Shown here: positions 1-64,000 of the stretch, piece after piece | How positions within the stretch are numbered: position 1 is the first letter of the stretch | Layout of the letters: every line of letters begins with the position of its first letter | Assembly: GCA_039588275.1 (NCBI GenBank) | Contig: JBDHAC010000018.1 | Coordinates: 31,600-95,599, forward strand | Direction: 5' to 3' | From: Gemmatimonadota bacterium | Lineage (GTDB): Bacteria; Gemmatimonadota; Gemmatimonadetes; Palauibacterales; Palauibacteraceae | DNA length: 64,000 nucleotides | Program-made: the position numbers and the translations under genes | Notes under the pieces: generated by a model | Told to the model about the DNA's origin: nothing | The model's database searches: none | The model's input: only the letters and a program-made list of their open reading frames with translations

Positions 1-327
1 GAGCTCATCGGGTACATCGTCACGGTGATTGGCCTGCTGCTTGGCCTTCTCTCATGGACGCACGTGTGGCTCTTCCTCGCGGTCGCACTCGGGTACGGGG
101 TGCTGCTGAGCCTGTGGGCGATCGTGTTCGAGCAGGCGACGTTTAGGATGTACCGGCGGCGGGGCGATTTCCTTCGGCTCGTGGTCTGCGCGTTCCTCGA
201 GCCGTTCGGTTATCGGCAGCTCACCGTGCTGTGGAGGCTCAAGAGCTTCTGGACCGCGGCCCGCGGCAACGTCCAGTGGGGCGAGATGAAGCGGTACGGG
301 TTCGAGACCGCGGAGAGCTCCACATGA
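1..327 (+). CDS. C-terminal part of a membrane-bound family 2 glycosyltransferase (polysaccharide synthase-like); 5' end lies outside the window
   Basis: Frame 1 is open from base 1. Hydrophobic helices are followed by 'FGYRQLTVLWRL...WGEMKRYGF', a typical GT2 membrane synthase C-terminus. The stop overlaps the next ATG (ATGA at 324-327). Confidence 0.75.
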   Translation, partial: ELIGYIVTVIGLLLGLLSWTHVWLFLAVALGYGVLLSLWAIVFEQATFRMYRRRGDFLRLVVCAFLEPFGYRQLTVLWRLKSFWTAARGNVQWGEMKRYGFETAESST

Positions 328-3119
328 GCCTCACCGGGAGAGGATGTCGGGCCGGCTCGATCGGCCCGATCGTACTCTGGCTCTGCACTTCCCCGTTCCC
401 CTCGCCGAGTGCCGCCCAGGATGCTTGCCGAAGCGACGGCGCAGAGGTGATCGACCGCGGCTGGGACCTGTACCGCGCGGGACGGATCGACGACGCCACT
501 TCGCGCTTCGAGGATGCGTTGGCATGTGATCCGGCGTCGATCGGCGCACGGGTCGGACTCGCGTATGCCGCGCTGCGCAATCAACGGGAAGAAGTGGCGC
601 GGCAACTGTTCGAGGATGTGCTCGCCGATCACCCGGACGTCGTCGACGCATACATCGGTCTCGGCTGGCTGGCGTGGCGCGGGGGTCACGCGCAGGCGGC
701 ATTCGAGGCCGCGACGGCCGCCCTCCGACTGGATCCGACCAGCACCGATGCGCGCGCGCTGCTGGAGCAAGTCCAGGAGGTGTCACCCCAGACCCCGCCA
801 CCCGTTGAACGGCCGGAGTGGGTCCGGCCCGACGCGGTCGAATACCCAGCCCGGACATCGGGCGACCGCTTCGAGATTCGAACGCCTGCGGGCTGGAGGC
901 CGTTCTACATGAACGGTGTCAATCTGGGCGCGGCGCTCCCCGGGAAGCACCCCAGCCAGTTCCCCGATTCGCTGGTGTACGCGGAATGGATTGCCGAGAT
1001 GGCGGCCATGGGCGCCAACACGGTGCGCCTGTATACGATCCACCCGCCCGGGTTCTATCAGGCGCTGTACCAGCACAACCTGGTCCATCCCGAGCAGGCC
1101 GTGTGGCTCGTCCACGGCGTGTGGACCGAGCTGCCGCCCAGACACAACTACCTGAACCCGGTCTGGGAGGGCGAGTTCTTCGCGGAGATGCACCGGGTCG
1201 TCGACGTGCTGCATGGGCGCACCGACCTGGCTCACCGGTCTGGGCACGCGTCGGGCACCTACACCGCCGACGTCTCCAATTGGACGCTCGCCTACATCAT
1301 CGGGCGCGAGTGGGAGCCGTTCTCGGTCGAGACGTTCAACAGGCGGCACCCCGGATACACGGAGTGGCGGGGCCGCTACCTGCGGGTTCGGGCCGGTACG
1401 CCGATGGACGCGTGGCTCGCGAAGGCGTGCGAGGAGATCATCGCGTACGAGATGGACGCGTATTCGGAGCAGCGTCCCGTCGCGTACACGAATTGGCCCA
1501 CCCTCGACCCCCTCCGACACCCGACGGAGACTACCGTCCCCGAGGAGATGCGGATCCGGACGGCGCTCGGGGAGCGTGTGGAGGTCAGACCGCGCGAGTA
1601 CGACAACGACCTCGTCTCGGTGTCGGCCTTCCTGGTGGAAGCTACGGAGGAGTTCCCGGCCGGCCATTTCGCGTCCTACCACGCCTATCCGTACTACCCG
1701 GACTTCATGGTGCTCGACCCCGAGTACGGAGAATCGACGTCGCCCTTTGGCCCGTCCAACTACTACGGCTACCTGCGGGATCTGAAGCGACTGCACCCCG
1801 GGATGCCGGTCGTGATCGCCGAGTACGGGGTGCCCGCCAGCGTCGGAATCGCGCACCTGCAGCCCCAGGGTTGGCACCACGGCGGCCACTCGGAGGCGGC
1901 AATGGCGAAGATCGATGAACGCCTCACGCGTGAGATCGCGGCCGCCGGAATGGCCGGCGGGATCCTGTTCGCTTGGATCGACGAGTGGTTCAAGAAGAAC
2001 TGGATCGTGATCGACTTCGAGATTCCGCCCGATCGCAACCGGTTGTGGCTCAATCGCCTCGACGCCGAGCAGCAATACGGGATCTTCGCGATGGAGCCCG
2101 GCTCGGGCCCGCAGGGGGACGACACTCGCGAGCGATTGGCTGCCTGGGAGGCCGTCCCGCCCACGCACGTCGGGGCCGGCATGAGTCTCAGGGCGGTCGC
2201 GGATGAGGGGTATCTGTGGCTGCTGTACGAGGCGCGCGGCGCCACATCCCCATCGCCTGAGCTGATGGTCGGTTTCGATATTGTGGATCCGTCGGCGGGA
2301 GACTTCCGCTGGCCGGACCGAGTCGGCCCACGGCTCCCGATGGGTCTCGAGTTCGTGTTGCGGGTCACTGACGACGAGGCGCGTCTGCTGGCGGACCCGC
2401 CATACAACCCGTTCAGGCTTCAGAGCGTGCGGAACGCGATCGACTCGCCCACCCGGACTCCACCGCTGCGGCCGGCCGATACGAATGGTGGATCCGGTTG
2501 GAGCTCGCCGCCCCGAGGTCTGTTCTCGGGGCGGCTCGAGCAGCGCTACGCGCACCCGTACGTCCCCGAAGCGAACTCGGACGGACGGTACGATTCGCTG
2601 CGCGTGATCACCAACCGTGCGCGCTTCACCCGCGCTTCAGATGAGTATCTGGCATTGGGCTACGACCGAGGCATCCTGCCCGCCGGCCCGCTCCCCGATG
2701 GGCTGTGGGAGCGGCTGCCGGCGACGAACGCCGTCGAGATCAGGATTCCGTGGACGCTGCTCAACATCACCGATCCGAGTCAGCGGCGAGTCCTGCTTGA
2801 CACCTATCCGGCTCACCGGAGTCACCGGCCCCCGCCGGGTGGTTACGCGACCCTCGAAGTGGCCGACATCGGTGTGGTCGTGATCACGGCGGATACCGAG
2901 GGAAGCTGGCGGACCCTGCCCGCGGCAGGTGCGGCGGACCCATCCGAAGGAGTGGCACGATTCTCGTGGCCCACGTGGGAGCAGCCGCGGTGGCGGGCCC
3001 GGCGGCGACCGGTCTTCGAGGCCATGCGCCGGACGTTCGAGGATCTGAGGCCCACCGTGGTGCTGACCCCATCCGTCGGCCGGCGGGTGGGAGATGGTGC
3101 GGGAGGAGGAGAGCGATGA
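324..3119 (+). CDS. Exported TPR protein with a glycoside hydrolase-like TIM-barrel domain
   Basis: ATGA overlap with the upstream gene, signal-like N-terminus and TPR repeats. GH-A clan-like motifs 'GVNLG', 'GANTVRLYT', 'IGREWEP' and 'VIAEYG' include candidate catalytic Glu residues. Confidence 0.75.
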   Translation: MSLTGRGCRAGSIGPIVLWLCTSPFPSPSAAQDACRSDGAEVIDRGWDLYRAGRIDDATSRFEDALACDPASIGARVGLAYAALRNQREEVARQLFEDVLADHPDVVDAYIGLGWLAWRGGHAQAAFEAATAALRLDPTSTDARALLEQVQEVSPQTPPPVERPEWVRPDAVEYPARTSGDRFEIRTPAGWRPFYMNGVNLGAALPGKHPSQFPDSLVYAEWIAEMAAMGANTVRLYTIHPPGFYQALYQHNLVHPEQAVWLVHGVWTELPPRHNYLNPVWEGEFFAEMHRVVDVLHGRTDLAHRSGHASGTYTADVSNWTLAYIIGREWEPFSVETFNRRHPGYTEWRGRYLRVRAGTPMDAWLAKACEEIIAYEMDAYSEQRPVAYTNWPTLDPLRHPTETTVPEEMRIRTALGERVEVRPREYDNDLVSVSAFLVEATEEFPAGHFASYHAYPYYPDFMVLDPEYGESTSPFGPSNYYGYLRDLKRLHPGMPVVIAEYGVPASVGIAHLQPQGWHHGGHSEAAMAKIDERLTREIAAAGMAGGILFAWIDEWFKKNWIVIDFEIPPDRNRLWLNRLDAEQQYGIFAMEPGSGPQGDDTRERLAAWEAVPPTHVGAGMSLRAVADEGYLWLLYEARGATSPSPELMVGFDIVDPSAGDFRWPDRVGPRLPMGLEFVLRVTDDEARLLADPPYNPFRLQSVRNAIDSPTRTPPLRPADTNGGSGWSSPPRGLFSGRLEQRYAHPYVPEANSDGRYDSLRVITNRARFTRASDEYLALGYDRGILPAGPLPDGLWERLPATNAVEIRIPWTLLNITDPSQRRVLLDTYPAHRSHRPPPGGYATLEVADIGVVVITADTEGSWRTLPAAGAADPSEGVARFSWPTWEQPRWRARRRPVFEAMRRTFEDLRPTVVLTPSVGRRVGDGAGGGER

Positions 3120-4723
3120 GGAGGGAGAGCGGGATCTCACGATCCGGTGCCCTCGTGCGGCGCGCCGGCGGTAGGCTCCCACTGCTGCTGGTCGTAATGC
3201 TCGGCGGCCCGGCCCGAGCCAGTGCACAGACGGCCGGCAGCGACGAGGCGCGGGCGGACTCCGCGTGGAACGAAGGCGAATTCCAGCTCGCCGAAGCGCT
3301 TTACGAACAGCGTCTGGCGAAGGAACCCACCGACTCACGCGCCCTGCACAGACTGGCTCTGCTTCACGCCTGGGGCGAGCGGTACCAGGAGAGCATCGCC
3401 CTCTTCGACCGCCTGCTGACCGCGATCCCGAGCAACTTCGACGCCGCCCTCGATAGGGCCCGCGTGCTATCGTGGCAGTCGCAGCTCGAAGACTCGCGCG
3501 CCGCGTACACGGCGCTCACCGAGCGTTATCCCGAGAGGCGCGAAGCCTGGCTCGGTCTGGCTCGGGTGCTGTCCTGGGAGGGGCGGCTGGACTCGGCCGT
3601 GGTCATCTACGATCAGCTGTTGGAGATAGAACCGCGCGATCCCGAGGCCCTGGCCGGCCTGGCGACGATGGCCGCCTGGGACGGTCGAATTCCGGAGGCC
3701 GAGATCCGATGGCGAGAGGCGCTCGAGCTGCACCCCGACAACGTGATGCTGCTGACCGGGCTCGCCCGAACGTTGCGTTGGGCCGGACGACCTGCGGCCG
3801 CTCTCCCGGTGCTGGAGCACGCTCTACAACTCTCCCCGGATCACGCGGAGGCCATGCAGGAATTCAAGCTGGCGCGCATGTCCATAGCGCCGCGTGTGGG
3901 TCCGTCGGCCATCTACGAGAGTGATTCGGACGGGAATCACATCGCCACCTTCTGGTACGACCAGACCATGTGGCCCACGGATCGGGTGGCCCTCAACCTG
4001 AGCGGGTACGCACGGACTGCCGGGCTCGGTGACTCGGGTCTTCGCGGTGAGGCGTACAGCGCACTGCTGGAGACGCGAACGCGCGTCGGAATCGGGTGGG
4101 AGCTGGACGCCGGCGCCGGAGTTTCCGGCTCGAATCTGTCGGATCGGGGCGCGACGCTTCGACTGTCCGCGAGAGCCGCCACTCCGGGTCACCACCGGTT
4201 TCAGGGCTCCGCGCGCTACTCCCGAGACGCTTTGTATGCGACGGTGCTGTTGATGCAGAGCGGGGTGCGCACCGATGACCTGAACCTGGGTGTGCGTGGC
4301 ACCCTCGCGCCCGGGTGGCGTGCGGAGGCCTCTGCCAGTGTGGCGCGGTTCACGGGCAGCGAGACCAATCGGCGGCTGGCCGGGTTTCTGAACGTCCAGC
4401 GCCGGCTCTCTCCGACCTGGAAGGCCGGCGTCACGGTGAGGGCTTTCGGGTTCGATGAGGACCTGAACGAGGGCTACTTCGACCCGTCGCTGTACGCGCT
4501 CGCCGAGCTACAGGCGGGCTGGGCCCCCACCTTCGGACGCTGGCACGCCGGTGTGGATGTCGCACCCGGCGTCCAGAAGGTGACTCGAGGCACGAGCACG
4601 GTGAGCGGCACGGTACGCCGAACTTCTCGACCGGTGACGCGGACTATCGCTACGTCCACGTCGCGTTATCGTTCGGCTGGACGTTCTAGGCAGGCCGCTG
4701 GAGCTCTTCAGCGGCCTGTTTAG
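3116..4723 (+). CDS. TPR repeat plus C-terminal outer-membrane beta-barrel protein (PgaA/BcsC/YaiO-like architecture); probable frameshift near 4620
   Basis: ATGA overlap at 3116-3119, signal peptide, several TPRs, then amphipathic beta-strands. A barrel-type C-terminus 'NFSTGDADYRYVHVALSFGWTF*' sits in another frame (4621-4689). Confidence 0.7.
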   Translation: MRRESGISRSGALVRRAGGRLPLLLVVMLGGPARASAQTAGSDEARADSAWNEGEFQLAEALYEQRLAKEPTDSRALHRLALLHAWGERYQESIALFDRLLTAIPSNFDAALDRARVLSWQSQLEDSRAAYTALTERYPERREAWLGLARVLSWEGRLDSAVVIYDQLLEIEPRDPEALAGLATMAAWDGRIPEAEIRWREALELHPDNVMLLTGLARTLRWAGRPAAALPVLEHALQLSPDHAEAMQEFKLARMSIAPRVGPSAIYESDSDGNHIATFWYDQTMWPTDRVALNLSGYARTAGLGDSGLRGEAYSALLETRTRVGIGWELDAGAGVSGSNLSDRGATLRLSARAATPGHHRFQGSARYSRDALYATVLLMQSGVRTDDLNLGVRGTLAPGWRAEASASVARFTGSETNRRLAGFLNVQRRLSPTWKAGVTVRAFGFDEDLNEGYFDPSLYALAELQAGWAPTFGRWHAGVDVAPGVQKVTRGTSTVSGTVRRTSRPVTRTIATSTSRYRSAGRSRQAAGALQRPV

Positions 4724-6546
4724 GGGCGGATCGTAGCCCGGCGCTCGAACCATAGGTGACGGACGCGCCCGCTGCTCGACCGGAAGCCGGTGATCTGCCT
4801 CTGATCGTCACGCTCGAATCGCACGCTCCCCAGCCACCAGACGCTCGACTCGAACCGGTCCAGCGCCACCGGGCGGAGCGGGATGTCGCCGTGCCGCCAG
4901 TGGCGTAGCACGAGCCCCTTCCCTTCCACCAGCAGCCAGTAGGTGGCCCCGAGCTCCTCGCTCACGTACCCGCCCGCGTACGCAGCTAGGTCGAGAGGCT
5001 CGGGCGGCGACTCGATCCGCTGCGACACGATCGGCTGTCCATCGCCGATGCGAACCAGCATCCGCTGCGGTTCGGACTCGCGCGGCTCGAACCAGACCCG
5101 TATCGGAGCGTCCACGCCCAGCATGCGGAATCGATCCTCACCCAGAGGCGCCAACTCGCTCTCGTTCGAGGCGCCTCGGTTGTAGTACAGGCGGCCGCGT
5201 CTCTGGTAGATGCGCCGGACGTAGTCTCGCGTGGGGTTCCAATACAGGCCGCTCACCCGATCCAGATCTCCGCTCGACACCTTCACGGCGGGCTTCGACG
5301 CCTCACCGCCCGCCGGGCCGGAGCCCCTGACTTCGCGCGTCGCGACCGGCCCGCCCGGCGTGGGATCGGCCGCGGGCAGGAACACCTGGGCGACGCGTTG
5401 CGCGAGCGACGATGGGGAGGTGCGCGCCTCGTTGGCGAGCACGACGACGGTGAATTTCTCCTCCGGGACCATCAGGATGTGGCTGCGGAAGCCCGCATCT
5501 CCGCCGCTGTGCTCCACGTGCGGCAGGCCTCCGCGCTCCACCAGCGCAAGACCGAACGCGTACTCCAGCTCCTCTCCGTTCGTCAGGACCCCGCGCTCGT
5601 ACATCTGCCGGATGACCGCCTCGCCTCCCACGGACGGGTCGAAGAAGTTCCGTGCCCAGCGCGTCAGATCTTCGGCGGTGGTGAACAGGCTCGTGGCCCC
5701 CACGTTCGCGTAGTTGAGCACCGCGCGCTGGTACGCACCGGACGCGGTCCGCGAGTAGGAGTAGGCGCGGTCCTTGACGACCGTCCGATGATCGTCGTGG
5801 AAATGGGTGTCCGTCATCTCGAGGGGCGCGAACACGTGCTCGCGCATCCAATCCGCGAACGGTACTCCCGTCACCGCACGCACGATCTCGGCGAGCAGTG
5901 TGTATCCCGTGTTGCTGTACACGTGCTCGGAGCCGGGGGCGAAGTTCAGGGCCTTCTGGCGTCTCACGAGGCGCAGGATGTCGGCCTGCGTGATCACGTC
6001 GTCCAGTCTCCATCCCGCCATCGTGAGGAGCGTCCACTGGTCACGTAGCCCCGACGTATGGTGGACGAGGTCGCGAATCGTGATCCGCTCCCCGAAGCTC
6101 GGGAGCTCGGGCAGGTAGCGCCGTACGTCATCGCTCAGCGAGAGCTTCCCCTGCTCGGCCAGCATGGCGATCGCGAACGCCGTGAACTGCTTCGAAACGG
6201 ACGCCACGTGGAACACGGTTCGCGGCGTGATCGGGACATCGTACTCGAGTTGCGCCATCCCGTATCCGCGGGAGTACACCAACTCGCCATCCTCCAGGAT
6301 GGCAACGGCGACGCCCGGTCGGCCCGACCGATCGAAGGGTCGGAAGATCGCCTCGACACGGGACAGGCGGGTCGCGAGGTCCGGCACCGAGTCGCGCACC
6401 CCCCGAGCGGCGTGATGCCAGAACTGCGCCGCGGCCGGGGCCGCGTGCGCGAAGAGACCGGCGAGCCCGAGCAGAGCGAGGGAAGGCCGGCGCCAGGTCC
6501 GGCTGGTTCGCACCCCTCCGGCTTGATTCCTAGATTCGAACCGCAC
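4720..6546 (-). CDS. Secreted serine hydrolase, beta-lactamase/AmpC-like (peptidase S12) family with C-terminal extension
   Basis: Signal peptide (AAAQ), SxxK 'SVSK', YxN 'YSN' and 'HSGG' motifs. Confidence 0.85.
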   Translation of the reverse strand: MRFESRNQAGGVRTSRTWRRPSLALLGLAGLFAHAAPAAAQFWHHAARGVRDSVPDLATRLSRVEAIFRPFDRSGRPGVAVAILEDGELVYSRGYGMAQLEYDVPITPRTVFHVASVSKQFTAFAIAMLAEQGKLSLSDDVRRYLPELPSFGERITIRDLVHHTSGLRDQWTLLTMAGWRLDDVITQADILRLVRRQKALNFAPGSEHVYSNTGYTLLAEIVRAVTGVPFADWMREHVFAPLEMTDTHFHDDHRTVVKDRAYSYSRTASGAYQRAVLNYANVGATSLFTTAEDLTRWARNFFDPSVGGEAVIRQMYERGVLTNGEELEYAFGLALVERGGLPHVEHSGGDAGFRSHILMVPEEKFTVVVLANEARTSPSSLAQRVAQVFLPAADPTPGGPVATREVRGSGPAGGEASKPAVKVSSGDLDRVSGLYWNPTRDYVRRIYQRRGRLYYNRGASNESELAPLGEDRFRMLGVDAPIRVWFEPRESEPQRMLVRIGDGQPIVSQRIESPPEPLDLAAYAGGYVSEELGATYWLLVEGKGLVLRHWRHGDIPLRPVALDRFESSVWWLGSVRFERDDQRQITGFRSSSGRVRHLWFERRATIRP

Positions 6547-6605
6547 GGCGGCATTCTATGGGACGAGCGGGGTGTCCAGCCAGTCCTCACGCCCACGGAG
6601 CGCGA

Positions 6606-9600
6606 ATGGCAGTAGTTGACTTCCACCCGGCGGTAGCTCGTTGGTTCGCCCAGCGGTTCGAGGCAGCCACCGAGCCTCAGGTCCACGGGTGGAGATCGAT
6701 CCGGGCCGGCCGCGACACGCTCATTTCGGCACCGACCGGCTCCGGAAAGACGCTGGCCGCCTTCCTCTCCGCGCTCGACGCCCTGTTGCGCGAAGGGCTC
6801 GAGTGCGGCGGCGCGCTGCCCGACGAGACGCGGGTCCTGTACGTGTCTCCCCTCAAGGCCCTGAGCGCAGACATCCACCGAAACTTGGCCGAGCCCCGGC
6901 GCGAGATCCGCCGCGTCGCGAAGGAGATGGACCTCCCCTCCCCGCGTATTACGGCCGCGGTGCGAAGCGGGGACACGTCGCAGGCGGAGCGACAGGCGAT
7001 CGTGCGCACGCCCCCCCACATCCTCGTCACGACGCCGGAGTCCCTCTTCCTGCTCCTCACGGCGGAGCGCAGTCGCGAGATCCTGCGGACGGTCCGGACC
7101 GTGATCGTCGACGAGATTCACGCGATCATCGAATCCCGGCGTGGATCTCACCTCGCGCTGAGTCTCGAGCGTCTGCAGCACGTCGCGGAGGTACCTCTCC
7201 AGCGCATCGGCCTGTCGGCCACCCAGAAGCCTATCGAGGAGGTGGCGCGCTTCCTGGTGGGCCGCGCCCGCCTGGCGCCGGATGGCCGATCCGCGTGCGA
7301 CATCGTCGACAGCGGGCACCTCCGAGAGCTCGATCTGGCGCTGGAGGTGCCGGAATCGCCGTTGGAAGCCGTGATGTCGGCGGAAACGTGGGACGAGATC
7401 TTCGACAGGCTTGCCCGCCTCATCGGCGAGCACCGTACGACCCTGGTGTTCGTGAACACGCGGAGGATGGCGGAGCGCGTCGCACGCCAGCTGACCCGGC
7501 GGTTGAGCGAGGCCGACGTCGCCGCCCACCATGGCAGTCTTTCGCGCGAGGCCCGCCTGGATGCCGAGCAGCGGCTGAAGGGTGGCCGACTGCGCGCCCT
7601 GGTGGCGACCGCATCTCTGGAGCTGGGAATCGATATCGGGCACGTCGACCTCGTGTGTCAGCTCGGCTCGCCCAACCGCATCTCGGCCTTCCTCCAGCGC
7701 GTAGGCCGTTCGGGGCACACGGTGAGCGGCACCCCCAAGGGGAGGCTGTTCCCGCTCAGTCGCGATGATCTGGTGGAGTGCAGCGCTTTGCTGCGAGCCT
7801 GCCGGCAGGGAGAACTGGATCGCCTTGTCGTGCGGGAGCGCCCGCTCGACATCCTCGCCCAGCAGGTCATCGCGGAAGCGGCATGCGAGGATTGGGCCGA
7901 GGACGGGCTCTACGACCTCTTCCGGCGTGCCTACCCCTACCGCGAGCTCTCACGGGCCGAGTTCGACGAGGTCATCCATATGGTCGCGCACGGGTTTCGA
8001 ACCAGACGCGGCCGTCGCGGGGCGTTCGTACACCACGATGGGGTCAACGGGCGGATCCGTGGCAGGAAGGGGGCACGTCTCGCGGCTCTGACGGCAGGTG
8101 GCGCAATCCCCGATGTCGCGGACTTCAGGGTCGTCCTGGAGCCCGAAGGCACGTTCGTCGGGACGATCAACGAAGACTTCGCGATCGAGAGCGTACCCGG
8201 GGACATCTTCCAGCTGGGCAACACCTCGTGGCAGATCCTGCGGATCGAGCGAAGCACGGTGCGGGTCGCGGACGCTCGCGGGCAGCCCCCCAACCTCCCC
8301 TTCTGGCTGGGAGAGGCTCCGGCACGCACAGATGAGCTCTCGGTCGCGGTGTCCAAGCTCCGGCGTGAGATCGATGCGCATCTTGCCGACGAGGAGGGCG
8401 AGGGCGGGCGGCGGCGCGCGCGGGCGTGGGTCACCGAGGAGATCGGGCTTTCGGAGCCGGCCGCGTACCAGCTCGTCAGGCACCTCTCGGATGCGAGGCA
8501 TCTGCTCGGTGTTCTCCCGACGCGCGACACGCTCGTTCTCGAGCGGTTCTTCGACGAGGCCGGGGGCATGCAGCTCATCCTCCACTCGCCGCTCGGGAGC
8601 CGGATCAACAAGGCGTGGGGGTTGGCGCTGCGGAAGCGATTCTGCCGGAAGTTCAACTTCGAGCTGCAGGCCGCCGCGACCGAGGATGGAGTGCTGCTCT
8701 CCCTCGGGCCCCAGCATTCGTTTCCGCTCGAGGAGGTGTTCCGATACCTCCACCCCGAGACCGTTCGGGATGTGCTGGTGCAGGCGATGCTCGACGCGCC
8801 CATGTTTCAGACCCGCTGGCGGTGGGCGGCCAGCCTGTCGCTCGCGGTGCTTCGCTGGCGCGGCGGGAAGCGCACGCCCCCCCAGATCCAGCGTATGGAA
8901 GCCGAGGATCTCCTCGCGGCTACGTTCCCCGACGCGGCGGCGTGCTTCGAGAACATCGAGGGGGAGCGAGAGGTCCCCGACCATCCGCTGGTTCGTCAGG
9001 CGATCGATGACTGCCTGCACGAAGCCATGGACCTCGAGGGACTCGTCGGGATCCTGGACCGGATTCGCACGGGTGACGTCGGCCTCGTTGCACGGGATAC
9101 GCCCGAGCCCTCGACGCTGAGCCACGAGCTGCTGACCGCGAGGCCGTACGCGTTCCTGGACGACGCCCCGTTGGAGGAGCGCCGGGCCGCCGCCGTGTAC
9201 GCCCGCCGCGCCCTCGATCCCACGACCGCGAACGAACTGGGTGCGCTCGACCAGGCCGCGATCGATCGTGTGCGTGCCGAGGCATGGCCCGATCCGCGCT
9301 CTCCGGACGAGCTGCACGACGCGCTCATGACGTGTGGTTTCCTCACGGCCAGCGAGGGCGCACGGGCCGAGGTGGCGGCCGGCGACGGGGGCTGGGCGGA
9401 GCACTTCGGCCGGCTGGCCGAGCGGGGCCGCGCCACGCGCGCACGGCGGGACCCCGACGGACCGAAGCTCTGGGTGGCGACCGAGCGGCTCCCGGAGCTC
9501 GAGGCGGTCCACCCGGACATTTCAACCGAGCCGGCCGTCGTTCCACCAAACCGCTTCCGCGAACGGCCACCGGACCGCAGCGCGGCGGTGCGGGAGCTCC

Positions 9601-11051
9601 TGCGCGGGCGACTCGAGATCCTCGGACCGACGACCTGCGCCGCCCTGGCCCGATCGATCGGGGTGCCCGAAAGGGACGCTGACGCCGCGCTGCTCGCCCT
9701 CGAGGCAGAGGGCGCGGTGCTGCGCGGGGCGTTCACGGCGGGGAGTGCCGGTCGCAGGAACGAGTGGTGCGAGCGGCGGATGCTCGCCCGGATCCACCGG
9801 TATACCATCCAGCGCTTGCGAGCCGAGATCGAGCCGGTGTCGGCCGCCGACTTCATGCGATTCCTGTTCGAGTGGCAGCACGTCGCTCCGGGTACGGCCG
9901 TGGCCGGCCCGGAAGGCCTCGCGGCGGTCTTGCGACAGCTCGATGGATACGAGCTGTCCGCCGCCGCGTGGGAGCCCGATGTGTTGGCCGCCCGGTGCGA
10001 GGACTACGAGCCGGAGCTCCTCGACGCCCTGTGCCTCACGGGGCGCGCCATGTGGGGTCGCTTGTCCCCGCCGGCGGGATCGAACGGGGGTCGCGGGTCG
10101 GGCCCGATTCGCAGCTCACCCATCGCCTTGTTTCGGCGGGCGAGCGCGACGGCGTGGTTCTCGTTGGCGCGATTACCCAACGCCGAAGCGCTTTCCTCGT
10201 ATGGGCAACAGGTCCTGGAGGCGCTCGAGCGGCGTGGGGCGTCCTTCTTCCACGAGATCGTGGACGACGTCGGGTTGATGCCTACCCGGGTCGAGCAAGC
10301 GCTCGGCGAGCTCGCGGCGGTCGGGCTGGTCACCTCGGATGGGTTCACCGGCCTGCGGGCACTCCTCACACCCTCGGATCGCCGCCGACCGCTGGGGGGT
10401 GCCAGGGCCCGTAGACGGAAGCGCATCGCTCCGTACGGCATCGAGACGGCCGGCCGTTGGTCGTCCTTGCGTCGCGCGCACGAACCGACCCCGGAATCGC
10501 CGGGCGCGGGCCCGAGGAGCTCCGAGACGGTTCCACGACGAGCGCCCGCCCGGGCCGCCGATGCCCCCGAGGTCGAGAGGTACGCGCTCGCGCTGCTGCA
10601 CCGCTATGGAGTCGTCTTCCGCCGTCTGCTCGCGCGCGAGACGAACTCGCCGCCGTGGCGAGACCTGGTGCTCCTGTATCGCCGGCTCGAGGCGCGCGGG
10701 GACATCCGGGGCGGGCGCTTCGTGTCGGGCTTCTCGGGTGAGCAGTTCGCGCTCCCCGAGGCGGTGCCCCGCCTGCGCGCGACGCGCCGGACCGAGGCGA
10801 CGGGGCGGCTTCAGAGCCTATCCGCTGCGGACCCTTTGAATCTGACGGGGATCATCACCCCGGGCGACCGTATCACCGCGGTCGCGAGCAACCGCGTCGT
10901 GTACCGCGACGGAGTCCCCGTCGCCGCACACGAGGGGGGTCGGATCCGCATGCTCGTGCACGAGCGGGCCCCGAGCGCCCGAGACGTGGAACGGGCGCTC
11001 GTCCGCAAGATGCCCCCGTCGCTGAGGTGGTATCTGTGGCGGGCCGGTTGA
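6606..11051 (+). CDS. lhr: Lhr-family SF2 ATP-dependent helicase (long form)
   Basis: Motifs 'APTGSGKT', 'SPLKAL', 'TTPESL', 'DEIH', 'SAT', 'HHGSLS', 'SLELGIDIG', 'QRVGRSGH', and a C-terminal 'RGGRFVSGFSGEQFALPEA'. GGAG precedes ATG 6606. Confidence 0.9.
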   Translation: MAVVDFHPAVARWFAQRFEAATEPQVHGWRSIRAGRDTLISAPTGSGKTLAAFLSALDALLREGLECGGALPDETRVLYVSPLKALSADIHRNLAEPRREIRRVAKEMDLPSPRITAAVRSGDTSQAERQAIVRTPPHILVTTPESLFLLLTAERSREILRTVRTVIVDEIHAIIESRRGSHLALSLERLQHVAEVPLQRIGLSATQKPIEEVARFLVGRARLAPDGRSACDIVDSGHLRELDLALEVPESPLEAVMSAETWDEIFDRLARLIGEHRTTLVFVNTRRMAERVARQLTRRLSEADVAAHHGSLSREARLDAEQRLKGGRLRALVATASLELGIDIGHVDLVCQLGSPNRISAFLQRVGRSGHTVSGTPKGRLFPLSRDDLVECSALLRACRQGELDRLVVRERPLDILAQQVIAEAACEDWAEDGLYDLFRRAYPYRELSRAEFDEVIHMVAHGFRTRRGRRGAFVHHDGVNGRIRGRKGARLAALTAGGAIPDVADFRVVLEPEGTFVGTINEDFAIESVPGDIFQLGNTSWQILRIERSTVRVADARGQPPNLPFWLGEAPARTDELSVAVSKLRREIDAHLADEEGEGGRRRARAWVTEEIGLSEPAAYQLVRHLSDARHLLGVLPTRDTLVLERFFDEAGGMQLILHSPLGSRINKAWGLALRKRFCRKFNFELQAAATEDGVLLSLGPQHSFPLEEVFRYLHPETVRDVLVQAMLDAPMFQTRWRWAASLSLAVLRWRGGKRTPPQIQRMEAEDLLAATFPDAAACFENIEGEREVPDHPLVRQAIDDCLHEAMDLEGLVGILDRIRTGDVGLVARDTPEPSTLSHELLTARPYAFLDDAPLEERRAAAVYARRALDPTTANELGALDQAAIDRVRAEAWPDPRSPDELHDALMTCGFLTASEGARAEVAAGDGGWAEHFGRLAERGRATRARRDPDGPKLWVATERLPELEAVHPDISTEPAVVPPNRFRERPPDRSAAVRELLRGRLEILGPTTCAALARSIGVPERDADAALLALEAEGAVLRGAFTAGSAGRRNEWCERRMLARIHRYTIQRLRAEIEPVSAADFMRFLFEWQHVAPGTAVAGPEGLAAVLRQLDGYELSAAAWEPDVLAARCEDYEPELLDALCLTGRAMWGRLSPPAGSNGGRGSGPIRSSPIALFRRASATAWFSLARLPNAEALSSYGQQVLEALERRGASFFHEIVDDVGLMPTRVEQALGELAAVGLVTSDGFTGLRALLTPSDRRRPLGGARARRRKRIAPYGIETAGRWSSLRRAHEPTPESPGAGPRSSETVPRRAPARAADAPEVERYALALLHRYGVVFRRLLARETNSPPWRDLVLLYRRLEARGDIRGGRFVSGFSGEQFALPEAVPRLRATRRTEATGRLQSLSAADPLNLTGIITPGDRITAVASNRVVYRDGVPVAAHEGGRIRMLVHERAPSARDVERALVRKMPPSLRWYLWRAG

Positions 11052-11074
11052 ACGGTGAGGTCAAACGACGAGCT

Positions 11075-12430
11075 CTATTTCACGTCGCGCGCGAGGCGGA
11101 CCCCCATGAACTGCCACGTCGCGTCCGCCGGGAAGAAATTGCGGTACGTCGGTCGAATGTGGCTGACCGACGTCGCGCAGGAGCCGCCGCGGAGCACGAA
11201 CTGGTTGCTCATGAACTTGCCGTTGTACTCGCCGAGCGCCCCGGGAGCCGGCTCGTATCCCGGATAGGGCGAGTACTGGCTGCGCGTCCACTCCCACACA
11301 TCACCATACATCTGGTGCAATGGCGCCCCGGCGTCGGGCGACGGCCGCGAGCCGTTTGACGTCGCCGGCCCGACCTGCACCGCCTCCGGGGGGACCGGGC
11401 GCAGCTCACCGGTCTCGACGAAGTTGCCTCGGATCGGAACCGTTCTCGCGGCCACCTCCCACTCCTGTTCGGTGGGCAGCCTGGCACCCGCCCAGCGCGC
11501 GAACGCGTCCGCCTCGAAGTAGCTCAGGTGGCACACCGGCTCGCTCGGAGCGACCTCGCGCATGCCCGAGAGCGTGAACGACCACCATCCCCCGTCTCGC
11601 ATCTCCCAGTAGAACGGCTCGGTCCAGCCCCGTTCCCGGACCGTGGCCCACCCCTCCGAGAGCCACAGCTCGCCGCGCTCATAGCCTCCATCCTCCATGA
11701 AGGACTGGTACTCCTCGTTGGTCACCAAACGACTCGCGATCAGGAACTCGTTCAGGAAGTGCCGATGCCGCGGCGTCTCGTTGTCGTACGAGAAGCCCTC
11801 GCCTTCGGTGGGATGACCGATCCAATGGAGGTCCTCATCGAAATGCAGCCATGTCAGATCCGTGACGGTCATCGACCCCGCCGACGTCGCATCTCGATAG
11901 ACCGGCCGCAGCGGATTCACCGAGAGCACGTGCTTGATGTCGGTGAGCAGGAGCTCCTGGTGCTGCTGTTCGTGCTGGAGGCCGATCTCGACCAGCGGCG
12001 CGATCGATCGTGCTTCCACATCGCCGGCCTCGCTGAGCAGCCGCAGCATGCGCTCGTCGACGTAACGGCGGTATTCGTATACCTCTTCCACCGTGGGCCG
12101 GGAGATGTAGCCGCGTTGGTCACGGCAATGCCGTTCTCCTGCCTGCAGGTAGTAGGAGTTGAACAGATACGCGTACGCCGGGTCCAGCGGCTCGTACCAG
12201 GACGCGTGTTCCCGGAGGATGAACGTCTCGAAGAACCAGGTCACGTGTGCCAGGTGCCATTTGGTCGGGCTCACGTCGACCATGGTCTGAACGACGTAGT
12301 CTTCGACTGCGAGCGGCTCGCAGAGCGCTTCGGTGAACCGACGGATCGCCCGGTAGCGATCGGTCAGCGTTTCGGCTCCTGTTACGCCGGGGGCGCCCTC
12401 GGCCAGAGCTTGATCAGTCATCTGTCGCAT
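11075..12430 (-). CDS. egtB: Ergothioneine biosynthesis sulfoxide synthase (DinB-like plus FGE-sulfatase domains)
   Basis: 'SPTKWHLAHVTWFFETF', 'YLFNSYY', iron ligands in 'HEQQHQE', 'GEYNGKFM', 'RGGSCAT', 'YRNFF'. The start may be 12421. Confidence 0.85.
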   Translation of the reverse strand: MRQMTDQALAEGAPGVTGAETLTDRYRAIRRFTEALCEPLAVEDYVVQTMVDVSPTKWHLAHVTWFFETFILREHASWYEPLDPAYAYLFNSYYLQAGERHCRDQRGYISRPTVEEVYEYRRYVDERMLRLLSEAGDVEARSIAPLVEIGLQHEQQHQELLLTDIKHVLSVNPLRPVYRDATSAGSMTVTDLTWLHFDEDLHWIGHPTEGEGFSYDNETPRHRHFLNEFLIASRLVTNEEYQSFMEDGGYERGELWLSEGWATVRERGWTEPFYWEMRDGGWWSFTLSGMREVAPSEPVCHLSYFEADAFARWAGARLPTEQEWEVAARTVPIRGNFVETGELRPVPPEAVQVGPATSNGSRPSPDAGAPLHQMYGDVWEWTRSQYSPYPGYEPAPGALGEYNGKFMSNQFVLRGGSCATSVSHIRPTYRNFFPADATWQFMGVRLARDVK

Positions 12431-12536
12431 CCTCTGCGGGTGGTGCGGGTCCCGCGATCGCGGGGCCGTTCGACCATGGCCAGCAACGTACTATACCGCT
12501 TGTCAATGCGCCGGGACGGACGGAGCTTGCGTCTCC

Positions 12537-14396
12537 ATGGACTTTCACGATCCCGCCCTGACTTTCGCGATCGCGCTTGCAGCGGGTGTTCTCGCCCAAT
12601 CGGTCGCACGGCACCTTCGGATCCCGGGAATCATCCTGCTTCTCGCGGTCGGCGTCCTGCTCGGCCCGCGGTTCGCCGCGCTCGTCATCCCCGAGAGTCT
12701 CGGCGAAGGACTACACCACATCGTGGGTCTGTCGATCGCCGTGGTGCTGTTCGAGGGTGGCCTGAACCTTAATATCGGGCGCCTTCGGCGGCAGGCGATC
12801 ACCATCCGCGAGCTGATCACTCTGGGAGCGGCTATCACGGCGGTGGGCGGCATGGTCGCCTCGCTCGCTCTCGTCGGATGGGACTGGAGAGTCGCTCTCC
12901 TGTTCGGGACACTGGTAATCGTCACCGGGCCGACCGTGATCAACCCGATCATGCGACGCATCCGGGTGAAGGCCCGGCTGCGCACGATCCTGGAGGCCGA
13001 AGGCATCCTCATCGATCCGATCGGCGCCATCGTCGCGGTCGTGGCGCTGGAGGTGATCCTGGAGACCACGGCGCGCGGTGCGGCGACCGGGTTGCTCGGT
13101 CTGCCCGCCCGACTCGCCTTCGGGCTCGTGCTCGGGATGGGGGGCGGCTTCCTGATGGGTCTCCTCCTGCGCTTCCGCAACGTGGTGCCGCTGGGCTTCG
13201 AGAACATCTTCACGCTCGCCGGCGTGCTGGCGTTGTTCGAGGTGAGCGACGCATTGCTCCCCGAGAGCGGGATCATGGCGGTCGCGGTCGCGGGGCTGGT
13301 GGTCGGGAACATGCACACGCGGGTCGCGCGGGAGCTGGTCGAGTTCAAGGAGCAACTCACCATCCTGCTCGTGGGGCTGTTGTTCGTCCTCCTGGCCGCT
13401 GCGGTTCCGCTCGAGCAGGTGACCGCGCTCGGATGGCGCGGCATCGGCACCGTGCTCGCGCTCATCGTGCTGGTCCGTCCTCTGGGCATCTGGGCGTGCA
13501 CGTACGGCTCTGATCTGCGGCTGAACGAGCGGGCGTTCCTCGCGTGGTTGGCCCCCCGCGGCATCGTCGCGTTCGCGGTGTCGTCGTTGTTCGCGAACCG
13601 ACTGGCCGCGCACGGGATGTCCGCCGAAGGGGATCAGCTCCGCGCCCTCGTGTTTCTCGTGATCGCCGCCACGGTCATCCTGCAGGGCGGTACGGCCGGA
13701 CTCGTGGCTCGTCTTCTCCGCGTTCGGCGCCTCGCGAACCAGGGGCACCTGATCGTCGGGGCGAACCCCCTGGGACGCGCGCTCGCGGCCGCGCTGCGTG
13801 AGGCTGGCGGGCCGGACGAGCCGATCGTCCTGATGGACACCAACTCCAACGAGGCCCAGGCAGCGGAGGCCGCGGGCTTCCGGGTCGTGTACGGCAGCGC
13901 GGCCGAGGAGAGGACGCTGCGTCTCGCCGATGCCGAGGTGCGCCGCTCGTTCAGCGCGGTCACGCCGAACGAGGCCGTGAACCTGCTGCTCGCGAACAAG
14001 TCCCTTGAGCTGTATGGCCTGAAGCGCACGCTCGTCGCGCTGGATAGCCGGGGCACGGGCGTGCTGGGTGAGCACGTGCACGAGGCGGACGCACGGATCC
14101 TGTTCGCGCAAGACATCGCGCTCGAACGTTGGCGTCACGATTTCCGGCACGGCACCGCGAGCACCAGCCGTTGGCGCTTCGCGGGGGCGGGTCGAGCGCC
14201 GCTCGCGGGCGCTCGCGATGAGTCGGGCGAGGTACCGATCCTCGCCCTGGTTCACCTTCGAGGAGGGCGGCCGAATCCGGTGGACGATCGGGAGGCCGTG
14301 CGAAGAGGAGACGAAGTCACCTTCGCGTGGCGCGCCGAAGACGACGAGCGCGCGCGCGCGTGGCTCGAGCAGAACGCCTGGCAGCCGGTCGTATGA
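12537..14396 (+). CDS. NhaP-type (CPA1) cation:proton antiporter with C-terminal TrkA-N/RCK domain
   Basis: About 12 TM helices, 'LFEGGL', 'TGPTVI', 'EGILIDPIG', 'APRGIVA', then a Rossmann-like 'LIVGANPLG'. Confidence 0.88.
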   Translation: MDFHDPALTFAIALAAGVLAQSVARHLRIPGIILLLAVGVLLGPRFAALVIPESLGEGLHHIVGLSIAVVLFEGGLNLNIGRLRRQAITIRELITLGAAITAVGGMVASLALVGWDWRVALLFGTLVIVTGPTVINPIMRRIRVKARLRTILEAEGILIDPIGAIVAVVALEVILETTARGAATGLLGLPARLAFGLVLGMGGGFLMGLLLRFRNVVPLGFENIFTLAGVLALFEVSDALLPESGIMAVAVAGLVVGNMHTRVARELVEFKEQLTILLVGLLFVLLAAAVPLEQVTALGWRGIGTVLALIVLVRPLGIWACTYGSDLRLNERAFLAWLAPRGIVAFAVSSLFANRLAAHGMSAEGDQLRALVFLVIAATVILQGGTAGLVARLLRVRRLANQGHLIVGANPLGRALAAALREAGGPDEPIVLMDTNSNEAQAAEAAGFRVVYGSAAEERTLRLADAEVRRSFSAVTPNEAVNLLLANKSLELYGLKRTLVALDSRGTGVLGEHVHEADARILFAQDIALERWRHDFRHGTASTSRWRFAGAGRAPLAGARDESGEVPILALVHLRGGRPNPVDDREAVRRGDEVTFAWRAEDDERARAWLEQNAWQPVV

Positions 14397-14540
14397 TGGC
14401 AGCCGCGAACGAGCGAACCGACGTAGCGTGGCGTGGGGTGGGCGGGGACGACCAGGTCGTGCGGTTCGTGTGGTCGGTTTGGCCGCGCCCCGCCCGTGGT
14501 GGAGTGTGAGGCCGTAGAACGCCTCACCTGTAGAACGTCC

Positions 14541-14678
14541 CTAAACGAAGATCTTGAACAGCTCCTTTGCCAGCCATTCGGGCATCTCCGCCCGTGGCGG
14601 CTGGGGTTCGCGTCGCGCGTCTTCTGGGACCGGAGTCCCCCGGGCGACGCGGCCCTCACGCGGATCCGAGTTCGACAT
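14541..14678 (-). CDS. Putative small protein (45 aa) MSNSDPREG...EMPEWLAKELFKIFV
   Basis: Purine-rich RBS (GGGGAGGAGTGGAGG) before the ATG, in an otherwise empty 650 bp intergenic gap. An ECF-type promoter motif lies upstream on the same strand. Confidence 0.4.
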   Translation of the reverse strand: MSNSDPREGRVARGTPVPEDARREPQPPRAEMPEWLAKELFKIFV

Positions 14679-14893
14679 CCTCCACTCCTCCCCGTCTATA
14701 TCGGTGGGGTTGTCCATCGCAGCTCGCTCCCTTGAGCTCGAGCCCGTCCGGATCACCCTCCTGTGCCCTGATGACGTGTCTGGCGGGGCCTCGGTTTCGT
14801 CCTCGTGACCGGTCGGTTTACCGGCCCGCGCCAGTCTCCGGGGTCCCATAGCAAGTACCGCGCCCGGTTCCAACCCCCCTCGACTCTCAGCCA

Positions 14894-14922
14894 TTGGATG
14901 TCGGTCGAGCCACGAGGGTTGC
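14894..14922 (-). promoter_or_regulatory. Putative ECF sigma promoter GCAACC-N17-ATCCAA
   Basis: Same elements and spacing as the copies at 19075, 28365, 48079 and 48134. Confidence 0.45.
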
Positions 14923-14933
14923 ATCCGCCGCGC

Positions 14934-14991
14934 GGCGGGACCGCTCCGCCGGGTCCGGGCGGGACCGCTCCGCCGGGTCCGGGCGGGACCG
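14934..14991. repeat. 24-bp tandem repeat (GGCGGGACCGCTCCGCCGGGTCCG), about 2.4 copies
   Basis: Two exact copies plus a 10-bp partial copy, read directly from the sequence. Confidence 0.9.
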
Positions 14992-15050
14992 TGATGCCGC
15001 CTTCGGGTGGACCCTTTTCGCCCACCCGACCGCCCTCCATAATGCCCGGC

Positions 15051-16220
15051 ATGACACACACGGCGAGACGAACGCACGGGTACACCGAGTCCGTGATCCG
15101 CATGATGACGCGGCTCGCGGCGGAGCACGACGCGATCAACCTGGCGCAGGGATTTCCCGATTTTCCCGCGCCCGAGACGGTGAAGGACGCCGCCGCTAGG
15201 GCGATCCACGACGACATCAACCAGTACGCGATCACGTGGGGAGCGAAGCGGTTCCGCGACGCGCTCGTCGCCAAGTACGAGGACTGGTACGGGATGGATG
15301 TGAATCCCGAGACCGAGGTCACGGTGACCTGCGGCGCGACCGAAGCCGTCGTGTCGGCTCTCCTCGCGATCGTGGATCCGGGCGACGAGGTCATCGTGCT
15401 GGAGCCGTTCTACGAGAACTACGGCCCCGACACCGTGTTGTGTGCGGCGACCCCCCGGTTCGTGCGGCTGGGCGAGGGCTGGAGGATCGACCAGGACCGC
15501 CTGCGGGCGGCCTTCTCGGAGCGCACCCGGGCGATCGTCGTCAATACGCCCAACAACCCCACCGGGTGTGTCTTCTCGCGCGCCGAGCTCGAGGGCATCG
15601 CGGCTCTGTGTCAGGAGTTCGATGCATACGCGGTGACCGATGAGGTGTACGAGCACATCATCTTCGACGGATGCGAGCACGTCCCGATGGCGACGCTCCC
15701 CGGGATGCGGGATCGCACGATCACCGTCAGCGGAGCCTCGAAGACGTTCGCGGTGACCGGGTGGCGGATCGGAACGATCGTCGCTCACCCCGCGGTGACG
15801 GATGCGATCCGCAAAGTGCACGATTTTCTCACCGTGGGCGCGGCCGCCCCGCTCCAGGAGGGTGTGGCGGCCGGTCTCGAGAGGCTCCCGGACGCGTACT
15901 ACCGTGAGCTCGGAGACTCGTATCGGGCCAAGCGCGACGTGTTCTACAGCGCGCTCATCGATGCCGGCTTCAAATGCGGACCGCCGGAGGGCGCGTATTA
16001 CATCCTCGCCGACTTCTCGGACCTGAGCGACCTGCCCGACGACGAGTTCGCGGCGTGGCTCACCGCGGAGATCGGCGTCGCTCCGGTGCCCGGGTCGAGC
16101 TTCTTCCATCGCCCGGAGGACGGACGGCACCTCGTCCGCTTCGCGTTCTGTAAGACCGAGGAGCTGCTGAGGGAAGCCGCGGGTCGTCTGGAATCGATTC
16201 GAACCCGCACACCCGCATGA
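15051..16220 (+). CDS. PLP-dependent aminotransferase class I/II
   Basis: 'INLAQGFPDF', 'NQYA', 'NTPNNPTG', 'DEVYEH', and the PLP lysine in 'SKTFAVTGWRIG'. Confidence 0.92.
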   Translation: MTHTARRTHGYTESVIRMMTRLAAEHDAINLAQGFPDFPAPETVKDAAARAIHDDINQYAITWGAKRFRDALVAKYEDWYGMDVNPETEVTVTCGATEAVVSALLAIVDPGDEVIVLEPFYENYGPDTVLCAATPRFVRLGEGWRIDQDRLRAAFSERTRAIVVNTPNNPTGCVFSRAELEGIAALCQEFDAYAVTDEVYEHIIFDGCEHVPMATLPGMRDRTITVSGASKTFAVTGWRIGTIVAHPAVTDAIRKVHDFLTVGAAAPLQEGVAAGLERLPDAYYRELGDSYRAKRDVFYSALIDAGFKCGPPEGAYYILADFSDLSDLPDDEFAAWLTAEIGVAPVPGSSFFHRPEDGRHLVRFAFCKTEELLREAAGRLESIRTRTPA

Positions 16221-17110
16221 ATCGCCACTCGGAAGGGTCGCTCGACACGCCGGAAGCCGTCAACGCGGACCCCGGCGGCGACGCGCCGGAAGAGGGCGTG
16301 TCCCGCCTCACGCTCGCGGAGCGCTTCGCGAATCGTGTCCAGATCAAGCTCCCGGCGCGCCACAACCCGAAGCTGGCGGAGATCGTAGAGCGCGTGAACG
16401 CGCACGACCGCACGTACGCGCTGTGGGTGGCGGCGAACGTGACCGCGGTCGATCGGCTCCATATGTCCGACCATGGGCCGGTGCACGTGCAGATCGTCGC
16501 GAACTCCGCGCTTCGTCTCCTACGGCTGCTCATGTCGGCCGATGTGGAGCCGAGCGTGGTCTCCGATTACGGTCTGGCACGAACCGATGCCGAGGTCGTG
16601 GTCACCCTCGCGGCACTCTTCCACGACGTCGGCATGTCGATCCACCGCGAAGGCCATGAGGGCTTTTCGCTCTTCGTGGCCCAACCGATCCTCGATGAGC
16701 TCCTGGCAGGGGTGTATGATCCGCCCCTCGACACGATCGTTCGATCGGAGATTCAGCACGCGATCATCTCTCACCGCTCGGGCGGTACGCCGCTCACGGT
16801 CGAGGGCGGAATCCTCCGGATCGCCGACGCGCTGGATATGGCCCAAGGCCGCTCGCGCATTCCGTTCACGGCGGGGTCGACCAGCATCCACGCGGTGTCC
16901 GCGGCAGCGATCGAAGGGCTACACATCGAATCGTGCGAGACGCACCCGGTCCGTATTCGGATCGAGATGAGCAACTCGGCGGGCGTGTTCCAGGTCGACG
17001 AGCTGCTTCGGCGGAAGCTGAAGGGGTCCGGGCTGGAGCGGTACGTCCTGGTCGAAGCGGTGATAGAAGGCGAGACGGAGAAGCGCCTCGTCCAGCGCTT
17101 CCAGTTCTAG
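16217..17110 (+). CDS. HD-domain phosphohydrolase
   Basis: 'MSDHGPVH', 'FHDVGMSIHR', 'HAIISH', 'ADALDM'. ATGA overlap with the aminotransferase. Confidence 0.85.
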   Translation: MNRHSEGSLDTPEAVNADPGGDAPEEGVSRLTLAERFANRVQIKLPARHNPKLAEIVERVNAHDRTYALWVAANVTAVDRLHMSDHGPVHVQIVANSALRLLRLLMSADVEPSVVSDYGLARTDAEVVVTLAALFHDVGMSIHREGHEGFSLFVAQPILDELLAGVYDPPLDTIVRSEIQHAIISHRSGGTPLTVEGGILRIADALDMAQGRSRIPFTAGSTSIHAVSAAAIEGLHIESCETHPVRIRIEMSNSAGVFQVDELLRRKLKGSGLERYVLVEAVIEGETEKRLVQRFQF

Positions 17111-17197
17111 CAGGCCGCTGGAGTTCCATGCGGCCCGTCAGTCGGCTGCTGAACGGACCGCGTCGGATCGGTCCCGAGGCGGCGGAGGGGTAGCGAA

Positions 17198-19006
17198 GTG
17201 AGACTCCCGTCACTCGAGATGGTTCTGGATGGCGCGCGCGCCGCCCTAACCCGGTTCCCGCTCGTCATCGCCAGCGCGATTCTGGCGGCGCTGGCCGCGA
17301 TTCTGGGAATAGACTCCGAAGACGGTCGCATGTGGGCCCGCTGGTTCGTGACCGCGAGCCTCGGGCTCCCGTTGTTCTTCGCGCTCGCATTGTTCGCGGA
17401 GCGGCGAGCCCGTCCGGTGGCGGTCGGAGCGTGGGGCCGGCTGCTGGGGATCGTGGGTCTGGGGCTTTTCTTCCTCGCGTGGCCGAACTGGTCGGACCCG
17501 ATCGCCCTCACGAGGTACTTCCAACTCAGCGTCGGCCTTCACCTGCTCGCCGCGTTTCTCCCGTACGCCGGACTCGACGAGGACAACGGGTTCTGGCAGT
17601 ACAATCGGGCGCTGTTTCTGCGGTTCCTGACCGCGGCGATCTACTCGGCCGTGTTGTACGTCGGACTCGCGATCGCGTTGGCGGCGCTCGACAACTTGCT
17701 CGGCGTCTCCGTGGACGAGGAGACCTATTTCCGTCTGCTCGCACTGATCGCGCTCGTGTTCAACACATGGGTCTTCACGGCCGGGGTTCCCGAGGACCTC
17801 GGCGCGCTGGAGCGCGTCACGGACTACCCGCGCGGTCTGAGGATCTTCGCGCAGTTCATCCTCGTACCGCTCGTCATCGTGTACCTGACGATCGTGACCG
17901 CCTATGTGGCCCGAATCCTCATCACGCGGGTCTGGCCGAGCGGTTGGATCGGCTACCTCGTATCGGCGCTCGCGGCGCTCGGCATCCTCGCGCTTCTCCT
18001 GGTGCACCCCGAGCGCGAGCGCCGTGATCAAGGCTGGATCGAGGCCTACGCGAGGTGGTTCTACGTGGGGCTCTTTCCCTCGATCGTGATGTTGCTCCTG
18101 GCGATCTGGAAGCGCATCGATCAGTACGGCATCACCGAGAACCGCTACCTCCTGACCATCCTCGCCCTGTGGCTGGCCGGGATCGCGCTGTTCTACTCCG
18201 TCACACGTTCGCGCAATATCAGGGTGATTCCCACCACGCTCGCGCTGCTTGCCTTTGTGACGTTCGTGGGTCCGTGGTCGGCGTACGACGTGGCACGGGC
18301 CAGCCAGCGGTCGAGGCTCGAGGGGTTGCTCGAACGGAATGGCGTGCTGGTGGACGGGCTCGCGCAGGCGCCGGCCGACACGGTGTCCGCTGAAGATCGG
18401 GAGCAGATCACCTCCGTTTTGCGGTACCTGGTCGAGAGACACGGGACCGGGTCGATCGACCGATGGTTCGACGGTCGTCTGGCGGAGATCGACACGATCG
18501 GCGGAACGGGGACATCCGCGCGGGGCGAAGCGAGGGAGCGCGCCGCCCTGATCATGCGTCACCTGGCGATGGAGCCAGTCGGGCCCGGTGGCGCCGCGAT
18601 CGGCGACTTCGTGCGCTACCAGGCACAGTCCAGCAAGGAGCCGCGACCCATCCGGGGGTTCGATCTCGCGCTCACCTACGCGGACCTGCGAAGCGACCGG
18701 TTCACGACGGGGGCGGACACGATCGACCTGGTCATGGACGAGTCGCAGAATCTTCTCCGTATCTCGCACAATGGCGTCGAGGTTCTCGAGGTATCCTTCG
18801 CCGGGCTCCTGGAACGGGCGCAGGCCGCGCGCATACTGGCGTACGCCGGAGATCCCAACGTGGAAGCCGAGGCCATGCGCATCGAGGTGGGCGGCGAGGG
18901 CGCCGCGGCTACCATCTACGTGACCTCCATAGCGCTCCGCCGCGTCGAGGGTCGCCTCGTGACGGAGAGCGCGCGGGGGGACGTCTACCTCCGCCTGGAG
19001 CCCTAG
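17198..19006 (+). CDS. DUF4153-like polytopic membrane protein
   Basis: About 10 TM helices with 'FWQYNRALF', 'YP..LRIFAQFILVPL' and 'RIDQYGITENRY', followed by a soluble tail. Confidence 0.75.
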   Translation: MRLPSLEMVLDGARAALTRFPLVIASAILAALAAILGIDSEDGRMWARWFVTASLGLPLFFALALFAERRARPVAVGAWGRLLGIVGLGLFFLAWPNWSDPIALTRYFQLSVGLHLLAAFLPYAGLDEDNGFWQYNRALFLRFLTAAIYSAVLYVGLAIALAALDNLLGVSVDEETYFRLLALIALVFNTWVFTAGVPEDLGALERVTDYPRGLRIFAQFILVPLVIVYLTIVTAYVARILITRVWPSGWIGYLVSALAALGILALLLVHPERERRDQGWIEAYARWFYVGLFPSIVMLLLAIWKRIDQYGITENRYLLTILALWLAGIALFYSVTRSRNIRVIPTTLALLAFVTFVGPWSAYDVARASQRSRLEGLLERNGVLVDGLAQAPADTVSAEDREQITSVLRYLVERHGTGSIDRWFDGRLAEIDTIGGTGTSARGEARERAALIMRHLAMEPVGPGGAAIGDFVRYQAQSSKEPRPIRGFDLALTYADLRSDRFTTGADTIDLVMDESQNLLRISHNGVEVLEVSFAGLLERAQAARILAYAGDPNVEAEAMRIEVGGEGAAATIYVTSIALRRVEGRLVTESARGDVYLRLEP

Positions 19007-19074
19007 GGGGCCCTTCAGGGACTCCGGTGGGCCGCCGGTGCGCCCCCGGGCGGCGGCGCTCGCCGAAGCCCACA

Positions 19075-19102
19075 CAACCATTCCGGCCTGCGGCCTGTCT
19101 CA
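19075..19102 (+). promoter_or_regulatory. Putative ECF sigma promoter CAACC-N17-GTCTCA
   Basis: Matches the motif found upstream of the ECF sigma gene. It lies upstream of the CDS at 19238. Confidence 0.5.
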
Positions 19103-19237
19103 ATGAAGGATACGCGGTCGAGGCGCGGAGGCGTTCGCCTACCGTCCGTCCGAGCAGCTCGAAACCTGACGGCCGCGACGCGCGTATCTGTATCTGAGTT
19201 TAGACGTCAAGACCCGAACCGCGCGGGAGAATTGGAA

Positions 19238-20035
19238 GTGAGGAAGCTCGCGACCCTCGCCATACTCGCTCTCTTCGCTTGGCTGTTCATCACGTTCACA
19301 TGGGCAACCGCCGCTCACCTGACGGGACTTCCGGGTCCCGCCAAGGCAAGCGCCGCGACGCTCGAGCTGGCCGCACGGGCCGTCACGCTGGCGGATCCCC
19401 CCGGCGCCATCGGCACGCCGCAACGGATGGCGGCGGAGAGTCTCCGGAGGGCCGCACGCATGGCCCAGCGGCTGCACCGTGGCCCCGAGCGCGCCGTGGC
19501 TCGCGTGTTGGACGGCCTCGGACACCGACATTCGCACCACCGGCACTCACTCGCGGGCGCTCGGGTGCGGGCGCCGATCGTGCTGGAATTCGGGGAGTGG
19601 GACGCGGCCTGGCACGAAGGATGGTCCGAAGCACTCCGCGAGCTTCGCGAGAACGAGGCGCTGCTGGAACTGCGGCGCTTGAAGGGGCTCCGGGGGATCG
19701 AGCACTCGTGCTGTGATGCGACTCTGGAGCGCCGCCGGGAAAGCATCGAGCGCAGCCGCGAACAAATAGAGCGCAGCCGCGAGCGGATCACCCGAAGCAT
19801 GGAGCGACTGCAGGAACGGCTCGAGCGCCTTGACGCGGCCGAGCGCAGCGAAGTGTCGGATCGGCTGAAGGAGCGGCTTCGCGACATGCTTCGCGAGTTG
19901 AAGCGAGAGCTCGAGGACCTGCTCGAGGACGACTTCGAGTCGGGAGCCATCATCGAGATCAGCGACAAATCGGCCGATCAGATCCGTATGCTCGCACCGA
20001 CCATCGCGATCAAGATCCGCGAAAAGGGACACTGA
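19238..20035 (+). CDS. Hypothetical membrane-anchored or exported coiled-coil protein
   Basis: GTG start after GGAGA, N-terminal hydrophobic helix, His-rich patch and a long E/R-rich coiled coil ('IERSRE' twice). Confidence 0.6.
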   Translation: MRKLATLAILALFAWLFITFTWATAAHLTGLPGPAKASAATLELAARAVTLADPPGAIGTPQRMAAESLRRAARMAQRLHRGPERAVARVLDGLGHRHSHHRHSLAGARVRAPIVLEFGEWDAAWHEGWSEALRELRENEALLELRRLKGLRGIEHSCCDATLERRRESIERSREQIERSRERITRSMERLQERLERLDAAERSEVSDRLKERLRDMLRELKRELEDLLEDDFESGAIIEISDKSADQIRMLAPTIAIKIREKGH

Positions 20036-20083
20036 CCCCGCGCACAGCCGGCTCGGTCTTCCGAGACATAGGCTACATGAGCT

Positions 20084-20117
20084 AGCGGCCCGACCGGCGG
20101 GAAGCCGGCGGGCCGCT
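20084..20117. terminator. GC-rich hairpin between convergent genes
   Basis: AGCGGCCCG(A)CCGGC-GGGAA-GCCGG-CGGGCCGCT inverted repeat. Confidence 0.5.
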
Positions 20118-20199
20118 GTCACATCTACTTCACATCCACTTCACTCGTTGCCGGTTCACCCTCGGCCGTGTCGGGCGGCGGGATCGACCGCTCGACACG

Positions 20200-21915
20200 C
20201 TAGCGCTCGAAGAGCACCTCTCCGCCCACGATCGTGTACAGCACCTGGGCCCTCGCGACGGCTTCCGCCGGCGCGGTCATGATGTCCGTCGACAGCACTA
20301 CGATGTCGGCCAGCTTGCCGGGCGTGAGCGAGCCCTTGAGGTCCTCCTCGAACGCCGCGTATGCGTTGCTGAGCGTGTAGGAGCGCAGCGCCTGCTCTCG
20401 CGTCATCGAGTTCGCGGGGAAGAAGGCGCTTCCATCGCGGAGCTCGCGCGTCACCGAGCAATGGAAGCTCGGGATGGGGTCGACGTCTTCGACCGGCGCA
20501 TCCGTTCCGTTCGTGACGACGGCACCCGATGCGAGCAGGTCCTGCCACACGTACGCCCCTTGCGCCGCACGCGTCTCCCCGAGGCGCTGGATCACCCACG
20601 GTCCGTCCGAGCAGCCGTGGATAGCCTGCATCGAGGCGATGACACTCAGCTGGGCGAAGCGCGGAATGTCGGCGGGAGCGAGGTGCTGCGAGTGCTCGAT
20701 GCGCCACCTGAGGTCGGTCTGCCCCGGGTTCGCTCGGAAGGTCCGCTCGTACAGATCCAGGACCTCTCGATTGCCGCGGTCACCGATCGCGTGAGTGTTG
20801 ACCTGATATCCGTGACGGATCGCGAGTTGAGACACACGCTCGATGTGCTCAGGCGAGTTGGTGGCGAGGCCGGTGCTGCGCGGCAGGTCCGCGTACGCTT
20901 CGAGAAGCCACGCGCCATGTGATCCGAGCGCGCCATCGACCACCTGCTTGATCGATCGCACCGTGAGACGGTTGTCCGCGTACCCGATCATGTGATAGTC
21001 GGCGAGCTTCTCCTCCATCTCGTCGTACGAGTCGCGAACCATCACGTAAAGTCGAACCGGCATCTCGCCCCGCTCGGCCAGCCCTTTCAGGAAGTCGATC
21101 GTTTCGAACCCGGATCCGGCGTCATGAAAGCTCGTGATGCCCTTCGCCAGCAGGTCCTCGAACGCGAGCCGGGCCATCTCGCGTCTCTCCGCCATTCGCT
21201 CCTCCGGCGTGCGACCCGACTCGGCAGCGGCGCGCGCCCGACCCACCAGCCCCTGGGCCGTTTCGCGGAGCACCCCGGTGGGCTCGCCCGCCATGTCACG
21301 TACGATCTCTCCCCCGTCGGGGTCGGGGGTGTCCGCCGTGATGCCCGCGAGCTCCATCGCTTTCGCGTTCACGAACGACGCGTGCCCGCTCGCGTGCCGC
21401 AAGACGACCGGATTGTCGGCGCTCACGGCGCTGAGCCCATCGTGGACCGGGAGTCCTTCCACGAGCGGGTCGGGCACTTGGTTCCACTTCTCCTGGTGCC
21501 ACCCGCGACCGTCGATCCAGTCCCCGGGCTCCGCTTCCGCCGCGGCATCCGCGACCATCTGGACGATCTCTTCCCAGGACTCTGGCGCCATCAGGTCGAG
21601 GATGAGCTTCGCTCCGCCGATCCCCATGAAGTGCCCGTGCCCCTCGATGAATCCCGGGATCGCCAGGCGACCATCCAGATCGATCACGCGCGTCCCACCG
21701 CCGATGTAGGCGGCGATCTGCGCATCGCTACCCACGGCGGCGATCCGATCCCCGACCACGGCGAGCGCCTGAGCCTCCGGGTTGGCATCGTCCATCGTCA
21801 CGACCTTACCGCCACGCAACACGAGATCCGCCTGCTGACCGAGGGCCGGGATCGCGTTCGCGCCTGCTGCGGACAGCAGTGTGATAACCGAGAACACGAG
21901 GCGTGGTGAAGTCAT
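20200..21915 (-). CDS. Secreted amidohydrolase, YtcJ-like (Amidohydro_3)
   Basis: Signal peptide, 'PGFIEGHGH', 'DGALGSHGA', 'THAIGDRGN', 'RIEHSQ', 'GTDAPVE', 'GKLADIVVL'. Confidence 0.9.
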   Translation of the reverse strand: MTSPRLVFSVITLLSAAGANAIPALGQQADLVLRGGKVVTMDDANPEAQALAVVGDRIAAVGSDAQIAAYIGGGTRVIDLDGRLAIPGFIEGHGHFMGIGGAKLILDLMAPESWEEIVQMVADAAAEAEPGDWIDGRGWHQEKWNQVPDPLVEGLPVHDGLSAVSADNPVVLRHASGHASFVNAKAMELAGITADTPDPDGGEIVRDMAGEPTGVLRETAQGLVGRARAAAESGRTPEERMAERREMARLAFEDLLAKGITSFHDAGSGFETIDFLKGLAERGEMPVRLYVMVRDSYDEMEEKLADYHMIGYADNRLTVRSIKQVVDGALGSHGAWLLEAYADLPRSTGLATNSPEHIERVSQLAIRHGYQVNTHAIGDRGNREVLDLYERTFRANPGQTDLRWRIEHSQHLAPADIPRFAQLSVIASMQAIHGCSDGPWVIQRLGETRAAQGAYVWQDLLASGAVVTNGTDAPVEDVDPIPSFHCSVTRELRDGSAFFPANSMTREQALRSYTLSNAYAAFEEDLKGSLTPGKLADIVVLSTDIMTAPAEAVARAQVLYTIVGGEVLFER

Positions 21916-22121
21916 TACGTCCTCCTGCAGAACTCACACGTTCATGGGCTGAAGAATAGGCGCGACGAGGTCTCGCGACCAGTTGGCAAAGGTGTCTTTC
22001 TCGTCCGAGGGACCGTCTGTAAGTTAGCGCCGATTTACTCGGTGGCTCCCGCGGCGAGGTGGCGGAAGGGCGCGAACGGGCGAGGGCGAGTGAGGGTGCG
22101 GCGGAGACCAGGAGGCTGCCG

Positions 22122-22844
22122 ATGAATCTTTTCCGGCGAACCGGACGGATCCACACAGACGTGAATCACCAACCCTATCGGCGGGGCACACCGCGACACG
22201 ACGTACACGCCGCCGGCCCGCGATGCGCCAGATCACGGGCGGGATACGCCTGGTCCCTCGCCTTCGCGCTGCTCGTCTTGATCGGGACCTCCCGGCCCGC
22301 CGACGCTCAGATCGGGATCGTAGCCGGCTACAACCGGGACGCCTTCCAGGGTCTGGACGTCGCGGAGGCGTTCTCGCTGGAAGACGATCCGAGCGGCTTT
22401 CACCTGGGCATCTTCCTCAACGTGAACGTGGGCCTGCTCGGGATCCGGCCCGCGGTCATCTATCACCGAATCGTGGATGTCGACGTGCGCAGTCCCGAGG
22501 ATGGACTGGACTTCGATCTGGAGATCGTCGAGGTGCCGCTCGATTTTCGGCTCCGGCTGCCGGTGCCCGTGGTGCGTCCCTATCTGCTCGCGGGACCCGT
22601 GTTCATGTTCCCGTCGAGCCCGGATGAATCGATAGACAGCCTGCTTGAAACAGGGCCGAGCCGCATCGACGTCGGACTGGGGTTCGAGTGGACCTTCGGT
22701 TTCCGCCTGTGGCCCGAGGTGCGATACGGATTCGGGATCAATCGATTCATGCAGACGGATTTTCCGCTGACGGGTGCCCCGTTCTCCGCCGACGGTGACG
22801 CGCGCCTCGACGCCCTCATGGTTCGAGTCGGCGTCAGCTTCTGA
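22122..22844 (+). CDS. Small outer-membrane beta-barrel protein (start uncertain)
   Basis: Signal peptide ending 'ADAQ', amphipathic strands and C-terminal 'VRVGVSF' with terminal Phe. Confidence 0.7.
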   Translation: MNLFRRTGRIHTDVNHQPYRRGTPRHDVHAAGPRCARSRAGYAWSLAFALLVLIGTSRPADAQIGIVAGYNRDAFQGLDVAEAFSLEDDPSGFHLGIFLNVNVGLLGIRPAVIYHRIVDVDVRSPEDGLDFDLEIVEVPLDFRLRLPVPVVRPYLLAGPVFMFPSSPDESIDSLLETGPSRIDVGLGFEWTFGFRLWPEVRYGFGINRFMQTDFPLTGAPFSADGDARLDALMVRVGVSF

Positions 22845-22976
22845 CCCCTACGCCCCGGTCGCGCTGCGGGCCGGATTCGCCGGCCGCGCTGGCCCCGAGT
22901 AGTGCGGTAGACCCGTCGACCCACGGACCCGAACAAACCCCGAAACCTTCGCTCCCCGGTCGGGTACCCGGTCGGC

Positions 22977-24077
22977 ATGGAGACGCCACCGCCCCGCCCC
23001 GAGGTCCCACCTACACCCTCGGTCCGGGGGCGTGGGGCCGCTCGGAACCCCGCCAACCGGTTTCTCCCCCTCGCGGTGGAGCGTGAGGCATGGACCATGG
23101 CCGAGCTCACGCCTCCCGGCACCGAGTTGTTCGAGGATCGGTCGCGCTCGGTCATCGCTCGAAACGTCAGCCCGGACGTGGGCTTCGACGCGAGCCTCAA
23201 TCCCTACCGGGGCTGCGAGCACGGTTGTGCGTATTGCTACGCCCGCCCCACACACGAGTACCTCGGATTCTCGGCCGGGCTGGACTTCGAGACGAAGATC
23301 CTCGTCAAATCCGACGCGCCGGAGCTGTTGCGCCAGGAGCTGGCGTCCCAGCGCTGGGAGCCACAGGTCCTGGCGCTGAGCGGGGTCACCGACCCGTATC
23401 AGCCCGTAGAGCGAAAGCTCCGTCTGACGCGTCGGTGTCTCGAGGTGCTGGTCGAGGCCCGCAACCCGGTCATGGTCATCACCAAGAACCACCTGGTGAC
23501 CAGAGACACCGACCTGCTCGAGCGGCTGGCCCGATACGACGCTGCCGGGGTGGGCGTGTCGATCACCACGCTGGATCGGTCCCTCCAGCGACGGATGGAG
23601 CCACGCACATCGTCCCCCGACCGTCGCCTGGCGGCCATCACACGGCTCAGCGAGGCGGGCGTTCCGGTCAGGGTCATGGTGGCACCCGTGATTCCCGGCC
23701 TGACCGACCATGAGCTCCCGGCCATCCTCCGAGCTGCAGCCGCGGCCGGGGCCCATCGCGCCGCTTACATCCTGCTTCGGCTTCCGCTGGCGGTCGGACC
23801 TTTGTTCGAGGATTGGCTCGGTCGCCATTTCCCAGATCGGGTGGACAAGGTCATGAACCGGTTGCGCAGCGTGCACGGCGGGCGCGTCTACGATCCTCGC
23901 TTCGGATCGCGCATGAGGGGGGATGGGCCGTATGCGGACGAGGTCGCGAGGTTGTTCGCGCTCTCGGCGCGGCGGTTCGGGCTTACCCGCCGCTCGGCCA
24001 GTCTGTCGACGGCCGCGTTTCGGCGTCCGTCACTCGGGCCACAGCTGGATCTGTTCGACGAGCCGCGGCGCGGCTGA
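22977..24077 (+). CDS. PA0069-family radical SAM protein (SplB-like, putative DNA repair)
   Basis: 'NPYRGCEHGCAYCYARPTHEY' (CxxxCxxC), 'GLDFETKI', 'TDPYQPVE', and C-terminal QLDLF. Confidence 0.9.
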   Translation: METPPPRPEVPPTPSVRGRGAARNPANRFLPLAVEREAWTMAELTPPGTELFEDRSRSVIARNVSPDVGFDASLNPYRGCEHGCAYCYARPTHEYLGFSAGLDFETKILVKSDAPELLRQELASQRWEPQVLALSGVTDPYQPVERKLRLTRRCLEVLVEARNPVMVITKNHLVTRDTDLLERLARYDAAGVGVSITTLDRSLQRRMEPRTSSPDRRLAAITRLSEAGVPVRVMVAPVIPGLTDHELPAILRAAAAAGAHRAAYILLRLPLAVGPLFEDWLGRHFPDRVDKVMNRLRSVHGGRVYDPRFGSRMRGDGPYADEVARLFALSARRFGLTRRSASLSTAAFRRPSLGPQLDLFDEPRRG

Positions 24078-24093
24078 AGCCCAGGGGGACGGC

Positions 24094-24142
24094 TGAATGC
24101 CCACCGGGTCCGTTGAATGCCGACCGGGTCCGTCGAATGGCC
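24094..24142. repeat. 20-bp imperfect tandem repeat (TGAATGCC[C/G]ACCGGGTCCGT), about 2.4 copies
   Basis: Read directly in the gap between convergent genes. Confidence 0.8.
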
Positions 24143-24195
24143 ACGGGCGACGGAAAAGGCCGCGGCGGGTCGCCCCGCGGATCACTCCCCCCGAT

Positions 24196-24594
24196 TCAGC
24201 ACGTCGAGTGGATCAAGGCCCCCACCGCTGCCGACTCCCGCAGCTCGTTGTAGCGATCCACGGCCTCATCGGTCTCGAGCACGTGCAACTCCACACCCTG
24301 GTCCTCCAGCCATTCCCGGGTGGACGATGGCACGCGCAGCTGCTTTAGCATGCCGCGGGAGAGGACGACCGTCGTGGCACCCCGTTCCAAGAGCTCTTCG
24401 AGGTCCGCCGGCTGCACGCCGGGTCGGTGGTGTGTCCCCGTCTCGTTCCAGTCCCATTCGCGCGCCCCACCGGGGAAGAGCTTCACGTCCCGAAACGGAT
24501 GGTCCGCTCCCTCCACCTCGACGCGACCCCAGGAGATCGCGGTCACGCGGGGAGACGCCGGAGCCGGGGCGGCTTCGCTCGAACCGGGCGTCAT
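24196..24594 (-). CDS. Mth938-like domain protein, AAMDC-like
   Basis: 'DVKLFPGGAREWDWNETGTHH.PGVQPAD', 'SRGM', 'AVDRYNEL' and terminal 'HSTC' match the AAMDC/Mth938 family pattern. Confidence 0.8.
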   Translation of the reverse strand: MTPGSSEAAPAPASPRVTAISWGRVEVEGADHPFRDVKLFPGGAREWDWNETGTHHRPGVQPADLEELLERGATTVVLSRGMLKQLRVPSSTREWLEDQGVELHVLETDEAVDRYNELRESAAVGALIHSTC

Positions 24595-25332
24595 CTATTG
24601 CACCATCACGGCCAACGTGTCGTGGTGATAGGCGATCAGCGTTCTGAGATAGCTCCCGATGCGATCGGCACCCTCGAAGCCGGCAGCGACAGCGGCCCGT
24701 TGCTGCTCGTCTGGGGATGCGGCCGTGGGCTCGGCGAAGTGCTGCAAGTCGTCGTACGCCCCGAGCGTGAACAGGTCCCAGCTCGCCCCACCGGCCCGGG
24801 TGAAGATCAGGTTTTCTGGTCGGCGGATCGCTCCCAGGAACTCGTTCTCCATGCGCCGTTGTTCGAGCAGCGCCTCACGCTTGCCGGGGAGTGCCACGAA
24901 CATCTCGACGTGCAGGAACCCGGCCCCATCGAGTGCATCGTGCACTTGGCCGCTCCCGGGCCCGCGCGCGAGGAGCTCCTCGCGCCAGGCGACCAGTCCA
25001 TCGGGGGCTTCGGTCAACCCGTCGACTCCGCCCGCGACCGAATACGAGGTGGATTCGCCGAGCGGTACGAAGAGCATGAGGTCCCACTGATCACCCTGGC
25101 TGTGCCGGAACAGGTACGGCCGCGCCGTCGACTCGGCCTCATGGACCGCGATCTGACGTTTGTATACTTCGATCAGCTCCAGAAGTCTCCCCGGAGCGGC
25201 ACGAACCAGCAGCACGCGGTACAACGCCGAGTCTGCGGAGGCGTCCGAGGCCGGCCCGACAACGGGAGTGCGCGCGGCGTCCGTGGGGACCGAAGCGGCC
25301 ATGGCGGCCGCGAAGACGAGATGACGGATCAA
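24595..25332 (-). CDS. Exported hypothetical protein, possibly a duplicated NIPSNAP-like alpha+beta barrel
   Basis: Signal peptide and two similar halves ('RAAPGRLLEL...GDQWDL' and 'ALPGKREAL...GASWDL'). It abuts the next gene. Confidence 0.6.
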   Translation of the reverse strand: MIRHLVFAAAMAASVPTDAARTPVVGPASDASADSALYRVLLVRAAPGRLLELIEVYKRQIAVHEAESTARPYLFRHSQGDQWDLMLFVPLGESTSYSVAGGVDGLTEAPDGLVAWREELLARGPGSGQVHDALDGAGFLHVEMFVALPGKREALLEQRRMENEFLGAIRRPENLIFTRAGGASWDLFTLGAYDDLQHFAEPTAASPDEQQRAAVAAGFEGADRIGSYLRTLIAYHHDTLAVMVQ

Positions 25333-25504
25333 GCCTCAACCTCCTTCCAGGAATCCGGTGCTCGGTCGGCGTTCACACGTTTCGGCTATGCGGTAGAGCC
25401 GACCACCTCCTACATTCGGGCCACGTCGGGTGACCACCGTCGCCCTCGGGCCGTGTCGAGCGGCCGCTCACATGCAATATGTCCCTGCACCGAGGTCCAG
25501 ACCA

Positions 25505-26956
25505 ATGACGTACAGCTACCCAGCCGCCGTTTCACGCTCCCGCTCGCACGCGCGGTCGACTCTTCTCGCATTGCTCGCCGGGCTGACCTCGGTCGCCTGC
25601 GCACCGGCCGATGGGGATCCGCCCGAGGGTGAAGCCGCCGCCTCGGAACGAGGACTCCCGGCGGCTGGCGCGGACGTGACCGCGTTCGTGGACGTCCACG
25701 TCATTCCAATGGACTCGGAGCGGATTCTCGAGAGCCAGACGGTGCTCGTGGAAGGCGAGCGGATCGCCGAGATCGGGCCGGCGGACGCGGTCGAGGCCCC
25801 CGCGGGCGCCACGGTGATCGAGGGCCGCGGGCGCTACCTGATTCCCGGTTTGGGCGAGATGCATGCGCACGTCCCGGCCGGGGGCGACGCGGCCGAGGAG
25901 GTGCTGTTCCTGTACCTTTCACAGGGGGTCACGACGGCCCGGGGCATGCTCGGGCAGCCCGAACACCTGGAGCTTCGCGAGCGGCTGGCACGGGGGGAGG
26001 TGATGGGTCCGCGACTGTACACATCCGGCCCCTCGATCAACGGCAACAGCATCCCGAGCGCAGACTCCGCGATACGGGCGGTTCGGCACCAGGCGCAGGC
26101 CGGCTACGACTTCCTCAAGATCCACCCGGGTCCGACTCGCGAGGTGTATGACGCGCTGGTCGAGACGGCTCAGGAGGTCGGGATCCCGTGGGCGGGGCAT
26201 GTGCCGGCCGACGTCGGTCTGCATCGCGCGCTCGAGGCGCGGCAGGCATCCGTGGACCACCTGGACCAGTACATGGAAGCGATCGTGGCGGAGGGCACGG
26301 ACGTCACGAGCTCGCTGTTCTTCGGCGTAAACCTGGCCGGGTATGTCGAAGACTCCAGGATCGAGGAGATCGCCGCGCGGACGGCCGAGGCCGGCGTGTG
26401 GAACGTGCCCACGCAGAGCCTGATCGAGAACGTACTCCTGCCGGACGATCCCGCTGAGATGGCGGCCCGCCCGGAGATGCGGTACATGTCGCCGGAGACG
26501 GTGGCACGATGGGCGGAGCAGAAGACGGGGTTTCTGGAGAACGAGCTGTATTCCGCCGAGCTGGCGCAGCGGTTCGTGGAAGTGCGGCGTCAACTGATCA
26601 AGGCGCTGAGCGATGCGGGCGCACCGATGCTGCTCGGGTCGGATGCGCCTCAGATCTTCCAGGTGCCCGGCTTCTCGATGCTGCACGAGCTCCGGCTGAT
26701 GGTCGCCTCCGGCTTGACTCCGTACGAGGCGCTGCGGGCCGGAACCTACAACGTGGCGCTTTATTTCGACGCGGTGGACGAGTTCGGGACCGTGGAGGAA
26801 GGCAAGGTAGCCGACCTCGTCCTGCTAAATGCGAATCCGTTCGACGACGTGGCCAACGTGGCGCGGCGGGGGGGCGTGATGGTCCGCGGACGCTGGCTGT
26901 CGGCAGACGCGATCGAGGAGCGATTGGAGGCGATCGCAGCATCGCACGGAAACTGA
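25505..26956 (+). CDS. Amidohydrolase-family lipoprotein
   Basis: Lipobox 'SVAC', 'PGLGEMHAH', 'AGHVP', 'VDHL', 'GSDAP', 'GKVADLVLL.ANP'. Confidence 0.85.
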   Translation: MTYSYPAAVSRSRSHARSTLLALLAGLTSVACAPADGDPPEGEAAASERGLPAAGADVTAFVDVHVIPMDSERILESQTVLVEGERIAEIGPADAVEAPAGATVIEGRGRYLIPGLGEMHAHVPAGGDAAEEVLFLYLSQGVTTARGMLGQPEHLELRERLARGEVMGPRLYTSGPSINGNSIPSADSAIRAVRHQAQAGYDFLKIHPGPTREVYDALVETAQEVGIPWAGHVPADVGLHRALEARQASVDHLDQYMEAIVAEGTDVTSSLFFGVNLAGYVEDSRIEEIAARTAEAGVWNVPTQSLIENVLLPDDPAEMAARPEMRYMSPETVARWAEQKTGFLENELYSAELAQRFVEVRRQLIKALSDAGAPMLLGSDAPQIFQVPGFSMLHELRLMVASGLTPYEALRAGTYNVALYFDAVDEFGTVEEGKVADLVLLNANPFDDVANVARRGGVMVRGRWLSADAIEERLEAIAASHGN

Positions 26957-27062
26957 CCGGCTGAGAATGGGAGGAGCGGCGCACCGCGGCTATGCGGGAC
27001 ACGCCGCTCCGTCGTTCTGGTGGGGACGCCCTCCCGGGACGCCCCCGTGGGCTGGCAGTGTG

Positions 27063-28277
27063 TCAGACGCGGGTCTCGACTCGCCCCCGCGGCACCTCGA
27101 CGTCAAACCCGGGCACCTCGATCACCGGTAGCTCGATCGCCGGCATGTCGAAGTGCGGGATCCGGATCTCGGGGATCGAGATCGTCATGTCCTCCCTGTC
27201 GATCCACTCGCCGTCTCCGATCTCGAAGTGCCACTCGAACGGCTCCATCTCGAAGCCTTCGATGTGGATCGGACCGACCTCAAACGCCGGCATCTCGAAG
27301 GGCTCGAGGTGAAAGCTCCAGTGCTCCCCTTCGTGGATGCCTCCGGATTCCCCTTCGTGATCGCCTTCCTGCTGTCGACGCCATTGCGATCGCTCCTCGA
27401 GCTCGACCGTCAGGGTGCGTTCCTGTCGGTCGCGCATGAGCAGGATCGTCGTGGGGCCCGCTTCCTGTTCACTCAAGATCTCGATGAGATCGCCGGGGCC
27501 GTCGACGGCTTCTCCCGCGACCTCGAGGATGACGTCGCCCGCCTGAATCCCCGCCACTTCCGCAGGCGAGTCCTCGACCACCGAAACGACCAGCGCGCCT
27601 TCCTCGACGCCGAAGTACTCGGCCAACTGCTCGCCCAGGTTCTGCACGCTCACTCCCAGCCGTCCGCGGCCGCCCATGAACGACCAGACCCGCGCGTCTC
27701 CAGGTCCCATGATCCGTACATCACCGGGCCCGATGACGTGTACCTCGCCGGGTGTGACGGCGCGGATCCGTTCACGGATATCCTCTCCGAGTCCGCGCAG
27801 CTCGGGGACGGTCGCGATCCGGAGGTTCCCCAACCGACCTGAGCTCTCTCCGAGCTCCACGGAGAGCTCTCGCTCGCTCCCGGCGCGGAAGATTCCGAGT
27901 CGCGCGGTCCTCCCGACGGGAGTCTCACGAACGAGGCGTTGGAGCTGAGCCGCACTCTCGACCCGCTCGCCGTTCCAACGAAGGATCACATCCCCGTCCT
28001 GCATCCCGGCGGACGCGGCCGGCCCATCCTCTACCACGCTCGCGACGTGTACGCCGTACTGGTCGGGAAGTCCGAGCTCCTCGACGAGCTCGTCGTTCAC
28101 ATCCTCGATGCGTACACCCAGATAGGAGCCGCCACCCAGGACGCGCAGGGCACGCACCGCACGCTCCTGATCCGTCTCGCGCTCCTGCGCGGACGCCGTT
28201 CCGAACGTCGTGACCGTGGTCGTCAGCACGCCGACTGCCAGCGCCAGACCCAACGCTCCGATCACTCCTCGCTTCAT
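27063..28277 (-). CDS. Exported tandem-PDZ protein with an acidic, repetitive C-terminal tail and no protease domain
   Basis: Signal peptide and two PDZ units ('YLGVRI...GPAASAGMQDGDVI' and 'RLGVSV...SPAEVAGIQAGDVI'). Confidence 0.85.
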   Translation of the reverse strand: MKRGVIGALGLALAVGVLTTTVTTFGTASAQERETDQERAVRALRVLGGGSYLGVRIEDVNDELVEELGLPDQYGVHVASVVEDGPAASAGMQDGDVILRWNGERVESAAQLQRLVRETPVGRTARLGIFRAGSERELSVELGESSGRLGNLRIATVPELRGLGEDIRERIRAVTPGEVHVIGPGDVRIMGPGDARVWSFMGGRGRLGVSVQNLGEQLAEYFGVEEGALVVSVVEDSPAEVAGIQAGDVILEVAGEAVDGPGDLIEILSEQEAGPTTILLMRDRQERTLTVELEERSQWRRQQEGDHEGESGGIHEGEHWSFHLEPFEMPAFEVGPIHIEGFEMEPFEWHFEIGDGEWIDREDMTISIPEIRIPHFDMPAIELPVIEVPGFDVEVPRGRVETRV

Positions 28278-28364
28278 GCTTTTCCTCCGGGGCCGTGTTC
28301 AACCCGGGCGGCACCGGGCAGGACGTCCACCCTTAGCGCCCGCAAAGATCGCTCTTTCGCCCAT

Positions 28365-28393
28365 TTTGACCTTTACGGCCCTCGCAAGGTTGC
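28365..28393 (-). promoter_or_regulatory. Putative ECF sigma promoter GCAACC-N17-GTCAAA
   Basis: Lies about 90 bp upstream of the PDZ gene, with the same spacing as the other copies. Confidence 0.55.
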
Positions 28394-28451
28394 CCGTCCG
28401 GAGGGCGTCCCGGCAGGTCGTTTCGTACGCTGGGCTGGTCTTCGGCCCGCG

Positions 28452-29297
28452 CTACCGATTGGGGGTGAAGAATATCGGGATGCCACCCTCGGTCGGGGCG
28501 ATGACCATGTTGTTGGTGCCCTCTCCGATCTTCCCGAGCATCTCGAGGTAACGCCAGTACAGGTAGCGCTGCCCGGCGAGTCCCTCCAGGCTTGCCGCGA
28601 TGATGTCCTGCGCGTCGCGGATCCCCTCGGCCTCGGCCCGCTTCTGGTTGGCCTGCTCGACCACGACCTGCGTCTGGAACTGCGCGACCTGCACCTGCTG
28701 CTCACGCGCGAGCTTCTCCTCGATCGCGGCGCGGATCGTCTCCGGTGGCACCACCTCGCGCACGAAGAAGTCCGTGACCTCGATTCCACGCGGCTGGAGG
28801 CGCGCGGTCATTATCTGGTCGATCCGGTCCCCGATGCCGGCTCGTTCAGTGGACAGGATGTCGGTCGCGGTCATCTCCGCCATGGCATCGCGCGTGGAGG
28901 ACCGGTAGGTGTTGTAAACGAACGAGTGCACCTCGCCCGGCTCCCCCACCGTGAGGTACAGGTGCACCACGCTGTCCGGCATCAGCCGGTAGCGGAACGC
29001 GGCGTCGACCGCGATCTGGAGCTGGTCCGACGTGAGGGCCGTCAGGCGTTCGCTCTGTCCCTCCCGCGGATACTGGATCTCGCGTAAGGGATAGTTCGTC
29101 CAGGACCTGAGGATCGAGTGATACAGCCCCTGGGTGTACGGGCGACTCCCGACCGCACCGGTCAGCGGGTTTCGCTTCACCGCCACTTCGAATTCGTCGA
29201 CCCGGTTGAACCCGAACGCGAGCAGGATCATCACCAGTACGGCGGCGACCGCGGCCGCGATCGTGCTGAGGCGCAGCGATTTGATGTTATTCGACAT
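28452..29297 (-). CDS. SPFH/prohibitin (band 7) domain protein
   Basis: N-terminal TM helix, 'ALTSDQLQI.VD', 'AIEEKLAREQ', and a coiled coil 'AEAEGIRDAQ'. Confidence 0.88.
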   Translation of the reverse strand: MSNNIKSLRLSTIAAAVAAVLVMILLAFGFNRVDEFEVAVKRNPLTGAVGSRPYTQGLYHSILRSWTNYPLREIQYPREGQSERLTALTSDQLQIAVDAAFRYRLMPDSVVHLYLTVGEPGEVHSFVYNTYRSSTRDAMAEMTATDILSTERAGIGDRIDQIMTARLQPRGIEVTDFFVREVVPPETIRAAIEEKLAREQQVQVAQFQTQVVVEQANQKRAEAEGIRDAQDIIAASLEGLAGQRYLYWRYLEMLGKIGEGTNNMVIAPTEGGIPIFFTPNR

Positions 29298-29716
29298 GGG
29301 CTCCCTCTCTCCTGATTTGCTGCCGGGCCACGCCGATCGGGCATCGCGGCCACGGCCCTCGGTCGTCGGATCGCGCGCCCGCCGGAGGCGGAGGCGACAG
29401 GGACCTCAACAACATAGCGCCTGGGGGAAGGCGGAGGGATTCGCGGACTCCAAATCGCGGTGGCGGAGCCGCACGAGGCTGCCCTCATGCGCGCAGGCTG
29501 GCGTCGCGGTTGCACCCTAGCCGGGGGATTGCGCGATGAGGCCCCGAACATGCCTCGAACCGACGAGCGCGCGCAATCTGATAGGATGCGCACTGCCAGC
29601 CGCTTACGGCTGTTGCTTAATGCTCTTTATAGCATGGGCGAGGGCTACCCGTTTCGGCAGAAAACGGGAGGCCTTCGCGAAACACCAGATCGCCCGCTTG
29701 GGCGCGAGGTTCGCCG

Positions 29717-32161
29717 ATGACATCGCGAAAGAAGTCCGGCTCACAACGCAAGCAGCAGCAGACCCCGCAGACGAGGTCGGAGGCTGACACGTCCGGCGGA
29801 TCCGGCTCCTCCTCCTTCGATCTCGAACCGACCCCCCAGAGCGATTCTCCCGAGATGTCCTCCGCGACCGAGCTGCTTCCGAGGCTACGGCGTCTGACGG
29901 AGATGCTGAAGCGGGGAGACACCGTGACGGACGTCCTGATCGCGACGGCTGAGGAACTTCGAGAATCGGCAGAGTGTCCGCTGGCCGTCGTCGTCGTCAA
30001 GGATCAGAAGACCGCTCCCACTGTCGCCGCGTGGCACACCCATGAGGAGAAGCGGTACGATGCCCTTCGCCACGCCACGAAGAAGGCGCTCGAGCCCGAG
30101 AAGGACTCGAGCGGACCGATCGCTCGGCTCCTCGCGGGCGACGTGGGCGAGATTGACGGGGCGATCGAGACGGAGCTCGACGAGGAGAGGGCGGCAGCCG
30201 CGAAGCAGGCGGGACTCAAGCACGTCTTCGCGTTTCCGGTGGACGCCGACGGGGTGGTGATCGCGGTCGTGGAGTTCCTCTTCGAGAGCGAAGGGCCGGT
30301 CCCGAGCGACCTCCTGCAAGCCGTCGAGCTGGTCCGCGCTCAACTCGACCTGTCCGCGAGCCGAGACCGTGGGCGGGCGGCAGTCGCGGGCGCGGCACAC
30401 CACGTCCGCCGTCTCACCGACCAGCTCAACGCGACGACGGAGCGCTTGCAGGGCTTCGAGGAGCGATACGCGCTTCTGTGTCGCGGAGCGAGCGCCGGCC
30501 TTTGGGATTGGGACCTCCGCCAGGATCGCATCTACTACTCGGCTCGCTGGAAGACGCTTCTGGGGTACGGGACCCAGGAGGTAGGTGACGAGCCCTCGGA
30601 GTGGTTCGATCGGATTCACCCGGATGACTCGGACCGGGTCGAGCTGGAGCTGCTGGAGCATCTGGACTGGCAGTCGCAGCGATTCGAAAGCGAGCACCGG
30701 GTCATGCACCGCGACGGCACGTATCGTTGGGTCGTCGCACGCGGGGTGGCCCTACACGACCAGGCCGGAAAAGCGTACCGGGTCGCCGGGTCCATGACCG
30801 ACGTGACGGACCTTCGCTCGAGGCATGACCGCACCGCCCGCGATCTCATGTACCATAGACTGACGGGCCTCCCCACCTATCCGGTGATGCTCGACAGAAT
30901 CGACATGGCGATGCGCCGACGGGCGAGACGCCCTGATCGCGCCTTCGGAGTAGTGGCCCTGTCCCTGGACGGGTTCAGGGAAACCTCCGAGCGGGTGGGT
31001 GGCGAAGCCACCGACGAGCTGATGCTGGCCATCGCGCGCCGCGTCGCGAACGTGATTCGGCCGGGGGACACGCTGGCACACGCGGATGACCTGGACTTCG
31101 CCATTCTGTTCGACGAGGTGCAGGATCACGAGGACGCCGTCGAGGTCGGGCAACGGGTAGCGAGCAGCCTGTCGCAGCCGATCCCCCTCGGGGCAGAGAG
31201 CATCGACTTGACCCCGGCGCTTGGACTGTGCCTCAGCCGGGCAAGCTACGAGACGGCGGAAGAGCTCCTTCGAGACGCGAACATCGCGCTGCGTCGCGCA
31301 CGGCGAAACGAGGTCGATGTCCAGGTCTTCGATGCTGCGACGAAGGCGTATGCGCAATCAATCGCCGAGCTCGAGGGAGACCTGACGCAGGCCATTCAGT
31401 CCCGATCGCTCTTCCTCGAGTACCAGCCCGTCGTCTCACTCGGAGATGGGCGCATCACGGGCGTGGAGGCTTTCATCCGGTGGAAGCACCCGGAGCGCGG
31501 GCTCATTCCACCCAACGAATTCCTACCCGTGGCCGAGGAAGCGGGTCTACTCGATGAGCTCGGGTACTGGATCACCGAACAGGCGTGTCGGCAGATGAAG
31601 GAGTGGGTCGATCGCCTGTCGCTGCGGTTCCCGCCCAACATCGCGGTGAACGTGACCGAAACGCAGCTGTTCGCCAAAGACTTCGTACCTCGCACGATCG
31701 CGAGCATCGAGGCGTCCGGTATCGATTTCAAGCTCGTTCGTTTCGACGTGAGCGAAGGCACCTTCATGAAAGACGGCCCGGCCGCCGGTAGGATCTTGAG
31801 AGCGCTCACACAGCGCGGTGTTCGGGTGGCAATCGATGATTTCGGTACCGGCTACTCATCGCTGAGCTATCTGCACCGCTATCCGATCGGAGCGCTCAAG
31901 ATCGATCGTTCCTTCGTGAGCGGCACCGCCGGTGCGAGCCACGACTGGGATGTGGCTCGCACCGTCATCGAGCTGGCGCGGATCCTGGAGCTCGAGGTGA
32001 TCGCCGAGGGCATCGAGACGCGTGAGCAGTTTGCACAGCTGCGAGCGTTGGGCTGCCAGCAGGCGCAGGGGTATTTCTTCTCGGGGCCTGTCGCCCCGGT
32101 GAAGGCGGGCAAGCTGATCCAGGATGGGTATCCACTGGATCTGGAGGCCTACACCGTCTAG
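29717..32161 (+). CDS. GAF-like/PAS/degenerate GGDEF/EAL protein, probable c-di-GMP phosphodiesterase
   Basis: PAS 'GLWDWD...RIHPDD', GGDEF site read as 'AHADDLDF', EAL 'YQPVV...EAFIRW', 'DDFGTGYSSL', 'KIDRSF', 'AEGIET', 'QGYFF'. Confidence 0.9.
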   Translation: MTSRKKSGSQRKQQQTPQTRSEADTSGGSGSSSFDLEPTPQSDSPEMSSATELLPRLRRLTEMLKRGDTVTDVLIATAEELRESAECPLAVVVVKDQKTAPTVAAWHTHEEKRYDALRHATKKALEPEKDSSGPIARLLAGDVGEIDGAIETELDEERAAAAKQAGLKHVFAFPVDADGVVIAVVEFLFESEGPVPSDLLQAVELVRAQLDLSASRDRGRAAVAGAAHHVRRLTDQLNATTERLQGFEERYALLCRGASAGLWDWDLRQDRIYYSARWKTLLGYGTQEVGDEPSEWFDRIHPDDSDRVELELLEHLDWQSQRFESEHRVMHRDGTYRWVVARGVALHDQAGKAYRVAGSMTDVTDLRSRHDRTARDLMYHRLTGLPTYPVMLDRIDMAMRRRARRPDRAFGVVALSLDGFRETSERVGGEATDELMLAIARRVANVIRPGDTLAHADDLDFAILFDEVQDHEDAVEVGQRVASSLSQPIPLGAESIDLTPALGLCLSRASYETAEELLRDANIALRRARRNEVDVQVFDAATKAYAQSIAELEGDLTQAIQSRSLFLEYQPVVSLGDGRITGVEAFIRWKHPERGLIPPNEFLPVAEEAGLLDELGYWITEQACRQMKEWVDRLSLRFPPNIAVNVTETQLFAKDFVPRTIASIEASGIDFKLVRFDVSEGTFMKDGPAAGRILRALTQRGVRVAIDDFGTGYSSLSYLHRYPIGALKIDRSFVSGTAGASHDWDVARTVIELARILELEVIAEGIETREQFAQLRALGCQQAQGYFFSGPVAPVKAGKLIQDGYPLDLEAYTV

Positions 32162-32171
32162 CAGGCCGTAG

Positions 32172-32203
32172 ACCGGGCCCGGTGCCGAGCGACCGGGCCC
32201 GGT
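32172..32203. terminator. Hairpin built from two copies of the palindrome ACCGGGCCCGGT, between convergent genes
   Basis: Copies at 32172-32183 and 32192-32203 can pair as a 12-bp stem on either strand. Confidence 0.55.
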
Positions 32204-32212
32204 TACCCGCCA

Positions 32213-32743
32213 TCAGCCCATGATGGGGGCGCCGAGAATGCGGCCCACGATCCCGGCCATCAGCCCATAGGCGATCCAGCCGAGCAATGCGGTCAGGACC
32301 GCTTTCCCCGTCGTGAAGTCCAGGGCCTGACGGATCGCGATGATCACCGCGATCAACATCCATATCCCGACCGCCAGCATGGCGAGCGGCCCGAGGAACG
32401 GAATCACACCCGCCACGAAGAGCACACCCGGAGATTGGGCAAACCCGATGGTCCTGAGCAGCTCGCCCCAGGTGGCCGTTCCGCCAAAGAGGTTCGCACC
32501 GATCAGATAGGTGATCCCGGACCAGATCAGCCAGCCCACCACCGCGCTGATGAGCCCCGAGAACATGCCACCTGTGCCCCTCCCCGCCGCGCCGATCGCC
32601 GCGCATACCGCGACCATTACGACCACGGATGCCGCCTGCATCGTGGCGGTCGTATCGTGCTCGACCTCTTCGTACACGTTGATGTCCAGTAGAGCCGCGC
32701 CGATCATTCGCTGAACGAACGGGTGCGTGCCGGCAGCTTCCAT
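32213..32743 (-). CDS. YIP1-family membrane protein
   Basis: RBS GAGGAGG, 'YEEVEHD', 'LLRTIGFAQSPG', 'AIRQALDFTTGKA', and about 5 TM helices. Confidence 0.8.
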   Translation of the reverse strand: MEAAGTHPFVQRMIGAALLDINVYEEVEHDTTATMQAASVVVMVAVCAAIGAAGRGTGGMFSGLISAVVGWLIWSGITYLIGANLFGGTATWGELLRTIGFAQSPGVLFVAGVIPFLGPLAMLAVGIWMLIAVIIAIRQALDFTTGKAVLTALLGWIAYGLMAGIVGRILGAPIMG

Positions 32744-32850
32744 GGGGGCCTCCTCGTCGACGTGGGTCTCGGGCGCAGGGACGCGCCCCCGCGGAAAGAT
32801 GTCCCCAGGGGTGACGGACGGACAAGGTGCCGCCCGGGTGGCCCGGGCAG

Positions 32851-33579
32851 TCAACGGAGCGGGATTCGGCGGCGCCGGAACCGTATGAGGGCCAGCCCGA
32901 GAAGCGGGGCCGTCGCAAGGGCGAGGATGCCCGCGAGAATCACGGCGCTGCGCACCGGCGACCCCAGCATCATGGCCGCGACGAGATCGCCGGTCCAACG
33001 CTCCGGCAACAGTCGAATCAGGACGATGGGACCGAGGAACAGGGCGATGGCGCTGATGGCGAGGGTCTGTTGAGCCTGCCGGACGCTGTCCGCCCGGATC
33101 GAGACCAGCACGCCGAGCGCTGCCCCGAGCGTAGAGGCAAACAGCACGACGGCGAAGAGAGCGGCGACCTGCGAGAGCGGGGGAACGTGTGGGCCACCGG
33201 CCACCGTCATGTTGACGGTCACCGTTCCGAGCGGCAGACACAGGACGGTCACGCTCCAGACCCCGACCACGGCCGCCAGTACCTTTCCGAGGACTATGGA
33301 GGCATCCGGGAGTCGCGTGGCGAGCAGGGTCTCGAGCGTGCGACGCTCACGCTCCCCGGCTACCGAATCGGCCGTAACGGTCGTCACCACGAAGAACGGG
33401 ATCCAGGCCCACATGATGACCGACCAGGGCGCGCGGAGCCAAGCGATGCCCAGAAGCCACGGGATCACGACGCCAACGAACAGCATGAACACGAGGATGG
33501 TCGTGAGCGTGACCCATGCTCCGTCCGTGCTGCTCAGCTCCTTCAACTCCTTCCACAGGACGGTCCCAACGTCACGCAT
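32851..33579 (-). CDS. ABC-2 type exporter permease
   Basis: 'WKELKE' and 'ADSVAGERERRTLETLLATRL...GKV'; about 6 TM helices. Confidence 0.85.
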   Translation of the reverse strand: MRDVGTVLWKELKELSSTDGAWVTLTTILVFMLFVGVVIPWLLGIAWLRAPWSVIMWAWIPFFVVTTVTADSVAGERERRTLETLLATRLPDASIVLGKVLAAVVGVWSVTVLCLPLGTVTVNMTVAGGPHVPPLSQVAALFAVVLFASTLGAALGVLVSIRADSVRQAQQTLAISAIALFLGPIVLIRLLPERWTGDLVAAMMLGSPVRSAVILAGILALATAPLLGLALIRFRRRRIPLR

Positions 33580-34624
33580 CCGACCCTCCGGCCGCTCGCA
33601 GCGGCGGTACGGGCGTACCACCCTCGTCGTGGAACAGCGACAAGACGCCGTCTTCCAGGGTGTTGCCGACCCGAGTGACTTCTTCAACCTGGACCCCCAA
33701 ACGCACCAGGAAGCTCACCAGGGGTGGGACACGAGCTCCTTGAGCGAGGCTCACCAGGAGATGACCATTCCCGATCTCGACGGCGTCGACCTCCTGACGC
33801 GCGCGCAGCAGCTCGACGACGTTCTCCGTTAGACCGCCCCCCTTTATCCGGAGCCGGGGACGCGTGTGCCGGGCCCCGATCTCGGCGGGTGACCCGACAC
33901 TCAACAACCGGCCCTCGCGAACGACACCGACGAGATCACAGAGGCGCTCCGCCTCGGCGAGGTTGTGGGTCGTGAGGAAGACGGTGACGCGCTCCCTCGA
34001 GGCGAGTCTCAGCAGGTCTTCCCGCAGCTCGGCGGCAGACACCGGATCGAGACCGGCGGTGGGCTCGTCCAGGAAGATGAGCGACGGACGGTGCATGAGC
34101 GCACGCGCGATCGCGAGCTTCTGCTTCATCCCGCGGCTCCAGTTGCGCACCCTGTCATCGCGTCGGTCCCACAAGCCGACCCGCCGTAAGAGCTCCTCCG
34201 TCCGCCGGGCACGCATGTCCCGGCGCATCCGCCAGATTCGACCGTAGAGATCGAGGTTGTCCGTAGCCGTCAGGCGATCGACCAGCCCCGCATGTTCCAG
34301 CAGGACGCCGCACCGCTTCCGTACCGCGGCGGACACGCGTACCGGATCGTGGCCGAGAACGAGCGCCTCCCCTTTCGTCGGCTCGATCAGACCCAACAAG
34401 AGGCGGATCGTGGTGGTCTTCCCCGCACCGTTTCGCCCCAGGAAGCCGAAGATCGCCCCACGCGGCACCTCGAGCGTCAGGTCGTCCAACGCCCTGACGC
34501 CCGGGAAATCCCGCGTAAGACCGCGCGCGACGATCGCAGGGGGAGTGACTGTCCCCGGCTTCTGCGAGGGCCCGTCCCGCCCGCCCGGCACCGCGACCAA
34601 CCGCTGCACCGTGCCTCGTTTCAT
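33572..34624 (-). CDS. ABC transporter ATP-binding protein
   Basis: Walker A 'GRNGAGKTT', signature 'WSRGMKQ', Walker B 'LDEPTAGLDP', H-loop 'TTH'. Confidence 0.92.
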   Translation of the reverse strand: MKRGTVQRLVAVPGGRDGPSQKPGTVTPPAIVARGLTRDFPGVRALDDLTLEVPRGAIFGFLGRNGAGKTTTIRLLLGLIEPTKGEALVLGHDPVRVSAAVRKRCGVLLEHAGLVDRLTATDNLDLYGRIWRMRRDMRARRTEELLRRVGLWDRRDDRVRNWSRGMKQKLAIARALMHRPSLIFLDEPTAGLDPVSAAELREDLLRLASRERVTVFLTTHNLAEAERLCDLVGVVREGRLLSVGSPAEIGARHTRPRLRIKGGGLTENVVELLRARQEVDAVEIGNGHLLVSLAQGARVPPLVSFLVRLGVQVEEVTRVGNTLEDGVLSLFHDEGGTPVPPLRAAGGSDA

Positions 34625-35008
34625 GCTTCGACCATCCCCTCCCTCACACCGGGCACGCGCCCCGGACTGACCCCGCCAGCTCCGTCCAGCCTCGGTCGCA
34701 GGAGAGTGCACGCCGGGGCGCGGCTCCTTTGACGGAGTGGAGTGCACACTTCGTACACGGGTGTGGAGCGGTGCGGGGGTCGGGCGCCGAGTGGTTTCAA
34801 CACGTTGCCATTTAACAATATAGACGTCACCTAAGTGCAATGTTCGCCAGAGCAGCGGACCCCGCTGCCGCTCGCGGGTGTCGCCGTGCAGCAACAATGC
34901 GACAGCGCGCGTATCTTGAGCGCCATACGGCGCAATCGGCGTACCGCGACGACGCCTCGCGGGGTATGACCGGTTACCGAAGAGCGACTCCAACCAGGGG
35001 CAAGACCG

Positions 35009-35740
35009 ATGGGAGAGGATGGGACCACAGCGGGGATCAAGCCGCTCGTGGCACTGAGCGACCCGGAGGAGACCTTCGATGTCGTCGAGGACGCGCTCTA
35101 CGATCTGTGGAGCGTGGCGAACGAGCTCGCTCGAATCAGGCCGCCGCGGCCCAAGTACTACCGCGTCACCATCTTCGGATCGTCCAGGATGCGTCCGGGA
35201 GACGACGTATATCGCGAGGTCCGCAGCCTCGCCACGTGGCTGTCCACGATGGGGTGCGACATCGTGACGGGCGGTGGTCCCGGGCTGATGCAAGCGGCCA
35301 ACGAGGGCGCGAAGCTCGGCGACCCGGAGAACCGGACTCGGTCGTTCGGTCTCCCCATCGAGCTTCCGAAAGAGGAAGAACCGAACCCGTTCGTGGAGAA
35401 GATCTACCGGCACCGGACCTTCTTCTCCCGTCTGCACCACTTCGTGCGTCTCTCCAGCGCATTCATCGTGGTGCGCGGCGGGATCGGGACGATGCTCGAG
35501 ACCGCGATGATCTGGCAGCTGTGCCAGGTGCGTCACATGCGTAGCGTTCCGCTGATCTTCGTGGGAGAGATGTGGCAGGATCTCGTGGAGTGGGGGCGGC
35601 GTCACATGCTGACCAGCGACCCCCAGTTGGCGTCGCCGGAAGACCTCGAGATCCCGCACTCGGTCGAGACCGTCGAGGAGGCTTGCGCGATCATCGCGCG
35701 GGACCTGGACATCTTCAATCAGGAGGCTTCCGCCGGCTGA
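35009..35740 (+). CDS. LOG-family (Rossmann-fold) nucleotide phosphoribohydrolase-like protein
   Basis: 'VTIFGSSR', 'TGGGPGLMQAANEGA', 'FFSRL', 'GGIGTMLE'. Confidence 0.85.
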   Translation: MGEDGTTAGIKPLVALSDPEETFDVVEDALYDLWSVANELARIRPPRPKYYRVTIFGSSRMRPGDDVYREVRSLATWLSTMGCDIVTGGGPGLMQAANEGAKLGDPENRTRSFGLPIELPKEEEPNPFVEKIYRHRTFFSRLHHFVRLSSAFIVVRGGIGTMLETAMIWQLCQVRHMRSVPLIFVGEMWQDLVEWGRRHMLTSDPQLASPEDLEIPHSVETVEEACAIIARDLDIFNQEASAG

Positions 35741-35755
35741 ACCCGATCCGGCGGC

Positions 35756-37159
35756 TCACAGTTCGTACGAGGCACCTCTCTCGGGAACGTGAACGCTCGG
35801 AAACCCGCGCTTCTCGAGCGCCTCCGCCAGCCCCAGCGACGCTTCCTCCTCACCGTGGACCAGGAAGATCTTCTTGGGCGAGCCGCGTTCACGGACGGTC
35901 TCGATCCACTCCATCAGCTCGTCCCGGTCCGCGTGCGCGCTGTACGCGCCGGCTTTCTTGATGCGCGCCTTCACCTTGTACATCTCATCGAAGATCTTGA
36001 TCTCTTCCGCTCCGGCGAGGATGCGGGCCCCGAGCGTGTGCTGCGCCTGGAATCCCACGAACAACACCGTCGTGCTCTTCTTGCCCACGTGGTGAATGAG
36101 GTGGTGGAGGATCCGGCCCCCCTCGCACATCCCCGAGGGAGAGATGATGATCGCCGGTCCCTGTAGATCGTTCAGGCGTCTCGACTCCTCCGCGTTCTTG
36201 ATGTAGGTGAGTCTCTCGAACCCGAGCGGGTCGCTGTCCTCGTCGGTCTCGATCGTCTGCAGCATCTCGCGGTCGAAGCACTCCGGATGAAGCCGGTACA
36301 CCTCGGTCGTCTTCACGCCGAGAGGCGTATCGATGAACATGTCAACGGGGGGCAACCGCCCCTCCCCCCAGAGCTTGTTTAGCCGGTAGGCCAGTTCCTG
36401 GGTGCGTCCCACCGCGAACGACGGGATCAACAGCTTGCCGCCGCGGTCGCAGCAGTTCTGAAGCGTATCGAAGAGCATCTCCTGGGCCTCGGCGGCGGGC
36501 TCGTGCCGCCTGATGCCGTAGGTGCTCTCCATGATGACGTGGTCCACATCGGGCGCCGTGCGGGGATCCCGCAGGATCGGGAGCCCCTTGCGTCCGATGT
36601 CCCCGGAGAACAGGAGCCGGCGGCGGGCGCCGACCTCATCCGCGTCGACGATCACGCTCGCGGACCCGAGCATATGCCCGGCGTCGATGAAACGAATCTG
36701 GATACCCGGCAGGATCTCGCGAGACCGGTCGTATGCGACGGTGACGAAGTGCTCGAGCGTCTCGACCGCATCCTCCTCCGTGTACAGGGGCTCGAACAGG
36801 TTCTTCCCCTGCTTCTTCCGGTACCGGTTTACACGCCTGACGTCGCCCTCCTGGATCCTGGCGGAATCGAGGAGCAGGAGCGCTGCCAGGTCACGAGTCG
36901 CGGAGGTCGCGTAGATCTCACCGCGAAAACCGGCTTTGACGAGAGACGGCAGATTTCCGCTGTGATCGATGTGGGCGTGTGACAGGACCACGGCGTCTAT
37001 TCCGGCGGCATCGAACGGCAGGTTCCGGTTGCGCTCGAAGGCGGCCTTCCGGCGTCCGTGGAACATCCCGCAGTCGAGTAACACGCGCCGTCCGTTTACC
37101 TCGAGCAGGTGCATGGATCCGGTCACGGTCCGAGCGGCACCCCAGAACTCGACGTTCAT
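35756..37159 (-). CDS. MBL-fold beta-CASP metallo-hydrolase (RNA-metabolising family)
   Basis: 'GAARTVTGS', 'HAHIDHSG', 'AGHMLGS', 'SGDIG', 'MESTYG', 'AVGRTQE', 'SAHAD', 'LVHGE'. Confidence 0.92.
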   Translation of the reverse strand: MNVEFWGAARTVTGSMHLLEVNGRRVLLDCGMFHGRRKAAFERNRNLPFDAAGIDAVVLSHAHIDHSGNLPSLVKAGFRGEIYATSATRDLAALLLLDSARIQEGDVRRVNRYRKKQGKNLFEPLYTEEDAVETLEHFVTVAYDRSREILPGIQIRFIDAGHMLGSASVIVDADEVGARRRLLFSGDIGRKGLPILRDPRTAPDVDHVIMESTYGIRRHEPAAEAQEMLFDTLQNCCDRGGKLLIPSFAVGRTQELAYRLNKLWGEGRLPPVDMFIDTPLGVKTTEVYRLHPECFDREMLQTIETDEDSDPLGFERLTYIKNAEESRRLNDLQGPAIIISPSGMCEGGRILHHLIHHVGKKSTTVLFVGFQAQHTLGARILAGAEEIKIFDEMYKVKARIKKAGAYSAHADRDELMEWIETVRERGSPKKIFLVHGEEEASLGLAEALEKRGFPSVHVPERGASYEL

Positions 37160-37320
37160 CGCATCTCCAAGATCAAGTGAGGACACGCAGGCAACCGAGT
37201 TGACAACGCCCGCGTTGTGCCGATGGTTCGGCGCGGGTATGGTGCGCGCCGGAGACGGCTCGCCGCATGGTCGGGGTGTGGCCGGTCGGGGTCAAGGATC
37301 AGCTACCTGGAGGTTCAGCG

Positions 37321-37917
37321 ATGGGACGGTCGACGCACACCCGCGCACGGTATCGCAGCCTTCCAGCGCTCGGGATTTGCCTGAGTCTATCGGCCTGCTC
37401 GGGTTCCGCACCCGCTTCGGAAGCGGGATCGTCCCAAGCCCGGTCCGCCCCGGCACGCGCCGCGGCCCTCGAGCCGGTCACGACCGTAGTTCTGGTGCGC
37501 CACGCCGAGAAGGAAGAGGGAGACGACCCGGGGCTGACCCTCGTCGGGCGCGAGCGGGCCACCCGGTTGGCCCACGTCCTTTCAGAAGGCGGGGTCGACG
37601 CCATCTACGCCTCGCAGTTCCGGCGCACACAGGAAACGGCCGAGCCGGTGGCTTCTTCCGTCGGGCTGGAGGTCGAGATCGTCGACGCGCGCGACATCGA
37701 GGGACTTGCGAATCGCCTGCGCAGCGATCATACGGGCGAGACCGTGCTCGTGGTGAGTCACAGCAACATCATCCCGGAGGTGATCCGTGCGCTCGGCGCC
37801 GACGCGGGGGATATCCCCGAGGAAGAGTATGACGATCTGTTCGTGGTCCTGTTGAGCGGCGCTACCGGCGACGCGAGCGCCGTGCACCTGAACTACGGGG
37901 CGGCTTCAGGCGATTAG
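37321..37917 (+). CDS. Histidine phosphatase (phosphoglycerate mutase/SixA-like) lipoprotein
   Basis: Lipobox 'LSAC', 'LVRHAEK', 'L...G..RA', 'RTQETA', 'VVSHSN'. Confidence 0.82.
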   Translation: MGRSTHTRARYRSLPALGICLSLSACSGSAPASEAGSSQARSAPARAAALEPVTTVVLVRHAEKEEGDDPGLTLVGRERATRLAHVLSEGGVDAIYASQFRRTQETAEPVASSVGLEVEIVDARDIEGLANRLRSDHTGETVLVVSHSNIIPEVIRALGADAGDIPEEEYDDLFVVLLSGATGDASAVHLNYGAASGD

Positions 37918-37998
37918 CACACGGGAAGAACTCCCGGGCCCGCGGTTCCGACCTTGACGGCAACCGCGGGCCCGGCGGAGAACGTCCGGCACAGGTGG

Positions 37999-38565
37999 TC
38001 AGGCACCTCCAGCGGCTCGCAGGTCCGCACCCGAAGGTCCCACATCCGCGGCGAGAGGGTCATCCGCGAACGCGATTCGGATCAGGCAGGCGTTGTCCCC
38101 GCGCTTGCGGCATTTCAGCTCCTCGATAGTCACGCGCTCGTCGTAGTAACGCGCCGCTCCCGCAATCACGCCTTCGATGAGGGCGCAGATAGGAGACTCG
38201 GCCTCGATCCTCACCAGCAGATCGCCATCGGGCGTGTCCTGGTAGGAGAACCTGGTGTTACGGGAGCGATCCGATGCGCGATCGGCGGCTACGGGCAGCT
38301 CGTCGCCCAGGGAGCGCACGAAGCTGACGAGATCCGTGTGCCTGCCAAACAGGCTCGGGTAGGTATCGCGGAGCGTCGAGATCGATTGGCTCGCGAGCCA
38401 GCACACCAGCGCGTCGGACGGCAGGTCCGCCATCAGCCCATCCTCCGCTCTCTCGACCGACTCGCGGATGTGCGTCTGTTCCGCCGCGACCAGCGAGTCC
38501 CACATCGGTCGACCGTACTGCTTGACCAGCGTCTCTCTCACCAACCCCAGTAGCATCCCCTGCAT
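37999..38565 (-). CDS. Divergent H-NOX (heme NO-binding)/V4R-like protein
   Basis: N-terminus 'MQGMLL...YG..MWD' and C-terminus 'CALIEGVIAGAARYYDE...C.KRGD..C' fit the family. The heme-ligand motifs are not visible. Confidence 0.65.
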   Translation of the reverse strand: MQGMLLGLVRETLVKQYGRPMWDSLVAAEQTHIRESVERAEDGLMADLPSDALVCWLASQSISTLRDTYPSLFGRHTDLVSFVRSLGDELPVAADRASDRSRNTRFSYQDTPDGDLLVRIEAESPICALIEGVIAGAARYYDERVTIEELKCRKRGDNACLIRIAFADDPLAADVGPSGADLRAAGGA

Positions 38566-39025
38566 CGTGTGTCCCCTTTCCCGGGCTGCACCCCGCGGGT
38601 CTGCAGCCTTGCAGCGGGTCCTCGCAAACTGCGACGGTAGAAGCGCTCAGAGGTCGATGGCCGCGAACCGGACCGCGTGGATAGCAGAACACCAACCTCT
38701 TGTCGGACAGTGGATTACGGTACAGCGCCGCCGGTCCGATGCATCTACTGAGGTCGCAATGAAGGGGCCACCCCCAGCGGTCTCGCCTTATGCACGGTGC
38801 GGGCCCTCCGCTGCGCCTGCCGTGTCGTCCGCGGAGGAGCGACTGGCCGTCTGGACTCGTGACGTATCTCTTCCAACCAAGCGGTCGTTCGAAGCATCGT
38901 GTAAGACGAGCACGGGCACGCGACCGCTCCTATTGCTGGGGGGCGATCACAACCGATTCTCAACGAGGTGTGCCTTTGGCGGGACGCCCACAGCGGGCGA
39001 GCGCCCCGAATACGGAGATTCGAAC

Positions 39026-40084
39026 ATGACCAACACAGACTACGCACGCCTGGTACGCAGGTCGGTGGCCGTCGCCACCGCGGCGGTACTGGTGGCTGCG
39101 GCACCCGCGCTGGGTCAGACGGAGCGCGTCGCACTCAGCGGGGCACGGGTCGCGATCCACAACCTCGCAGGAGAGGTCCACGTGGAGGGTGGATCCGGGT
39201 CCGATGTCGTCGTCACGGCGACGCGAGGGGGCAGTGACGCGGCCCGACTGACATTCGAGACGCGCACGCTCGACGGAATCGAGACCCTGATCATTCGGTA
39301 TCCGGGCGACGAGATCGTATATCCCCGCCTGGATCGGGGACGCCGCACACAGGTCACGGTCGCCGAAGACGGGCGGCTGTACGAAGGCGACCGACGGGTC
39401 CGCGTGCGCGGTTCGGGGGACGGTCTCGAGGCGTACGCCGACCTCAGGATCCAGGTGCCCGCAGGGAAAGACGTGGCGGTCCACCACGGCGTGGGCGAAG
39501 TCCAGGTGACGGGGGTGGAGGCGGACCTGTTGATCGATGTCTCCACCGGACCGGTACGCACGACCGGAACGCGGGGCTTCCTCAACGTGGACACCGGCTC
39601 CGGATCGGTAGATGTCTCGGACGTGATCGGTGACCTGAGGGCCGATACGGGCTCGGGCTCGGTCGAAGTCATGGACGTGACGGGTGAGGTGGTCTTGATC
39701 GACACCGGCTCGGGATCGGTAACGGCGGCGGACATTCAAGCGACGCGCTTGACCGTCGACACCGGCTCCGGGGGCGTCGAGCTCGGGTCGATCCGAGCCG
39801 AAGAGATCCTCGTGGACACGGGGAGCGGGAGCGTCGAGATCGAGTTACTCACCGCGTTCAACTCTCTGGAAGTCGACACGGGATCGGGGGGCGTCGTCGT
39901 GTACATGCCCGCCGATCTGGACGCCGAGATCGAAGTGGATACCGGGAGTGGCGGGATCGATGTGGACTTCCCACTCACGGTGAGCGAGGTGGAGAGAACG
40001 CACCTGGTCGGCCGGATCGGGGACGGCCGCGGTCAAATCCGCATCGACACGGGCTCTGGCTCGGTGCGTCTGCTGCGGCGCTGA
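39026..40084 (+). CDS. DUF4097 beta-strand repeat protein, exported
   Basis: GGAG RBS, signal peptide and eight 'DTGSG' repeats. Confidence 0.85.
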   Translation: MTNTDYARLVRRSVAVATAAVLVAAAPALGQTERVALSGARVAIHNLAGEVHVEGGSGSDVVVTATRGGSDAARLTFETRTLDGIETLIIRYPGDEIVYPRLDRGRRTQVTVAEDGRLYEGDRRVRVRGSGDGLEAYADLRIQVPAGKDVAVHHGVGEVQVTGVEADLLIDVSTGPVRTTGTRGFLNVDTGSGSVDVSDVIGDLRADTGSGSVEVMDVTGEVVLIDTGSGSVTAADIQATRLTVDTGSGGVELGSIRAEEILVDTGSGSVEIELLTAFNSLEVDTGSGGVVVYMPADLDAEIEVDTGSGGIDVDFPLTVSEVERTHLVGRIGDGRGQIRIDTGSGSVRLLRR

Positions 40085-40319
40085 CGCATGCACCCGGGAG
40101 GCGCCGTCCTTTCACGGCGGCGTCTCCGCCTACCTGACGAGCGTTCCGAGGCGTCGCGACTCCGGCGCCTCGGGCGGGGCTTCCCCGTTGAGTCTCCTGG
40201 CAACCTGCCGAGAGCTCGGGCGGCCGACCGGCGTGGCTGCGCGCCGCACAAATCTCCCCTACAATTCCCCACGATAGCGAGTCCCTAGGCACCCGGACCC
40301 GGTGGGCGTGCTCGACTAG

Positions 40320-43300
40320 ATGCCACTCCAGCTGATCCGCTCTGCTTCCAGCGACCGGCTCTGGCACGACTGCGTCACGCACTTCATGGACGAAGTGGGT
40401 GACACCGTTGGCCCGACGGGCTACGAATCGCACCTATGGCTCGTGCACCGCGCGCAGCGCGATCGGGCCTATGACCTCGCTGCCCGACGAGGCACCCCCG
40501 GGTGGTTCAGCCCTCCCGTCTCGTTCTTCTCGCAACTGAGAGACTCGTTCGGCATCTCCGAGAGGCCCATAGGGATCCTCACGGGTCGCCTGCTAGTAGC
40601 CCGTTTGGCGACCGCTTCGGCCCGTCGACACGGTGTGGCGGCCGCGACCCGCGAAGCCGGGCCGGCGCGTGGCCACATGCTCGATCGCTTGTTCAGCGAG
40701 CTGTTACCGGAGGGAACGACACCGGATGAGCTGACGGCGGCCTTGAGCGATCTGGACACCGACGCGTTCGGCGAGAGCCGGAACGCATGGGTCGTCGACA
40801 CATATCGCGCATTTCTCGGTGCGCTCGAGGAACGCGAGCTGTACGACCCCCGCTCGATCCACGCGATGGTGGCCGCCAAGATCGAGACGGGCGGGCTCCG
40901 CTCCGCGATCGGCGGTGCGAGACGCCTGCACGTATACGGGCTGACCTCCTTGAGGGGGCGACGGAGGCTCGTTCGTGCCCTGGCGACCCAGGAAGAGGTC
41001 GAGGTGCTCGTGTACCTGCCGACCGAGATCGGTGCGTCGGAGTGGGACCTGCTCGCCAACCGACCCGTGCGTCTCGTATCCGGGGCGGAATCGGACCGGA
41101 CCGTCCGCGTCCAGCCTGCGCCGGACGGCGTGCGAGAGGCACGGTGGGTGGCCCGTCGCATCAAGTCCCTGCTCGTCGAGGGGGGCGTGGCCCCACACGA
41201 CGTGGCCGTGGTGGCCCGGACAGGCCGGGGAGACACGCGGCGACTCCATCGAGCGTTACGCGAAGCAGGCGTGCCAAGCACGGCCCGCATTCGAACGCGT
41301 CTGGCCGAAATCCCGGTGCTGAGATCGATCCTGGAGCTGCTTAGAGCCGCCTCCGAGGGCTGGACGTACCGGGGTCTTCGGAGTGTCGTCGCCAGTCCCT
41401 ATTTCGACGTGGATGTCGACCTGAGGAGCATTGACCACCTGTCGACGATCCGCCGCATCGTGGGGCTGGAAGACTGGATCCGCTGGCTCCGACGCCTGCG
41501 CGAGCGAGCGGAGGCCGACGAAGGGCGGGCGTTGGCCCGGGTGGGCGTCTCCGCCGCACGTCTCGAGACCGACCTGGCTCGGTTCGAACGCCTGCGGGAT
41601 GTGGTCGGCGTACTGGCGGGTGAAGGCACGGAGCTGGAATGGATAGAGCGCACGCTGGCGATCCTGCGCGGCGAGATCCTCGACGTTCGACGGCGTCTGT
41701 GCCAAGCCGTGAGCGATCGGTGGGATATCGTGCGGTTGGACCAGCGAGGCGTCCTGGCCCTCGAGAGTCTGTTGGTCGAGTGGCGGCAGTGGGCGGGGGT
41801 TCGTGAGTCCAACGTCGCGCTCCCGGCGGGGGAATGGTACGCGCGTCTGCGGCGCCTGCTGGAGGCAAACGAGTTGGCGCTCTCGACACCGCTCCAGCAA
41901 GGCGTCCAGGTGCTGGAGGCTCATGAAGCCGCCTCGACACCCTTTCGGCACACGTTCCTGGTTCATGCCAACGATGGGGTGTTCCCGCAGCCCCCGGGCA
42001 CGGCGGGTGTGTTCACCGAGCAGGAGCGGATCGAGCTGAAGGCCGTTGGACTCCCGCTCACGACGCGGGAGGAAGCCCTCGAGCGCGAACGTCGTCTTTG
42101 GCGAGCGATCGTGACCGGGCAACATGTAACGATCACCTATCGTACGACCGACGCGAACGGCGTCCCCAGGCTTCCCTCCCCTCTCGTACCGGATCACGAT
42201 CCAGGTAGCGAGATTCCGCGGACGCGCATGGAGGCCACACCTCGGGCGGAAGGCGAAGCGGAGGGCGAGGCGGGTTTGGCAGCCAGCCCCCTGGAGCTGA
42301 TCCAGGACGACGTATCTCGCTTCGCAAGGCTCCGTAGGGGAGGCGATCGCTCTCTCTTCCAGACCCCGGATCCACATTGCCTCGGACACGCCGTGTTGAC
42401 CGCGTTCGCCGATGAGCTGCGGGCCGGCCACCTGGACCCCTTCATCGACTCCGAGCGAGAGCTCTTCGGCGAGACCGCCACCGCTCGAGGCGCGTCCGGG
42501 GAGCACCCCCCCGGCGTCGATTCCCCCGAGGCCGCGGCATTGTTCGGGTTGCACCGGCCGCTGTCCGAACAACCCACCGCGTGGAACGGCAAGCTCCGGG
42601 ATCCGTGGGTCCTCGCACGTCTCCGCGAGCGATTCGGGGAGGATCGCCAGTGGTCCGCGACCCAGCTCGAAGCCTACGGCCGACGTCCATTCGACTTCTT
42701 CCTCGACCGGGTGCTGGGGCTGGGTGACCTGGAGGAGGCGGACGAGGAGACCAGTCCGCTCACGTACGGCAGCGTCGCGCACGCGGTACTCCATCACTTC
42801 TTCGAGTCGCTCGCCCCGCCTCACCCGGATTCGTTCGAGGAGCGGGCGCATCACCACCTGGACGAAGCGTTCAACGCAGTCTGCGATGCGTACGAGCGCT
42901 CGGAGAGCGAATGGCTCGGCGTCCCGCACGCATGGCGGGCGAAGCGGGCCGAGCTTCGTGATCGGTTGGAGAGGTTCCTGACCTGGGAGTTCGAAAAGAC
43001 CCGCGGCTTCCCCATAGCGCTCGAGCTGGGGTTCGGCCGAGGACAGGACCACCCTCCGGCAGATCTTTCCGGGGTCGACAAACACGGGTCGCACCGGCGC
43101 CTGGTCCTCGGCGGACGTATCGACCGCGTGGATCGGACGGGAGATGCGACAGATGCTCCCCTGCGCATCATCGACTACAAGAGCGGTTCGTACGTCCCCG
43201 CGGCCGGCGCTTACAAGGATGGCGCAGGTCTGCAAACCGCGCTGTACATGGCCGCCATCCAGGAGCTCGGGATCGGGATGGCCGCCGAGGGTGTGTACCG

Positions 43301-43565
43301 CTCGCTGAAGAACCGGAAGAACCAGTCCAGGCTCAAGGCGAGCGGCGTGGAAGCGGTGCTTCGGTTCGCTCGCAGCATCCCTCCACGAATCCGCGAAGGT
43401 CTGTTCGAATCGGTCCAGGCGCGCTCGACCGCCATCGCTCCCTGGCAGCCGGGCCCGGACCTCACGCGCTCGTCCGCACACATCTCGGGTGGGACGCGGT
43501 TCGACGTCGTTCCGGGGGCGGTCGAGGTGGGGGTGGGCGAGGAGCCGCTGCAGGGAGAGAACTAG
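40320..43565 (+). CDS. AddB-like protein: inactive helicase-like N-terminus plus PD-(D/E)XK nuclease
   Basis: 'SATQLEAY..PF', 'YGSVAH', 'GRIDRVD', 'IIDYKSG', 'LQ..LY'. It lies directly upstream of an AddA-like gene. Confidence 0.78.
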   Translation: MPLQLIRSASSDRLWHDCVTHFMDEVGDTVGPTGYESHLWLVHRAQRDRAYDLAARRGTPGWFSPPVSFFSQLRDSFGISERPIGILTGRLLVARLATASARRHGVAAATREAGPARGHMLDRLFSELLPEGTTPDELTAALSDLDTDAFGESRNAWVVDTYRAFLGALEERELYDPRSIHAMVAAKIETGGLRSAIGGARRLHVYGLTSLRGRRRLVRALATQEEVEVLVYLPTEIGASEWDLLANRPVRLVSGAESDRTVRVQPAPDGVREARWVARRIKSLLVEGGVAPHDVAVVARTGRGDTRRLHRALREAGVPSTARIRTRLAEIPVLRSILELLRAASEGWTYRGLRSVVASPYFDVDVDLRSIDHLSTIRRIVGLEDWIRWLRRLRERAEADEGRALARVGVSAARLETDLARFERLRDVVGVLAGEGTELEWIERTLAILRGEILDVRRRLCQAVSDRWDIVRLDQRGVLALESLLVEWRQWAGVRESNVALPAGEWYARLRRLLEANELALSTPLQQGVQVLEAHEAASTPFRHTFLVHANDGVFPQPPGTAGVFTEQERIELKAVGLPLTTREEALERERRLWRAIVTGQHVTITYRTTDANGVPRLPSPLVPDHDPGSEIPRTRMEATPRAEGEAEGEAGLAASPLELIQDDVSRFARLRRGGDRSLFQTPDPHCLGHAVLTAFADELRAGHLDPFIDSERELFGETATARGASGEHPPGVDSPEAAALFGLHRPLSEQPTAWNGKLRDPWVLARLRERFGEDRQWSATQLEAYGRRPFDFFLDRVLGLGDLEEADEETSPLTYGSVAHAVLHHFFESLAPPHPDSFEERAHHHLDEAFNAVCDAYERSESEWLGVPHAWRAKRAELRDRLERFLTWEFEKTRGFPIALELGFGRGQDHPPADLSGVDKHGSHRRLVLGGRIDRVDRTGDATDAPLRIIDYKSGSYVPAAGAYKDGAGLQTALYMAAIQELGIGMAAEGVYRSLKNRKNQSRLKASGVEAVLRFARSIPPRIREGLFESVQARSTAIAPWQPGPDLTRSSAHISGGTRFDVVPGAVEVGVGEEPLQGEN

Positions 43566-43567
43566 CC

Positions 43568-46500
43568 TTGGAGATTCGGTGGACCGCCGAGCAGATCGCG
43601 GCGATTACGGCGCGGGACGACGTGCTCCTCGCCGCGAGCGCCGGCACGGGGAAGACGACGACCATCGTCGGGAAGATCCTCTGGCAGCTCGGTCTCCCGA
43701 TCGGAGCCGCCGGAGGCGACGGCCAGCCTGTCCCCCCAACTCCGAGCCCCAGCTCGCTCGACGAGATCGGAGCGATCACGTTCACCGAGAAGGCAGCGCA
43801 TGATCTGAAGGCGAAGCTGCGGCGAGCCATCGAGGCTACCGAGGCCGGGAGGGAGCTTCGCTGGGAGCTGGATCGAGCCACGGTCGGAACGATCCACAGC
43901 TTCTGCGCCGAGCTCCTGCGCGATCACGCGCTCAGGCTCGACGTGGACCCGACGTTCGCCATCCTGGACGAGCGGGAGACGCGCCTCGAGCAGGACTGCG
44001 TGATCCGCGAGGTGATTCACATCGCGCTCGAGAACGACGAGCCCGGCGCGGTCGAGCTCGTGAAGCGATTCGGTATCACCGGCTGGCGCATGCAACCGGG
44101 AGCCGTGGGCCGCATCCGCGACGTGTTGCGAGATCTTCGCTGGCGGCCGCGCCAGTACGACGACTGGCTCCGCGACGCCGAGCCGCGCTCGACGGGAACC
44201 GACGTCGAACGCGAGCTGGATCCCGCGATCCTCCGCCAGCGGGCCCGTTTCGCGGGCGCCTGGGACGCGGAGGATTCCACATTCGACGACGCGGCCCTGG
44301 GGCTGATCGGAGCCCTGTATCGGCTTGCCCGCCGAGCGACCCACGCGTGGCTGGAGTGGCTCGAGCGCGAAAACCTGCGAGACTTCGACAGCCTGATTCT
44401 CGACACCCGGCGACTGCTTACGCGTCCAGCCACGCGACCGGCGCTCGAAGCGATTCAGTCCCGGTATCGATTGTTGATCATCGACGAGTTCCAGGACACG
44501 GATCGTGCGCAGTGGGAGATCGCGCGGGCCGTGGCGGGTGTGGGAGCGAACGGCGTGGCTCCGGGGCAGCGCCCACAGCTCCTGGTCGTGGGTGACCCGA
44601 AGCAGAGCATCTACCGGTTTCGGGGAGCCGACGTGGGAGTCTGGAACGAGGCGCTGGGCGCGCTCTGCGCTGACGCCGCCCCGCTTCACCTGAGCCACAA
44701 CTTTCGCAGCGAGCCGAGGCTGGTCTCGTTCGTGAACCGGATCGGCGGCGTGGCGTTCGGAGAGACGGCCGAGGCGGTAGGCCAGGGCTCTCCGGCGTAC
44801 CGAGTCGACTACCAGACCTTGAGTCCAGCCCGCGAGCCGTCTGAGGCTGCGGGTCTGGAGTGGCTCCCGACAGACGATGCGCCCGATCAGAGCGCCCGCA
44901 CCGAGCTCGAAGGACGTCTGGTGGCCACCCGGATTCGACAGCTCGTGTCCGACGCCACGGTGGTCGACCCGGACACGGGCGCGATGCGTCCCTGCGAGCA
45001 CCGCGACATGGCGATTCTGGGGCGGCGCAACGTGGACCTCACCTCCCTGGAGGGGGCGCTCCGATCGTACGGCATCCCGTTCTACAACTCCGCCACCGGA
45101 GGTCTGGCGGACCAGCAGGAAGTGCTCGACCTGGTCACAGCTCTCCGCGTCGTCGACAACCCGTTCGACGACCGGCGCGCGTTCGCGTTCCTCCGATCCC
45201 CGTTCGTGGGGCTGCGCGATGAGGTGCTGGCACGCATCGGGCTCGACTCGTTCGACGACGCCGATCGCGCACCTCACCCAGAGTCGTTGCTGGCACGGGC
45301 GGAGGCCTATCTGTGGCTGGTCGATCAGGGAGCCCTGGAATGGTTCGAGGCCCCCGAGAGCCCGCACATCGGTCGGATCGAGCGCCGTTCTCTGGCCGAT
45401 GGACTGAACGCGCTTCGAGACGCACAGCGCCTTGTTGACCGGGCCGACGTGGTCGAGCTGCTCGAGGGCCTGCTCGAGCACACCGGCTACCGTTTGCACC
45501 TGGAGCTGCGCGAAGGTGCGTCGGAGGCACTGGCCAACATCGAGCGCTTCCTCGCTCTTCTGGAGGAGTACCGGCACCTGCCGGTGGGGCGCTTTCTGGA
45601 GCTCTGGGATCGCTGGGGCGAGGAAGATCTCGGGCTCCCGCAGGCGCGACTCCACTCCAGCCGTGATGACGTGGTCACGCTCAGCACCGTTCACGCGGCG
45701 AAGGGACTGGAGTGGCCCATCGTCTTCCTGGTCAACACCGGACTGGAGCTGGTCCACACCGGGCGCCTGACCAATGGCTTCTGGACGGACCCCGACCTCG
45801 GCCCGGTGTTCATCCCGCGCGTCGGCGAACGGGGTGCGCGAGCCGAGCGGGCCGTGGAACGCTGGGTACAGCAAGAGGAGGCGGAGGCCGCCAGACTCCT
45901 GTACGTGGCCATGACGCGCGCCCGTGACCGCCTGCTCGTATGCGGTGTGACGCAGGGACTCGAGCGTAAGAGCAGCTTCGCGCGCTGGCTGGCGGAGGAG
46001 CTACCCGACGCGAGGGAAGCGCACGAGGCCCGTCACCTGTCTGGCTCTCCAGACACCTCGGGGGAGAATGGCCGGCCGGATCAGCCCGGCCGAGGTCGAC
46101 CTGCTCCGGCGGCGGATATCGACCCGGCAACCGGGACGGGGCGTCAGATCGATGCGTTCGGGCTCGACGTGGAGTTGAAGGACGAATCCGGGCAGATGAA
46201 TCTGTTCACCCCTCCTCCGCGGCGTTCCGAAGCCGCTGCCGCGCAAACCACGGACGCGGCCGCTCCCGCGGCGGAGGACGCGGGTGCGAGCCCCCCTATG
46301 ATCATCCGTCGTGGCGCCGCCGCCATCCAGACCTCGCTCTCGGCTCTCCCCGCCTCGCTGGCCTGGTTGGATGGTCTCGAGTCGAGCGAATGGCCCGCGG
46401 GAGTGGGTGCGATCGAAGTGCCCGCGCACCGATTCTCCACGTCCGCGACCGAGATCATGATGCGGGAGCGCGAGCCGGATCGGTGGGCGCTACGTTACCG

Positions 46501-47146
46501 ACATGGCGTGGTGCTCGAGAGAGAGTTAATCAGATCCGGTGTCGTGGACGGCGCCCTTCCCGCCACGGTCCGCGGAACGCTGATCCACGGCGTTCTAGAG
46601 CGGATCCGCGAAGCGGAAGAGCTCGCGAGCATCCTCAACGAGACGATCGCGACGACGGGCTTCGTGGACCTCGAGAATCTGCTGGAGGTGGGCTCTCCGT
46701 ACCGGGTCGCGCTCGAGAGCGAGATCGAGGCGGTCGTCCAGAGCCCGGAGTGGGAGTGGTATCTGGAAGGGGAGCCGCACCGCGAGTTGCCGTTCGTCCA
46801 CTTGCGGGCGGAGCGGGTTTGGGTCGGGGGAGCACTCGATCTGTATCGACCCGCCATTTCGGGCGCGCCCGCCGGTCCGGATGCAGGCGTCACGCACGCG
46901 GAGCCTTCCCTGTTCGGCCCATCCGTCGCGGACCGCGCCCGCTTCGAGCAGGAAGCGTGGATCATCGACTTCAAGACGCACCAGATCGAAGCCGGCGAGG
47001 TCGAGCGTACGGCGGAGGACTACGTCACCCAGGTGCGGACGTACCGCGAAGCGGCCGAGGCGCTCGTAGCCTCGACCGCGGAGTCACCACCGCGGGTGCG
47101 TATCGCCCTCCACTTCACTCACCCGAACGTGGCGCGAGAGATGTAG
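43568..47146 (+). CDS. AddA-like UvrD/SF1 helicase with C-terminal RecB-type nuclease
   Basis: 'ASAGTGKT', 'ITFTEKAA', 'TIHSFC', 'DEFQDT', 'VGDPKQSIYRFRGA', 'TVHAAKGLEW', 'YVAMTRA', and nuclease 'GALDL...IIDFKT'. Confidence 0.88.
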   Translation: MEIRWTAEQIAAITARDDVLLAASAGTGKTTTIVGKILWQLGLPIGAAGGDGQPVPPTPSPSSLDEIGAITFTEKAAHDLKAKLRRAIEATEAGRELRWELDRATVGTIHSFCAELLRDHALRLDVDPTFAILDERETRLEQDCVIREVIHIALENDEPGAVELVKRFGITGWRMQPGAVGRIRDVLRDLRWRPRQYDDWLRDAEPRSTGTDVERELDPAILRQRARFAGAWDAEDSTFDDAALGLIGALYRLARRATHAWLEWLERENLRDFDSLILDTRRLLTRPATRPALEAIQSRYRLLIIDEFQDTDRAQWEIARAVAGVGANGVAPGQRPQLLVVGDPKQSIYRFRGADVGVWNEALGALCADAAPLHLSHNFRSEPRLVSFVNRIGGVAFGETAEAVGQGSPAYRVDYQTLSPAREPSEAAGLEWLPTDDAPDQSARTELEGRLVATRIRQLVSDATVVDPDTGAMRPCEHRDMAILGRRNVDLTSLEGALRSYGIPFYNSATGGLADQQEVLDLVTALRVVDNPFDDRRAFAFLRSPFVGLRDEVLARIGLDSFDDADRAPHPESLLARAEAYLWLVDQGALEWFEAPESPHIGRIERRSLADGLNALRDAQRLVDRADVVELLEGLLEHTGYRLHLELREGASEALANIERFLALLEEYRHLPVGRFLELWDRWGEEDLGLPQARLHSSRDDVVTLSTVHAAKGLEWPIVFLVNTGLELVHTGRLTNGFWTDPDLGPVFIPRVGERGARAERAVERWVQQEEAEAARLLYVAMTRARDRLLVCGVTQGLERKSSFARWLAEELPDAREAHEARHLSGSPDTSGENGRPDQPGRGRPAPAADIDPATGTGRQIDAFGLDVELKDESGQMNLFTPPPRRSEAAAAQTTDAAAPAAEDAGASPPMIIRRGAAAIQTSLSALPASLAWLDGLESSEWPAGVGAIEVPAHRFSTSATEIMMREREPDRWALRYRHGVVLERELIRSGVVDGALPATVRGTLIHGVLERIREAEELASILNETIATTGFVDLENLLEVGSPYRVALESEIEAVVQSPEWEWYLEGEPHRELPFVHLRAERVWVGGALDLYRPAISGAPAGPDAGVTHAEPSLFGPSVADRARFEQEAWIIDFKTHQIEAGEVERTAEDYVTQVRTYREAAEALVASTAESPPRVRIALHFTHPNVAREM

Positions 47147-47221
47147 GGTACGCCGGCGCCCGGTCCGGCCCCGCGCGACCTCGGCGTCGCGTACGCCGGG
47201 CATGCCGTGGGGAGTTGAGGC

Positions 47222-48034
47222 TCAGCCCCCGGGGCGTCGTACGCGGACACCCCCGTTCGTCGTGACGACGCGGATCGGGGCGCCGCCGTTCCCGAGATCG
47301 GCCGAAAGCCGCCGCCCGATCCTCCCGCTCACCGTGATCGGGAAATCGACCGAGAAGCCGCCGTTCGTGGTCGCCGCCTCGAGGTGGGCGGAATATCCGT
47401 CGGGAATCTCCAGGTTTACGCCGCCGTTGGTCGTCTGCGCATCCAGCCCCTCACCCTGCCAACCGCTTCCGGACAGCGTGATGTGCAGACCGCCGTTCGT
47501 GGTCCGGCCCCGTACGTCACCGCCGACATCACCCAAGTGAAGACCGCCGTTCATCGTCTCCAGCTCGAGCTGACCGCTGACGCCCTCGACGCCGATCCCC
47601 CCGTTCATCGAGGTGAGCTCGAGATCGTATTCGCTCGGCACGAAGATCCGGTAGCTCACCGACCACCACTCGCGTCTCTCCGTATCCGGGCCGTCGGCGC
47701 GCACCGTGCCGTCGGTCTCGATCTCCACCTGGCTCGCGATCTCGCGCGCGCGCGCTTCGCTCTCCGCACGACCGACGACCTTCGCTTGCACGAGCACTTC
47801 GTTCCGATCCCAACCCTCGACATCGATCCCACCGTTGGGACGGGCGTTGACCGTGAGGGATCCGGAGGCCGAGAGCGTGAACTCGCGCACCTCGCAGTGC
47901 CTCGGCCGGTCTCCATCCCCCTCACCGCACCAGTCGCGAGCATCCTGGGCGAATAGCGTCACGGGCAAGGCCAGCGCGAGCGCTCCGACGTACCCGGCGC
48001 TCCCGCGAGCCCGGGACCAAGCTAGTTCGAGCAT
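47222..48034 (-). CDS. DUF4097 beta-strand repeat protein, exported
   Basis: Strong RBS, signal peptide, repeated '(T/M)NGG' turns and an N-terminal Cys pair. Confidence 0.82.
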   Translation of the reverse strand: MLELAWSRARGSAGYVGALALALPVTLFAQDARDWCGEGDGDRPRHCEVREFTLSASGSLTVNARPNGGIDVEGWDRNEVLVQAKVVGRAESEARAREIASQVEIETDGTVRADGPDTERREWWSVSYRIFVPSEYDLELTSMNGGIGVEGVSGQLELETMNGGLHLGDVGGDVRGRTTNGGLHITLSGSGWQGEGLDAQTTNGGVNLEIPDGYSAHLEAATTNGGFSVDFPITVSGRIGRRLSADLGNGGAPIRVVTTNGGVRVRRPGG

Positions 48035-48078
48035 GAGCACCCTCCTCCTCGGTCCTTACGTTGCACGATCCCGATCAG

Positions 48079-48107
48079 TTAGAGTGTCCTGACGGGCAAA
48101 GGGTTGC
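48079..48107 (-). promoter_or_regulatory. Putative ECF sigma promoter GCAACC-N17-CTCTAA for the divergent DUF4097 gene
   Basis: Lies back-to-back with the copy upstream of the sigma gene and has identical spacing. Confidence 0.55.
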
Positions 48108-48133
48108 GATAGGGCAAACCAGGGCGCGGGCTC

Positions 48134-48161
48134 CAACCTTTTCGCGCCTGTGCTCATCCCA
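48134..48161 (+). promoter_or_regulatory. Putative autoregulatory ECF promoter CAACC-N17-ATCCCA
   Basis: Ends 15 bp before the sigma ATG. The AAC -35 element and TC -10 element are typical of ECF promoters. Confidence 0.55.
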
Positions 48162-48176
48162 ATCCGTGAATCGACC

Positions 48177-48743
48177 ATGACGACGACGAGCCAGGTGGCG
48201 GAAACGACCGATCGGCACCAGATACACGCCGAGGAAACAGCGGATGTCGCTTCCGCCGTGGGCGGCGACATGGCGGCGTTCGAACGCCTGTACCGGCGAC
48301 ACGTCGGACGGGTGTTCAGCCTGGCCTGTCGGATGGTCGGGTCGGAGGAGGCGCAGGAGCTGACGCAGGACGTCTTCGTGCGGACCTGGCAGAAGCTCGG
48401 GACGTTCCGCGGTGATGCGGCGTTCGGTTCGTGGCTCTACCGGCTCGCCATCAATGTCATGTACGCGCACCAGCGGAAGCGCGCGAAGGAACGGGCGCGA
48501 ACCGTGGCGAGCGAGATACCGCTGGCGGTGGCGAGCGCCCGCCGAGAATCGGCGGAGATCCGGCTCGATTTCGACGTCGCGATCGAGCGGCTTCCGGAGG
48601 GCGCGCGGGAGGTATTCGTGCTCCATGACGTGGAGGGTTACAAGCACCGGGAGATCGCCGACATGATCGGCATCACCGCGGGCACATCGAAATCACAACT
48701 ACACCGCGCGCGCATGCTGTTGCGCGAGCACCTGGACCGCTGA
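48177..48743 (+). CDS. ECF (sigma-70 family) RNA polymerase sigma factor
   Basis: 'AFERLYRRH', 'ELTQDVFV', 'FGSWLYRLAIN', and region 4 'EGYKHREIA...GTSKSQLHRAR'. Confidence 0.93.
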   Translation: MTTTSQVAETTDRHQIHAEETADVASAVGGDMAAFERLYRRHVGRVFSLACRMVGSEEAQELTQDVFVRTWQKLGTFRGDAAFGSWLYRLAINVMYAHQRKRAKERARTVASEIPLAVASARRESAEIRLDFDVAIERLPEGAREVFVLHDVEGYKHREIADMIGITAGTSKSQLHRARMLLREHLDR

Positions 48744-48784
48744 GCGGCTCGCGTAAACGCGAGCGAGACGAAGTGAGGCACCGG

Positions 48785-49525
48785 ATGACCGACCGCTTCA
48801 CAGACCGACTTTCGGAGTACCTGGACGGCGATCTTTCGCCGGAGGACGCGCGCAGGGTGGAGACCCACCTGCATGATTGCGAGACATGCACGCGGGCGCT
48901 CGAGGAGCTGCGTGACGTGGTCGCGCGCGCGAACGCGGTGACGGATCGGGCCGTGCCGGAGGACCTGTGGCCGGGAATCGCGGCGCGCATACGGGAAGAT
49001 GTGTCGGCCACCTCCGAGCGATCGTCGGGCGATCTCGCCGCCACGCGGCTCGAACCGGTGATCTCATGGCGGCGGCGGCGAATCGCGCTCTCCATCCCGC
49101 AGCTGGCGGCGGCGGCGATCCTGCTCGTGGCGCTGGCCGGTGGAACGGCGTGGCTCGTGGGACCTGGTACGCTGCAGGACGTCTCGATCACCGGGGCGGG
49201 GGCCGACCCCGGAACGGGCGCCGGCGTTCCCGGAGCGATTCCCGCTGCCAATGCCGATCTCGAGCCGGTGAGCGCGGCGGTCCGTTATGCGATTGCCATC
49301 GACGAGCTGGAGAGGGCCCTGTTCGAACCGGGCGCACCGCTCCCGCGGTCGACGGAAGCCAAGATTCGGAACAGCCTCCGGACGATCGATCGGGCCATTG
49401 CGGATGCCCGGCGCGCGCTGGAAGAGGTTCCGACGGACGGATATCTGAGACAACACCTGACCGCCACCATGCGCCGTAAGGTGGATTTCCTGCGGCGCAC
49501 GACGCGGCTGGTTGCGCAAAGCTGA
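48785..49525 (+). CDS. Zinc-binding (ZAS, zf-HC2) membrane anti-sigma factor
   Basis: 'LSEYLDG', HxxxCxxC 'HLHDCETC', one TM helix and a periplasmic tail. It follows the ECF sigma gene. Confidence 0.88.
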   Translation: MTDRFTDRLSEYLDGDLSPEDARRVETHLHDCETCTRALEELRDVVARANAVTDRAVPEDLWPGIAARIREDVSATSERSSGDLAATRLEPVISWRRRRIALSIPQLAAAAILLVALAGGTAWLVGPGTLQDVSITGAGADPGTGAGVPGAIPAANADLEPVSAAVRYAIAIDELERALFEPGAPLPRSTEAKIRNSLRTIDRAIADARRALEEVPTDGYLRQHLTATMRRKVDFLRRTTRLVAQS

Positions 49526-49537
49526 GGGCGGAGGACG

Positions 49538-50398
49538 ATGCTTACACACTTGATAGCGGGGACGGTCGCTGCACTCTCGCTGGCTCAAGCCAGTGACACG
49601 ACGTTCGCGGTAGATCGCGACGTCCGTCTCTCGATCGACATGATGGCGGGGTCAATCGAGATCCGAGCCTGGGATCGCAGCGAGATCCGCGTGCAGAGCG
49701 CGGACGCCGACGAGGGAGGAGTCGAAATCTCGCAGTCGGGATCGGTGATCCGCATTCGGCCACGCGGCTACTGGGACGATGGCGAAGCGGACCTCGTCTT
49801 CACGATACCCACTTCAATGGCAGTCGAGGTCTCGAGCGGAGAAGGCGATATCCGAGTGAGCGGAACGCGTGGCTCCGTCGCGGCCGAGACGTTGGAGGGG
49901 GACGTGGAGATCCGGGATGCGGCGGACGTGGTATCGGTTCAGACCGTAGAAGGCGACATCGAGATCATCGGGGTACGCGGCGCGGTGCAGGTCGAGAGCG
50001 GCGATGGCGAGATCCGCCTCTCCGAGATCACCGGACCGATCGCCGCCGAGGGCATCGATGGCGACATCACCCTGCGCGGAATCGACTCCGAGGCGGTGGA
50101 GCTGTCCACGGTGGACGGCGACGTATGGTACGATGGGACGGTGCGCAGCGGCGGAGTGTACAGCCTCGTCACGCATGATGGCGACGTGACGTTCTCGGTG
50201 CCGGAGGGATCCGGTCTCGCGGTGTCCGTCGCGACGTTCGACGGATCGCTTCACCCGAGCTTTCCGGTCACGCTGCGCGGCGGCATAGGTCAGTTGACCG
50301 AGTTCACGATCGGGAACGGCTCGGCGCGCGTCGAGCTCGAGACGTTCGACGGAGACATCTATCTGATCCGGCCGGGAGAGCGCTCACCCGAGCCCTAG
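49538..50398 (+). CDS. DUF4097 beta-strand repeat protein
   Basis: GGAGG RBS, signal peptide and repeated '(E/D)GD(V/I)' turns. Confidence 0.82.
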   Translation: MLTHLIAGTVAALSLAQASDTTFAVDRDVRLSIDMMAGSIEIRAWDRSEIRVQSADADEGGVEISQSGSVIRIRPRGYWDDGEADLVFTIPTSMAVEVSSGEGDIRVSGTRGSVAAETLEGDVEIRDAADVVSVQTVEGDIEIIGVRGAVQVESGDGEIRLSEITGPIAAEGIDGDITLRGIDSEAVELSTVDGDVWYDGTVRSGGVYSLVTHDGDVTFSVPEGSGLAVSVATFDGSLHPSFPVTLRGGIGQLTEFTIGNGSARVELETFDGDIYLIRPGERSPEP

Positions 50399-50496
50399 CA
50401 GGTCCGGGCCGCAACGGCGTGGTTGAACCCCGGCGAGAACCACGCGTGATTCACTCGAGTCTTCAAGGATCCTCAGAACCCCACGGGAGGATGAAC

Positions 50497-51318
50497 ATGC
50501 TCCGACGGATCTTCCGGTTCTTCTCGACCCGGGCCCCACGAGTGGTCGGGGCGCTCGTCATCGCGGCCGGTTGCGCCGTGTCGAGCGCGGCGGCGCAGGA
50601 GACGTTTCAGTGGTCTGGCGCGATCCAGGGCGGCGACGTCGTTACCATCCGCGGCGTGAACGGAGAGATCGTGGCAACGGCGGCGACGGGTGGCGCGCTA
50701 ACCATCGAAGCCGTGAAAACCGGCCGGCGCAGCGAGCCCGAGACCGTCCGGGTCGAGGTCCTCGAGGATGCCCAAGGGGTGTTGGTATGCGCCGTCTACC
50801 CGGATGCGGAGGGGAAGGACCCCAACCGCTGCGCGCGTGGAGATGATTACGAGATGAACGTCGACGAGAACGACGTCCGAGTCGACTTTCAGGTGAGGAT
50901 CCCGGCCGGGGTCGGGTTGGACGCACGCACCGTGAACGGGGACGTCGAAGCCACGGGGCTCACGGGTCGGGTCAAGGTCATGACGGTGAACGGGTCGATA
51001 GACGTCGAGACGCGGGCAACGGCATCCGCCACGACGGTGAACGGCTCGATCGATGCGGCGCTCGGCAGCTCGGCGTGGGATGGCCCGCTCAGCTTCAAGA
51101 CCGTCAACGGAGGCATCACGCTCAGCGTGCCGGATGGCACCGCGGCGGACGTGGTCATGGAGACCTTGAACGGCGCCATCGAGTCCGACTTCCCGTTCAC
51201 CATCCAGGGTCGAATGGGATTCCCCCACCGCAGGCTGCAGGGAGCGATCGGCGGCGGGGGCGAGCGCCTGGAGCTCGAGACGGTCAACGGGAGCATTCGC
51301 CTCCTGTCGTCAGGGTGA
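50497..51318 (+). CDS. DUF4097 beta-strand repeat protein
   Basis: GGAGG RBS, signal peptide (AAAQ) and five 'TVNG' repeats. Confidence 0.82.
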   Translation: MLRRIFRFFSTRAPRVVGALVIAAGCAVSSAAAQETFQWSGAIQGGDVVTIRGVNGEIVATAATGGALTIEAVKTGRRSEPETVRVEVLEDAQGVLVCAVYPDAEGKDPNRCARGDDYEMNVDENDVRVDFQVRIPAGVGLDARTVNGDVEATGLTGRVKVMTVNGSIDVETRATASATTVNGSIDAALGSSAWDGPLSFKTVNGGITLSVPDGTAADVVMETLNGAIESDFPFTIQGRMGFPHRRLQGAIGGGGERLELETVNGSIRLLSSG

Positions 51319-51377
51319 AGGCGTGACCCGCTCGCCCGGCTGACGTCCCGGGGCGGCTTGCCGGCGCCCCAAGCACC

Positions 51378-51767
51378 TCAGCCGATCACCGCGACCGCTT
51401 CGATCTCGACCAGCGCTTCGGGATCGACGAGACCGGCCACCGCGACCAGCGTGGTGGCCGGTTTCGTTTCGCCGAACACCTCGCCGTGCGCGCGCCCCAC
51501 TTCCTCCCAGACTTCGGGGTCCAGCACGAACATGCGCGTCCGAACGACGTCACCGATCGAAGCACCGGCTGCCGCGAGCGCCTGGGAGATGATCTCGAGG
51601 CAGCGCCGGGCCTGCCCGTAGGGATCCCCGGTCGGCGCGATACGCCCCTCGCCGTCGACAGCGACCGTGCCGGACACGTACACGGTGTCGCCGGCGCGCA
51701 CGGCCCTCGAGTACCCGACGGAGGCCGCCCACGGCGCGGCCGTCGGCACCTTCAACCGGTCGTTCAT
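51378..51767 (-). CDS. RidA/YjgF-family (Rid) protein
   Basis: 'VGYSRAV', 'VYVSGT', 'DVVRTRMFV', 'GRAHGEVFG', 'PATT', 'LVEIEA'. Confidence 0.88.
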   Translation of the reverse strand: MNDRLKVPTAAPWAASVGYSRAVRAGDTVYVSGTVAVDGEGRIAPTGDPYGQARRCLEIISQALAAAGASIGDVVRTRMFVLDPEVWEEVGRAHGEVFGETKPATTLVAVAGLVDPEALVEIEAVAVIG

Positions 51768-51936
51768 CGATGCGGTGCGAGCCAATTGGCTCGCGGCCGT
51801 GGGTTCGACGCTCGGCATCCCAACACGGCCCCTCCTTTCTTCTTTCCTGCGGAACAGCTGCGATCTCGCCCTCCGCTCACCGATCCGGGCCCGGGACCCC
51901 GGCGGACGGGTGACCACCACTGTACATTCGCTGGCC

Positions 51937-52830
51937 ATGCGCGCGGAAGCGAAGGGAGCGCTCGCGATTCTCGGCTCTTCGCTCGGGTACGCCACGTTGC
52001 CCGTGCTGGCCAAGATGGCGCTGGACGCGGGAGTCGAGGTGCTGCCGCTTCTCGCCTGGCGCTTCCTCATAGGCGCCGCGCTCGTCTGGCTGGTCTTCGC
52101 GGCTACTCGTCGCGAGACGCCGGCGCGTGCCATTCTGCTCCCGCTCCTCGGACTCGGAACGCTGTACGCGACGAACTCGTTCGCGTTCATGGCGGGGCTG
52201 GTGTGGATTCCCGCGTCGCTGGCGTCCCTCGTCTTCTTCACGTACCCGGCGGTGGTCGTCCTGCTCGCACGCGTGTTCGTGGGGGAGCCGCTCACGACGC
52301 GCCGTCTCACCGCTCTCGTCCTGGCTTTGATCGGCTGTGCACTAACGGCCGGTTTCGGCTTGAGCGGCGGCGATCCACGAGGCGTGTTCCTGGTGCTCGT
52401 CTCGGTCGCCCTCATAGCGGTGTTCATCGTGGCCAGCCACCCGGTGCTCGAGGCGTCGCCCGAACTGGCGGGATCCGCGGTCATCCTCACGGGAACGGCG
52501 CTCGTGACCGTAGCCGTGACCGCCGCGGTGGGAGACTTCGCGTTGCCCGGCGGCCCGCGAGTCGTGCTGATCGTGGTCCTCCTCGGGGCCCTCTCCACGG
52601 CACTTCCGGTCACCCTGTTTCTGGTCGGAATCAAGTGGATCGGTCCCGCGCGCGCCGCGGTGTTCTCGACCCTGGAACCGGCGTTCACCGTGCTGCTCGC
52701 GGCGCTTGTCCTCAGGGAGCGTCTGACGGGGCTTCAGCTCGCGGGCGGCGCGTTGATCCTAATCGCCGTGGTATGGTTGAGGCTCGAGCGTCCCCTGGCC
52801 GACGAGCCGAAGGCTCTCGACGCGCCCTGA
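51937..52830 (+). CDS. DMT/EamA-family transporter
   Basis: About 10 TM helices, 'LAWRF', 'FFTYP', 'STLEP', 'L.ERL...QLAGG'. Confidence 0.88.
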   Translation: MRAEAKGALAILGSSLGYATLPVLAKMALDAGVEVLPLLAWRFLIGAALVWLVFAATRRETPARAILLPLLGLGTLYATNSFAFMAGLVWIPASLASLVFFTYPAVVVLLARVFVGEPLTTRRLTALVLALIGCALTAGFGLSGGDPRGVFLVLVSVALIAVFIVASHPVLEASPELAGSAVILTGTALVTVAVTAAVGDFALPGGPRVVLIVVLLGALSTALPVTLFLVGIKWIGPARAAVFSTLEPAFTVLLAALVLRERLTGLQLAGGALILIAVVWLRLERPLADEPKALDAP

Positions 52831-52857
52831 GGCTCCCGACGCGCCCTGAGGCTCCCG
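52818..52857. repeat. 19-bp tandem duplication (CGACGCGCCCTGAGGCTCC x2) spanning the EamA stop codon
   Basis: Exact copies at 52818-52836 and 52837-52855. Confidence 0.9.
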
Positions 52858-52869
52858 CGGACAGTCTGA

Positions 52870-55800
52870 CTAGAACCGGCCCGCTGTCACGCGGCGCGTG
52901 TTGTACGCGTCACGCCAGGCCCGGTGCGACGCATCGTCAGGGAACATCTCATCCGGCCCGTACGGGTACCGGGACTGCGCGCGGAACGGGAGCGGCTCGA
53001 CCGTCTGCCCGGTTCCCGTGTTGAGGTCTCCGTCCTTCACCCAACCGTCGGTGTACAGCAGGAAGGTGCGCGTCCAGCCTTCCCGCAGCGCCGGCGCCTC
53101 GTCCGCGCGGAACGAGATGGTGACCTCATCGCCCGCGTTGGTGATCACGTACATGTCGTCGGGCTCTTCGAGCAGGGGCGTGACATCCCCGTATCGCGTG
53201 TAGTCGCCCTCCAGGTCGCTCCATTTGGGGTCGGTGGTGACGTCGCCGTATTCGAACCAGTGGGGTCCGTAGCGCCCTCCGAGCCGGTACTCGCGCGAGA
53301 ACCCTCGATAGTGAAGATCGGCGGCCGCGGGCACGAGCGTCGTCAGGCGCACTTCATCCTCCGCCGGAGTGACGCGACCGGTGGTGAAGAACGCGTGGTC
53401 CCAGTAGAGCTGCACGTTCGTTCGGATCCTGACGCTCCGATCCTCGCTCAAGAACCGCCCGGTCAGGTCGAGCGCGACGGTCTTGTTCTTCCCCGCCGGG
53501 ATCCCGATGTCGTCGATCACCGTGCGCCACGCCCCGTCGGCGTCGCGCAGCTGGAGATAGGGGAATACGGACCGCTCCGCCGAGGATTGCGACATGGCTA
53601 CGTTGATGCTGGCGTCGGTCGGGAAGATCCACCCGGTGAGGTAGAGCACGACGCTGTCCGAGCGCGCGGCATCGCCGAGATCGAGGATCAGGTCATGCAT
53701 CTCCGTCAGCCCCTGAAACCGTCCGGGTCGCAGGTTCGAAACGTAGCGGTGGTCGGCTGCCGCGAGATCGGCGAGCAGGTCGTCTCCACGATCATCCGTC
53801 GCGGCGCGCACCGGGTGCCGGCGCGCGATCCGGAACAGCTTCAACGAGGTCGGCTGGGTGGGCAGGAAGCGCTCGTCGACCCGGATCTCGATCGAATCGG
53901 GGTGATCGATCGTCAACAGCTTCACCTCGTCGATGTAGACCGTCTCCCAGAGCTCCTCGGTGAGCTGGATCGAGTAGGCGCCGTCCTCCCGCGGGACCAG
54001 GGCATCGGGTGCGATTCGGTTGTACTGCTGCGAGGGGAAGCCCGGCGCGAACGCGCGCTCCCCCGTTCCGCCCAGGATGCCGAGCGGCATACCGAGTGCG
54101 CTGCGCCACAGCACGTCGGTGACGAACTCGTACGACTCCCCGTTCCAGGCATACAGGAAGGGGCACGATCCCTTGAGCGTCTGTTGTTCCACCAGATCCT
54201 GATCCGTGCCGGGGAAGAAGAGGTCCTGAGCGACGCCATTAGGCCACTCGACCCGGATCACGTCGGCCTTGAGCCGGCCGTCCAATCCGAAGTGCAGATA
54301 GGGGCGGCTCGCGACCTGCGCCTGCAGATGGTCCCCGATGCGCACCTCCACGCGGGAGCCGATCCCGAACCGGTTGTTCTTGCGACTGCCTTCGCCCAGA
54401 CCTACCAGATCCAGGCGCAGGTAGTGGTTGGCGTTGCCCCCGTCGTTGCGCAGGAGACGGGAGCTACCGTCCTGCATGGCCAGGAAGAGGTCCAAGTCCC
54501 CGTCCTCGTTGTAATCGGCGGGGAGTACGCGCGCGACATCGCCCCCTAGCGCCGGGAGGAACCGATTGGCGTCGCTGAACCGCCCATCCCCTTCGTTGCG
54601 CAGGAGGAGCAATCCGCTGCCTCCCGGGTCGGCAGGCCGACCCGCCACGACCAGATCCAGGCGGGCGTCGTTGTCGAAGTCGAGGAAGGCGGCGTCGCTC
54701 ACGTCGAAGCCCGCGAGCCCCCCCAGTGCGCTATCCGCGCGCCCATCGCGCTCGAAGCGTCCCCCGGTGACGTTGCGGTACATCGAGCCCGGGGCCCCCG
54801 CTGCCGTCCCGAGGAACAGGTCGAGCCAGCCATCGTTGTCGTAGTCGCCCACCGCCACCGAGCCATACCCGCCGTCGGTAGGCAAGCCGCTCTCGGCGGT
54901 CTCGTCCCGGAGGCGTCCACCGCGCTGATTCGAATACAGCGTGACCCCCGTGGCGGCGTCCGCGACCACCAGATCCACATCCCGATCGTCGTCGAAATCC
55001 GCGAACGCGGGCGCGCGGCTGTCCGCCTCGGGCGAACCCGCGATGCCCGCCTGGGCGGCCCGATCCTCGAAGGTGCCATCCCCGTTGTTTCGGTAAAAAC
55101 GATTCGCGCCCCGGCGCGCTTCGTATAGGTCCAGATCGCCGTCCAGGTCCAGATCGACGAACACGGCGCGGTGTCCACCGGCTTCACTGTCGGTCCCCAG
55201 GATCACGGCTTCGCCGAAGCGTCCGTCCCCATCGTTGTGCAGCAGCGCTGAGGCTCGCTCGCCCATCAGGTAGAGATCCAGTCGACGATCGTCGTCGTAG
55301 TCGCCGAAACGCGCATCGCGGATCGGTCCGATGTCGGGGAAGGCCTGACCGTTCGACGGCTCGACGAAGCGACCGAGGTCGCCCCGGAGCAGGCGACCGC
55401 CGGCCGCAGCCGACCAGGCGTACAGGTCCTCGTCCCGGTCTCCGTCGTAGTCCCCGAGCGCGAGCGCGCCGGGTCCCGCCATCGATCCGGGAGCCTCGCC
55501 CGCGGCGGGATCGGCCGCCAGACCCGCGGTGGACGAGGCGTCCGTGTACCGAAGAGCGGCCAGAACGGCCTCCTCCTCCTGGATGCGCAACGAGAAGGTG
55601 TGGCTGAATCCGAGCTGCGGGATCCCCACCAGCGTTCCTGCGGGGCCACGGAGCGCCTCCATGCCGGCTTGAAATGGCGGTGCGACCTCGAAGTAGCGGC
55701 GAAAATCCGCCAGGCTTACGAGCGCCTCGTCGACCAGACCCGCCCGGGCCGCGTCGACCGTGACCTGGAAGGGCTCGAGCCCGATCGCGGGGAAATCAGG

Positions 55801-56442
55801 CGCCTGCTGTCGCAGCGCCTCGAGCTGCCCGAGTGCGCTGTCGGGCGCCTGAGCCTCCAGGAGTCGCTGCGCCAGCTGGAGTCGGGCCGCGAGGTTCCCG
55901 GGGTCCAGCTCGACGATGCGTACCAGGCGAGATCGGCTCGCGTCCGCACTCGTTGCGGCCTCGCCGCTGGTCCACTCGGCCAGGGCCCAGAGCGTACGGA
56001 GGTGCTCGGGGTTCGTTCTGATCGATTCTTCCAGCTCGGCTCGTGCGTCCTCGGTCCGTCCGGCCGCCTCGAGGATGCGAGCGAGAGTGAGGCGGTGATC
56101 GGGATCATCCGGCTCGATCTCGAGCGCGCGGCGGATGCGAGCCTCGGCCTCCGGGAGCTCCCCCGCTCGCAGGTGCACCAGGGCGAGGCTGGCATAGCCC
56201 GCTGCCTCCTCGGGGGCAAGCTGCGTGAGCCGCGTGAACTCTACCGCCGCTTCGTCCAACCGATCTTGCTGCAGGAAGGTGAGGCCGGCGGTGCGCGCGG
56301 CGAGCACATCCGCAGCCGAGACCGACGTGTCGACGTCCGGCTCACCACACCCGTAGGCGATTCCGCCGAGGACGGTCACCGTCAGGGCGATCCTCATGGC
56401 CAAACTCGGTCCGGTGCGCTCCCGGAGCGCGTGGCGATTCAT
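52870..56442 (-). CDS. Lipoprotein with TPRs, FG-GAP/VCBS beta-propeller, ASPIC-UnbV domain and large C-terminal domain (CRTAC1-like)
   Basis: Lipobox-like 'AYGC', TPRs, many 'DxDxDGxxDL' repeats, 'NRFGIGSRVEV...HFGL...V.WPNG', then an 'SCPFLYAWNG' domain. ATGA overlap with the upstream gene. Confidence 0.85.
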   Translation of the reverse strand: MNRHALRERTGPSLAMRIALTVTVLGGIAYGCGEPDVDTSVSAADVLAARTAGLTFLQQDRLDEAAVEFTRLTQLAPEEAAGYASLALVHLRAGELPEAEARIRRALEIEPDDPDHRLTLARILEAAGRTEDARAELEESIRTNPEHLRTLWALAEWTSGEAATSADASRSRLVRIVELDPGNLAARLQLAQRLLEAQAPDSALGQLEALRQQAPDFPAIGLEPFQVTVDAARAGLVDEALVSLADFRRYFEVAPPFQAGMEALRGPAGTLVGIPQLGFSHTFSLRIQEEEAVLAALRYTDASSTAGLAADPAAGEAPGSMAGPGALALGDYDGDRDEDLYAWSAAAGGRLLRGDLGRFVEPSNGQAFPDIGPIRDARFGDYDDDRRLDLYLMGERASALLHNDGDGRFGEAVILGTDSEAGGHRAVFVDLDLDGDLDLYEARRGANRFYRNNGDGTFEDRAAQAGIAGSPEADSRAPAFADFDDDRDVDLVVADAATGVTLYSNQRGGRLRDETAESGLPTDGGYGSVAVGDYDNDGWLDLFLGTAAGAPGSMYRNVTGGRFERDGRADSALGGLAGFDVSDAAFLDFDNDARLDLVVAGRPADPGGSGLLLLRNEGDGRFSDANRFLPALGGDVARVLPADYNEDGDLDLFLAMQDGSSRLLRNDGGNANHYLRLDLVGLGEGSRKNNRFGIGSRVEVRIGDHLQAQVASRPYLHFGLDGRLKADVIRVEWPNGVAQDLFFPGTDQDLVEQQTLKGSCPFLYAWNGESYEFVTDVLWRSALGMPLGILGGTGERAFAPGFPSQQYNRIAPDALVPREDGAYSIQLTEELWETVYIDEVKLLTIDHPDSIEIRVDERFLPTQPTSLKLFRIARRHPVRAATDDRGDDLLADLAAADHRYVSNLRPGRFQGLTEMHDLILDLGDAARSDSVVLYLTGWIFPTDASINVAMSQSSAERSVFPYLQLRDADGAWRTVIDDIGIPAGKNKTVALDLTGRFLSEDRSVRIRTNVQLYWDHAFFTTGRVTPAEDEVRLTTLVPAAADLHYRGFSREYRLGGRYGPHWFEYGDVTTDPKWSDLEGDYTRYGDVTPLLEEPDDMYVITNAGDEVTISFRADEAPALREGWTRTFLLYTDGWVKDGDLNTGTGQTVEPLPFRAQSRYPYGPDEMFPDDASHRAWRDAYNTRRVTAGRF

Positions 56443-58241
56443 CGAGATGTACTTTCAGCCGCGAAGGCGTCCGGAGGTTCGTTGATTACGAGCTCCGACC
56501 CGGCTTCGGCGCGTCCATGTCTGCTGATACCACCCCCGGGCCAGCGTACGACCAGGCTGTCCGCGGCCGCATGCTCGCCCAGCCCGAGTATGACCGGGTT
56601 GAGCTCGGATTGGGAAAGATACGAGGAGCCGGTCCGAACCATCCGCCGTTGCGCCGTTTCGCCGGCGTACAACGTTACGACCGCGCCGATCGCGTCGCGG
56701 TTCGGGGCCGCCCCGATCAGGCGGATGCGAAGCCAGCGAGCTCCATCCGTCGGGAGATCGTTTCGCAGCAACTTCGCCGGGCCTCCGTTCACGCTGATCA
56801 CCAGATCGAGATCTCCGTCGTGGTCAATGTCCGCGGTGGCGATCCCACGCGCCACGATTGGTTGGTCGAAGCCCCCGCCAACCTGCCCGGTCACGTCGAC
56901 GAACTGGCCCCGACCATCGTTCTGCAGCAGCTGCGGGAGTTGCGCGAACGTGACGTCCCCCTGGACCGCGTTGATGTCGGGCTCGATGTGCCCGTTGCCG
57001 AGCAGGAGATCCGGATATCCGTCCAGATCCAGGTCGGCGAACAGGAGGCCGAACGTCAACGGAAGCAGCGTCGACCGAGTGAGTCGGGCCGACCCGGCGA
57101 GGTCCTGGAAGAGCCCGTCGCCGATCTGCGTGTACAACGACACCGGCTCGTTGCTGAAGTTGCCGATCGCGATCGAGAGGCGACCGGAGCTCGTCACATC
57201 CGCCACATCGATCCCCATCCCCGCTCTCGCCCGCCCGTACTCGTCGAACGCCACCCCGGCGGGGAGCGCGTGATCGGTGAACGTCCCGTCGCCGTCATTC
57301 AGGTAGAAGAAGTTCTGGTACGTGTCGTTCGAGACGACGATATCCAGCCACCTGTCGCCGTTGAAGTCCTCCACCGCCACGCCGAGCGACTTGCCCTCGG
57401 GGTTCGCGAGTCCGACCGCGTCGGTCACGTCGATGAAGCCCGGCCCGCGAGCGGAGGGCTCGCCGCCCTGGTTCCGGTACAGGCGGCAGGATTCTCCGTC
57501 GTATTGATGCGGGGTCGCGTACGACTTGTTCGTCCCGTCCAGAGTCGTGAACAGGTCCGTTTCCGGCGTCCACTGGACGTAGTTGCAGACGAACAGATCG
57601 AGCCAGCCGTCCCGATCAACGTCCAGCCAGGCCGCACCCGTGGACCAGGCGGGAGGCGCGTCCTCACCGGGACGGTTCCCGCTCGTCCCGGTGAGAGCCG
57701 TCACGTCCGTGAACCGGCCCCCGTCGTTTCGGAGCAGCTTGTTGTCCCCGACCGCGGTCAGGTAGAGATCGGGATCCCCGTCGGCATCGTAGTCCGCAGC
57801 CGCGATTCCCATTCCGTAAAGGGGAATGTCCAATCCCGCGGCACGCGTTACATCCTCGAACCGACCGTCCCCCAGGTTCCGATACAAACGCGACGTGGGC
57901 CGGCGGCCCCCCGCTCTACCGGGCCAAGTCGTGCTGTTGACGAGCAGCAGGTCCGGCCAGCCATCCACGTCGTAGTCGAGGAAGGCGGCCCCGCTCCCGA
58001 TCGTCTCCGGCATCCACTTCTGGCCGAAGGCCCCGGTCTCGTGGATGAAATCGACGCCGGCCTCGGACGTGACGTCCTTGAAGCGGATCGACGTGACCAG
58101 GGTCCGTGTCTGGGTCGTCGCATACGCGGGACCCGTGTACGCGGGTGGGGCATCGAGCGCGGTGTCGGGCTCGCCGCACGCGCTCGACATACCCACGCAC
58201 GTGGAGGCGAGGAGAATGTGTGCAGCCGGTGAACGGTTCAT
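56439..58241 (-). CDS. CRTAC1-family lipoprotein (FG-GAP propeller plus ASPIC-UnbV)
   Basis: Lipobox 'SSAC', 'ETIGSGAAFLDYD.DG', 'RAGMGID', 'NRDAIGA', 'GSSYLSQSE...GLG', 'VRWPGG'. ATGA overlaps at both ends. Confidence 0.88.
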   Translation of the reverse strand: MNRSPAAHILLASTCVGMSSACGEPDTALDAPPAYTGPAYATTQTRTLVTSIRFKDVTSEAGVDFIHETGAFGQKWMPETIGSGAAFLDYDVDGWPDLLLVNSTTWPGRAGGRRPTSRLYRNLGDGRFEDVTRAAGLDIPLYGMGIAAADYDADGDPDLYLTAVGDNKLLRNDGGRFTDVTALTGTSGNRPGEDAPPAWSTGAAWLDVDRDGWLDLFVCNYVQWTPETDLFTTLDGTNKSYATPHQYDGESCRLYRNQGGEPSARGPGFIDVTDAVGLANPEGKSLGVAVEDFNGDRWLDIVVSNDTYQNFFYLNDGDGTFTDHALPAGVAFDEYGRARAGMGIDVADVTSSGRLSIAIGNFSNEPVSLYTQIGDGLFQDLAGSARLTRSTLLPLTFGLLFADLDLDGYPDLLLGNGHIEPDINAVQGDVTFAQLPQLLQNDGRGQFVDVTGQVGGGFDQPIVARGIATADIDHDGDLDLVISVNGGPAKLLRNDLPTDGARWLRIRLIGAAPNRDAIGAVVTLYAGETAQRRMVRTGSSYLSQSELNPVILGLGEHAAADSLVVRWPGGGISRHGRAEAGSELVINEPPDAFAAESTSR

Positions 58242-61186
58242 CTCGACGCCGCGGGAGTCATTCGCCACACCGCCAGCTCGTGCGTATGGATCGGCTGCGC
58301 CATCAGGTTCACGCCGGGGTTCGCCGCGCGGTATGCGCGAGTCACGGCCTGGGCCGCCTCATCGATCCGGTAGCGTTCGTACGCGGCCTCGGCCCGCCTC
58401 GCCTCGTCCTCCCGTCCCAGCGCGCGCAGGCTGAGCATGCGGTGGTAATGCGCGACCCGATCCTCGGGGTCGATCTCCAGGACGCGAGCCAGCGCGTGAA
58501 GCGCCTCCTCGTAGCGTCGATCCAGGTAGAGCGTGCGCCCCAATTGGCGCCATGCACCGCGGTCGCTCGGGAAGTCCTCTAGAACCCGCTCGAAGGCCTG
58601 CGCGGATTCGGGATACCGGCCGTCTTCCTGCAGGACTCCCCCCCACACCCACGCGGAACGGGCGTCGCCGGGACGGATTCCCTCAGCCCGCTGGAGTGCC
58701 TCGTACGCGGCCTGGAGGTTGCCGTTAGCGAGGGCTACGCGAGCCAGGTTGAGCGGGCCGTCCACCCGGTCCGGCTGGAGTGCCGTCACACGCTGAAACG
58801 GCTCCACCGCCGCCTGTGTATTGCCCTCCAGAAGGAGGGCGATGCCGTAGTCATTGTAGCGCTCCCAGTCCTCCTGATCGGCGGCCGAGGGCGCGGGACG
58901 TGGAATCGCCCCGCTGGAGCCCAGAACATTCAGCTCTACCTCGGTCGCGGCGATCTCGGTAACCGGAAGCACCGGTGTGGCCGTGAAGCGCTTGAAGCCG
59001 TCGGGGTTCTCCCTGAACGCGAACTCCGTGTACTCACGATCGAATTTCCTCCAAAGCAGCCTCGCCTCGAGCTTCACGCGCCGGCCCGCGAGCTCCCGCG
59101 GCACGGTGAACGCGTAGTGAGCCAGGTCCGCCGTGCCGGGCCCGATGAGATTGGCTGCGGCGGTCACATGGATGTCCTGTGCGTTCCGCTTCTGGATGCG
59201 GGCGCCGGTGGAATCCAGGACGACGGCTTTGTACGCGTGCGCGAACGGGTCCAGGCGACGGTCCTCAAGCAGCGCACCGCTGATCGCGAGGAGTCGGCCC
59301 TCCTCGTCGAGCACGCTGAACTCGAGCCAACCCTCGTTCGAGTCGTTCGTGCCGCCCGGAAAGGTGTGCCCCACCCCACGGTTCCTCACCACTACGTCCA
59401 CCAGAACCCGTCCCCCGGGGCGCAGTACGGGCCGCACGCGTTCCGGGGCGAAGACCGGCTCGGAAGACTCGCCGACGCGCAGGGCGAAGATGTCGACCGA
59501 CAGCTTGTCCTCACGCAGGAAGGCCTCGATGCGGCGAAGCGTGGCCGTGTCGCCCCGCACGAATGGGAGCGCCGTGTTTACGGCGAGAAACCGGTGCGAG
59601 CGAACCAGCCCGTCCTCCGCTGCCAGGTCGCCGAGCGGCGCCGGAACGGGCGGCATGTGGCAGTCCTGGCAGACTCGGGCCTCCGTGGGCAGGTAGAAGG
59701 TCCTGGACGCGTTCCGCGACACGCCGCTGTCATGCCAATTGTCATATTCGTCCTGCCCTCGGAGCCAGCGGTAGTCGTTGAGGGGCTCGGTGAGGCTGAC
59801 CTTGTGACAGGTAGCGCAGAACTCGGACGTCCCGAAGAACTCCTGGCGCATCTGTCGCATGTGCACGGTCGGCTTCGCCTTGATCGCCGCGTCGTGCAGG
59901 AAGGCTCGCAAGGACCCCTCTTCGGCTGAGGCGAACAGATACGGATCCTCCTGCTCATCGGCGATGTTGTAGTTGCCGTTCCCCGTCACGTCGTGGATCT
60001 GGTCGATCGCATGACAGGCCAGACACGTGATCCCGGCCTGTGCCTCGACGCTCCCACGATCGATCGGGGCGTGCATCGTCCCCGCCAACATCAGCGCCTG
60101 GTCGTGGCACCCGCTACACCATTTGCTCTTGACCCGGCCGACCGCATCCTGCGGCACGCCGAACTCCCGCAGGTGCCGAGCTACCGGTTCGGTCGCGGGG
60201 GCCGGGGTCTCGCGAAGGTCGTTAACGGTGGCTTCGTAGAACGGGTTGTTGAACGAGGAGAAGCGGTGCGCGGACGATTCCCACTGCTCCGTGACATCGG
60301 GGTGACAGCGGGCGCAGGTCTCCGCCCCGATCGCCGTCTCGGACGCGAATCCGTCGCGCTCCACCTCGCCTCGCACCGCGTCCGGCACCGAGTCATCGCT
60401 CCCGCGCGTGATGATCCGAGCCGGCAGGTAGGTCCCCGACGTGGTCGTGGCGGGGGACGGGAAGAAGGGGCTTCCGGGCGGGACGAACCCACGCGGGACG
60501 AAGACGTCGCTCGCGTCGGCATGCCTCGAGACATCTCGCGCTTTGCCCCCGGGACCCGCCCCCAGCCCGAGCTCCATCGCAGCCCGCGCTTCGGGAGTGA
60601 GCCGCACGTCGCGTCGGGTCAGTCCGTGGATCGCGATCAGGATCAGGAGACCCGCCCCGACGCCGATGGCGAAGCGGCGAACCCGTCCCGCGGGTGGACG
60701 CGTGTAGCTCACCCAGCGGTGGGTCGCGTACCCGAGGGGGATCAGCGCGGCGCACATCACGTGGATCCACCACGCCCAGCGGTGATCGCGCGTGGCCGCC
60801 GCGGTCAGGATGAACAGGCCTGTCACGACGAGCACGATCGCGACGGTCACGAACCCGACGCCCGAGAGGATGGAAGCCCGGTGACGCCGTTTCCAGACGA
60901 CGCTCAGATGGGTCGAGAAGAAAACGAGCGCCAGCGACGCGAGAAGCAGTCCGAGCCCGGTGTGGGTCAACACCATCGCCTGGAACAGCTTTGGGAGAGA
61001 GGTCTCACCGACGGCGAAGAAGCTCCATCCGAGCCCATCCGCGGCGCGGTTCGCCAACAGGTACAGCGTGTTCGCGAGCATGACGACCCCGACTCCGAGC
61101 AGCGCGCGGAGCAGGATCCGTAACCAGCGCGGGAGGATCGAGGGGAGTGCCCGTCGACCCTCTCCGGGGTGTGTAACGCCGCTCAT
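58238..61186 (-). CDS. Membrane-anchored multiheme c-type cytochrome with C-terminal TPRs
   Basis: About 5 N-terminal TM helices with His pairs; five CxxCH motifs (CARCH, CSGCH, CLACH, CATCH, CQDCH); C-terminal TPR repeats. Confidence 0.85.
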   Translation of the reverse strand: MSGVTHPGEGRRALPSILPRWLRILLRALLGVGVVMLANTLYLLANRAADGLGWSFFAVGETSLPKLFQAMVLTHTGLGLLLASLALVFFSTHLSVVWKRRHRASILSGVGFVTVAIVLVVTGLFILTAAATRDHRWAWWIHVMCAALIPLGYATHRWVSYTRPPAGRVRRFAIGVGAGLLILIAIHGLTRRDVRLTPEARAAMELGLGAGPGGKARDVSRHADASDVFVPRGFVPPGSPFFPSPATTTSGTYLPARIITRGSDDSVPDAVRGEVERDGFASETAIGAETCARCHPDVTEQWESSAHRFSSFNNPFYEATVNDLRETPAPATEPVARHLREFGVPQDAVGRVKSKWCSGCHDQALMLAGTMHAPIDRGSVEAQAGITCLACHAIDQIHDVTGNGNYNIADEQEDPYLFASAEEGSLRAFLHDAAIKAKPTVHMRQMRQEFFGTSEFCATCHKVSLTEPLNDYRWLRGQDEYDNWHDSGVSRNASRTFYLPTEARVCQDCHMPPVPAPLGDLAAEDGLVRSHRFLAVNTALPFVRGDTATLRRIEAFLREDKLSVDIFALRVGESSEPVFAPERVRPVLRPGGRVLVDVVVRNRGVGHTFPGGTNDSNEGWLEFSVLDEEGRLLAISGALLEDRRLDPFAHAYKAVVLDSTGARIQKRNAQDIHVTAAANLIGPGTADLAHYAFTVPRELAGRRVKLEARLLWRKFDREYTEFAFRENPDGFKRFTATPVLPVTEIAATEVELNVLGSSGAIPRPAPSAADQEDWERYNDYGIALLLEGNTQAAVEPFQRVTALQPDRVDGPLNLARVALANGNLQAAYEALQRAEGIRPGDARSAWVWGGVLQEDGRYPESAQAFERVLEDFPSDRGAWRQLGRTLYLDRRYEEALHALARVLEIDPEDRVAHYHRMLSLRALGREDEARRAEAAYERYRIDEAAQAVTRAYRAANPGVNLMAQPIHTHELAVWRMTPAASR

Positions 61187-61232
61187 GCCGTCGGGCGGGG
61201 GGCACTGGAAACCATGGACGGCCTGATACGCC

Positions 61233-61694
61233 CTAGCCCTTGTCCTGCAGGTCCGCGGTCCAACGAACCTCGATCGCGCCGCTCAAGGATTGCGCCGTGG
61301 GACATTTCGACTGGTGGCGCTCGAGCGCGCGCTCCACGGTCTCGCGCGCCTCGGGGGGAATACGAAGCGTGTAATGGACGACGACTTCGGTCAGAACCGG
61401 GACACCCTCACGGATACGGTTGATCCCTTCCACGTCCACCCGGATATCTTCTGGGTCCAAGAGGATCCCGCGCACTTCCAGTGCGCCGTTCAGCGTACCG
61501 AGCATTCAGCCGCCCGTGGCCGCCACCTGGTAGTCGACCGGCAGCGGAAGGTCTTTCGCATCGAGCCTGTAATGCGCCTTCACCTCACCATGCACGCCCA
61601 TATCGAACTCGGTGCCGTCGGCGAGCGTGGCGCGGCGGTGGACGCCTTCTATCTTCGCGACCCTGGCACGCGCGACGTAGAACGGTTCCGACAT
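61233..61694 (-). CDS. OsmC/Ohr-family protein, probable selenoprotein (UGA = Sec at codon 63; 153 aa)
   Basis: ORFs 61506-61694 and 61233-61505 are in frame and separated only by TGA. The join reads 'PVDYQVAATGG-U-MLGT', with a second Cys in 'HQSKCP'. A SECIS-like hairpin follows. Confidence 0.82.
61470..61486 (-). promoter_or_regulatory. Candidate bacterial SECIS hairpin GCGCACU-GGA-AGUGCGC
   Basis: Perfect 7-bp stem starting 19 nt after the UGA, with a G-initiated apical loop. Confidence 0.6.
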
Positions 61695-61826
61695 GAGTCC
61701 TCCGGTGTTCGCGATCCCTTTGCGGCAGCCCCACAGAGCACCCCATCTTCAGCCGCCGACCAATCTAGACGAGCTTTGGAGGCGATCCAAACGACGGGCG
61801 CACCCCGTAACCCTGAGCGAGGTCAG

Positions 61827-63632
61827 ATGCGACACGGAAGGTGCCGCAATCGTCACGTGCCAACCGGCATTTGGTTGTTGGCGTGCACGTTCGGCTGCGT
61901 CGGGGACACGACCGACGGGACGTCGAGCTCCGACCCGCCTCGAGGACCGCTGGCCGACCTCGCCGACCGCTATTGGGAGTTCCGTCTCGAATCCGATCCG
62001 TTCACCGGCACCTACCTCGGCGACGCGCGCTTCGACGACCGAGTCGCCGACATCACGCCGGCCGGGCAGGCCTCGCAGAGGACGCGGGTGTCAGGGTTCC
62101 TCGAAGAGCTCCTCGCGGTCGATGCCGCGGCCCTGACCGGACAGGATCGAGTCACCCACCTGGCGTTCGAGGAGGAGCTTCGAAGCGAGATCGCTCGCCA
62201 GACGTGCGGAGAGCCCGAGTGGACCGTGAACTACCGCAACGGCCCGCACGTGGCATTTCTGAACATCGCGGCCGTCCAGCCGACCCGGGCCCCGGAGGAC
62301 GGGGATCGCCTGCTGCAGCGCTGGAGGGCGATGGGTGACTACCTGGACGATTGGATCGCCAACCTTCGGGCGGGGCGAGAGCGCGGCCTGACGCCTCCGC
62401 TCGTGGGCGTGCAACACACCCTCTCGCAGCTCGAGACGCTGCTGGCACAGCCCGTCGGGAACTGGCCGCTTCTCTCCCCCGCCAGACGACCGCTGGAGGG
62501 TTGGAGCGAGCCCGAGCGAGAGCGATTCCGCAGCGAGCTCCGTGGAACCGTCGACGAGTACGTTCGACCGGCGTATGTCCGGCTGCGAGATTTCCTCCGG
62601 GATGAGCTGTCCACCGTCGCCAGGACCGGCGACAAGATCGGCGTATCGGCGCTCCCGGCCGGGGAAGCTTGTTATCAGGCACTCATTCGGGCCTTCACCA
62701 CACTGGAGCTGACGCCGAGCCAGATCCACCAGATCGGGCTGAACCAGGTGGCCGAGGTCCGAGCGGATCTGGAAGTCATCGGGGAGAGCATCTTCGGCAC
62801 CCGCGACCTGGGCGAGATCCAGCGTCGCGTGCGTGCGGACCCTGCGATGCACTTCGAGACCGCCAGTGAGATCGTGCGGGTCGCGGAGGAGGCAACCGAG
62901 CGCGGCCGAGCCGTGATGGCGGAGTGGTTCGGGCGCCTGCCCAGGGCAGAGATGGAAGTGCGCGAGGTCCCGGATTACGAGGCGCCCTACCAGACGGTCG
63001 CCTACTATCGGCAGCCGGCGGCCGACGGATCGAGACCGGGTACCTATTTCGTCAACACGTATCGTCCGGAGACGCGGACGCGGTACGAGGCCGAGGCTCT
63101 AGCCTTCCACGAGGGCATTCCCGGCCACCATTTCCAGATCGCCATCGCGCAGGAATTGACCGAGCTCCCGGATTTTCGAAGGCACGTGGGACCCGAGGCG
63201 TTCCTGGAGGGCTGGCCTCTCTACGCCGAGAGCCTGGCGAACGAAATGGGACTGTACACCGGGGAGCTGGACCAGCTCGGCCGACTGTCGTTCGAAGCGT
63301 GGCGGGCGAGTCGCCTGGTCGTCGACACGGGGATCCACGCTTTCGGGTGGACCCGCGAGCAGGCAGTGGATTACCTGCGTGAGAACACGCTTCTGGCCGA
63401 AGCCAACGTCCAGATCGAAGTGGATCGGTATACGGTGTGGCCCGCACAAGCGCTGTCGTACAAGCTCGGTCAGCTCGAGATTCTCCGGCTACGCGAGGAG
63501 GCGCGCGAAAGGCTGGGCGACAAGTTCCGAATCCAGGACTTCCACGACCGGGTCCTGGAGAACGGTGCCGTCAGCCTCTCCACGCTCGGCGATGTCATCG
63601 AGCGTTGGATCGTGGTCCGGGAGAGTTCCTGA
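61827..63632 (+). CDS. DUF885-family lipoprotein (metallopeptidase-like)
   Basis: Lipobox-like 'TFGC', 'AYY', 'HEGIPGHHFQ', 'EGWPLYAE', 'RLVVDTGIH', 'QALSYKLG', 'FHD'. Confidence 0.88.
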   Translation: MRHGRCRNRHVPTGIWLLACTFGCVGDTTDGTSSSDPPRGPLADLADRYWEFRLESDPFTGTYLGDARFDDRVADITPAGQASQRTRVSGFLEELLAVDAAALTGQDRVTHLAFEEELRSEIARQTCGEPEWTVNYRNGPHVAFLNIAAVQPTRAPEDGDRLLQRWRAMGDYLDDWIANLRAGRERGLTPPLVGVQHTLSQLETLLAQPVGNWPLLSPARRPLEGWSEPERERFRSELRGTVDEYVRPAYVRLRDFLRDELSTVARTGDKIGVSALPAGEACYQALIRAFTTLELTPSQIHQIGLNQVAEVRADLEVIGESIFGTRDLGEIQRRVRADPAMHFETASEIVRVAEEATERGRAVMAEWFGRLPRAEMEVREVPDYEAPYQTVAYYRQPAADGSRPGTYFVNTYRPETRTRYEAEALAFHEGIPGHHFQIAIAQELTELPDFRRHVGPEAFLEGWPLYAESLANEMGLYTGELDQLGRLSFEAWRASRLVVDTGIHAFGWTREQAVDYLRENTLLAEANVQIEVDRYTVWPAQALSYKLGQLEILRLREEARERLGDKFRIQDFHDRVLENGAVSLSTLGDVIERWIVVRESS

Positions 63633-63690
63633 GCGTTCGGATTCGATCGGACCTGGCCGCGATGACGTCGCGGCGTCGACGGATGACGAT

Positions 63691-63727
63691 GCAGAAAGGG
63701 GCGACCGCTGGGGTCGCCCCTTCTTGC
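63691..63727. terminator. Bidirectional hairpin terminator between convergent genes
   Basis: AAGGGGCGACC-GCTGG-GGTCGCCCCTT 11-bp stem with A/T-rich flanks. Confidence 0.65.
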
Positions 63728-63802
63728 TGAATCGGCTTTCGGTTCCCTGGGTCGGCCGGGCCCGCGGCGAGCGAGCGCCGCCGCGTTCCTCTCGCGTATT
63801 GC

Positions 63803-64000
63803 CTAGGCGTCTTCCTCGTGCACGGCACCCATCCGGCGCTGGCGCAGCCGCGCTCCCGCATACCCGAGGAGGCCGATCCCGACCAACGTCGTGCTGATCG
63901 GCTCGGGCACTTCGCCCATGCCGGGATCGCCCCCATCGGGGCCGCCCGGCAATGGGCCACCGGTATCGCCACCGTCACCGGTGTTGCCGTCGCCACCGGT
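63803..64000 (-). CDS. C-terminus of a PEP-CTERM sorting-signal protein; 5' end lies outside the window
   Basis: Manual translation gives a G/D/T-rich linker, then 'VPEPISTTLVGIGLLGYAGARLRQRRMGAVHEEDA*'. It is not in the supplied ORF track. Confidence 0.85.
   Translation of the reverse strand, partial: TGGDGNTGDGGDTGGPLPGGPDGGDPGMGEVPEPISTTLVGIGLLGYAGARLRQRRMGAVHEEDA

Follow-up and report, generated by a model that had tools for sequence, protein, structure and literature searches.

A predicted selenocysteine-containing OsmC-fold protein of Gemmatimonadota with a conserved hairpin inside its coding sequence

In two-cysteine peroxidases of the OsmC/Ohr type, which are homodimeric hydroperoxide reductases, the first cysteine, placed on the long helix, reduces a hydroperoxide, the second cysteine, in a C-P type motif, serves in resolution, and a dithiol reductant recycles the enzyme. 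OsmC-like proteins with selenocysteine (Sec, U) were predicted in 2005 from the Sargasso Sea metagenome, with three sequences belonging to COG1765, the motif UxxT and a predicted SECIS element (Zhang, Fomenko & Gladyshev 2005, PMC1088965). The GOS data published in 2008 added five OsmC-like Sec sequences compared with 161 Cys homologues (PMC2398784). OsmC-like selenoproteins also appear in two reviews (PMC9312934; PMC13188914). The bacterial SECIS element is described in the 2005 report as a stem-loop located just 3' of the UGA, the apical loop being small and including a G (PMC1088965). OsmC-like selenoproteins are a kind of protein already known since 2005. Here we analysed a stretch of 64,000 nucleotides from a Gemmatimonadota genome, referred to as the window, and describe a 153-codon gene for an OsmC-fold protein, of which the UGA at 61506-61508 is very probably decoded as selenocysteine, directed by a hairpin 19 nt downstream.

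The gene occupies positions 61233-61694 of the minus strand, from an ATG at 61694-61692 to a TAG at 61235-61233. The sequence GGAGG at 61699-61703 (minus strand), 4 nt 5' of the ATG, is the likely ribosome-binding site. In the list of open reading frames, the same region appears as an upstream frame of 62 codons (61506-61694, including the TGA) and a downstream frame of 90 codons (61233-61505), both on the minus strand and in the same frame, with the TGA at 61506-61508 as the sole interruption. The initial annotation, made from the DNA letters and their translations, had read the two frames as one gene joined by a single TGA at PVDYQVAATGG-UGA-MLGT, with a second Cys in HQSKCP. The coordinates of both frames could be confirmed, and the read-through product of 153 residues contains both ...PVDYQVAATGG-U-MLGT... 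and ...HQSKCP..., the latter carrying Cys131 (TGT codon at 61302-61304, minus strand) in the ...KCP... motif.

That annotation pipelines would split such a gene was also anticipated, and the public collection bears this out. Among the best 120 of 387 matches from a protein search, 104 are C-terminal pieces of 89-110 residues comprising only the part after the TGA, several of them with the source name "OsmC family protein", and the other 16 are full length. The two short frames are a single OsmC-type gene cut in two by gene callers. Taken at face value, the gene callers' own output and the many "OsmC family protein" fragments would instead describe two separate small genes, with translation ending for good at the TGA and a 90-residue protein restarting by translational coupling from the ATG next to it (TGAATG). 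An ATG does follow the TGA directly in the orthologue clade, but the paralogue clades have CTG at this place, which is not among the starts recognized by the ORF tool (ATG, GTG, TTG).

The read-through protein matches the Pfam family PF02566 (OsmC) with 49.2 bits against a cut-off of 27.5 (E = 7.6e-13), and the match covers residues 49-145, crossing the TGA, in support of the one OsmC-family Sec/Cys protein of 153 residues proposed initially. The structure of the read-through protein was modeled by AlphaFold2 from a 17-sequence alignment with a mean pLDDT of 96.3 and a pTM of 0.87, and residue 63 lies within an unbroken helix of residues 52-74. Both the OsmC domain and this single predicted helix extend across the junction at which two separate genes would meet, and each of the homologues with Cys forms one chain, 152-174 residues long, all of which argues for one protein. 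A Foldseek search against the PDB returned top matches exclusively of the OsmC/Ohr type, with 65 matches at E <= 0.001. The best match is Ta0195 (2ONF; E = 1.3e-9, TM 0.80/0.87), followed by Ohr, 1ML8 and E. coli OsmC. The fold is shared with OsmC/Ohr proteins (1UKK, 1QWI/1NYE, 1N2F, 6EB4) and with 2ONF and 1ML8, two OsmC-fold proteins of unknown function, at TM values of 0.67-0.87.

Profile matches to the solved chains are weak but consistent with one another (E = 1.8e-4 for 1UKK; E of about 0.02-0.03 for 2OPL and 1ML8). Among the curated NCBIfam models, the top one for the read-through protein is NF041052 (OsmC_like_Se, "OsmC-related (seleno)protein"), aligned over residues 48-149, yet its score of 26 bits does not reach the cut-off of 95 bits. 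Three other OsmC-like genes in the genome, all without a TGA, score 50-67 bits with NF041052, also below the cut-off; the gene described here does not appear among the matches of this genome to the model. The read-through protein obtained 11.8 bits from the OsmC subfamily model TIGR03562 (cut-off 85.8) and 15.9 bits from the SACOL1771 peroxiredoxin model TIGR03563 (cut-off 166). Since these scores are far under the cut-offs of the curated OsmC, SACOL1771 and OsmC_like_Se models, the peroxidase chemistry considered below is argued from the fold and the positions of individual residues.

In an alignment with all 16 uninterrupted full-length homologues, the column of U63 is Cys in 14, as expected if the UGA replaces the conserved Cys, and Cys131 is invariant. 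The same column coincides with the first conserved Cys of the solved chains 1UKK, 2OPL and 1ML8, and in 1UKK and 1ML8 the second Cys lines up with Cys131. The predicted Sec63 codon at 61506-61508 (minus strand) thus stands, by these alignments, in the column of the first, peroxidatic Cys, and Cys131 in that of the second, resolving Cys. Asp54 falls on the conserved Glu column of the solved relatives, and Arg20 is invariant. The remaining two homologues carry Gly (P0002) and Trp (P0017) at the U63 column. Our guess is that these two may stem from a TGA translated under other genetic codes by the gene caller. Whether real substitutions or such gene calls, they lend some weight to a reading in which a standard residue, be it Trp, Cys or Gly, is inserted at the UGA, either by near-cognate decoding or by a reassigned code. 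The prevalence of Cys at the column, which forms the classic Sec/Cys pair, speaks against a standard residue and in favor of selenocysteine.

The TGA is conserved far beyond the genome in question. Among 61 related genomes, 35 had a match, and 48 of the 51 matches listed hold exactly one TGA; of the three exceptions, one covers residues 76-151 only and stops short of the site, and two are distant homologues with 29-30% identity. In a phylum sample, defined as an even set of 301 genomes with a match threshold of E <= 1e-10, 85 genomes had a match, and all 136 matches listed carry one TGA, as a count of rows. These matches comprise an orthologue group with 53-90% identity and a paralogue group with 32-44% identity. 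In a scan with one genome per species, 80 out of 80 records among the best 80 of 170 relatives have the TGA at this column, nearly all of them titled Gemmatimonadota, Candidatus Palauibacter, Longimicrobiales or Gemmatimonadales. Of TGA and TGY, the two states that the initial annotation had envisaged for homologues, the orthologues in these surveys carry TGA; all copies of the subfamily found in the sampled genomes have TGA and none has Cys.

Because a TGA is one base change away from a Cys TGY codon, a recent nonsense mutation producing a pseudogene, or an error of sequencing or assembly, has to be weighed as well. An independent contig from a marine-sediment metagenome, which is about 87% identical and spans 61470-61718, shows no difference at 61506-61508, and the sequencing error that would have undermined the initial annotation is thereby excluded. 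Contigs from three DNA runs were compared, none of them covering the stretch in full. Of the 27 differences listed for this contig, 23 are at the third position of a codon in the proposed frame, and those located upstream of the TGA are likewise mostly at third positions. Both halves of the gene are under purifying selection, and the protein identity within the orthologue group is 53-90% over residues 1-153. As the TGA is kept across relatives and on the independent contig, a pseudogene or an error can be dismissed with near certainty.

The same genome contains a paralogue (G000:C15:55343-55786, minus strand, locus L049) with an OsmC domain and 38% identity. It has U at the same column (...AAAGG-U-LTGT...) and a GCGCGCU-GGA-AGCGCGC hairpin. 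The clade of this paralogue is likewise TGA-only in the phylum sample.

The perfect hairpin GCGCACU-GGA-AGUGCGC is located at 61486-61470 (minus strand) and starts exactly 19 nt 3' of the UGA, as was initially noticed. We regard it as the predicted SECIS element, with a 7-bp stem GCGCACU/AGUGCGC and an apical GGA loop at 61479-61477. The 7-bp stem with its GGA loop agrees with the verbal description of such elements (PMC1088965). The hairpin is present in the minimum-free-energy fold of a 76-nt segment, and that single-sequence fold is unremarkable, with z = -1.73 and 14 of 200 shuffles as stable. Because the single-sequence fold is not exceptional, the case for the element must rest on relatives. 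An Rfam scan of 61200-61750 by E-value returned three chance-level matches only, far under the gathering scores; no curated Rfam SECIS family covers the element.

The stem is found in the same register in 29 of 29 copies of the orthologue clade (clade A) and in six copies of one paralogue sub-clade. A covariation alignment (A2) was built from 34 of these sequences, leaving out a second paralogue sub-clade (nine sequences in another register) and the loci L062 and L063, where the pattern search found no Sec site. In A2, all 238 of 238 cells are in standard pairs, and 20 cells, at two pairs, are changed on both sides: pair 4 turns from C-G to U-A in four sequences, and at pair 5 there are 16 sequences with A-U and 16 with G-C. 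Not one of the 500 shuffles attained the observed paired fraction, the number of double-change cells or the covariation score, with the proviso that the sequences are related and that shuffle counts are not probabilities. The two other measures of the five were not above the shuffles, namely the number of pairs changed on both sides (reached by 103 of 500) and further pair types (500 of 500). In controls with the pairing partner slid by 1-3 columns, pairing went down to 14-70% of the cells. The compensatory changes support the SECIS-like character initially ascribed to the hairpin.

The covarying pairs connect two codons of the protein. The second base of codon 72 (Ala/Val) has its partner in the wobble base of codon 75, and the second base of codon 75 (Val/Ala) has its partner in the wobble base of codon 72, so that synonymous bases track the amino-acid changes of their pairing partner. 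Synonymous variation is also suppressed in the hairpin as a whole. Among 27 orthologues, the five fourfold-degenerate hairpin codons have a mean third-position entropy of 0.38 bits compared with 1.43 bits at 58 others, and none of the 58 non-hairpin codons is at or below 0.35 bits. A translational restart at the ATG needs neither a covarying hairpin nor suppressed synonymous variation, and together with the domain, the helix and the single-chain homologues this makes two coupled genes very improbable.

Among the best 80 of 170 relatives, 78 of the 80 named records have seven of seven pairs and the GGA loop; among them is GCGGGCU...GGCCCGC, one more variant with compensatory changes. How often such a hairpin would follow a TGA was estimated in the host genome assembly (4.1 Mb in 103 contigs, 86% complete), using as the criterion a stem of 6 bp or more with a GGA triloop, located 12-31 nt after the TGA. 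Only 145 of the 91,985 TGA triplets of the genome have such a stem; the frame is open to either side of 20,851 TGAs, and 54 of these have it. Since the hairpin is rare near the TGAs of the genome, the TGA recurs in relatives, and the same structure turns up in 78 of 80 records and 29 of 29 orthologues, its occurrence here is beyond chance.

Departures from this pattern were observed in two places. Two of the 80 records (L116 and L123) are without the GGA hairpin in this register, the loop having been lost by a Glu-to-Ala change; L116 forms instead an interrupted stem of greater length that ends in a GUUC loop, and L123 has nothing obvious. The second paralogue sub-clade (nine sequences; L046, L052-L058 and L061) keeps the TGA with a different invariant stem, CCUGGGC-GG[A/U]-GCCCUGG, the loop of which lies 18 nt 3' of the UGA. 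The pattern resembles a turnover of the SECIS element inside a single family.

The machinery for selenocysteine, for which the initial annotation had suggested a search, is encoded in the genome. The tRNA-Sec scores 75.7 bits with Rfam and is called tRNA-SeC with anticodon TCA by ARAGORN, and selA, selB and selD were found with 531, 364 and 377 bits, respectively; all four are above the curated cut-offs. The selD gene (G000:C4:94346-95272, plus strand, L015) has its own in-frame TGA at the usual Sec/Cys site (...HGAG-U-ACKLG...), and 20 nt downstream of this UGA stands a 9-bp stem capped with the same GGA triloop. The complete machinery, the selD TGA at the usual Sec/Cys site and a hairpin triloop with G first, as in selD, all weigh against the insertion of a standard amino acid at residue 63. 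Nor does anything point to a reassigned code, as TGA is common in all frames (91,985 triplets) and the gene contains only one. We therefore give the decoding of the UGA as Trp, Cys or Gly only a slim chance, and selenocysteine remains the preferred assignment.

Other TGA sites of the genome carry the same type of signal. Six of the 54 TGAs with open frames on both sides and a GGA-triloop stem were picked by eye as protein-like. Candidates C58, C10, C2 and C7 have no Pfam match and are probably off-frame noise. A CMD/AhpD-like frame (G000:C35:11975-12694, minus strand, L067; PF02627, E = 2.3e-10) has an in-frame TGA in C-F-Y-U (C-x-x-U) and an 8-bp GGA-loop hairpin, and is likely a further selenoprotein. 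A SAM-methyltransferase frame (G000:C52:23199-24365, minus strand, L068; Methyltransf_31, E = 2.7e-27) carries, close to its C-terminus, an in-frame TGA (...LWAA-U-IGGAL...) followed by a hairpin of 7 bp with a GGA loop. It is a possible member of the arsenite-methyltransferase-type selenoproteins in the GOS table (PMC2398784). CMD/AhpD-like and methyltransferase families are named among selenoproteins in the reviews (PMC9312934; PMC13188914). At least five TGA sites of the genome share the GGA-loop signal, which fits recognition by a single SelB.

The neighborhood of the gene was inspected for functional hints. On the same strand, 46 nt downstream of the OsmC gene, lies a gene for a predicted membrane protein of 982 residues (58238-61186, minus strand). 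The protein has several haem motifs of the CxxCH type, matches MtrC/MtrF-like proteins and cytochrome c554 weakly, and carries TPR repeats at its C-terminus. A DUF885 protein is transcribed divergently from the OsmC gene. A long open reading frame on the plus strand (61290-63632) runs with its first approximately 190 codons antisense through the OsmC gene. Its DUF885 match (E = 1.5e-162) does not set in before residue 237, and near 61860 there is a signal of the lipoprotein type (...LLACTFGC...). The real start of the DUF885 gene is probably near 61860, and the overlap with the OsmC gene an artefact of high G+C content. Of 26 loci, 6 have the cytochrome/TPR gene beside the orthologue and 7 have DUF885 there, as judged from flanks of about 1.5 kb, some of them cut by contig ends. 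Synteny is too weak for a functional link of the OsmC gene to its neighbors, and we rejected this idea. Scans of 61000-62000 gave no promoter-like site and one terminator-like site at 61857-61870 (plus strand), which has no bearing on the OsmC gene.

The insertion of selenium at residue 63 is predicted from sequence, and a thiol-peroxidase activity of the OsmC-fold protein is proposed by analogy. Loaded with GTP and Sec-tRNA(Sec), SelB would attach to the GGA-capped stem when the ribosome nears the UGA, leading to the insertion of Sec63. By analogy with the two-Cys OsmC/Ohr peroxidases, the selenolate of Sec63 would attack a hydroperoxide and so become a selenenic acid. Resolution by Cys131 would turn this acid into an intramolecular selenenyl-sulfide, which a cellular dithiol of the lipoyl protein or thioredoxin type could reduce. 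Asp54 and the invariant Arg20 may assist catalysis.

The protein resembles the OsmC-like selenoproteins of both surveys in its PF02566/COG1765 domain, the Sec in place of the first redox Cys, the existence of Cys homologues and the G-containing loop (PMC1088965; PMC2398784). It differs from the UxxT motif given in the first survey, as the sequence here is U-M-L-G-T with Thr at +4, and U-L-T-G-T in the paralogue, the comparison being one of the motif alone (PMC1088965). The distribution is different, too. Whereas those surveys list three and five Sec sequences among many Cys homologues, the protein here is phylum-wide and present only in the Sec form in the sampled genomes. With the solved OsmC/Ohr chains it shares the two Cys columns (U63 and C131) and the acidic residue D54 at the Glu column, but it is only 13-20% identical to them and has Sec for the first Cys and Asp for Glu. 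A literature search on selenocysteine or selenoproteins in Gemmatimonadota/Gemmatimonadetes yielded, by title or abstract opening, no paper on the selenoproteins of the phylum.

On balance, we lean towards the broader view that these sequences constitute a Sec-only OsmC subfamily found throughout the Gemmatimonadota, comprising two paralogous lineages outside the curated model, with the lineage-typical GGA triloop of the SECIS element, which also marks selD, the CMD/AhpD-like gene and the methyltransferase gene, as a key to the selenoproteome of the phylum and a co-evolution of protein and RNA at codons 72 and 75. The curated selenoprotein model NF041052 does not cover this Gemmatimonadota branch, and the database records are truncated because this Sec-aware model misses it. 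The finding is of value for annotation, as a redox enzyme common in a large phylum, most of which is uncultured, figures in the records as an "OsmC family protein" in truncated form. Its biological import is modest and opens no long-standing question. The hairpin provides a clean example of an RNA signal inside a coding sequence, in which a wobble base tracks the non-synonymous change of its partner. The occurrence of the Sec form only, in the sampled genomes, suggests that selenium matters for the chemistry of this family.
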